NCBI RefSeq assembly: GCF_000186885.1
Contig: NC_014972.1
Coordinates: 2,700,001-2,732,000 of the forward strand
DNA: 32,000 bases
Direction: 5' to 3'
Source of the DNA: Desulfobulbus propionicus DSM 2032
Lineage (GTDB): Bacteria > Desulfobacterota > Desulfobulbia > Desulfobulbales > Desulfobulbaceae
Shown: positions 1 to 32,000 of the stretch, one piece after another
Layout: every line of letters begins with the position of its first letter
How positions within the stretch are numbered: the stretch's first letter is position 1
Notes under the pieces: model-generated
What the model was told of the DNA's origin: nothing
The model's input: the letters and a program-made list of their open reading frames with translations, nothing else
Database searches by the model: none
Translations under genes and position numbers: made by a program

Positions 1-434
1 TCATCACCGGCATTATCCTGTTTTTGGAAAATCGCAAAGCCAGAGGCGGCAAATATGCGGTTGAAACCAGTGCCGGTGGACGTACGCTTGGCTCCAAGAC
101 CATGCCCTACACTGGTGTGGCTATTTTTGTTTTCATCCTCATCCATCTGGCAAATTTCCACTTTGTCGAGAAAACCGAGGTGAAGACCATCTCTGACTTT
201 GTCACCGAAGTCCTGAACAACCCGTTTTTCACCCTTATTTACGGAGCAGGTATCTGCCTCCTCTTCATCCATATCAGCCACGGTTTCTGGTCACTGCTCC
301 AGACCTTTGGCATCAGCCATCCGAAATATGATTATCCGTTGCGTGTGATTACCTGGGCACTTGCGGGCATCATGGGCGGCGTCTTTTTGTTGATCACCTT
401 CTTGATGGTCATCTCCCGGAATCAATTGCTCTAA
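1..434 (+). CDS. sdhC: Succinate dehydrogenase/fumarate reductase cytochrome b membrane anchor (5' end lies outside the window)
   Basis: The frame is open from the window edge (frame of nt 3) to TAA at 432-434. The product is very hydrophobic, with His in predicted helices (LIHLANFHF, FIHISHGFW) as in b558-type dihaem anchors. It sits directly upstream of the flavoprotein and Fe-S subunit genes. The TTG at nt 24 in the ORF track is probably internal. Confidence 0.75.
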   Translation, partial: ITGIILFLENRKARGGKYAVETSAGGRTLGSKTMPYTGVAIFVFILIHLANFHFVEKTEVKTISDFVTEVLNNPFFTLIYGAGICLLFIHISHGFWSLLQTFGISHPKYDYPLRVITWALAGIMGGVFLLITFLMVISRNQLL

Positions 435-544
435 TTCAGTACATTTGACAGAGAGGACAGAAGGTTCCCCGAGAGCCATGAACTTGATGAGGAATCTTCC
501 CAACAAGCCTTATCCCCACTTAACCACAGCAAAAAGAAACGACT

Positions 545-2470
545 ATGCAGCTTGACGCAAAGATACCTGAAGGACCGATAGCCGAAAAATGGGACAAATG
601 CCGTTTTTCCAATAAACTCGTTAACCCTGCCAACAAACGCAAATACGAAGTTATTATCGTAGGAACCGGTCTGGCGGGCGCATCCGCCGCCGCGACGCTC
701 GGCGAACTGGGCTACAATGTCAAATCGTTCTGCATCCAGGATAGCCCCCGGCGCGCTCATTCCATCGCAGCCCAAGGTGGCATCAATGCCGCCAAGAACT
801 ATCAGGGTGATGGCGACTCGATTTTCCGTCTGTTCTATGACACGGTCAAGGGTGGCGACTTCCGCGCTCGCGAGGCCAACGTCTATCGCCTGGCTCAAGT
901 ATCCAACAACATTATTGACCAGTGCGTGGCCCAAGGCGTGCCCTTTGCCCGTGAATACGGTGGAACATTGGCCAACCGCTCTTTTGGTGGTGCCCAGGTT
1001 TCCCGTACCTTCTATGCCCGTGGTCAGACGGGGCAGCAGTTGCTCCTTGGCGCCTACACCGCCATGATGCGTCAGGTCGCCACCGGCAAGGTAAAAATGT
1101 ATACCCGTCGTGAAATGATGGATCTGGTTGTTGTTGACGGCGTTGCCAAGGGCATCATCGTTCGCAATCTGGTGACTGGCGAGATCGAGAAGTACTCGGC
1201 CCATGCGGTGGTGCTCGCCACCGGCGGATACGGCAATGTGTACTTCCTGTCCACCAACGCCATGGCCTCCAACGTCACCGCCGCTTACCGTTCCTATAAA
1301 CGTGGTGCTGGTTTCGCTAATCCTTGCTTTGTCCAGATTCACCCGACGTGTATTCCGGTCCATGGTGAGTTCCAGTCCAAATTGACCCTGATGAGCGAGA
1401 GTTTGCGCAACGATGGCCGGGTATGGGTTCCCAAGGCCAAAGGCGACAAACGGCACCCCAACGACATCCCTGAGGATGAACGTGATTACTACCTCGAGCG
1501 GAAATATCCGTCATTCGGTAACCTCGTTCCCCGCGACGTTGCCTCTCGTAACGCCAAGCAGGCTTGCGACGAAGGCCATGGTATCGGTGAGACCGGATTG
1601 GGTGTGTACCTTGATTTTGCCGATGCCATCAAGCGCGACGGTCTGGATGTGGTCATGAGAAAGTATGGAAACCTGTTCCATATGTACCAGAAAATCACTG
1701 ACAGCGATCCGACCAAAGAGCCGATGCAAATTTATCCGGCTATTCACTATACCATGGGCGGTCTCTGGGTCGACTATCACCTGATGACCACTGTCCCAGG
1801 TCTGTACGCCACCGGTGAGTGTAACTTCTCCGACCATGGAGCTAACCGCTTGGGTGCTTCCGCACTGATGCAAGGCTTGGCTGACGGGTATTTCGTCCTG
1901 CCCTACACGATCGGTAACTATCTAGCCACCGTTCCGCCGGTTCCGACCAATACCAACGATCCGGCCTTTGAGGCGGCGGCTAACGAAGTGAAAGATCAGA
2001 TCGCCAAGCTTCTGAAAAATACCAAGAGCGGTAAAGGTGGGCAGACCGTTGATCATTACCATAAAGAACTGGGTAAGATCATGTGGGATTACTGCGGCAT
2101 GGCTCGGAAAAAGGAAGGTCTTGAGTATGCCCTGAAGAGAATTCCCGAGATCCGCGCTGAATTCTGGGAGAACGTGGTTGTCCCCGGATCCGGTCAGGAA
2201 CTCAACCAATCCCTGGAGCGTGCCGGTCGTGTCGCTGATTTCCTCGAGTTCGGCGAACTTTTGGTGCGCGATGCACTCCAACGCGAGGAATCCTGCGGCG
2301 GTCACTTCAGAGAAGAAAGCCAGACAGAGGAAAACGAAGCCAAACGTGACGATGCAAACTTCAGCTATGTAGCCGTTTGGGAGTACAAAGGACAAGGAAC
2401 AGCCCCGGCGTTGCATAAAGAGCCGCTGACCTTTGAGTACGTCACTCCTTCACAGCGTAGCTACAAGTAA
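545..2470 (+). CDS. sdhA: Succinate dehydrogenase/fumarate reductase flavoprotein subunit
   Basis: 641 aa. N-terminal FAD Rossmann motif [28 protein letters not shown] contains the His used for covalent FAD attachment. A conserved HYTMGG and a C-terminal [10 protein letters not shown] are also present. Flanked by sdhC and sdhB. Confidence 0.95.
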
Positions 2471-2538
2471 TGTAGATCTGTACACTTGTATAAACAGTTT
2501 CATCACTGAAGTCTAAAATACAACGCAGAAGAAAGCTC

Positions 2539-3303
2539 ATGTCATCGAAAACGATCAATATAATAGTAAAAATTTGGCGACAGAATGGTCCTCTGGCTCA
2601 AGGCGCTTTTGAGGAACATGCTCTCAAGGACATCAGCACCGACAGCTCCTTCCTGGAAATGATCGACGTGCTCAACGAATGGCTGACCATCAAAGGTCTG
2701 GAACCCATCGCCTTTGACCACGACTGCCGTGAGGGTATTTGCGGTATGTGCGGTGCGGTGGTCAATGGTACGGCTCACGGCCCTGACAAGGAAACCACCC
2801 TGTGCCAGCTGCACATGCGCCGCTTTAAAAACGGCGACACCATTGTCATCGAACCCTTCCGCTCTCAGGGGTTCCCGATTGTCAAGGATCTGATCGTCGA
2901 CCGCTCCGCCCTGGATCGGATTATTGCCGCTGGCGGCTATGTCTCGGTCAATACCGGCTCCCCCCAGGACGGCAACACCATTCTTATCCCGCAGCACGTG
3001 GCCGAGCAAGCCATGGATGCCGCAGCCTGCATTGGCTGCGGCGCCTGCGCAGCGGCATGTCCCAACGGAACCCCGATGCTCTTCCTCGGTGCAAAAGTTT
3101 CTCAGTTTGCCCTTCTGCCCCAAGGACAACTGGAAGCCAAAAAGCGGGCCATCAACATGGTTATGCAGATGGACAAGGAAGGTTTCGGTAACTGCGGCAA
3201 CGAGCGCGAGTGTGAAAATGTTTGCCCGAAAGGTATCACCATCCGCAATATTGCTCGCTTGAACAGAGAATTTCTCAAGGCATCGTTCACCATTGATCAC
3301 TGA
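2539..3303 (+). CDS. sdhB: Succinate dehydrogenase/fumarate reductase iron-sulfur subunit
   Basis: 254 aa with three Cys clusters: [10 protein letters not shown] (2Fe-2S), [12 protein letters not shown] (4Fe-4S) and CENVCPKGI (3Fe-4S). Confidence 0.95.
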
Positions 3304-3349
3304 TCACCGAGCCGGCAAACGAGAGACCTCTCTACCTAACTGACTCAGG

Positions 3350-3390
3350 AAAAAGGAGATACCGCTCAGCGGTATCTCCTTTTTTTTTCT
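3350..3390 (+). terminator. Rho-independent terminator after sdhB
   Basis: Perfect 11-bp stem GGAGATACCGC (3355-3365) / GCGGTATCTCC (3369-3379) with a 3-nt loop, followed by a 9-T run (3380-3388). An A-run precedes the stem, so it could act in both directions. Confidence 0.85.
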
Positions 3391-3628
3391 TCACCCAGTG
3401 TGCGTCTTATCCCCCCGAGCAAGTTCGCTCTTTGCCTCTGTGACGCTCTTGTTCACGGCAAGGAAAATGATCCAACAACTTCCCCAGTCAGTCCTTCGCC
3501 CCCTCTCTGTGTTATTCTTCAAATTGCTCTTCAGCGGGAATCGTGCCTTGCATTCCAATCCCCGTGCGGTTTACTATCGCATTACTTTTTGAAAGCGACA
3601 CCCTTCCCTGAGTTCTTGCGGCAGGTTC

Positions 3629-5467
3629 ATGAAATCAATCCCTCGTATCAACTATTTCATAGCCCTATCAGTCTACCTGGTGGTCATTGCATGGAACATT
3701 TGGTGGACCTTTACGTGGCTCTATCATCAACGATTGCAGGATTTGGCCGAGGAAGGAGCCAGTCGACTCGAACTCTACATGACCTATCTCCAGGGCGTTC
3801 TCGAAAAATACGAACATCTGCCGGAACTCCTGGCCAATGACCGTATTTTGATCGACTTGCTCAATGGGCATCTCGGTGCCAACGAAATCGACTTTCTCAA
3901 TCAATACCTTGAAAAGATCAACCGCATCAGCCATGCCTCGGACACCTACCTCATGAACAGCGAAGGATTAACCATCGCTGCCAGCAATTGGCAGGAACCC
4001 GCCCCCTTTGTCGGACAAAATTTCAGCTACCGCCCATACTTTCAACAAGCGATGCAAGGCCGGCTCGGCAAATATTTTGCGCTAGGCAACACCTCGAGCG
4101 TACGGGGGTACTATTTTGCCTATCCTGTCCGCCACAAGGAAAAAATTCTTGGTGTCTTGAGCATTAAAATCAACATCGATACCGTGGAACACAACTGGGG
4201 GCGGGAAGAACAAACCTTTCTTGTCACCGATCCCGATGGAGTCATCTTTTTATCAACCAACCAGAACTGGCGGTTCCGAACGCTTGCCCCACTCACCGAG
4301 TCCGCTCATCAACGGATTACCGACAGCCGCAGGTATCCGAATGCCTCCTTGACCGCCTTGAAAATGTTCACCGAGGAAAGCAACGATTCAGGCAGGATTA
4401 TTCAACTCAGCACCTCGCCCCACGAAAAGACGCGGGAATACCTGCTCCAGACCAAAACCATGGAACAAGCGGGATGGAATGTTCATATTTTCACCGACAC
4501 CTGGAGAGTAGAGCGTTTTGTCTTTTTTGTCTTCATAGCAATGAATGCGGTGCTCGCCCTCAGCGTTTTGCTGAGTCTGCTCTTCAAACAACGACGTCAG
4601 CGGATCAATGACCTCAAATGTTTTGAAGAGCAATCGCGGAAGGTACTGCAAGAGGCCAATGAACGACTTGAAACCAGAGTCACTGAACGCACTCAAGAAT
4701 TGACGGAGGCCAACACCATGCTCCGCAAGGAGATTGAAGATCGCAAACGGATGGAAATCGCTCTGCGAAACACCCGGTCAGAACTCACCCATGCAGCAAA
4801 AATGGCCGCTCTTGGTCAAATGTCCGCGGGAATTAGCCATGAATTGAACCAACCGCTTGCCGCCATCCGTAGTTATTCCGACAATGGCCGTCTTTTTTTG
4901 GAGAAAGGACGGTTTGATGAAGCGATGTGGAACCTCGAACAGATCAGCGAGCTCACCGAGCGTATGGCCCAGATTGGCGTGCAGTTGCGACAATTTTCCC
5001 GTAAATCCAGCGGGCAGCTCAGCAAAGTCCCATTGCATGGAGTGATTGATGGTGCGCTGGAAATTCTTAATCCGATCCTTCGGAAATCCGATGTGTGGGT
5101 CAAGGTGGTCATTGACCCCCCTGAGCTCGATGTCCGTGCCAACCACGTTTTGTTGCAACAGGTCATCGTCAATTTGGTCAGCAATGCACTCCATGCGGTC
5201 GAAGGAATGCCGCACCAGGAAATCAAGATCCGAGGCTACCGCCAGGAAGGCAAGGTGTTGCTGAGCGTTGCCGACAGCGGGCCAGGCATTTCACCCGAAC
5301 ATCTACCCCACATTTTCGAGCCGTTCTACACCACCAAACAAAGCGGTCAGGGATTGGGACTCGGTTTGACCATCACCGAACGGATTCTCCATGAAATGAA
5401 CGGCGCAATTCGAGTCATGGAAAATAACGGCGGGGCGAAATTCGTGTGTACTCTTGAGGAAGCATAA
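3629..5467 (+). CDS. dctB: Sensor histidine kinase, DctB-like (periplasmic Cache-type sensor, two TM helices)
   Basis: 612 aa. TM1 is INYFIALSVYLVVIAWNIWW. About 270 aa of periplasmic region follows, then TM2 FVFFVFIAMNAVLALSVLLSLLF and a coiled coil. The H-box is GISHELNQPL and the G-box is SGQGLGLGL. The gene lies next to an NtrC-family regulator and a TRAP dctPQM cluster. C4-dicarboxylate specificity is inferred from this context. Confidence 0.8.
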   Translation: MKSIPRINYFIALSVYLVVIAWNIWWTFTWLYHQRLQDLAEEGASRLELYMTYLQGVLEKYEHLPELLANDRILIDLLNGHLGANEIDFLNQYLEKINRISHASDTYLMNSEGLTIAASNWQEPAPFVGQNFSYRPYFQQAMQGRLGKYFALGNTSSVRGYYFAYPVRHKEKILGVLSIKINIDTVEHNWGREEQTFLVTDPDGVIFLSTNQNWRFRTLAPLTESAHQRITDSRRYPNASLTALKMFTEESNDSGRIIQLSTSPHEKTREYLLQTKTMEQAGWNVHIFTDTWRVERFVFFVFIAMNAVLALSVLLSLLFKQRRQRINDLKCFEEQSRKVLQEANERLETRVTERTQELTEANTMLRKEIEDRKRMEIALRNTRSELTHAAKMAALGQMSAGISHELNQPLAAIRSYSDNGRLFLEKGRFDEAMWNLEQISELTERMAQIGVQLRQFSRKSSGQLSKVPLHGVIDGALEILNPILRKSDVWVKVVIDPPELDVRANHVLLQQVIVNLVSNALHAVEGMPHQEIKIRGYRQEGKVLLSVADSGPGISPEHLPHIFEPFYTTKQSGQGLGLGLTITERILHEMNGAIRVMENNGGAKFVCTLEEA

Positions 5468-5478
5468 CCAGACGCGAT

Positions 5479-6834
5479 ATGAACGTAAGCAACCAAGTTC
5501 TATTTATTGACGATGAAAGGCACATCCGCCAGGCCAACATGCAGACGCTTGAACTGGCTGATCTGGAAGTCCTGTGCTTCGAGGACGCGGAAAGTGCCTT
5601 GCCGCATCTTTCCATGGACTGGCCGGGGGTTGTGATTTGCGACATCCGCTTGCCGGCCATGAACGGTTTGGAATTTCTCCTGCAAACGCAAAAAATCGAC
5701 CGGGATCTACCGGTGATCCTGATCACCGGTCATGGCGACATCTCCACCGCTGTCCAGGCCATGCGCGACGGAGCCTACGACTTCATCGAAAAACCCTATT
5801 CCGCTGAACGTCTGGTCAAAACTGTCCAACGCGCTTTGGAAAAAAGAGCGCTTACCCTGGAAAACCGGGTTCTGCGCCAGGAACTTGAAGCACACAGCGC
5901 CCCAGGACCGCGAATCATCGGCAAGACACCGGCCATGGTGCAGCTGCGGGCCACCATTGCCCGGGTCGCCGACACCGGTGCGGATATTCTGATAGTCGGG
6001 GAAACCGGCACCGGCAAGGAACTGGTCGCCCGTTCCCTGCATGAACACAGCCAACGCCGGACCAAGAATTTTGTGGCGGTCAACTGCGGCGCCGTTCCTG
6101 AAAGCATTATTGAAAGCGAGCTGTTCGGGCATGAGGCAGGCGCATTCACCGATGCCAAGAAAACCAGGATCGGCAAATTCGAGTACGCGGATGGCGGCAC
6201 TCTGTTCCTTGACGAGATCGAGTCCATGCCGCTGCGCACGCAGGTCCACCTGTTGCGAGTTCTTCAGGAGCGGGTGCTCGAACGGCTTGGCTCCAATACC
6301 CTGATTCCCCTCGACGTGCGGGTGGTGGCCGCTTCCAAGATAGACCTCTTCCTGGCGGCTGAAGCAGGACAGTTTCGTGAGGATCTGTACTACCGGCTCA
6401 ACGTGGTTTGCTTGAAAATTCCACCCCTCCGCGCCCGTTTGGAGGACATCCCCCTCCTCTTTCATCATTTTCTCCTGGTCGCCGGCCATCGCTACCAGCA
6501 GGAGGCACCTCTCCCCACGTCCTCGCAGATGAATGCCCTGATGGCCTATAACTGGCCGGGCAACGTGCGGGAACTGCGGAATCTCGCCGAACGGTATGTG
6601 CTGCTGGGTAGTCAATATGGCTGGTCCCTTGACCAGCTGTTGTCGGGAACGGAAACGAAGCAGGAATACAGCCTCGCCAGACAGGTTGATGGCTTTGAAC
6701 GCGGCTTAATCGAACAGGCCTTGCTGGCCAGCAACGGCAGTATCAAGGATGTCATGGATGCCCTGGCCATTCCGCGCAAGACACTCTACGACAAGATGCG
6801 TAAATATGGCCTCGACAAGCGTGATTACAAGTAG
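5479..6834 (+). CDS. dctD: Sigma-54-dependent response regulator (NtrC/DctD family)
   Basis: 451 aa. REC domain (LFIDDE..., ICDIRLPAMNG). AAA+ domain with Walker A GETGTGKE, the sigma-54 contact loop GAFTDA and Walker B LFLDEI. C-terminal Fis-type HTH (IPRKTLYDKMRKYGL). Confidence 0.9.
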   Translation: MNVSNQVLFIDDERHIRQANMQTLELADLEVLCFEDAESALPHLSMDWPGVVICDIRLPAMNGLEFLLQTQKIDRDLPVILITGHGDISTAVQAMRDGAYDFIEKPYSAERLVKTVQRALEKRALTLENRVLRQELEAHSAPGPRIIGKTPAMVQLRATIARVADTGADILIVGETGTGKELVARSLHEHSQRRTKNFVAVNCGAVPESIIESELFGHEAGAFTDAKKTRIGKFEYADGGTLFLDEIESMPLRTQVHLLRVLQERVLERLGSNTLIPLDVRVVAASKIDLFLAAEAGQFREDLYYRLNVVCLKIPPLRARLEDIPLLFHHFLLVAGHRYQQEAPLPTSSQMNALMAYNWPGNVRELRNLAERYVLLGSQYGWSLDQLLSGTETKQEYSLARQVDGFERGLIEQALLASNGSIKDVMDALAIPRKTLYDKMRKYGLDKRDYK

Positions 6835-6923
6835 CGGCACGCGGGCCGCGCCCAGCGCTGACCCGCCGCCGCATTGATTCAATGATTGCCCCGGCGGCGA
6901 TGAGCGGCGCAAAAATTCACTGC

Positions 6924-6966
6924 CTGCTGGGGCAAAGAAGGCACACATGCTTCCTCGCCCCAGCAG
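6924..6966. terminator. Stem-loop between convergent dctD and dctM (possible terminator)
   Basis: Perfect 10-bp arms CTGCTGGGGC (6924-6933) / GCCCCAGCAG (6957-6966) with a 23-nt loop. There is no T-run, so function is uncertain. Confidence 0.3.
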
Positions 6967-6975
6967 CACAACATG

Positions 6976-8259
6976 TCACATCATCCCGAGCACCTTCGGC
7001 AGCCAGATCGACAGCGGCGGCCAATAGGTGACAATGACGAGGAACACGAGCATGGTCAGCAACCAGGGCCAGACCGCGACCGTCAACTCCGTGATCCCCA
7101 TCTTGGTGATGCCCGAGGCCACGTAGAGATTCAAACCGACAGGCGGATGGCACATGCCGACCTCCATGTTGACCGTCATCATGATGCCGAAATGCACCGG
7201 GTCGATCCCCAACTGCATCGAAACCGGGAAGAGAATGGGCGCGAAGATCAGCATGATCGACGAGGGCTCCATGAAGTTGCCCGCGGCCAGGAGTAGGATG
7301 TTGACCGCAAAAAGGAAGGCGATCTGCCCCAACCCCTTGTCGAGCAGCCAACCGGCCAGGAGCTGCGGAATGTTCTCGTTGGCCAGGATAAAGGAGAACA
7401 TGACGGCGTTGGTGATGATATAGAGCAACATTGCCGACATGTTGGCCGAATTGAGCAGCACCTTGGGCACATCTTTCATCCCCAGGTCCTTGTAAATGAA
7501 CACGGCCACGATACAGGAGTAGACCGCGCTCATCGCCGCCGCTTCCGTCGGGGTGAATATACCGCTGTAGATACCGCCCATGACTACGACGATCAGCATC
7601 AATCCCCACACAGACTCGCGAAAGGTCCGCAGTCGTTCGCCCCAGCTGGCCTTGGGCTGGCGCGGAAAGTTGAACTTCCTCGCCCGGTACCAGGTCAGGA
7701 TGCCGAGCATCGAAGCCAGCATGATGCCGGGAATGACGCCGGCCATGAACAAGGCGCCCACCGAGGTGTTGGTGGCCACCGAGTACATGACCATGACGAT
7801 GGACGGCGGGATGAGGATGCCCAGCGCTCCCGAGGTCGTGATGACACCGGCGCCAAACTGTTTGGGAAATCCGGCCTTGAGCATCCCTGGCAGCAGAATG
7901 GAGCCGATGGCCACCACCGTGGCAGGCGAAGAGCCGGAGACCGCGGCGAACAGGGCACAGGCCACAACGCCCGAAAGGGCGAGCCCGCCGTGCCAATGGC
8001 CCACCAGGGAGGTGGCAAAATTGATCATCCGCCGCGCCACTCCGCCATGGGTGAGAAAATTGCCGGCGAGAATGAAGAAGGGGATCGCCATGATCTCGAA
8101 TTTCTCGATACCGGTGAACAGTTTGAGGGCGACCGACTCCAGCGGGACCTGGGTCATGGTAAAGAGAAAAGTCAGTACCGTCAGACCCAACGAAATGGAA
8201 ATGGGCATGCCTGTCAGCATCAAAGCAAGCAGGATACCGAAAATTATGGCAGCGCTCAT
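6976..8259 (-). CDS. dctM: TRAP transporter large permease subunit
   Basis: 427 aa polytopic membrane protein with typical DctM length and composition. Its start overlaps the dctQ stop (ATGA at 8256-8259). Confidence 0.9.
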   Translation of the reverse strand: MSAAIIFGILLALMLTGMPISISLGLTVLTFLFTMTQVPLESVALKLFTGIEKFEIMAIPFFILAGNFLTHGGVARRMINFATSLVGHWHGGLALSGVVACALFAAVSGSSPATVVAIGSILLPGMLKAGFPKQFGAGVITTSGALGILIPPSIVMVMYSVATNTSVGALFMAGVIPGIMLASMLGILTWYRARKFNFPRQPKASWGERLRTFRESVWGLMLIVVVMGGIYSGIFTPTEAAAMSAVYSCIVAVFIYKDLGMKDVPKVLLNSANMSAMLLYIITNAVMFSFILANENIPQLLAGWLLDKGLGQIAFLFAVNILLLAAGNFMEPSSIMLIFAPILFPVSMQLGIDPVHFGIMMTVNMEVGMCHPPVGLNLYVASGITKMGITELTVAVWPWLLTMLVFLVIVTYWPPLSIWLPKVLGMM

Positions 8260-8948
8260 TGTGCATCCTCCTTGCCGTGGGTGGCCTTGGAGCCGCCTTC
8301 ACCTTTCTCATCCTGAAGGACAACCCGCAGCTCCAGCCGCTTACCCTCCAACGGTTTCTGCTCTTCCTCAATACCGTCCACATGCCCGTGGTCGTGGTGC
8401 GGCAGCTCACCGGTCCTGATGAAACTGACCATGACCTGCAGGAAGCGGAAACACATCAGCGCCGACCCAAAAGGTACCGCGCTGTAGACCACCCAAGTCG
8501 GCCATTCGAGGTCCGGGGTGGTCGGGCCTTCCGGCAGGCTGCCGGTTTCCAAGCCAAGCAGGTTGAAGACGGCATAGTGCATGCCGTTGTCCCAGATGAA
8601 GGTTCCGCCCAGCACCGTGACGATGGAGGTGAACAAGGCACCGGCGAACAAGCCGAAGACGATGAACTTGCCCCGGGTCGACCGTTCCATCTGATTGATG
8701 AGCACATCGACCCCCACATGGATGCCGGTCCGGACACCGTAGGCGGCGCCGAACTTGGCCATCCACACGAACATGATGATGCACAGCTCCTGGGCCCAGC
8801 CGAAATTGAGCCCCAGCAGCCAGTCCTGCACCACTGGAATGGGCCAGCCAGCGACATAGCGGTGCGCCACGGCAAGAAAGATGATCAGGGTCGCCCCTCC
8901 CATGAGGAAGGTAATGAGCCATTCCTCAAGGTGATTTAAGAATTTCAT
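8256..8948 (-). CDS. dctQ: TRAP transporter small permease subunit with a charged C-terminal extension
   Basis: Four hydrophobic helices lie between dctP and dctM. I prefer the ATG at 8948 (MKFLNHLEEW, with AGGA 10 nt upstream) to the TTG at 8966 used in the ORF track. It is translationally coupled to dctM. Confidence 0.85.
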   Translation of the reverse strand: MKFLNHLEEWLITFLMGGATLIIFLAVAHRYVAGWPIPVVQDWLLGLNFGWAQELCIIMFVWMAKFGAAYGVRTGIHVGVDVLINQMERSTRGKFIVFGLFAGALFTSIVTVLGGTFIWDNGMHYAVFNLLGLETGSLPEGPTTPDLEWPTWVVYSAVPFGSALMCFRFLQVMVSFIRTGELPHHDHGHVDGIEEEQKPLEGKRLELRVVLQDEKGEGGSKATHGKEDAQ

Positions 8949-9028
8949 TGATCCCGTGTCCTTCAAAACGATGGGAGGCGGAGGACATTCGCCCTCCGCC
9001 TCGAAATTTCATATCTTTCCGTCAAGCC

Positions 9029-10033
9029 CTATTTGGTGAACCCAACCGCCTTCTGGACGGCATCAACGGTCTCCTTGCCGATTCGGCTGGCCATTTTATC
9101 GTGCACCGGAACCAGCACCTTCTTGAAGGCTGCGCGCTCTTCCGGAGTCAACACGGTCACTTCGGTCTTGCCTGAAGCCTTGACCGACTCAAGATCCTTG
9201 TCGTTGGATTCCTTGGCGATCTTGTTGGCATACACGGTCGCCTCATTCATCGCTGTCTCCAACTGGCTGCGAATATCGGCCGGCAACTCTTCCCAGAATT
9301 TCTTGTTGACGATCACCGCGTATCCCAGATAACCGTGGTCGGTGATGGTCATATACTTCTGCACTTCGTGCATTTTCTGGGTGTAAAAATTGGAGATCGG
9401 GTTCTCGGTGCCATCGACAACCCCAGTCTGGAGGGCCTGATAGACCTCGGAAAAGGGCATAACCTGCGGAATCGCCTTCAAGGCACGCATCTGCTCTTCA
9501 AGCACCTTGGAGGACTGGATGCGGAGCTTTTTACCTTTCAGATCCCCGGGGGTTTTGATGGGGGTATTGGCGGAAAACGATTTAAACCCATTGTCCCAGT
9601 AGGCCAGTCCCTTGATCCCCTTGGGTTCCAGCTTGTCCAGCAACTGCCGGCCAACCGGACCGGTGGTGACCTTGTGGAGATCCTCGTACCCATTGAAGAT
9701 AAAGGGCAGATCAAAAACCTCGAAATCCTTCACGCCCAAGGGGCCGAATTTAGCCAACGAAGGAGCCAACATCTGGACGGCGCCGAGTTGCAGGGCCTCC
9801 ATCTCCTCTTTGTCTTTGTACAACTGACTGTTCGGATAGACCTCGACTTTCACCTTGCCCTGGGTGAGTTCCTCCGCCCGTTTCTTGAAGAACTCTGCGG
9901 CGTTGCCCTTGGGTGTGTCAACCGCGACCACGTGGCTGAATTTTATGACGATCGGTTCGGCAAATGCCGGAACGGCGCATAACATGGCTGAAATCGTCAA
10001 CATTCCAATTGCCTTGGCTACTGTCTGAAACAT
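9029..10033 (-). CDS. dctP: TRAP transporter periplasmic solute-binding subunit (DctP family)
   Basis: Signal peptide MFQTVAKAIGMLTISAMLCAVPAFA followed by a DctP-like body (IKFSHVVAVDTPKG..., YWDNGF). The start is placed at the ATG at 10033, 6 nt downstream of GAGGAGG. The track ORF extends further upstream to 10102. Confidence 0.9.
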   Translation of the reverse strand: MFQTVAKAIGMLTISAMLCAVPAFAEPIVIKFSHVVAVDTPKGNAAEFFKKRAEELTQGKVKVEVYPNSQLYKDKEEMEALQLGAVQMLAPSLAKFGPLGVKDFEVFDLPFIFNGYEDLHKVTTGPVGRQLLDKLEPKGIKGLAYWDNGFKSFSANTPIKTPGDLKGKKLRIQSSKVLEEQMRALKAIPQVMPFSEVYQALQTGVVDGTENPISNFYTQKMHEVQKYMTITDHGYLGYAVIVNKKFWEELPADIRSQLETAMNEATVYANKIAKESNDKDLESVKASGKTEVTVLTPEERAAFKKVLVPVHDKMASRIGKETVDAVQKAVGFTK

Positions 10034-10138
10034 GCTCATCCTCCTCTTTGTTGATCGGTTACCTTGCTGTGTTGTCCCACGCGTGGACATCCCCCACACC
10101 AAGCAAGCTGACCCGTTGCACCAGCTCGTTTCTTTCCT

Positions 10139-10154
10139 AGCAAAATAAGGACCA
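10139..10154 (-). promoter_or_regulatory. Sigma-54 (-24/-12) promoter upstream of dctP
   Basis: The - strand reads TGGTCC-TTATT-TTGCT, with GG and GC at exactly the consensus spacing (TGGCAC-N5-TTGCW). It lies about 105 nt upstream of the dctP ATG, and a sigma-54 activator gene is in the same locus. Confidence 0.65.
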
Positions 10155-10230
10155 CAATGAAGCGCGATATGAGCGGCTCAGAGGTCCGTTTGATAACGGC
10201 ATTTTTTTCCTCTGCTCTTTTTCGATCGGC

Positions 10231-10270
10231 GGATTCCCGCCATTTCGCCCCTCTTACATGCGGGAAATCC
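10231..10270. promoter_or_regulatory. Imperfect inverted repeat, candidate enhancer (UAS) for the sigma-54 activator
   Basis: GGATTCCCGC (10231-10240) - N19 - GCGGGAAATCC (10260-10270), with one extra base in the right arm. It lies about 80-115 bp upstream of the sigma-54 promoter element. Confidence 0.3.
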
Positions 10271-10313
10271 ACCCAATCACCACGCGCCGGCGTACTATTC
10301 AAAAACTTCACTC

Positions 10314-10328
10314 ACCATGGTCCATGGT
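10314..10328. promoter_or_regulatory. Perfect 15-bp palindrome ACCATGG-T-CCATGGT in the dctP / aminomutase divergent region
   Basis: The 7-bp arms are exact reverse complements around one central base, about 165 bp upstream of the sigma-54 element. Function is unknown. Confidence 0.25.
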
Positions 10329-10797
10329 AGCGGCTTGACGATGGAGCACGGTTACCCCAATCCATCAGCGGCAGATTTGTTCCGCCACCCCCTCACCCGC
10401 CGGGAGCACAACGAAAAATATCTTCATATCAATCTATTGGCCCGAAGAACAACCACATTTTTCCTTTGTTGCCAGTGATTCCGTGCAAACGCGGCACACC
10501 TTTTCCTTGACGACTGATTTGGAATCGTTGATATGTTCCGGGCATCCTGTCGCTGATCATCATCTGATTGCCGACACCGGTGCCTTTCACCCCATTCTTG
10601 GCAAAAGGTGGGCGACAACCAATTCGACCCGCTGAATTCGGCGATACCTGTCGATCAGCTGGTCGCAGCAACGTCAACATTATCCGTCAACGATTAGGCA
10701 ACATCACATTCTGTCGCAGCCAATGGACGCTTGCCCGGTAGCCCCCCGACGGGTTGCCCCCTGCTCCATCTTGCTTGCTCCTCACGAAACCAACACC

Positions 10798-11844
10798 ATG
10801 CCCAGCCGACAACCCCTCTCATCCACCTTCATCACCCGCCCCGAACAGCTCGCCCACGCCCTCGCCATACCGCTCGAGCCCCTACAGGCGGTACATGCTC
10901 ACTATCCCCTGCGGATCAGCGCCTATTACCTGCAACTGATCAAACAGCACGGATTGCCCCTCTGGAAGCAGGCTGTTCCCGACCTCAAGGAGTTGAACGA
11001 TTCATCCGGCCTGGTCGATCCCCTTGACGAGGAAAACCTGAGTCCCGTCCCCTGTCTGGTGCACAAGTATCCAGATCGCGCCTTGTTCCTCGTGTGCAGC
11101 GAATGCGCGATGTACTGTCGATTCTGCACCCGGAAGCGCAAGGTGGGTAAGCCGGACATGGTCATCAACGATCAGACCATTGCCGCTGGCCTGGAATATC
11201 TGGCTCGCACCCCGGCCATTACCGATGTCTTGGTTTCCGGCGGCGATCCGTTCATGCTGCCGCTCAGCCGCCTTGAACAGATACTCAAAGCCCTGCGGGC
11301 CATTCCTTCCGTTGTCACCATCCGTATTGGCACCAGGGTTCCCTGCACCTTGCCCAGCCGCGTGACCCTCCGGCTGGCCGCCATGCTGAAAAAATATCAT
11401 CCGCTCTACATCAATACCCATTTCAATCATCCTGCGGAGATCACTCCAGAGGCCGCCCTGGCCTGCGGTCGACTGGCCGATGCCGGTATTCCGTTGGGAT
11501 GCCAGACGGTTCTGTTACGAGGGGTCAACGACTCACCCGAGACCATCAAGATGTTGATGCGCCAGTTATTACGGATTCGCGTGAAACCCTACTATCTGTT
11601 TCAAGCCGATCTGACACGCGGAACCAGTCATTTCCGCACCACCATCGAGACCGGGGTGGATATCATGCGTCAGCTCATTGGCCATGTTTCCGGCATGGCC
11701 GTCCCGACCTACGCCTTGGATGCACCAGGCGGAGGCGGCAAAATCCCTCTCACCCCGCACTACATCAATAGCCTGGGAAAAACGCTGGAGTTTACCACCT
11801 ACCGGCATCTTCCCTGCTCGTATCCCAACGAGATCATTCCCTGA
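10798..11844 (+). CDS. KamA-family radical SAM aminomutase (lysine 2,3-aminomutase / EpmB-like)
   Basis: The CxxxCxxC motif CAMYCRFCTRK follows LVHKYPDRALFLV. The VSGGDP, TIRIGTR and TQTVLLRGVNDS-type segments are characteristic of this family. The start is placed at the ATG at 10798 (MPSRQPL); the track ORF starts at 10723. Confidence 0.85.
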   Translation: MPSRQPLSSTFITRPEQLAHALAIPLEPLQAVHAHYPLRISAYYLQLIKQHGLPLWKQAVPDLKELNDSSGLVDPLDEENLSPVPCLVHKYPDRALFLVCSECAMYCRFCTRKRKVGKPDMVINDQTIAAGLEYLARTPAITDVLVSGGDPFMLPLSRLEQILKALRAIPSVVTIRIGTRVPCTLPSRVTLRLAAMLKKYHPLYINTHFNHPAEITPEAALACGRLADAGIPLGCQTVLLRGVNDSPETIKMLMRQLLRIRVKPYYLFQADLTRGTSHFRTTIETGVDIMRQLIGHVSGMAVPTYALDAPGGGGKIPLTPHYINSLGKTLEFTTYRHLPCSYPNEIIP

Positions 11845-12002
11845 CCCGTCATTCTTTTCCCTTGCTCGGCTGAACCATTGAACCTTACTATAGGAATCGA
11901 ACATGAATCGCTGACCCTTCGCCGCTAATCGGATTACCGCTCCAATACTGTTCAGCGTCCCTTTCCCTGCCGTTGTGGCGAGGAACTTCCCAAGGTATTC
12001 AC

Positions 12003-13589
12003 ATGGCATCCGCTTCAGAAACTGTCCTGAATGAGGTTTTTTCTTCCAAAGATCTGCCGACGTTGCCTCTTATTGCCAGCAAGCTTCTGGTGCTGACTGC
12101 GCAGGAGGAAGCCACCCTTACCGATATCGCCGGCCTCATTGCCCAGGACATGGCTTTGTCCGCCAAGATTCTCCGGGTGGCGAACTCGTCGTTTTACAGT
12201 TTCCCCCAACAGATCGCCTCGATCAATCAGGCGGTATCCATTCTTGGCATGAATGCCGTCCGCAGCCTGGTACTCAGTTTTTCCTTTTTGGCCATGGGGA
12301 ATAAAAAACGTCAGACGCTGTTTGATTTTGAACGGTTTTGGGAGCGATCCCTGGTTGAGGCGGTCGGCGCACGATTGATCCTTGATCAAGTGGCCAACAG
12401 TGATCCCGAGGAGGCCTTCACTTGCGGTCTTCTCCAAAATATCGGGCAATTGATCTATGCCGTCACCCTGCCGGCCCAATACGACGACGTCTTGCAAAAG
12501 GCTCGCATCATCAACGATGCAGGCAACGTTACTTCGGTCCACGATGAAGAGCGATTGGAACAAGAGGCTCTCGGCATCTCTCATGCCGAACTCGGCTACG
12601 AGATCGCCAAAAGCTGGGGTTTCCCAGAAAATCTTCTTTTCCCGATCAAGTTCCATCATCAGCCGTTGGCGTATCGGGGCGGGAATCATCGATGCAAGCA
12701 AAACATACGGGCCGCCTACCTCGCCGGCCTTCTCTCCAACATCTTTTATTCCGATGAACCGGAACGATACCACAAGCAATTCCGCACCGAAGCCAAGCAA
12801 CTGCTCGGCCTTAAAGTGTTGAGCATCAATACTGTCCTCAAAACGATTGACGGCGGGATTGATCAATCGGCACGCTACTTTGGAATTAAAATCAATCCGG
12901 TTAAATCGGTGGCGGAAATCCTCCAGGAAGCGAACCTGCGGCTCAGCCTGATCAATCTATCCTACGAAGAAATGAATCGGGAATTGATCAAATCCAAGAT
13001 GGAACTGGAACGGCTTACCGAGGAACTATCGCAAAAAAACAGATTGCTTGAAAATCTTGCCAACATTGATGGGTTGACAGAAGTCAGCAATCATCGTTTT
13101 TTTCAGCATTTTCTCGATTCGGAAATCAACCGGGCCATTCGAAACGATCGGCCTCTTTCGCTGCTCCTTGCCGATATCGATCATTTCAAGAAATTCAATG
13201 ACACCTATGGCCATCAAACCGGTGATTTTATCCTCAAGGAGTTCTGTCGAATAACCAAAGAAGTGATACGGGAGTATGATTTACTTGCCCGGTATGGAGG
13301 CGAAGAATTTGCTTATGTTCTTCCTGAAACATCTCAGGAGGAAGCCCAGATTGTCGCTGAAAAACTGCGAAAAACGGTTGAGGAGGTTACTTTTGACGAT
13401 GGGAGGCAATCTTACCATGTCACCATCAGCATTGGCGTTGCCACTGCGCGACCTGGAGTGGAGGATTTTTCCAAAAACGATTTTATCGGCGCCGCTGACG
13501 AAGCCCTCTACGAGGCCAAGAACGGTGGCCGCAATCGGATAGCCCTGTATACGCCCAAGAAAAAGAAGAAATGGTCTTTGTTCAAATAA
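12003..13589 (+). CDS. HDOD domain - coiled coil - GGDEF diguanylate cyclase
   Basis: N-terminal HDOD-like region (LPTLPLIASKLL..., SILGMNAVRSL). C-terminal GGDEF domain with an intact GGEEF and an RxxD I-site (REYD) 5 residues upstream. The start is placed at the ATG at 12003. Confidence 0.85.
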   Translation: MASASETVLNEVFSSKDLPTLPLIASKLLVLTAQEEATLTDIAGLIAQDMALSAKILRVANSSFYSFPQQIASINQAVSILGMNAVRSLVLSFSFLAMGNKKRQTLFDFERFWERSLVEAVGARLILDQVANSDPEEAFTCGLLQNIGQLIYAVTLPAQYDDVLQKARIINDAGNVTSVHDEERLEQEALGISHAELGYEIAKSWGFPENLLFPIKFHHQPLAYRGGNHRCKQNIRAAYLAGLLSNIFYSDEPERYHKQFRTEAKQLLGLKVLSINTVLKTIDGGIDQSARYFGIKINPVKSVAEILQEANLRLSLINLSYEEMNRELIKSKMELERLTEELSQKNRLLENLANIDGLTEVSNHRFFQHFLDSEINRAIRNDRPLSLLLADIDHFKKFNDTYGHQTGDFILKEFCRITKEVIREYDLLARYGGEEFAYVLPETSQEEAQIVAEKLRKTVEEVTFDDGRQSYHVTISIGVATARPGVEDFSKNDFIGAADEALYEAKNGGRNRIALYTPKKKKKWSLFK

Positions 13590-13937
13590 CAATTCCCCCG
13601 GCAATCGATGGCGCTTTCGATTCCCATGCCTTCCTTCACGACGTGGCTCTCTCGGATCTGTTGTCCCGTTGATTTCTAGTTGAAACTTTTCACCGCAACA
13701 GGCTGTTCGGCAACAAATCGTATGGTTGTTTGCAACAGGCCTGATCATTTCCACCCGTTTTTCTTTCTTGACCGTCCAGAACCCTTCAGGTGCGTATCCT
13801 TTTCTTTTTTTGGAAAAATAAGGTAAGAACATACAGTTCTGCCCCTATAGACTATCGATGTCGCCGAAGATTGGCATCAGACACCATTTCAACAAAAGGC
13901 CTGCAACCCAACAAAACCCACTTGATGAGGAGGGAAG

Positions 13938-14852
13938 ATGAAACCACGGCGTTCCAATTTGTCCGTTCCTGGCCACATGAAAAAAATGCATGAGAAAGCG
14001 AGCCAGAGCGCGGCTGATGTGATCATGCTGGATCTTGAAGACAGTGTCCCTGTTGATGAAAAGGCCACGGCCCGTGCGCAGGTGATCGATTCGCTGCGAT
14101 CGTTGGACTGGTCGCATAAAACAGTGACCGTGCGGATCAATTCGCTGGATACACCTTTTGCTTATCGGGACTTGCTTGAAGTGGCGGAACATGCCGGACA
14201 TGTAATTGACGCGATTGTCATTCCGAAAGTGAATGATGGGGGCGACATCTTTTTTGCCGACCGTTTGCTGACCGGCATTGAACTGTCCAAAGACGTTCAT
14301 CGACCGATCGGCATAGAAGCCTCCATAGAAACTGCCGAAGGATTACGGAACGCCTCCAAAATCATGCGGGCTAGCAAAAGGGTGATCAGTCTGGTATTCG
14401 GCATCGCTGACTACTCGGCCTCCATAGGCGCGCGCCTTGTTTCCATTTCGGGTCACGGAGAAAAAGAGGAAGATCTCTATCCAGGTCATCGTTGGCATTT
14501 CGCCATCAGCAACATGGTCATGCACGCCAAGGCGGGTGGAGCGCTTGCCATCGATGCACCTTATGGTAATTTCAAGGATATGGAAGGATTGCGCCGATCA
14601 GCGGTCATGGCCAGCGCCTTAGGCTGCGACGGCAAGTGGGCAATTCATCCGTCACAGATCGATATTCTCAATGAGGTCTTCACTCCATCGCCAGAGGAAA
14701 TCGCCTTGGCCGCCAAGGTCATGGAGGCAAATGCCCGGGCTCAATCGGAAGGCAAAGGGGCGATTGCCGTTGAGGGTCGTATGGTGGATCAGGCCACAGT
14801 CCGCTTAGCCACTAAACTCTGGGAGCAGGCCAAGTTTCTGAACCTTGTCTGA
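13938..14852 (+). CDS. HpcH/HpaI aldolase - citrate lyase beta (CitE)/malyl-CoA lyase family protein
   Basis: 304 aa. N-terminal RRSNLSVPG and ADVIMLDLEDSV, then EASIETAEG and a family-typical length. A strong RBS GAGGAGGG lies upstream. The substrate cannot be read from the sequence. Confidence 0.75.
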   Translation: MKPRRSNLSVPGHMKKMHEKASQSAADVIMLDLEDSVPVDEKATARAQVIDSLRSLDWSHKTVTVRINSLDTPFAYRDLLEVAEHAGHVIDAIVIPKVNDGGDIFFADRLLTGIELSKDVHRPIGIEASIETAEGLRNASKIMRASKRVISLVFGIADYSASIGARLVSISGHGEKEEDLYPGHRWHFAISNMVMHAKAGGALAIDAPYGNFKDMEGLRRSAVMASALGCDGKWAIHPSQIDILNEVFTPSPEEIALAAKVMEANARAQSEGKGAIAVEGRMVDQATVRLATKLWEQAKFLNLV

Positions 14853-14898
14853 ACGATCTCTTGCACCGGGTGCAGGGTTAAGAATCAAATGATGCACT

Positions 14899-14940
14899 AA
14901 AAAAAAGGAGTGCCGGCAAGCCGGCACTCCTTTTGTGTTT
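14899..14940. terminator. Bidirectional rho-independent terminator between the convergent CitE-like gene and the carboxyltransferase operon
   Basis: A-run, then stem GGAGTGCCGG / CCGGCACTCC (14907-14930) around loop CAAG, then TTTTGTGTTT. Confidence 0.85.
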
Positions 14941-14954
14941 AAACAGGTTCGAGA

Positions 14955-16946
14955 TTATCCGATGATTGCCAGGACGGTATCCTTGGCAACCGAGTCACCG
15001 CTGCCAAAATTAAGCGCCTTCACAGTACCATCGCACGGAGAACCGAGATTGTTCTCCATCTTCATGGCCTCAAGAACGAGGATGGGGTCGCCAGCTTTGA
15101 CCGCATCACCAACATTGACCAGATTCTTGACGATCATGCCGGGCATGGGGGCCAACAGCGGGGTTCCTCCCTCAACAGCGGCTGGAGCCGGAGCGGCGGC
15201 GGCAGGTGCAGCAGCCTTCGGCGCGGCAGCAGGTGCAGCAGCGGCAGGTGCAGCAGCTTTCGGTGCAGCGGCAGGTGCGGCAGGCCGCGGAGCAGCGGCG
15301 ACCATCGGCTGGAAGTCACCGGTCGGGTCGACCTCAACGTTGAAATACTCACCGTCGACGAAGACGTTGAAGGTCCGAACGTTAGCGGTCTTCTCCGGAG
15401 CAGCGGGCTTGGGCTCGATGAGCTTGCCAGCCTTGGCCTTGGCCACCAGTTCATCACGCTTCTTGACATCCTCAAGGGTGAGCGGCTTGACTTCGGGCGG
15501 TGCCGGGGTAATGCCATACTTCCACTCAAGGAACTTCTTCCCGGTGACCGGGTAGATGGCGTAGAGTACCAAGTCATCGATATCCTTGGCGAGATCGCCA
15601 ATCTCTTTCTTGGCCTTTTCCAACTCGGGCTCAAGCACCTCTGCCGGACGGCAGGTGATCGGCTCTTCACCGCGCGGATAGCCTTTCAGAGCCTTCTTCT
15701 GCAGTTCAGGGTTGATCGGCACAGCGGTTTTACCATAGAGACCGTAGCACAGGTCTTTGACCTGGGCGGTGATCATCTTGTAGCGCTCATCAGGAGTGTC
15801 AAACAGCACGTTGTTCACGGTCTGGATGCCAACGATCTGGCTGGTCGGGGTAACCAGCGGAATCTGGCCGAGGTCTTTCCGAACTTTCGGCAGCTCTTTG
15901 TAGACCTGATCGATCTTGTCCAGAGCATCCATCTCACGCAACTGGTTGACCAGGTTGGAGAGCATGCCGCCCGGGGTCTGATGGAGAAGAACGTTGATAT
16001 CGATGATTGAGCACTTGGAGTCATCCATGAGGTGCTTGTATTTCGGCATAACCTCTTTCTCTAGCACCTCGTTGATGGCGGCCAGTTTCTTGATGTCGAA
16101 ACCGGTGTCGCGGTTGGTGCCGAGCAGGGCCATGACCAACGGCTCGATGGCCGGATGGGCGGTACGGAAAGCGTACGGGGTCATGCAGGTGTCAACGATA
16201 TCTACGCCAGCCTCAATGGCCTTCAGATGACTCATGGACGCCATACCAGAGGTGAAGTGGCTGTGCAGGTGGATCGGGGTCTTGGTGACTTCCTTGATAG
16301 CCTTGACGATGGCGTAGGCGTCGTATGGGGCGATCAGACCGGCCATGTCCTTGATGCAGATGGAGTCAGCGCCCATGTCGTCAAGCGCTTTGGCGCGGTC
16401 GACATAGTACTTCAGGTCATAAACATCCCCGCCCAGACGCGGTTCGGTCAGCGAATAGCAAATACAACCCTGGAAGTGCTTGCCGCTCTTCTTGATCTGT
16501 TTAACAACGGTCTCGAAGTTACGGTAATCGTTGAGGGCGTCAAAGGTCCGGAAGATATCCATACCGTTCTCGGCAGCGCGCTCAACAAAGGCGGTGGCCA
16601 AGTCATCGGCATAGTTACGGTATCCAACCAGGTTCTGCGCGCGCAGCAACATGGAGAAGGGGGTCTTCTTGATGTAACGTTTCAGGGTGCGGAGACGCTC
16701 CCACGGGTCCTCGTTGAGGAAGCGGTGCATGGTGTCAAAGGTGGCGCCACCCCAGGTCTCAACTGCCCAGAAGCCGATCTCGTCCATCATTTCCGCGATC
16801 GGAATCATGTCCTCGGTGCGCCCGCGGGTGGCGAACAGAGACTGGTGGCCGTCACGAAGGCTCAAGTCCATAACTTTGACCGGATTTTCTGCAGCAGGCC
16901 GGTCAGTTGCATAATTCATGGCGGTCATTTTCACTTGGTCGCTCAT
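14955..16946 (-). CDS. Carboxyltransferase 5S-type subunit (OadA/PycB family) fused to a C-terminal biotin carboxyl carrier domain
   Basis: 663 aa. The N-terminus has LRDGHQS (the pyruvate carboxyltransferase TIM barrel) and HLHSHFTSG. An Ala/Pro linker follows. The C-terminal biotinyl domain carries EAMKMEN (the biotinylated Lys). RBS GGGAGA. Confidence 0.9.
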   Translation of the reverse strand: MSDQVKMTAMNYATDRPAAENPVKVMDLSLRDGHQSLFATRGRTEDMIPIAEMMDEIGFWAVETWGGATFDTMHRFLNEDPWERLRTLKRYIKKTPFSMLLRAQNLVGYRNYADDLATAFVERAAENGMDIFRTFDALNDYRNFETVVKQIKKSGKHFQGCICYSLTEPRLGGDVYDLKYYVDRAKALDDMGADSICIKDMAGLIAPYDAYAIVKAIKEVTKTPIHLHSHFTSGMASMSHLKAIEAGVDIVDTCMTPYAFRTAHPAIEPLVMALLGTNRDTGFDIKKLAAINEVLEKEVMPKYKHLMDDSKCSIIDINVLLHQTPGGMLSNLVNQLREMDALDKIDQVYKELPKVRKDLGQIPLVTPTSQIVGIQTVNNVLFDTPDERYKMITAQVKDLCYGLYGKTAVPINPELQKKALKGYPRGEEPITCRPAEVLEPELEKAKKEIGDLAKDIDDLVLYAIYPVTGKKFLEWKYGITPAPPEVKPLTLEDVKKRDELVAKAKAGKLIEPKPAAPEKTANVRTFNVFVDGEYFNVEVDPTGDFQPMVAAAPRPAAPAAAPKAAAPAAAAPAAAPKAAAPAAAAPAPAAVEGGTPLLAPMPGMIVKNLVNVGDAVKAGDPILVLEAMKMENNLGSPCDGTVKALNFGSGDSVAKDTVLAIIG
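15201..15284 (-). repeat. Two tandem 42-nt units encoding the Ala/Pro-rich linker
   Basis: Units at 15201-15242 and 15243-15284 both begin GGCAGGTGCAGCAGC and stay similar throughout. They encode PAAAPKAAAPAAAA twice. Confidence 0.7.
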
Positions 16947-17002
16947 TTTCAGTATCTCCCTGTTATACGTTGTCGTTGAACGTCAAATAGTCGTAAAAGC
17001 CA

Positions 17003-17200
17003 TCAGAAGGCTTTCATTTGAATCAGCCTGCGGAAATTCATGATATCCTGACGGCCGGCAATTGCCCATAAGCTTGGCCCGGCTGGTGCAACAGATTTGG
17101 CAGCCAGCAACTGGGCCTGGTATGCCGCCTCCTCTTCCTGCATCAGGTAGGCATTAACGGCTGCAAGGGCCGCAGCCATTTTTTTGTTCATTTTTGCCAT
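17003..17200 (-). CDS. Small soluble protein (65 aa) between the two carboxyltransferase genes; possible accessory subunit
   Basis: ATG at 17200 with AGAGGA 7 nt upstream (the track ORF starts at the GTG at 17227). The product is Ala-rich and helical (MAAALAAVNAYLMQEEE...) with a C-terminal WAIAGRQDIMNFRRLIQMKAF. It is tightly packed between the 12S-type and 5S-type genes. Confidence 0.55.
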   Translation of the reverse strand: MAKMNKKMAAALAAVNAYLMQEEEAAYQAQLLAAKSVAPAGPSLWAIAGRQDIMNFRRLIQMKAF

Positions 17201-17258
17201 TCTGTCATCCTCTGAGTTTGTTGGCACGGCAAGATACCGAGCCAGTACATAAGAGTGT

Positions 17259-18809
17259 TTACAGCGGGATATTGCCGTGTTTCTTCATCGGGATCGTGTC
17301 ACGCTTTCCAGAGATCGACTCAAACGCGTTGATGATACGGTACCTGGTTTCGGCCGGTTCAATGACATCGTCGATATAGCCACGCTCGGCCGCACAATAT
17401 GGATTGGAGAACTGCTCGTTGTACTCGTTTTCTTTTTCGGCCAGGAACGCTCTGGGATCTTCTGCTGCTTTAGCGCCCTTGGCGTGCAGGACTTCGACCG
17501 CGCCTTTGGAGCCCATAACGGCGATTTCACCGGTCGGCCAGGAGTAGTTGATATCGGTTCGCAGGTGCTTGGACGACATAGCGCAGTAGGCGCCGCCATA
17601 GGATTTACGGGTAATAATCGTTACCTTTGGCACTGTCGATTCGGCGTAGGCATACAGCATCTTGGCGCCGTTGCGGATAACGCCGCCGAATTCCTGTGCA
17701 GTGCCGGGCAGGAAGCCAGGGACGTCGACGAAGGTAAGGATCGGAATGTTGAAGCAGTCGCAGAAGCGGATGAAGCGGGCACCTTTGATCGAGGAATCGA
17801 TGTCGAGAACACCGGCGTAGTAGGACGGCTGGTTGGCAACGATGCCAATAGCCTTGCCACCATAACGGGCAAAACCGATGACGATGTTCGGAGCGAAATT
17901 CTTCTTGATTTCAAAGAAGATACCGTTGTCTGCCGTCTCGGTGATGACCTTTTTCATGTCGTAGGCGGCATTCGGGTTGTCCGGAATGATGTCGTTGAGC
18001 AGTTCGGAGCGGCGGGTGATCGGATCGTCGCAGGGGGCATCCGGAGGATTCTCCAGATTGTTCTGCGGCAAATAGCTCATCAGATCCTTGATGTACTGAA
18101 TGGCGTCGTCCTCGTTCTCGGCAGCATAGTCGGTGACGCCGGACTTGGTGGTATGCATGGCCGCACCACCCAACTGCTCGGTGGTGACGTCCTCGTTTAA
18201 CACAGTCTTAACGACCTTGGGACCTGTCAGGAACATGTAGGACTGGATCTTGACCTGGATGATGAAGTCGGTCAGGGCAGGAGAGTAAACGGCGCCACCG
18301 GCGCAGGGTCCGAAAACACCGGAAATCTGGGGAACAACACCCGAAGCGAGAACATTACGGGTGAAGATTTCGGTATATCCTGCCAGGGCCTCGATACCTT
18401 CCTGGATACGGGCGCCACCGGAGTCGTTCAATCCGATGACCGGAATGCCGTTTTTCATGCCCAGATCCATGATTTTGCATATTTTTTCAGCCAAGGTTCC
18501 GGAAAGAGAACCGGCGAGGACCGAAAAGTCCTGCGCGTAAATATAAACCGGCCGGCCGGCCAGCTTGCCATATCCGGTGACGATACCGTCGCCGAAAAAC
18601 TTGATTTTTTCCATGCCGAAGTTGTAGCAGCGATGGAGCTTGAAAGCATCGTATTCCTCGAAGGTGCCTGGGTCGAGGAGGAGTTGAATACGCTCACGGG
18701 CGGTATATTTGCCCTGGGAGTGGATCTTGTCGATTTTATCCTGACCGCCGCCCAGCAAGGCTTTGGCCCTTTTTTGCTTTAGCTGCTCTAATTTTTCCTT
18801 TGTGCTCAT
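17259..18809 (-). CDS. Methylmalonyl-CoA carboxyltransferase 12S-type subunit / propionyl-CoA carboxylase beta family
   Basis: 516 aa. Two crotonase-like carboxyltransferase halves, with [24 protein letters not shown] and [11 protein letters not shown] segments typical of the family. RBS AAGGAG. Confidence 0.92.
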
Positions 18810-18866
18810 GCTGTCTCCTTGCTGCAGAATTCAGTAAAAATTCCGTGGCCGATTATGAAAGCCATG

Positions 18867-18897
18867 AAAAGGCCGGATGGAGCACATCCGGCCTTTT
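18867..18897 (-). terminator. Strong hairpin between sucD and the 12S-type gene (terminator/attenuator or RNA-processing site)
   Basis: Perfect 13-bp arms AAAAGGCCGGATG (18867-18879) / CATCCGGCCTTTT (18885-18897) with a 5-nt loop. On the - strand the stem ends in TTTT. Confidence 0.5.
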
Positions 18898-18911
18898 CAA
18901 TCACTGGCTGA

Positions 18912-19787
18912 TCATCCTTTATACACTTGCTTGCACAGCTCGCCCAATTTCCCAAGATTTGCGCAGTGGTGAACACCGCTGGCCTTCATGGCTTCGATCT
19001 TGGCCTCAGCAGTTCCCTTGCCGCCACTGACAATAGCGCCGGCGTGGCCCATGCGACGGCCAGGAGGAGCGGTCAAGCCGGCGATGAAACCGACAACCGG
19101 TTTTTTGGTGTTGGCCTTGATCCATTCGCAGGCGTTTTCTTCCGCGTTGCCGCCGATTTCACCGATCATGACGATGGCCTTGGTGTCCGGATCCGCAGCA
19201 AAAGCCTCGAGGCAATCGAGGAAGTTGGTGCCGTTGATGGGATCGCCACCGATACCGATGCAGGTGGTCTGGCCGAAGCCAGCCTGGGTCAGTTGGTGGA
19301 CGGCCTCGTAGGTGAGCGTTCCAGAGCGGGACACGACGCCCCAGGGTCCGCCGGGTTTGTGCATCGGTCCAGGCATGATGCCGATCTTGCACTCACCGGG
19401 GGTGATGATACCGGGGCAGTTCGGTCCGATCAAACGGGTGGTTTTGGTGGCCAGATAGTTCTTGACGCGCATCATGTCGAGAACCGGTACACCTTCGGTG
19501 ATACAGACAACCAGCTCGATGCCGGCGTCGGCTGCTTCCATGATGGCGTCAGCGGCAAAAGGCGGCGGCACCAGAATCATGGAGGCGTTGCAGCCTGTTT
19601 TCTCACGGGCTTCCTTGACCGAATTGAAAATCGGGACATCGTCCATCTTCTGGCCGCCTTTGCCGGGGGTGACGCCGGCGACCACGTTGGTGCCGTAGGC
19701 AATGCAGGAGCGGGTATGGAACTGGCCTTCTTGGCCGGTGATGCCTTGTACAACTAATCGGGTATTTTTATTAACGAAAACGCTCAT
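18912..19787 (-). CDS. sucD: Succinyl-CoA synthetase alpha subunit
   Basis: 291 aa. VVQGITG...[10 protein letters not shown] and the phosphohistidine loop GHAGAI. RBS GAGGAAG. Confidence 0.95.
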
Positions 19788-19948
19788 TGTCTTCCTCTAT
19801 GGGTATAAGTTTTCTTGCCTCTGAAATCTGAGTCTTCAATATCCAGTGGTCGCGACTGACCCGTCAGAACCGATTCAGGCCCCCATTTGGGCAACCCCTG
19901 CCCGTCACAGGCATAAATCGAGCCCGGCCAATCTGAACTCATCTTTCA

Positions 19949-21106
19949 TCAGGAAACGATCTTGGCTACCTTCTCAGCTGCGTCTGCCAGATCCTTGGCA
20001 TTGATCAGGTCAAGTCCGGACTCGGCGAGGATTCTCCGACCTTCTTCCACGTTGGTGCCTTCCATGCGGACAACAACCGGTACGGAAAGTTTCAGCTTGG
20101 TGGCGGCCTGGACAACACCTTTGGCCAGAATGTCGCAACGGAGGATACCACCGAAGACGTTAATCAAAATACCCTTCACAGCCGGATCCTTCATGATCAG
20201 GCGGAAACCATTCTCAATAGCTTCAGCATTGGCACCGCCACCGACATCCAGGAAGTTGGCCGGAGAGGCACCCGCCAGTTTGACGATGTCCATGGTGGCC
20301 ATGGCCAGACCGGCGCCGTTGACGATGTTACCGACATTGCCGTCGAGGTTGATGTAGTTCAGGCCAAACTGGGCTGCTTCTGCCTCGACCGGATCTTCCT
20401 CATCGATATCGCGCATTTCCTTAACATCGGGATGACGGAACATGGCGTTGCCATCGATGTCCATCTTGGCGTCCAGGGCGAGGATGTTGCCCTCGGCGGT
20501 GATGATCAGCGGATTGATCTCGACCATGGAGCAGTCATATGCCATGAACAGTTCATAAAGATTTTTCACCAGGGCTGACATCTGCTTCTGCAGGTCTTTC
20601 TCGATCTCAAGACCGAAGCAAATTTTGCGGGCATGGAAGGGTTGAAAACCGGTGATCGGGCTGACATTGACAGTGATGATCCGCTCGGGGGTCTTGGCAG
20701 CGACTTCCTCGATGTCCATGCCGCCGTCCTGGCTGCAAACGATGGCCACGGTGGCGGTTTCACGATCGGGAATAATGGAGAGATAGAGCTCTTTCTTGAT
20801 ATTCAGCCCTTCTTCAACCAGTACCTTGCGCACCTTCTTGCCTTGGGCGCCGGTCTGTTTGGTGACCAGGGTCATGCCGATGATGGAATCGGCCACAGGT
20901 TTCACGTCGGCTTTTGTCTTGGCCAGCTTAACGCCACCACCCTTGCCACGACCGCCGGCATGCACCTGGGCCTTGACAACGACCGGATAGCCGAATTCTT
21001 CAGCGATTTTTTCCACCTCGTCGGAGGTCAGGGCGAGTTTTCCCTTAGGGGTTGGTACGTTGAATTTTCGGAATAGTTCCTTGGCCTGATACTCATGAAT
21101 TTTCAT
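19949..21106 (-). CDS. sucC: Succinyl-CoA synthetase beta subunit
   Basis: 385 aa. MKIHEYQAKELF start, ATP-grasp domain, and the NIVNGAGLAMATMD and NFLDVGGGA motifs. RBS AAAGGA. Confidence 0.95.
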   Translation of the reverse strand: MKIHEYQAKELFRKFNVPTPKGKLALTSDEVEKIAEEFGYPVVVKAQVHAGGRGKGGGVKLAKTKADVKPVADSIIGMTLVTKQTGAQGKKVRKVLVEEGLNIKKELYLSIIPDRETATVAIVCSQDGGMDIEEVAAKTPERIITVNVSPITGFQPFHARKICFGLEIEKDLQKQMSALVKNLYELFMAYDCSMVEINPLIITAEGNILALDAKMDIDGNAMFRHPDVKEMRDIDEEDPVEAEAAQFGLNYINLDGNVGNIVNGAGLAMATMDIVKLAGASPANFLDVGGGANAEAIENGFRLIMKDPAVKGILINVFGGILRCDILAKGVVQAATKLKLSVPVVVRMEGTNVEEGRRILAESGLDLINAKDLADAAEKVAKIVS

Positions 21107-21582
21107 AGACGCATCCTTTTGCGGCGGACCCCACGCCTGCGGCGCGAAATCCCCCTGTGAAGTAAAATGTTAATTCAAGTCCCTGTTCACAATGTGCAAC
21201 TGCGTGGCGCTTCAATCGTGGCACGCCCGACTTTTCGGGGACGGTCTCGACACACGGCAGAGAGAAATCCGCAAACCGGTCCTGGTGGATACCGGATTGC
21301 GCCCTAGAGCTCCCGAACGCCTGCGCTCAACTTTTCCGAAACGGCATTCCCTCCTTTAACGCCACAAAATTTTTATAAAGTGATGGCGTTCAATATCCAG
21401 CAAGATACGAGTTAATTAATGAGATGGAAAATAGTTGTTGAACGATTGCCGTTCGGAGAAAGGGAGAGGCAGGGTACCAAGGAGAGATCGCGCACAGGCG
21501 GGGCGTACGGCCCCCCTGATTCAGCATACGTCACCAACCCGCATGGTGAATTTGGGATTCTTCCGTGTGCACCGATGCCGCT

Positions 21583-21610
21583 GCCAATTCCGAAAAAACC
21601 GCTCAAACTC
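21583..21610. repeat. Copy 1 of a ~28-nt duplicated intergenic motif
   Basis: GCCAATTCCGAAAAAACCGCTCAAACTC. Compare copy 2 at 21811-21839. Confidence 0.6.
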
Positions 21611-21810
21611 TGCCCACTGCAAAAATGGCAGAACGTGAATCAAGTGATGTCCAGAGGGGATGTAGGTGAAGGGAAGACTCTTTCCAACGGATACAGTGGA
21701 GGGAGTTGTATTGGGGCAATTTCGTACCTACGGCCTAAAATCTGCCTCAGATACGCTCTAGAGACCCTGAAATACGCCCTAAAACCATTCCGACAACAAC
21801 ATTCACTACA

Positions 21811-21839
21811 GCCACTTCCGAAAAAACCACTCAAAACTC
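21811..21839. repeat. Copy 2 of the ~28-nt duplicated intergenic motif
   Basis: GCCACTTCCGAAAAAACCACTCAAAACTC, in the same orientation, 228 nt from copy 1. It differs from copy 1 by 2 substitutions and 1 indel. Confidence 0.6.
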
Positions 21840-22113
21840 AGGACTTATAACCAGACAGTTCGCCAAGAGTCAAGCGATAATTATATCAAAGATCGCGCCG
21901 GTTCCCCTTTGAAGGACTGGAACATGTTGACTACCTGCGGAAATTAGACGGTTAAAGAAAAGAGAACGAACAAGCGCCATTTTTTGTCGTGGCTAACGTG
22001 GAGGAACAACCGTTTTGCCGGAGGAGAAAAACAAGAAGAACCTGGGTGTTCTTGGGAGATGACTGCGGGCGAACCGTGTCGCGTCAGTGGGCCGCGTTTT
22101 GGGAACTTGTCGA

Positions 22114-23085
22114 TTATTTTTTGGCTTTTTTCTTTGCCTCTTTTTTCCGCTGGGAAATATTGTCGATAGCGATCTCCAAGTGGTCAATGATGATGCCAGT
22201 GAACTGCTGGATGTTCTTCAGAATATAATTACGCAGTTCGTGCAGCTCGCCGGTCAGGGTCTTGCCGAAGGGCACATCGATGAACAGATCGATGCTATAC
22301 CCGGAACGGCCCAGCTTGACCTTGATCTTGCGCACCAGAATCTCACCGTCGTACTCATCGATGCAGTGCAGGATCATCTGGGTCAGGGCCGCCTCGGAAA
22401 TGGTGACGGTTCCTCCCACGCCCTTTTCGTGATACTCGGGCTGCACCACCGATTTTTCAAAAAACCGTGACCTTTTCATTCCGTCCTTGTCCTTGCCGCC
22501 TTTGAAAAAAATGCGGATCGAATCGGACAGAATCTGGGCATAATCCCTTTTGACCTCGATCGCCGGCACCGGGATGACGTGCTTGCCCTCTTCGAAGCGG
22601 GATTTGATCGCGTTTTCAATGTCCTTCTGGCTGGCGATTTCCTCAATTTTGATGATCTGGCTGATCGGTGGCAGTTCCAGGGTTTCGGCCAGTTTGGTCA
22701 CCATCTTCTCGGAAGTGCCCAACAAAAGAATTTTCTTGACCTTTTTCTCCTGGATCATCTGTACGACGTGCTTGCGATGTTCGTCGTCGGTGAACAGCGC
22801 CGTCTTGATGGCGCTGATGTAATTCTTCTCCTGCTTGGCCGATTTGCCGGCTAAAATGGCGTTGTCGTGGATCAACAGACCGTCGTCAACGATGTAATGG
22901 ACACCGATCTTCTCGGCCAGCAATTTGGCGCGGAAACTCTTGCCAGTGCCGCTCTTGCCCACCAAGGCGTAGACATGCATGCCTTGCAGCCGGCCCTTGA
23001 TCCGGCTGTAAAATTGGTAGATCTCCTTGCCTGTCAGGTAGATCCATTGATGCTCCTTGGTGCTCTTTTCCGTGGACGTCGTCAT
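22114..23085 (-). CDS. P-loop NTPase (HprK-like P-loop signature) fused to an Asp23/Gls24-like C-terminal domain
   Basis: Walker A GKSGTGKS is followed by HYIVDDGLLI. The C-terminal ~100 aa (TISEAALTQMILHCIDEYDGEI...SIDLFIDVPFGKTLTGELHELRNYILKNIQQFTGIIIDHLEIAIDNI) has an Asp23-family pattern and ends in a Lys-rich tail. The start is placed at the ATG at 23085 (the track uses the TTG at 23091). No clear SD is present. Confidence 0.7.
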   Translation of the reverse strand: MTTSTEKSTKEHQWIYLTGKEIYQFYSRIKGRLQGMHVYALVGKSGTGKSFRAKLLAEKIGVHYIVDDGLLIHDNAILAGKSAKQEKNYISAIKTALFTDDEHRKHVVQMIQEKKVKKILLLGTSEKMVTKLAETLELPPISQIIKIEEIASQKDIENAIKSRFEEGKHVIPVPAIEVKRDYAQILSDSIRIFFKGGKDKDGMKRSRFFEKSVVQPEYHEKGVGGTVTISEAALTQMILHCIDEYDGEILVRKIKVKLGRSGYSIDLFIDVPFGKTLTGELHELRNYILKNIQQFTGIIIDHLEIAIDNISQRKKEAKKKAKK

Positions 23086-23221
23086 GCGCAATACTGAGAA
23101 GGTGGTGCCAAGCCAAAGGTGGAAATTTCGTCAACTCTAGGGAAGCACAGCGGAAAAAACAACGAAAAATGATGCCGGAACGTTTCCGCGTCAAGCGGTG
23201 TCGCTTGCCCGAAACCTTGCC

Positions 23222-25027
23222 TCACTCGATCCACCACGTGTCGAGCCACTGATCGTGGCTATAGTAAAGAGGGAGTTGTTCCGGGTGCTTGAGTTTGGCT
23301 GCGTAAGCCAGACGGTGATTGCCCAGATACCAATTCGGGATCAGATAATAACCATGCCACAATACTCTGTCCAGCGCCCGGCAGGCCATGGTCAAGGCCT
23401 CCTGGGTGTCAGCGTAGATAATGGTATCAACCAACGCATCCACCGCCGCGCTCTTGATGCCGGTAATATTGCGCGAGCCCTTGCGATCGGCCGCCGCACT
23501 GGTCCAGTAATCGCGTTGCTCGTTGCCCGGTGATTGTGATTGACCAAACGAGGTGACCGCCATGTCGAAATCAAAATTCTTGATCCGATCAGTATAGAGA
23601 GCCGGATCAATGGTCCGGTAGCTTACCTCGATTCCCATCTTCTTCAGATTGGCCGCATACGGGGCGATCACCCGTTCAAAGGCCGTATCGACCAGCAGAA
23701 TCTCGAAGCGAAACCGCTCCCCCCGTCCATTGACCAAAACCCCGTCCTTGATGGTCCAGCCGGCCTGTTCCAACAAGCCTTTGGCCTCTTGCATGTTGGC
23801 CCGCAAACTGGCCGGCGGATCAGTCGAAGGAGGCACCAGCGGCTGGCTGAAGACCTCGGGGGGCAACTGGTTGCGGAAAGGTTCCAGCAGCTTCAGCTCG
23901 TCGCCTTCGGGCAGACCGGTGGCCGCGTAGGTGGAGTTGGAAAAATAAGAGTTGTTGCGGGTATATTGGGAAAAAAACAGGGTTTTGTTGGTCCATTCAA
24001 AGTCAAAGACCAGGCCCAGCGCCCGGCGCACCAACCGGTCGTTGAACAGCGGCCTGCGGGTGTTGAAGGCAAACCCCTGGATACCGGCGTTGTTCTTGTG
24101 GGGAAAGGTCTGTTTGATCAGTTCGCCGGAATCGAAGCGGCGACCGGTCAGGTCCCGGTTCCACTGTTTGGCGATGTTGACCATCATGAAATCGAATTCA
24201 CCGGCCTTGAACGCCTCGACGCTGACCACTGGGTCCTTGAAATACTTGACCACAATGGTTTCGAAGTTGAACATCCCCTTGCGCACTCCCAGGTCCTTGG
24301 CCCAGTAGTCGGGATTCTTCTTGTAGGTGATCGATTTGCCCGGCAGCACCTCGGCTACCACATAGGGACCGGTGCCCACCGGCACGGTCATCGCGCCCTG
24401 GCCGTCATTGGGGCTGAAAGGGTGACGGCTGTAAAACCGCTTGCTCAATACCGGTAACTGGCCTGCGATCATGTGCAATTCTCGGTTGGGCCGGGCAAAG
24501 CGGAAACGGATTTTACGTGGATCAAGGACGTCCGCGCCGTCGATGTCGTGAAAATACATCTGATAGAACGGGTGGGCCTGTTCGCTTTTCAAGGTATCGA
24601 GGGAAAACTTGATATCCTCGGCGGTCACCGGCGAACCGTCGGAAAAGCGGGCGTTGGGATTGAGGGTGAAGGTGACCGATTTCCTGTCGGCTGCCAGTTC
24701 GATATCCTCGGCGATCAAGCCGTATTCGGCAAAGGGTTCATCCAAACTCGGCACGGCCAGGGTCTCAAACACATAGGGCGTCAGCCCCTGGGGCGCGGCC
24801 CCCTTGAGGGTAAAGGGATTCATCTTCTCGAAGCTGCCCAGATCGTGCAGCACCAGGGTGCCGCCGCTCTTGGCCTGGGGTGCGGTATAGTCGAACCGCG
24901 CAAACCCTTTGGGATATTTGAGCTTGCCATCGATGCTCACCCCGTGGGCGGCTTGCGCGCTCGCCGGCGGGCGGAAAAGCAACAAGCAACACAGGATGAC
25001 ACATTGTGTCAGAAGCGTGCGGATCAT
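23222..25027 (-). CDS. ABC transporter substrate-binding protein, family 5 (peptide/opine, YejA-like size)
   Basis: The signal peptide MIRTLLTQCVILCCLLLFRPPASAQA begins at the ATG at 25027; the upstream part of the track ORF is rejected. The ~600-aa mature protein has family-5 segments (DGSPVTAEDIKFS, YKKNPDYW, GYYLIPNWY). Confidence 0.85.
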   Translation of the reverse strand: MIRTLLTQCVILCCLLLFRPPASAQAAHGVSIDGKLKYPKGFARFDYTAPQAKSGGTLVLHDLGSFEKMNPFTLKGAAPQGLTPYVFETLAVPSLDEPFAEYGLIAEDIELAADRKSVTFTLNPNARFSDGSPVTAEDIKFSLDTLKSEQAHPFYQMYFHDIDGADVLDPRKIRFRFARPNRELHMIAGQLPVLSKRFYSRHPFSPNDGQGAMTVPVGTGPYVVAEVLPGKSITYKKNPDYWAKDLGVRKGMFNFETIVVKYFKDPVVSVEAFKAGEFDFMMVNIAKQWNRDLTGRRFDSGELIKQTFPHKNNAGIQGFAFNTRRPLFNDRLVRRALGLVFDFEWTNKTLFFSQYTRNNSYFSNSTYAATGLPEGDELKLLEPFRNQLPPEVFSQPLVPPSTDPPASLRANMQEAKGLLEQAGWTIKDGVLVNGRGERFRFEILLVDTAFERVIAPYAANLKKMGIEVSYRTIDPALYTDRIKNFDFDMAVTSFGQSQSPGNEQRDYWTSAAADRKGSRNITGIKSAAVDALVDTIIYADTQEALTMACRALDRVLWHGYYLIPNWYLGNHRLAYAAKLKHPEQLPLYYSHDQWLDTWWIE

Positions 25028-25291
25028 GATTTCGCTCTTTGGTGGTGGAAGAACCGGGAGAATAGCGTTGGCCACGGCCTGCGGACCATGGAAAACAAGG
25101 GCACTATACGCAATCGCTCCCATAATGTACAGTTGTTCCGTGCCCAACCGCGCCGGCTGGCCATTCCTGAAAAAAATTGACGAAGCAGGCCACCGGGTGT
25201 AATGAATCGACTTTATCATCGTACCGGAACAGTCGCGGCCTGATTGCCCGACATTCCCTCCTTTTTGTTTTTACCACGCTGGAGTTGCTCA

Positions 25292-26578
25292 ATGGGACAG
25301 ACCATCACTGAAAAAATCTTTGCCGCCCACCTGCGGGATACCCCGACACCGGGCAACATGGTGCTCGACATCGATGTCATCATGTGCCACGAAATCACCA
25401 CCCCCATCGCCATCATGGATCTGATGGAAAAGGGGATGGATCGGGTCTGCGATCCCTCCCGGATCAAGGCGGTGATCGACCACGTCACCCCACCCAAGGA
25501 CTCCAAGACCGCCACCCAGGCCAAGATCATGCGCGACTGGGCCCGACGGCACAACATCAAGGATTTCTTCGACATCGGCCGCAACGGCGTCTGCCATGCC
25601 CTCTTCCCGGAGAAGGGCTTCATCCGCCCCGGCAACACGGTGATCATGGGCGACTCGCACACCTGCACCCATGGGGCCTTCGGTGCCTTTGCCGCCGGCG
25701 TCGGCACCACCGACCTGGAAGTGGGCATCCTCAAGGGAGTCTGCGCCTTCCGCGCCCCCAAGTCGCTCAAGATCGAGGTGATCGGCACCCTACCCAAGGG
25801 CGTGGTGGCCAAGGACATCATCCTCAATATCATCAAGCAACTGACCGTGAACGGCGGCACCGACATGGTGATCGAGTTCTGTGGGCCGGTGATCGATGCC
25901 ATGAGCATGGCCTCGCGCATGACCCTGTGCAACATGGCGGTCGAGGCCGGGGCCACCTCCGGCGTCTGTCAGCCCGACCTGGTCACCGCCCAATACCTGT
26001 GGCCGTTCATTCAAGATGAATATGCCAGCCCCGAGGCGGCGGCGCAGGACTTTGCCAAGTGGCGTTCCGATGCCGATGCCGTCTATGAGCGGGTTCTGAC
26101 GGTTGACGTCTCCACCTTGGCACCGCAGGTCACCTACGGCTTCAAGCCGGATCTGGTCAAGGATGTGACCGAAATGGAAGGGACCAAGATCGATCAGGTC
26201 TACATCGGTTCCTGCACCAACGGCCGCATCGAGGATATCCGCGAGGCCGCCGCGATCATCAAGGGCAAGACCATCGCCGACAGCGTGCGCGGCATCCTGG
26301 TGCCGGCCACCCCGGCCATTTACTCCCAGGCCCTGGAGGAAGGGTTGATCAAGATTTTCATGGACAGCGGCTTCTGCGTGCTCAACCCCACCTGCGGCGC
26401 CTGTCTGGGCATGAGCAGCGGCGTTCTGGCCGATGGCGAGGTCTGTGCCTCGACCACCAACCGCAACTTCAACGGCCGCATGGGCAAGGGCGGCACGGTC
26501 CATCTGATGAGCCCGGCTAGCGCTGCCGCCGCTGCGGTCACCGGCACGATCACCGATCCCCGCCGTTTTTTGCATTGA
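25292..26578 (+). CDS. leuC: Aconitase-family dehydratase large subunit (3-isopropylmalate / citramalate / homoaconitase type, short ~428-aa form)
   Basis: MGQTITEKIFAAH start with GGAG 7 nt upstream. Fe-S ligand motifs IGSCTNGR and NPTCGACLGM, and TTNRNFNGRMG. The exact substrate is not decidable from the sequence. Confidence 0.88.
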   Translation: MGQTITEKIFAAHLRDTPTPGNMVLDIDVIMCHEITTPIAIMDLMEKGMDRVCDPSRIKAVIDHVTPPKDSKTATQAKIMRDWARRHNIKDFFDIGRNGVCHALFPEKGFIRPGNTVIMGDSHTCTHGAFGAFAAGVGTTDLEVGILKGVCAFRAPKSLKIEVIGTLPKGVVAKDIILNIIKQLTVNGGTDMVIEFCGPVIDAMSMASRMTLCNMAVEAGATSGVCQPDLVTAQYLWPFIQDEYASPEAAAQDFAKWRSDADAVYERVLTVDVSTLAPQVTYGFKPDLVKDVTEMEGTKIDQVYIGSCTNGRIEDIREAAAIIKGKTIADSVRGILVPATPAIYSQALEEGLIKIFMDSGFCVLNPTCGACLGMSSGVLADGEVCASTTNRNFNGRMGKGGTVHLMSPASAAAAAVTGTITDPRRFLH

Positions 26579-26607
26579 GACTGACTGAACCCGAACAAGG
26601 AATCCCT

Positions 26608-27135
26608 ATGAAACAGTTTGGCGGCCCCGCGGCCTTTATCGATAGAAGCGACATTAACACCGACGAAATCATCCCGGCCAAGTATCTGACCGAAATCACC
26701 AAAAAAGCCTTGGCTCCGCACCTACTGGAAGACCTCTACCTGGAAGGCCAGAAATTTGACCCGCATTCCCCGGAGATGCAGGAGGCGCGGGTGCTGATCA
26801 CCCGTTCCAACTTCGGTTGCGGTTCCTCCCGCGAGCATGCGGTCTGGGCCCTGGAGGTCAACGACATCAACGTGGTCATCGGCGAGAGCTTTGCCCGGAT
26901 CTTCCGTCAGAACATGTTCAACTGCGGCATCCTGGCGGTGGAACTGAGCAAGGACGATCTGGACCGCTTGTTTGCCCTCAAGGGCAAGGTGACGGTGGCG
27001 GTGGATCTGGAAGGGGAAAAACTGACCGCCACCAGTGGCGATGCCAAGGTTGAATGCGCTTTCAGCCTGAATCCGTTTGACAAGAAGCTGATCGGCGCCG
27101 GGGGGTGGCTGGCGTTCGCGGATGCGAATTATTGA
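26608..27135 (+). CDS. leuD: Aconitase-family dehydratase small subunit (LeuD-like)
   Basis: MKQFGGPAAFIDRSDINTDEIIPAKYL start with AAGGA upstream, and the signature NFGCGSSREHAVWAL. The track ORF start at 26575 is rejected. Confidence 0.88.
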   Translation: MKQFGGPAAFIDRSDINTDEIIPAKYLTEITKKALAPHLLEDLYLEGQKFDPHSPEMQEARVLITRSNFGCGSSREHAVWALEVNDINVVIGESFARIFRQNMFNCGILAVELSKDDLDRLFALKGKVTVAVDLEGEKLTATSGDAKVECAFSLNPFDKKLIGAGGWLAFADANY

Positions 27136-27154
27136 GGTTTGATGATTTGTTGAT

Positions 27155-27182
27155 GGTGGGCACAACTGCGTGCCCACCCTAC
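27155..27182 (-). repeat. REP-like palindromic element A
   Basis: GGTGGGCAC-aactgc-GTGCCCACC-CTAC. Read on the - strand it is GTAG-GGTGGGCAC-gcagtt-GTGCCCACC. It lies 20 nt after the leuD stop, so it may also terminate leuD. Confidence 0.8.
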
Positions 27183-27218
27183 CCGGCTCACCCAACGTGC
27201 TTTTCGCAGAAAACTGTA

Positions 27219-28058
27219 ATGTCTACCGAGTATCCCTTTTCCTCTACCCAGATCGCTATGGCCTTGGCTACCCTACACCAAGAGGCTTCCAAGAAAACCG
27301 AAAATGGTTTCTTCATGCTCAAGGCCAATTACGAAGCCGACAACATGGAAATTAGCACCACCCGCCTAGGCCGGGCAGCAGGTTACACCAACTACAATAC
27401 TGCCAACGAACAGTATGGCTCTTTTGCCCATCGCGTCTGTGACAAACTCGACTATACCCCGGACAAACGAGCTGATGGCAGTCCGATATGGACCTCGGTG
27501 CTTTGCGAGGAGAGTGCGGAAAAGGACCATCAGGGCCACTTTCAGTGGAAGCTTCGGCACCAAGTCGCCAAGGCCTTGGAATCCCTCGGTCTAGTCAAAC
27601 CAATACCCCGGACTGACCTGCTTGATGACATCGCGATTAGAGAGAACGAATTGGCCAACTATTCAGCCAAAGACCGGGAGGCTATCGTCAAGGCCCGCAT
27701 TGGTCAAGGGGAGTTCCGCAAGCGACTGATCCGCTTCTGGGGTGGCTGCGCCGTTACCAGCTGCGACTGCATGGAAATTCTGGTTGCCTCTCACATTAAG
27801 CCTTGGCGCGACTGTGTCGGCAAGGAGGCCATTGATCAAATGAACGGCTTGCTGCTCTTGCCCAATCTGGACCGAGCCTTTGACCGCGGTTTGATCAGCT
27901 TTACTGACGATGGCCAAATCCTCATGGCCCGGGCACTCACCGATAACCTCGCCAAAACCCTAGGGATTAACCAGGATATGCGGCTTCGGAAAATCTTGCA
28001 CTATCACCATGTCTATCTAAAATATCATCGGCAACACATTTTCATGGAGAATTTATAA
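27219..28058 (+). CDS. HNH endonuclease (HNH_2-type C-terminal nuclease domain; N-terminal ~170 aa of unknown function)
   Basis: The C-terminal region RIGQGEFRKRLIRFWGGCAVTSC...LVASHIKPW...NGLLLLPNLDRAFDRGLISF matches the pattern of stand-alone HNH (PF13391-like) nucleases. The start is placed at the ATG at 27219 because the upstream part of the track ORF runs through REP-A. No SD is visible. Confidence 0.75.
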   Translation: MSTEYPFSSTQIAMALATLHQEASKKTENGFFMLKANYEADNMEISTTRLGRAAGYTNYNTANEQYGSFAHRVCDKLDYTPDKRADGSPIWTSVLCEESAEKDHQGHFQWKLRHQVAKALESLGLVKPIPRTDLLDDIAIRENELANYSAKDREAIVKARIGQGEFRKRLIRFWGGCAVTSCDCMEILVASHIKPWRDCVGKEAIDQMNGLLLLPNLDRAFDRGLISFTDDGQILMARALTDNLAKTLGINQDMRLRKILHYHHVYLKYHRQHIFMENL

Positions 28059-28073
28059 AAATCGGAAAACCTG

Positions 28074-28103
28074 GTAGGGTGGGCACGGTTGTATCGTGCC
28101 CAC
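28074..28103 (+). repeat. REP-like palindromic element B
   Basis: GTAG-GGTGGGCAC-ggttgtatc-GTGCCCAC. It is in the opposite orientation to A and C. It lies 15 nt after the HNH stop and 43 nt before the RAYT ATG. Confidence 0.8.
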
Positions 28104-28146
28104 TAACACAATTGAAACCATAACACCCGCCCCCTCAAACAATCCC

Positions 28147-28668
28147 ATGCCCAACTACCGCCGCGCCATTACCCCGGGCGGCACCTTTTTCTTCACCGTC
28201 GTCACCTATCGGCGCAGGTTGCTGTTCGATCATCCCGAAGCTCGGCGTATCCTGCGGCAAACGGTTCGGGAGGTCCAATCCAGATACCCTTTCATCATCG
28301 ACGCCTGGGTGCTTCTTCCGGACCACCTGCACTGCATCTGGACCCTGCCGCCCGATGACGCCGACTTCTCCCTGCGCTGGAACCGGATCAAATCCACCTT
28401 TTCCAAACAGGCCAAGTCATTATTTCATAATGAACAATGGGTAAGCGATTCGCAACGCAAACACCGGGAATCCACCATCTGGCAGCGACGATTCTGGGAA
28501 CATCGGATCAGAAATGAGGACGAATACCGGATAGGTACGGACTACATCCATTACAATCCGGTCAAGCATGGCTGGGCAAACCAGGTGGCGGACTGGCCAT
28601 TTTCCACCTTCCATCGGTCTGTGCGGGCAGGGATTTATCCGGTTGATTTGGGGTGGGCAAAGGGATGA
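28147..28668 (+). CDS. REP-associated tyrosine transposase (RAYT; IS200/IS605-like Y1 HUH enzyme)
   Basis: 173 aa from the ATG at 28147. MPNYRRAITPGGTFFFTVVTYRRR is a typical RAYT N-terminus. The HUH motif is LPDHLHCIW and the catalytic Tyr region is TDYIHYNPVKHGW. It is flanked by REP hairpins in inverted orientation. Confidence 0.88.
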   Translation: MPNYRRAITPGGTFFFTVVTYRRRLLFDHPEARRILRQTVREVQSRYPFIIDAWVLLPDHLHCIWTLPPDDADFSLRWNRIKSTFSKQAKSLFHNEQWVSDSQRKHRESTIWQRRFWEHRIRNEDEYRIGTDYIHYNPVKHGWANQVADWPFSTFHRSVRAGIYPVDLGWAKG

Positions 28669-28705
28669 AGCTGCCCCGCGCGGGTTTGGTGAATAAATCA
28701 CTTCT

Positions 28706-28736
28706 CGGTGGCCATGGTACAACTGTGCCCACCCTA
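28706..28736 (-). repeat. REP-like element C (degenerate)
   Basis: ggtggccatGGTACaactGTGCCCACC-CTAC. It retains the exact 13-mer GTAGGGTGGGCAC on the - strand, but the other arm is disrupted. Confidence 0.65.
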
Positions 28737-28762
28737 CTTACAATAACGGAAGATTAATCGCT

Positions 28763-29170
28763 ATGATCCAACCTGAAATCGAAAAACACCTCCGCAACGA
28801 TGCCTTTGCCCAATGGCTGGGCGCCACCATTGAAACCATCGAACCGGGCTACAGCCGGGTGTCACTGGTGGTGAGTGAATCGATGCTCAACTTCCACCGC
28901 ATGACCCACGGCGGGTTGGTGTTTGCCCTGGGTGACATCGCCTTTGGCGCCGCCAGCAACTCGCACGGCCAGACCGCCCTGGCTCTCAATGTGGCCATCA
29001 ACTTTGTCCGCGCCACTGGGGTGGGCGATCACCTGGTGGCCGAGGCCAAAGAGGTGCAACAGGGCGGAACCATCGCCCTGTACGATATCGTGGTCAGCGA
29101 ACGGAACAGCGGCCAACTGGTTGCCAAGAGCCAGGCCACGGTGTACCGTAAACGGCAATCCTTTGTCTGA
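28763..29170 (+). CDS. PaaI/YbgC-type hotdog-fold thioesterase
   Basis: 135 aa. The NFHRMTHGGLVFALGDIAFGAA motif and the size are typical of PaaI-family thioesterases. Confidence 0.8.
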   Translation: MIQPEIEKHLRNDAFAQWLGATIETIEPGYSRVSLVVSESMLNFHRMTHGGLVFALGDIAFGAASNSHGQTALALNVAINFVRATGVGDHLVAEAKEVQQGGTIALYDIVVSERNSGQLVAKSQATVYRKRQSFV

Positions 29171-29245
29171 AAGACCTCACCGTCTAGGGCGACCGGCCTT
29201 TCCCGATCCAACCGTTCAACTTGTTCCGCCCGGCGCTGCCGAGCC

Positions 29246-30436
29246 ATGAGGCGTACCATGGAAAACGCATTTTCCGACCGCATCACCGATGTCCCCAAGT
29301 CCTTCATTCGCGAGATCCTCAAAGTCACCATTGACTCCTCGATCATCTCCTTTGCCGGCGGCCTGCCCAACCGCACGTTCTTTCCGGTCAAGGGGCTGCA
29401 ACAGGCGGCCCATGACGTCTTCGAGGAGGCGGGCAACGAGATCCTCCAATACTCGAACTCCGAGGGCTATCTCGGCCTGCGCCAGTTCATCGCCGACCGC
29501 TACCGCACCCAGCAGGGGCTGGAAATTCCGGTCGAGGACATCCTCATCACCACCGGTTCGCAGCAGGGGCTCGATCTGCTCGGCAAGACCTTCCTCAACG
29601 AAGGCGACGACCTGATCATCGAGGAACCGGGCTACCTTGGTGCCATCCAGGCCTTTGCCATGTACCGGCCCCGCTTCCACCCGGTGCCGGTGTTTGAGGG
29701 CGGCATGGACATCGACAAGTTGGCCCAGGTGCTCAGGGAGCGGCAGCCAAAGCTGCTCTACACGGTGACCAATTTCCAGAATCCGAGCGGCATCAGCTAC
29801 AGCGATGACAACCGCAGGGCCGTGGCCGAGCTGGTGCAGGGCCGCTCCTGCCTGATCATCCAGGACGATCCCTATGGCGACCTGCGTTTCTCCGGCACGC
29901 CCAAAGTCTCGTTCAAGCGTCTTCTCTCCGCCAACACCGTGCTGCTCGGTTCATTCTCGAAAACCGTGGCCCCGGCCCTGCGTCTGGGCTGGCTGGTGGC
30001 GCCGCCGCCGATCATGGACAAGCTGGTGATCGCCAAACAGGCAGCGGACCTGCACACCGACTATCTGGCGCAGCGCATCCTCTACCGATTCCTCTGCGAC
30101 AACGACATTGATGCCCATATCGCCACCATCATCCGCCAGTACGGCAAACAGAAGGAGGCGATGATCAGCGCGATCAAAGACTCCTTTCCCGCCGGGGTGC
30201 AGTCCACCAACCCGGAGGGCGGCATGTTTCTCTGGGTCACCCTGCCCGAAGGAATCTCGTCGATGGCCCTGTTCGAGGCGGCCATCAAGAAAAAGGTTGC
30301 CTTTGTGCCGGGAACCCCTTTCTATGTGGACCGCAAGGACAGCAATACCCTACGCCTGAACTTTTCCTGCTCGGATGAACCGACCATCGTCGAGGGGATC
30401 AAACGTTTGGGCCAATCCATCAAGGAACTTTTGTAA
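29246..30436 (+). CDS. PLP-dependent aminotransferase, class I/II (2-aminoadipate/aromatic aminotransferase-like)
   Basis: 396 aa. FSDRI...SFIREILK at the N-terminus, YSNSEGYLGLR, QNPSG, and SFSKTVAPALRLGW (the PLP Lys). The start could be the ATG at 29246 or at 29258. Confidence 0.85.
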   Translation: MRRTMENAFSDRITDVPKSFIREILKVTIDSSIISFAGGLPNRTFFPVKGLQQAAHDVFEEAGNEILQYSNSEGYLGLRQFIADRYRTQQGLEIPVEDILITTGSQQGLDLLGKTFLNEGDDLIIEEPGYLGAIQAFAMYRPRFHPVPVFEGGMDIDKLAQVLRERQPKLLYTVTNFQNPSGISYSDDNRRAVAELVQGRSCLIIQDDPYGDLRFSGTPKVSFKRLLSANTVLLGSFSKTVAPALRLGWLVAPPPIMDKLVIAKQAADLHTDYLAQRILYRFLCDNDIDAHIATIIRQYGKQKEAMISAIKDSFPAGVQSTNPEGGMFLWVTLPEGISSMALFEAAIKKKVAFVPGTPFYVDRKDSNTLRLNFSCSDEPTIVEGIKRLGQSIKELL

Positions 30437-30454
30437 AAAAGAAAGGAGGCATCC

Positions 30455-30817
30455 ATGTTCACCACCAAGAAAATAGCCTGCACCTGCACTGCCCTGGCCC
30501 TCTGTGCCGTGATGCTTTTCGGCTGCGGCGAGGATCAGGAGAAAAAAACGGAGAAAAAAGATGTAACCGTCCAACAGCAGCTGGGCAAGGACGCGGCGCA
30601 AAGCGTGCAACAACCGCTGGAAGACGCGCGCAAGGCAGCTGAGCAGGCAGGAGAAAAGGCCACGCAGGTGATCGACAGCGCTGCGGAAAAAACAAAGGAA
30701 GCGGTCAATGAGACCGTGAAGCAGGCCGATCAGGTGATCGAGGCTGCGGCCGAAAAGGCCAAAGAGGCTGCCCAGGAAACAGAGGGCAAAGAGAAGAAAA
30801 AGCTGGAAGGCTGCTAA
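30455..30817 (+). CDS. Small lipoprotein, Ala/Glu/Lys-rich
   Basis: Strong RBS AAAGGAGG. The signal peptide has the lipobox MLFGC. The mature part is low-complexity and helical, with recurring AAEK.KEA segments. Confidence 0.7.
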   Translation: MFTTKKIACTCTALALCAVMLFGCGEDQEKKTEKKDVTVQQQLGKDAAQSVQQPLEDARKAAEQAGEKATQVIDSAAEKTKEAVNETVKQADQVIEAAAEKAKEAAQETEGKEKKKLEGC

Positions 30818-30823
30818 GCGGCA

Positions 30824-30855
30824 TAAAAAAAGGGATGCGTCCTGGACGCATCCCT
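30824..30855 (-). terminator. Rho-independent terminator of the cbpA-like gene
   Basis: Stem AGGGATGCGT (30831-40) / ACGCATCCCT (30846-55). On the - strand it is followed by a 7-T run (A-run at 30824-30830 on the + strand). Confidence 0.8.
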
Positions 30856-30901
30856 GCACTGCACCCTGACGGCGAGCCGGTTCCCCGCCTCACCGTATCT
30901 T

Positions 30902-31846
30902 TTACAAACCAACCGCAGCCAATCCCTTGACCGCTTCTTCCTGCTCCGAGGACAGGGTTTTGGGAATACGGACCGCTATTTTCACCAACAGATCACCGCG
31001 ATGGCCGATGGGGCCGGTGGGCAGGCCATGCCCCTTGATCCGCAGCTTGGCCTCCTGTTGCACGCCGGCCGGCACCTTGACGTTGAATTTCTTGCCGTCC
31101 AGGGTGGTCACCTCGATGGTGGTTCCCAGGCAGGCCTCGCTGAACGGAATGCGATGTTCGACCACCAGGTCTTCTTCAGCTCGCTGAAACACCGGATGCT
31201 CGGCCACATGCACCTTGAGGTACAGATCTCCGGCCGGGCCGCCCGACGAGGAGGGCGCCCCCTTGCCGGACAGCCGTAATCGCTTGCCGTCCTCAATCCC
31301 CTTGGGGATCTTGACCGAAACATTCTGGGGCTGCCCGCCCTGACGCAGACTGATGGTCTTTTCCGCCCCATGGAGCACATCCTCCAGGGTGACGGTCATC
31401 TCGTAGGTGAGGTCGCTGCCCTTGACCGGTTGCGGACCGCAACCGCCGCAACCGCCGCGCATCCCCCCCTGTCCGAACAGGTTGTCGAACGGCGAACCGC
31501 CGCCTGCGCCACGAAAGCCGCTGGTATGAAAGGCTCCGCCACCGCTGCGGAACCCGCCGCCAAAGCCAAACTGGCGGAGAATATCGTTGAGATCGAAATT
31601 GCGGAAGATGTCTTCCTGGGAATAGCGCTGCTTGAATCCGGTTGAACCGAAGGTGTCGTACTGCTGCCGTTTCTCCGGATCAGAGAGTACCGCATAGGCC
31701 TCGCTGATCTCCTTGAACTTTTCCTCGGCCTGCTTGTCGCCGGGGTTCTTGTCTGGATGGTATTTGAGGGCCAATTTGCGGTAGGCCTTTTTTATCTCGT
31801 CGGCGCTGGCTGTTTTTGCCACGCCAAGAATTTGATAATACTCCAT
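30902..31846 (-). CDS. cbpA: DnaJ-class co-chaperone without zinc finger (CbpA-like)
   Basis: J domain YYQILGV...[10 protein letters not shown], a G/F-rich region, and the DnaJ C-terminal substrate-binding domains. There is no 4x CxxCxGxG zinc finger. The start is placed at the ATG at 31846 (the track uses the TTG at 31864). Confidence 0.85.
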
Positions 31847-32000
31847 AAAACGCTCTTCACACAATAAAGGTTGCTCTCAAATGGGCGGCTAGTGGAGGGT
31901 ACTATAAGATCAAATGCGGCCTTGTCTATCGAACGGCCTCGGCCGCGGTCATTTTTCCGCAGGCAAGCCGGTGGCCGCGCCGATACGCTGGCCGCTGACA

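Follow-up and report, generated by a model that had tools for sequence, protein, structure and literature searches.

A predicted restriction-type HNH nuclease gene between two REP hairpins beside the RAYT gene of Desulfobulbus propionicus

RAYT/REP systems are regarded as domesticated and vertically inherited, and as moving only short REP or REPIN sequences. In the 32-kb stretch of Desulfobulbus propionicus DSM 2032 DNA analysed here (the window), however, a 279-aa HNH nuclease gene is enclosed by two REPs directly beside a RAYT gene, which raises the question of how a protein-coding gene came to lie there. A preliminary description had suggested that the nuclease gene could be cargo mobilized by or associated with the RAYT, or else its functional partner. 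The explanation that we consider probable is a different one, namely that a passenger gene from a Type I restriction-modification (R-M) operon was inserted between REP A and REP B of an ancestral REPtron. This REPtron consists of a single RAYT, a nuclease-transposase of the HUH/Y1 type for single-strand DNA, between its cognate REPs B and C, with REP A standing behind leuD (Table 1).

Table 1. Features of the leuD-paaI interval and its flanks (positions in the window)
Feature	Position	Strand	Evidence or remark
leuD, 3-isopropylmalate dehydratase small subunit, left flank	26605..27135	+	Pfam Aconitase_C, 72 bits; synteny with L217
REP A	27155..27182	-	GTAG foot and 10-bp hairpin (GTAGGGTGGGCACGCAGTTGTGCCCACC); 19 nt past leuD stop
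Relic of Type I hsdS 3' end (LTQRAFRRKL and stop)	27187..27218	+	Nucleotide homology to L132 and L134
Variable slot between REP A and REP B	27195..28073	.	No L217 homology; holds only hsdS relic and HNH gene
HNH nuclease gene, Despr_2369, 279 aa	27219..28058	+	Pfam HNH_2, PADLOC, AlphaFold, Foldseek
REP B	28074..28103	+	GTAG foot and 10-bp hairpin; 15 nt past HNH stop; left end of REPtron
RAYT (TnpA-REP) gene, Despr_2370, 173 aa	28147..28668	+	NF047646, Pfam Y1_Tnp, PDB 4ER8
Former 3' tail of RAYT ORF, now out of frame	28669..28696	+	Alignment with L217 and L224
REP C	28707..28737	-	GTAG foot and proximal arm intact, distal arm degenerate; right end of REPtron
PaaI-like hotdog thioesterase gene, Despr_2371, right flank	28763..29170	+	Pfam 4HBT, TIGR02286; syntenic in L217 and L224

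The REP hairpins and the RAYT gene

The exact 13-mer GTAGGGTGGGCAC occurs three times in the window, at 27170-27182 (minus strand), 28074-28086 (plus strand) and 28725-28737 (minus strand), and its count was zero in 100 dinucleotide-preserving shuffles. No further copy was found in the window when up to two mismatches were allowed, and a generic scan of the whole window for a GTAG foot with a G+C-rich hairpin returned A and B and no others. The three copies within 1.6 kb had been noticed before and are borne out here, with the position of the third corrected by 1 nt. REP A and REP B, which had been described as hairpins, each fold into a 10-bp stem at -11.6 kcal/mol (z -3.4 and -4.9, respectively), and REP C, which had been called degenerate, folds more weakly (-7.2 kcal/mol, z -2.1). 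Orthologues of REP B are present in two related contigs (L217 4929-4959; L224 8-35), in both of which the REP C orthologue is an intact hairpin, and the orthologue of REP A lies at the same place and in the same orientation in L217 (3765-3792). The inverted placement of B and C around the 173-aa ORF (30-nt arms, 87% complementary) and of A and B around the 279-aa ORF was confirmed. An extra arm, GGGTGGGCA, in the 3' end of the RAYT gene had also been proposed to pair with REP C. The match itself is real (12 nt, 92%, at 28651-28662, inside the coding sequence for LGWA), but the pairing is not conserved in L217, whose REP C has its own intact arm; a functional role was rejected, and we read the arm as incidental. 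An Rfam search of the region and of related loci gave no matches.

The 173-aa protein passed the curated NCBIfam REP transposase model NF047646 (REP_Tyr_transpos) with 199.4 bits (cutoff 80) and Pfam PF01797 (Y1_Tnp) with 31.5 bits (cutoff 23), while it stayed below the threshold of NF033573 (transpos_IS200; 27.9 bits, cutoff 55). The E. coli TnpAREP structure 4ER8 matched it at E 2.6e-45 with the HUH and Tyr motifs conserved. The HUH motif is H60-L-H62 and the catalytic Tyr lies within DYIHYNPVKH, the E. coli counterparts being H59/H61 and Y115, and these motif residues are invariant across 14 RAYT homologues. In addition, GTAG-footed REPs flank the gene in inverted orientation, B on the plus and C on the minus strand, in the same layout as in L217, L224 and L050, and this '+ then -' polarity of RAYT-flanking REPs was also seen in relatives and in other phyla. 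These comparisons mark the 173-aa protein as a genuine RAYT, and the earlier designation of the locus as the RAYT/REP system of this genome is supported. It is the sole RAYT gene in the window; in D. rhabdoformis the RAYT is found at a different locus. A 1-nt insertion relative to its kin, which are 182 aa long, shortens the protein by 9 residues, and the ancestral stop after ...FGE (TTTGGTGAATAA) is still recognisable in the former tail.

The locus resembles the E. coli K-12 REPtron (yafM, 4ER8; Ton-Hoang 2012, PMC3333891; Messing 2012, PMC3479197) in that the RAYT is a Y1 HUH enzyme with the HUH motif, the Tyr and the Asn/His of helix alpha-D conserved and has inverted, 5' GTAG-footed REP hairpins on both sides; its locus is common to the relatives L217 and L224. 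It differs in that the D. propionicus protein lacks the acidic C-terminal auto-inhibitory tail as a result of the 1-nt insertion, one flanking REP is degenerate, there is no other REP in the ~30 kb seen, and a protein-coding passenger gene lies between the left REPs.

A scan of genome contigs with the pattern GTAGGGTGGGCAC-N4-12-GTGCCCAC listed at least 120 stretches, all in other taxa. The same REP (GTAG plus the GGTGGGCAC hairpin) is present in at least 120 genome contigs from beta- and gamma-proteobacteria and Desulfobacterota, and the RAYTs framed by it there are 50-54% identical. Where this REP forms close doublets in other genomes, the order is '+ then -' in 26 of 30, with spacers of mostly 16-36 nt. 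The A/B pair has the opposite polarity ('- then +'), spans 891 nt and encloses a gene, and no REP was found in the window outside the leuD-paaI locus. We therefore rejected A/B as a REPIN with a long spacer, given the wrong polarity, the 891-nt gene-holding spacer and the absence of a second copy among the sequences seen. Two inverted REPs cognate to a RAYT also make up the REPINs of Pseudomonas fluorescens SBW25 (Bertels and Rainey 2011, PMC3116915), from which A/B differ in their distance of 891 nt, opposite polarity, enclosed gene and, as far as seen, single copy. REPs generally mark intergenic gaps.

Origin of the HNH gene and of the slot that holds it

The 279-aa protein matched Pfam HNH_2 (PF13391) at aa 177-228 with 40.3 bits (cutoff 21), and PADLOC gave 87 bits for its HNH model together with hits to Type II REase models. 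All 24 invariant columns of the family are present, and H192, N209 and N216 belong to columns that are invariant or nearly so. The AlphaFold model (pLDDT 93) found its best fold matches in VcaM4I (6YEX; Foldseek E 6e-11, 25% identity) and then TagI (6GHS), modification-dependent HNH restriction enzymes with the same two-domain layout, their N-terminal domain being a DNA reader and their C-terminal one an HNH domain. Unlike in these enzymes, however, the N-terminal domain is neither an EVE nor an SRA barrel; it is helical and possibly winged-helix-like, with weak matches to MarR-type proteins (E >0.06). The protein is predicted, from its sequence and its modelled fold, to be an orphan restriction-type nuclease. 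Its gene had been judged by eye to be more AT-rich than leuCD, and the composition agrees: GC is 0.52 and GC3 0.63, versus 0.62/0.85 for leuC, 0.58/0.76 for leuD and 0.60/0.75 for paaI.

The closest relatives of the HNH protein (P0002, P0004 and P0010; 74, 73 and 65% identity) are each encoded by the fourth gene of a Type I R-M operon in a defence island, where the HNH gene starts on the hsdS stop codon and no RAYT is present. Such a gene normally stands fourth, translationally coupled, in hsdR-hsdM-hsdS-HNH operons. Direct alignment showed that nucleotide homology between the window and L132/L134 begins 32 nt 5' of the HNH ATG, within the hsdS genes of the latter. The TAATG stop/start overlap of the hsdS relic with the HNH gene is retained and the Shine-Dalgarno sequence has decayed. 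That neither the HNH nor the RAYT gene has a visible Shine-Dalgarno sequence had been remarked before and was confirmed by reading. Apart from the 32-nt relic, no hsd or other Type I R-M gene was found in the window. The relic implies that the HNH gene came from an R-M operon and not as a travelling REP-gene-REP unit. PrrC, encoded in the prr locus, is an accessory nuclease embedded in a Type I R-M operon. The nearest HNH relatives resemble such PrrC-type nucleases in being hsdS-coupled inside hsdR-M-S operons, whereas the D. propionicus HNH gene is orphaned, with 32 nt of hsdS left. More distant members of the HNH family are solitary genes set between housekeeping genes, and no REPs accompany them.

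The preliminary description had noted that the whole unit sits between leuD and a paaI-like gene. When the window was compared by blastn with L217, 26581-27194 and 28074-30639 aligned, and the interval between them had no match. The leuD region is 84% identical in nucleotides to L217 3190-3804, and the alignment continues through REP A. Two further alignments confirmed the break-points: homology is lost at 27194/27195, ~12 nt past REP A, and returns at 28073/28074, precisely with the GTAG of REP B. The order in L217 is SBP, leuC, leuD, REP A, other genes, REP B, RAYT, REP C, paaI, aminotransferase and DnaJ; its RAYT is 76% identical in amino acids, and in nucleotides the RAYT gene is as similar (~77%) as the housekeeping genes on either side. 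L224 likewise has the RAYT (82%) with REP B, REP C, paaI and aminotransferase. The same chromosomal context was found in 18 of 18 contigs with the HNH protein and in six places listed for the RAYT. In L217, the one relative on which the slot comparison rests, the slot holds 1124 bp of other content, including a partial duplication of REP B and the RAYT 5' end, and no HNH gene; its 142-aa and 100-aa ORFs were considered as decayed HNH genes and rejected, as tblastn showed no similarity. Since all four elements (REP A, REP B, RAYT and REP C) occur at the corresponding site of L217 without HNH, the REPtron is ancestral and the slot between REP A and REP B variable. From this synteny, the lineage of D. 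propionicus appears to have passed the REPtron on vertically between leuD and paaI.

According to the passenger explanation, a horizontally gained fragment comprising the last 32 nt of hsdS, the HNH ORF and ~15 nt of downstream sequence would have entered the spacer that separates REP A from REP B. It would most likely have done so by illegitimate recombination, assisted by microhomology, where the REP hairpins or nicking by the RAYT had made the DNA fragile. Candidate microhomologies are short: CTCAxCCA on the left, and on the right TAGGGTGG, seen only in L134. On this view, the bracketing of the HNH gene follows from the REPs being the conserved borders of the gap that received it, and the gene arrived without them. 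Both this recombination mechanism and the direction of change (a gain by D. propionicus or a replacement that came later in the relative) are inferred, as would be any present-day activity of the HNH or RAYT protein. The locus would then show, at base-pair resolution, how a protein-coding gene was placed exactly between two REPs belonging to a REPtron, with a donor, a Type I R-M operon, that the hsdS relic makes identifiable. Taken alone, the case chiefly serves to explain away an apparent RAYT-nuclease pairing.

Partnership with and mobilization by the RAYT

If the HNH and RAYT genes formed a two-gene module like TnpA with TnpB or IscB in IS200/IS605 elements, the nuclease could, for example, process REP DNA or cleave target sites or empty ones. 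The two genes do lie on the same strand, 88 nt apart, and neither a sigma-70-like promoter nor a plus-strand terminator was found in 26900-28900; furthermore, the gene order is repeated in a module from a peat metagenome (see below). However, the syntenic L217 retains the RAYT and the REPs without HNH, and the nearest relatives of both the window and the peat HNH genes lack a RAYT, the three closest to the former being in R-M operons; the conserved partner of the HNH family is hsdS, not RAYT. About 170 other HNH loci are without a RAYT: the proposed check for co-occurrence returned a single RAYT-adjacent locus, adjacency being absent in 84 of 85 metagenome and 80 of 80 viral loci. No HNH gene was found beside six other RAYT loci or among the at least 120 REP-pattern loci listed, four of which have an intact RAYT, and scans of viral contigs for HNH, the peat REP and RAYT gave no further RAYT-HNH adjacency. 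Literature searches for RAYT with HNH and for Desulfobulbus with REP retrieved nothing relevant. This absence of co-occurrence largely refutes a functional partnership, which we consider hardly credible.

The IS200/IS605 elements with a passenger nuclease (tnpA with tnpB or iscB) are alike in that a Y1 transposase gene stands beside a nuclease gene between subterminal hairpins. In contrast to them, the D. propionicus hairpins are on opposite strands, the unit is unrepeated, a relative lacks the HNH gene, and the nuclease is a restriction-type HNH_2 protein and neither TnpB nor IscB. A single IS200/IS605 element from A to C was rejected, as the REPs alternate in strand and L217 has the same ends with a different interior. 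The idea of a cargo mobilized by the RAYT, as first put, likewise found no support, given the lack of HNH in L217, the hsdS relic and the polarity of REP A/B opposite to that of doublets. What stands of the proposal is that the gap between A and B really is a REP-delimited variable slot and that one independent HNH-REP-RAYT module exists.

Genes in REP gaps at other RAYT loci

That independent module was found in the peat metagenome, in the order and polarity REP(-) HNH REP(+) RAYT REP(-), as in the window. Its RAYT is 30% and its HNH protein 38% identical to those of the window, and its REP sequence is different. In three peat contigs the module closes into a 1480-bp cycle. That this arose by chimeric assembly through the 31-nt REP was rejected, since in L229 and L230 the RAYT sequence extends for at least 60 nt past the REP on either side of the HNH gene. 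By a rough estimate, coincidence alone gives such HNH-RAYT recurrence in ~4% of samples of this size. In a Gallionellaceae MAG, a foreign DUF2971 gene of low GC is REP-bracketed beside a RAYT, and in a Desulfobulbus relative Zn-ribbon/DUF4160 ORFs occupy the REP gap. Foreign-looking genes stand in the RAYT-adjacent REP gap at 3 of ~6 loci with visible flanks (window, L217 and L087), and RAYT-flanking REP gaps may be recurrent landing sites.

These observations bear on whether the RAYT itself captured the HNH gene. Acting preferentially in cis on its own flanking REPs, it would have nicked single-stranded DNA at the REP A and REP B feet, and either joined in a foreign single strand or exchanged the segment between the two REPs, which would make HNH true REPtron cargo. 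Two features of the data count against the passenger explanation: an independent peat lineage has the same order and polarity, and the right junction falls exactly on the RAYT-recognised GTAG foot with the insert trimmed almost to the ORF. The second of these would also fit a RAYT-catalysed cut-and-join. Capture is also favoured by the closed peat cycle, by the DUF2971 gene of the Gallionellaceae MAG, by a slot that is bounded by REP A and REP B within 0-12 nt and differs in content in two related species, and by the partial duplication of REP B and the RAYT 5' end in L217. In addition, E. coli TnpAREP cleaves and transfers strands in vitro (PMC3333891, PMC3479197), and the C-terminal tail by which the E. 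coli enzyme inhibits itself is missing from the D. propionicus RAYT. Against it, the insert brought along an hsdS relic but no REP, A and B lie on opposite strands with the polarity opposite to that of mobile-looking doublets, and a second copy of the unit was not seen among the sequences searched. Ordinary housekeeping genes are also REP-bracketed in REP-bearing genomes, e.g. in L050. Moreover, we know of no case in which RAYT-catalysed insertion of foreign genes has been shown. Capture by the RAYT is in our judgement unlikely. We are equally doubtful of its general form, in which REP gaps beside RAYTs would be active sites of gene capture or exchange, where RAYT nicking in cis makes the gaps fragile or joins foreign single strands and small defence-type genes land repeatedly. 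The genes counted would be the HNH genes of D. propionicus and peat, the DUF2971 gene of the Gallionellaceae MAG and the Zn-ribbon/DUF4160 genes of the Desulfobulbus relative, and the peat HNH-REP-RAYT-REP module could conceivably be amplified in tandem or exist as a 1.48-kb circle.

At the other extreme, the bracketing might be purely incidental, with no role for the REPs: any gene in the leuD-RAYT gap would be flanked by A and B, and the break-points would meet the REPs only for want of other conserved non-coding sequence there. The general association of REPs with intergenic gaps and the HNH family members that sit between housekeeping genes without any REP are consistent with this. However, the foreign-looking genes at about half of the RAYT loci with visible flanks and the peat module with its repeated polarity make it improbable. 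Should the recurrence in peat and in the Gallionellaceae MAG prove general, the flanks of REPtrons would form a class of integration hot spots for defence genes not recognised before, and the HNH-RAYT cycle would be worth direct study. A related exchange is known from E. coli strains, in which hicAB replaced the REPtron (Ton-Hoang 2012, PMC3333891). There too, small defence/toxin-type genes were exchanged at a REPtron locus bounded by REP/BIMEs, whereas D. propionicus keeps its RAYT and has the foreign gene beside it.

The RAYT and its REP hairpins

The three proteins of the locus are identical to Despr_2369 (HNH), Despr_2370 (RAYT) and Despr_2371 (PaaI-like) of Desulfobulbus propionicus DSM 2032. 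The preliminary description had taken the 173-aa protein for a RAYT, and this is borne out by its match to the NCBIfam model NF047646 'REP-associated tyrosine transposase' (199 bits, cutoff 80; 28 bits against the IS200 transposase model, cutoff 55), by its match to E. coli TnpAREP (PDB 4ER8, E 2.6e-45) and by conservation of the HUH histidines, the catalytic Tyr and the Asn/His of the following helix. RAYT relatives are typically 182 aa long. The D. propionicus gene carries a 1-nt insertion close to its 3' end, which brings the stop 9 codons earlier, and the ancestral ...FGE stop is still readable downstream. The acidic C-terminal tail lost in this way is the positional counterpart of the auto-inhibitory extension of E. 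coli TnpAREP. Deletion of that extension raised cleavage activity of the E. coli enzyme (PMC3479197). Tail loss beside the degenerate REP C could be erosion or de-repression.

Features of the locus and of related contigs
Feature	Contig	Position	Strand	Description
REP A	window	27155-27182	-	behind leuD
13-mer copy A	window	27170-27182	-	exact match
HNH gene	window	27219-28058	+	279 aa
REP B	window	28074-28103	+	
13-mer copy B	window	28074-28086	+	exact match
RAYT gene	window	28147-28668	+	173 aa
1-nt insertion	window	28640-28700		near RAYT 3' end
REP C	window	28707-28737	-	
13-mer copy C	window	28725-28737	-	exact match
142-aa ORF	L217 slot			lipoprotein-like
100-aa ORF	L217 slot			zinc-ribbon
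Partial duplicate	L217 slot	within 4585-4930		footless REP B with internal 12-nt repeat, plus first ~150 nt of RAYT
DUF4160 fragment	L217 slot	within 4585-4930		30 aa
268-bp array	L134	1650-3220		x5.2
Element 5' of HNH	L225	4880-5000		~100 nt
Element 5' of HNH	L227	4880-5000		~100 nt
Aconitase-HNH	L147	3779-6810		
RAYT-DUF2971 block	L087	6009-7497		Gallionellaceae MAG
Peat cycle	L151	1-1446		
Peat cycle	L229	1-1091		
Peat cycle	L230	1-1052		

The 32-kb window holds exactly three copies of the 13-mer GTAGGGTGGGCAC, with no further copy when up to 2 mismatches are allowed and no exact match in 100 dinucleotide-preserving shuffles. In REP A and REP B it forms the 5' part of a hairpin with a 10-bp stem (-11.6 kcal/mol as DNA; z -3.4 and -4.9), while REP C keeps the foot and proximal arm and has 2 mismatches in the distal arm (-7.2 kcal/mol). 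A generic scan of the whole window for GTAG plus a G+C-rich hairpin returned A and B only. B and C, as 30-nt inverted repeats, enclose the 173-aa ORF, and A and B, mutually inverted, enclose the 279-aa ORF, as first described except that copy C had been shifted by 1 nt.

The same foot and hairpin were found in at least 120 genome contigs; among the matches listed are beta- and gamma-proteobacteria, Syntrophobacterales and Desulfarculales, and there the REP frames RAYTs 50-54% identical to that of D. propionicus. Close pairs of the GTAGGGTGGGCAC-type REP run '+ then -' in 26/30 cases, with spacers mostly of 16-36 nt, and are REPIN/BIME-like doublets with the GTAG feet outward. The polarity of B and C around the RAYT matches these doublets, whereas that of A and B around the HNH gene is the opposite. 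Since no REP was seen outside the RAYT locus in ~30 kb of the window and ~9 kb each of the contigs L217 and L219, the Desulfobulbus REP population may be small. Many metagenome contigs with this RAYT or close homologues start no more than a few hundred bases before the gene (L002, L004, L009, L011, L218, L224, L220-L223), several right at REP B, and many contigs with RAYT homologues are just ~1-2.6 kb long, which suggests assembly breaks at repeated REPs of those genomes.

The leuD-paaI site in relatives

The metagenomic Desulfobulbus relative L217 (RAYT 76% identical) is syntenic with the window over 10 kb, in the order SBP, leuC, leuD, REP A, slot, REP B, RAYT, REP C, paaI, aminotransferase, DnaJ and peptidase S13. 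At the nucleotide level the RAYT segment is as conserved (77% identity) as the flanks (75-84%). Homology extends across leuD and REP A as far as 27194, is lost, and returns exactly at the G of the REP B GTAG (28074). The D. propionicus slot (the A-B gap) is 879 bp long and holds essentially the HNH gene alone; that of L217 holds 1124 bp of other content, in which the partial duplicate and the DUF4160 fragment are left over from earlier rearrangements at REP B. In a second relative, L224 (RAYT 82%), the contig starts at REP B and continues through the RAYT, an intact REP C, paaI and the aminotransferase. D. rhabdoformis carries its RAYT (70%) at another site, likewise between two REPs. The identical HNH protein lies in 18 contigs, all with the same context, and the six listed places of the RAYT share it. 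Given the synteny and the points where homology with relatives breaks, the RAYT and its three REPs appear ancestral at this site, with turnover confined to the A-B gap. We read the locus as a REPtron of a known kind, probably passed down vertically.

Origin of the HNH gene

The HNH protein has a C-terminal HNH_2 domain and matches PADLOC restriction-type HNH models. Among solved structures, its AlphaFold model (pLDDT 93, from 42 full-length homologues) best matches two modification-dependent HNH restriction enzymes, VcaM4I (E 6e-11) and TagI. Its N-terminal 130 residues are helical, and their matches to winged-helix proteins of the MarR type are weak (E above 0.06). Of the relatives on long contigs, the three closest (74, 73 and 65% identity) all sit immediately 3' of hsdS in an hsdR-hsdM-hsdS operon, their ATG overlapping the hsdS stop; GmrSD, Mrr and AAA_15 defence genes surround these operons. 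Nucleotide homology between the window and two such operons begins 32 nt 5' of the HNH ATG, inside hsdS: CTCACCCAACGTGCTTTTCGCAGAAAACTGTAATG still encodes LTQRAFRRKL*, and the hsdS C-terminus of one operon (L132) reads LTQRAFRGEL*. The TAATG overlap is retained and the GGAG Shine-Dalgarno has decayed, which is why none had been seen before this gene. The AT-richness noted earlier by eye holds as well, GC3 being 0.63 in the HNH gene versus 0.75-0.85 in its neighbours. Because of the hsdS relic, the restriction-modification context of its relatives, the absence of hsd genes from the 32-kb window and the low GC3, the HNH gene appears to be a piece of a Type I R-M operon that was inserted into the A-B gap, and is a putative orphaned accessory nuclease captured there.

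The insertion may have occurred by microhomology-assisted illegitimate recombination. On the left side, the hsdS relic has 8 nt (CTCACCCA) in common with the native spacer, whose L217 version reads CTCAACCA. On the right side, one donor-like operon carries, 3' of its HNH gene, ATAGGGTGG, which matches the start of REP B. Both microhomologies are compatible with this route and too short for proof.

In the Type I R-M operon with the 73%-identical HNH (L134), hsdR and hsdM are separated by 5.2 copies (97% identity) of a 268-bp unit; 13 alternating REPs of the type GTAGGGTGCGT...ACGCACC lie in this array and at its edges.

Association of HNH genes with RAYTs

The HNH gene had also been proposed as a functional partner of the RAYT. 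The evidence speaks against a conserved partnership: a RAYT lies beside HNH family members at 1/85 metagenomic and 0/80 viral loci, no HNH occurs among the 120 REP-pattern matches listed (4 with intact RAYT), and none was found at the other RAYT loci examined. In the literature searched, we found no paper linking RAYTs with HNH nucleases, nor one describing REPs in Desulfobulbus. The pairing is probably positional rather than functional.

The single metagenomic case comes from peat, where three short contigs (L151, L229 and L230) overlap into a closed 1480-bp cycle: HNH, REP(+), RAYT, REP(-), 21 nt and the same HNH again. Gene order and REP polarity are the same as in the window; the REP differs (GTAGCGCGGACCGC...), the HNH (271 aa) is 38% identical to that of the window and the RAYT (NF047646, 118 bits) 30%. 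The cycle, which none of the three contigs leaves, represents a small circle or else a tandem duplication through the two direct REP(-) copies. Compared with L229, the RAYT of L151 lacks 1 nt. Because the closest relatives of the peat HNH (79% and 71%) have neither RAYT nor REPs, this is a second, independent juxtaposition; as a rough estimate, chance would give one RAYT neighbour among ~90 HNH loci in only about 4% of cases.

In a Gallionellaceae MAG (L087), a RAYT is followed by a REP, a DUF2971 gene and a REP, the block being inserted in a hyp (hydrogenase maturation) operon. The DUF2971 gene (GC 44% versus 60-65% in the flanks) is another foreign gene in a RAYT-adjacent REP gap. Together with the peat cycle and the L217 slot, this small sample suggests that REP gaps beside RAYTs attract foreign genes, and would favour the view that the REPs or the RAYT played a role in turning the A-B gap into a capture site. 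However, in REP-rich genomes ordinary genes are REP-bracketed too, and we consider such a role unlikely. It is worth following, as is the unexplained 1.48-kb HNH-RAYT cycle. The nearest precedent for the D. propionicus insertion is the replacement of the E. coli REPtron by hicAB (PMC3333891).

More distant HNH family members are solitary, between housekeeping genes or in defence islands. A conserved ~100-nt element without Rfam match lies directly 5' of HNH genes in two unrelated genomic contexts (L225 and L227), ends in a terminator-like hairpin (CCCCGGCCATCGYGCCGGG plus TTTTCG) and may travel with the gene. One distant member (L147, 36% identity) lies directly 3' of an aconitase-family gene, as the window HNH follows leuD; the shared adjacency is probably a coincidence.
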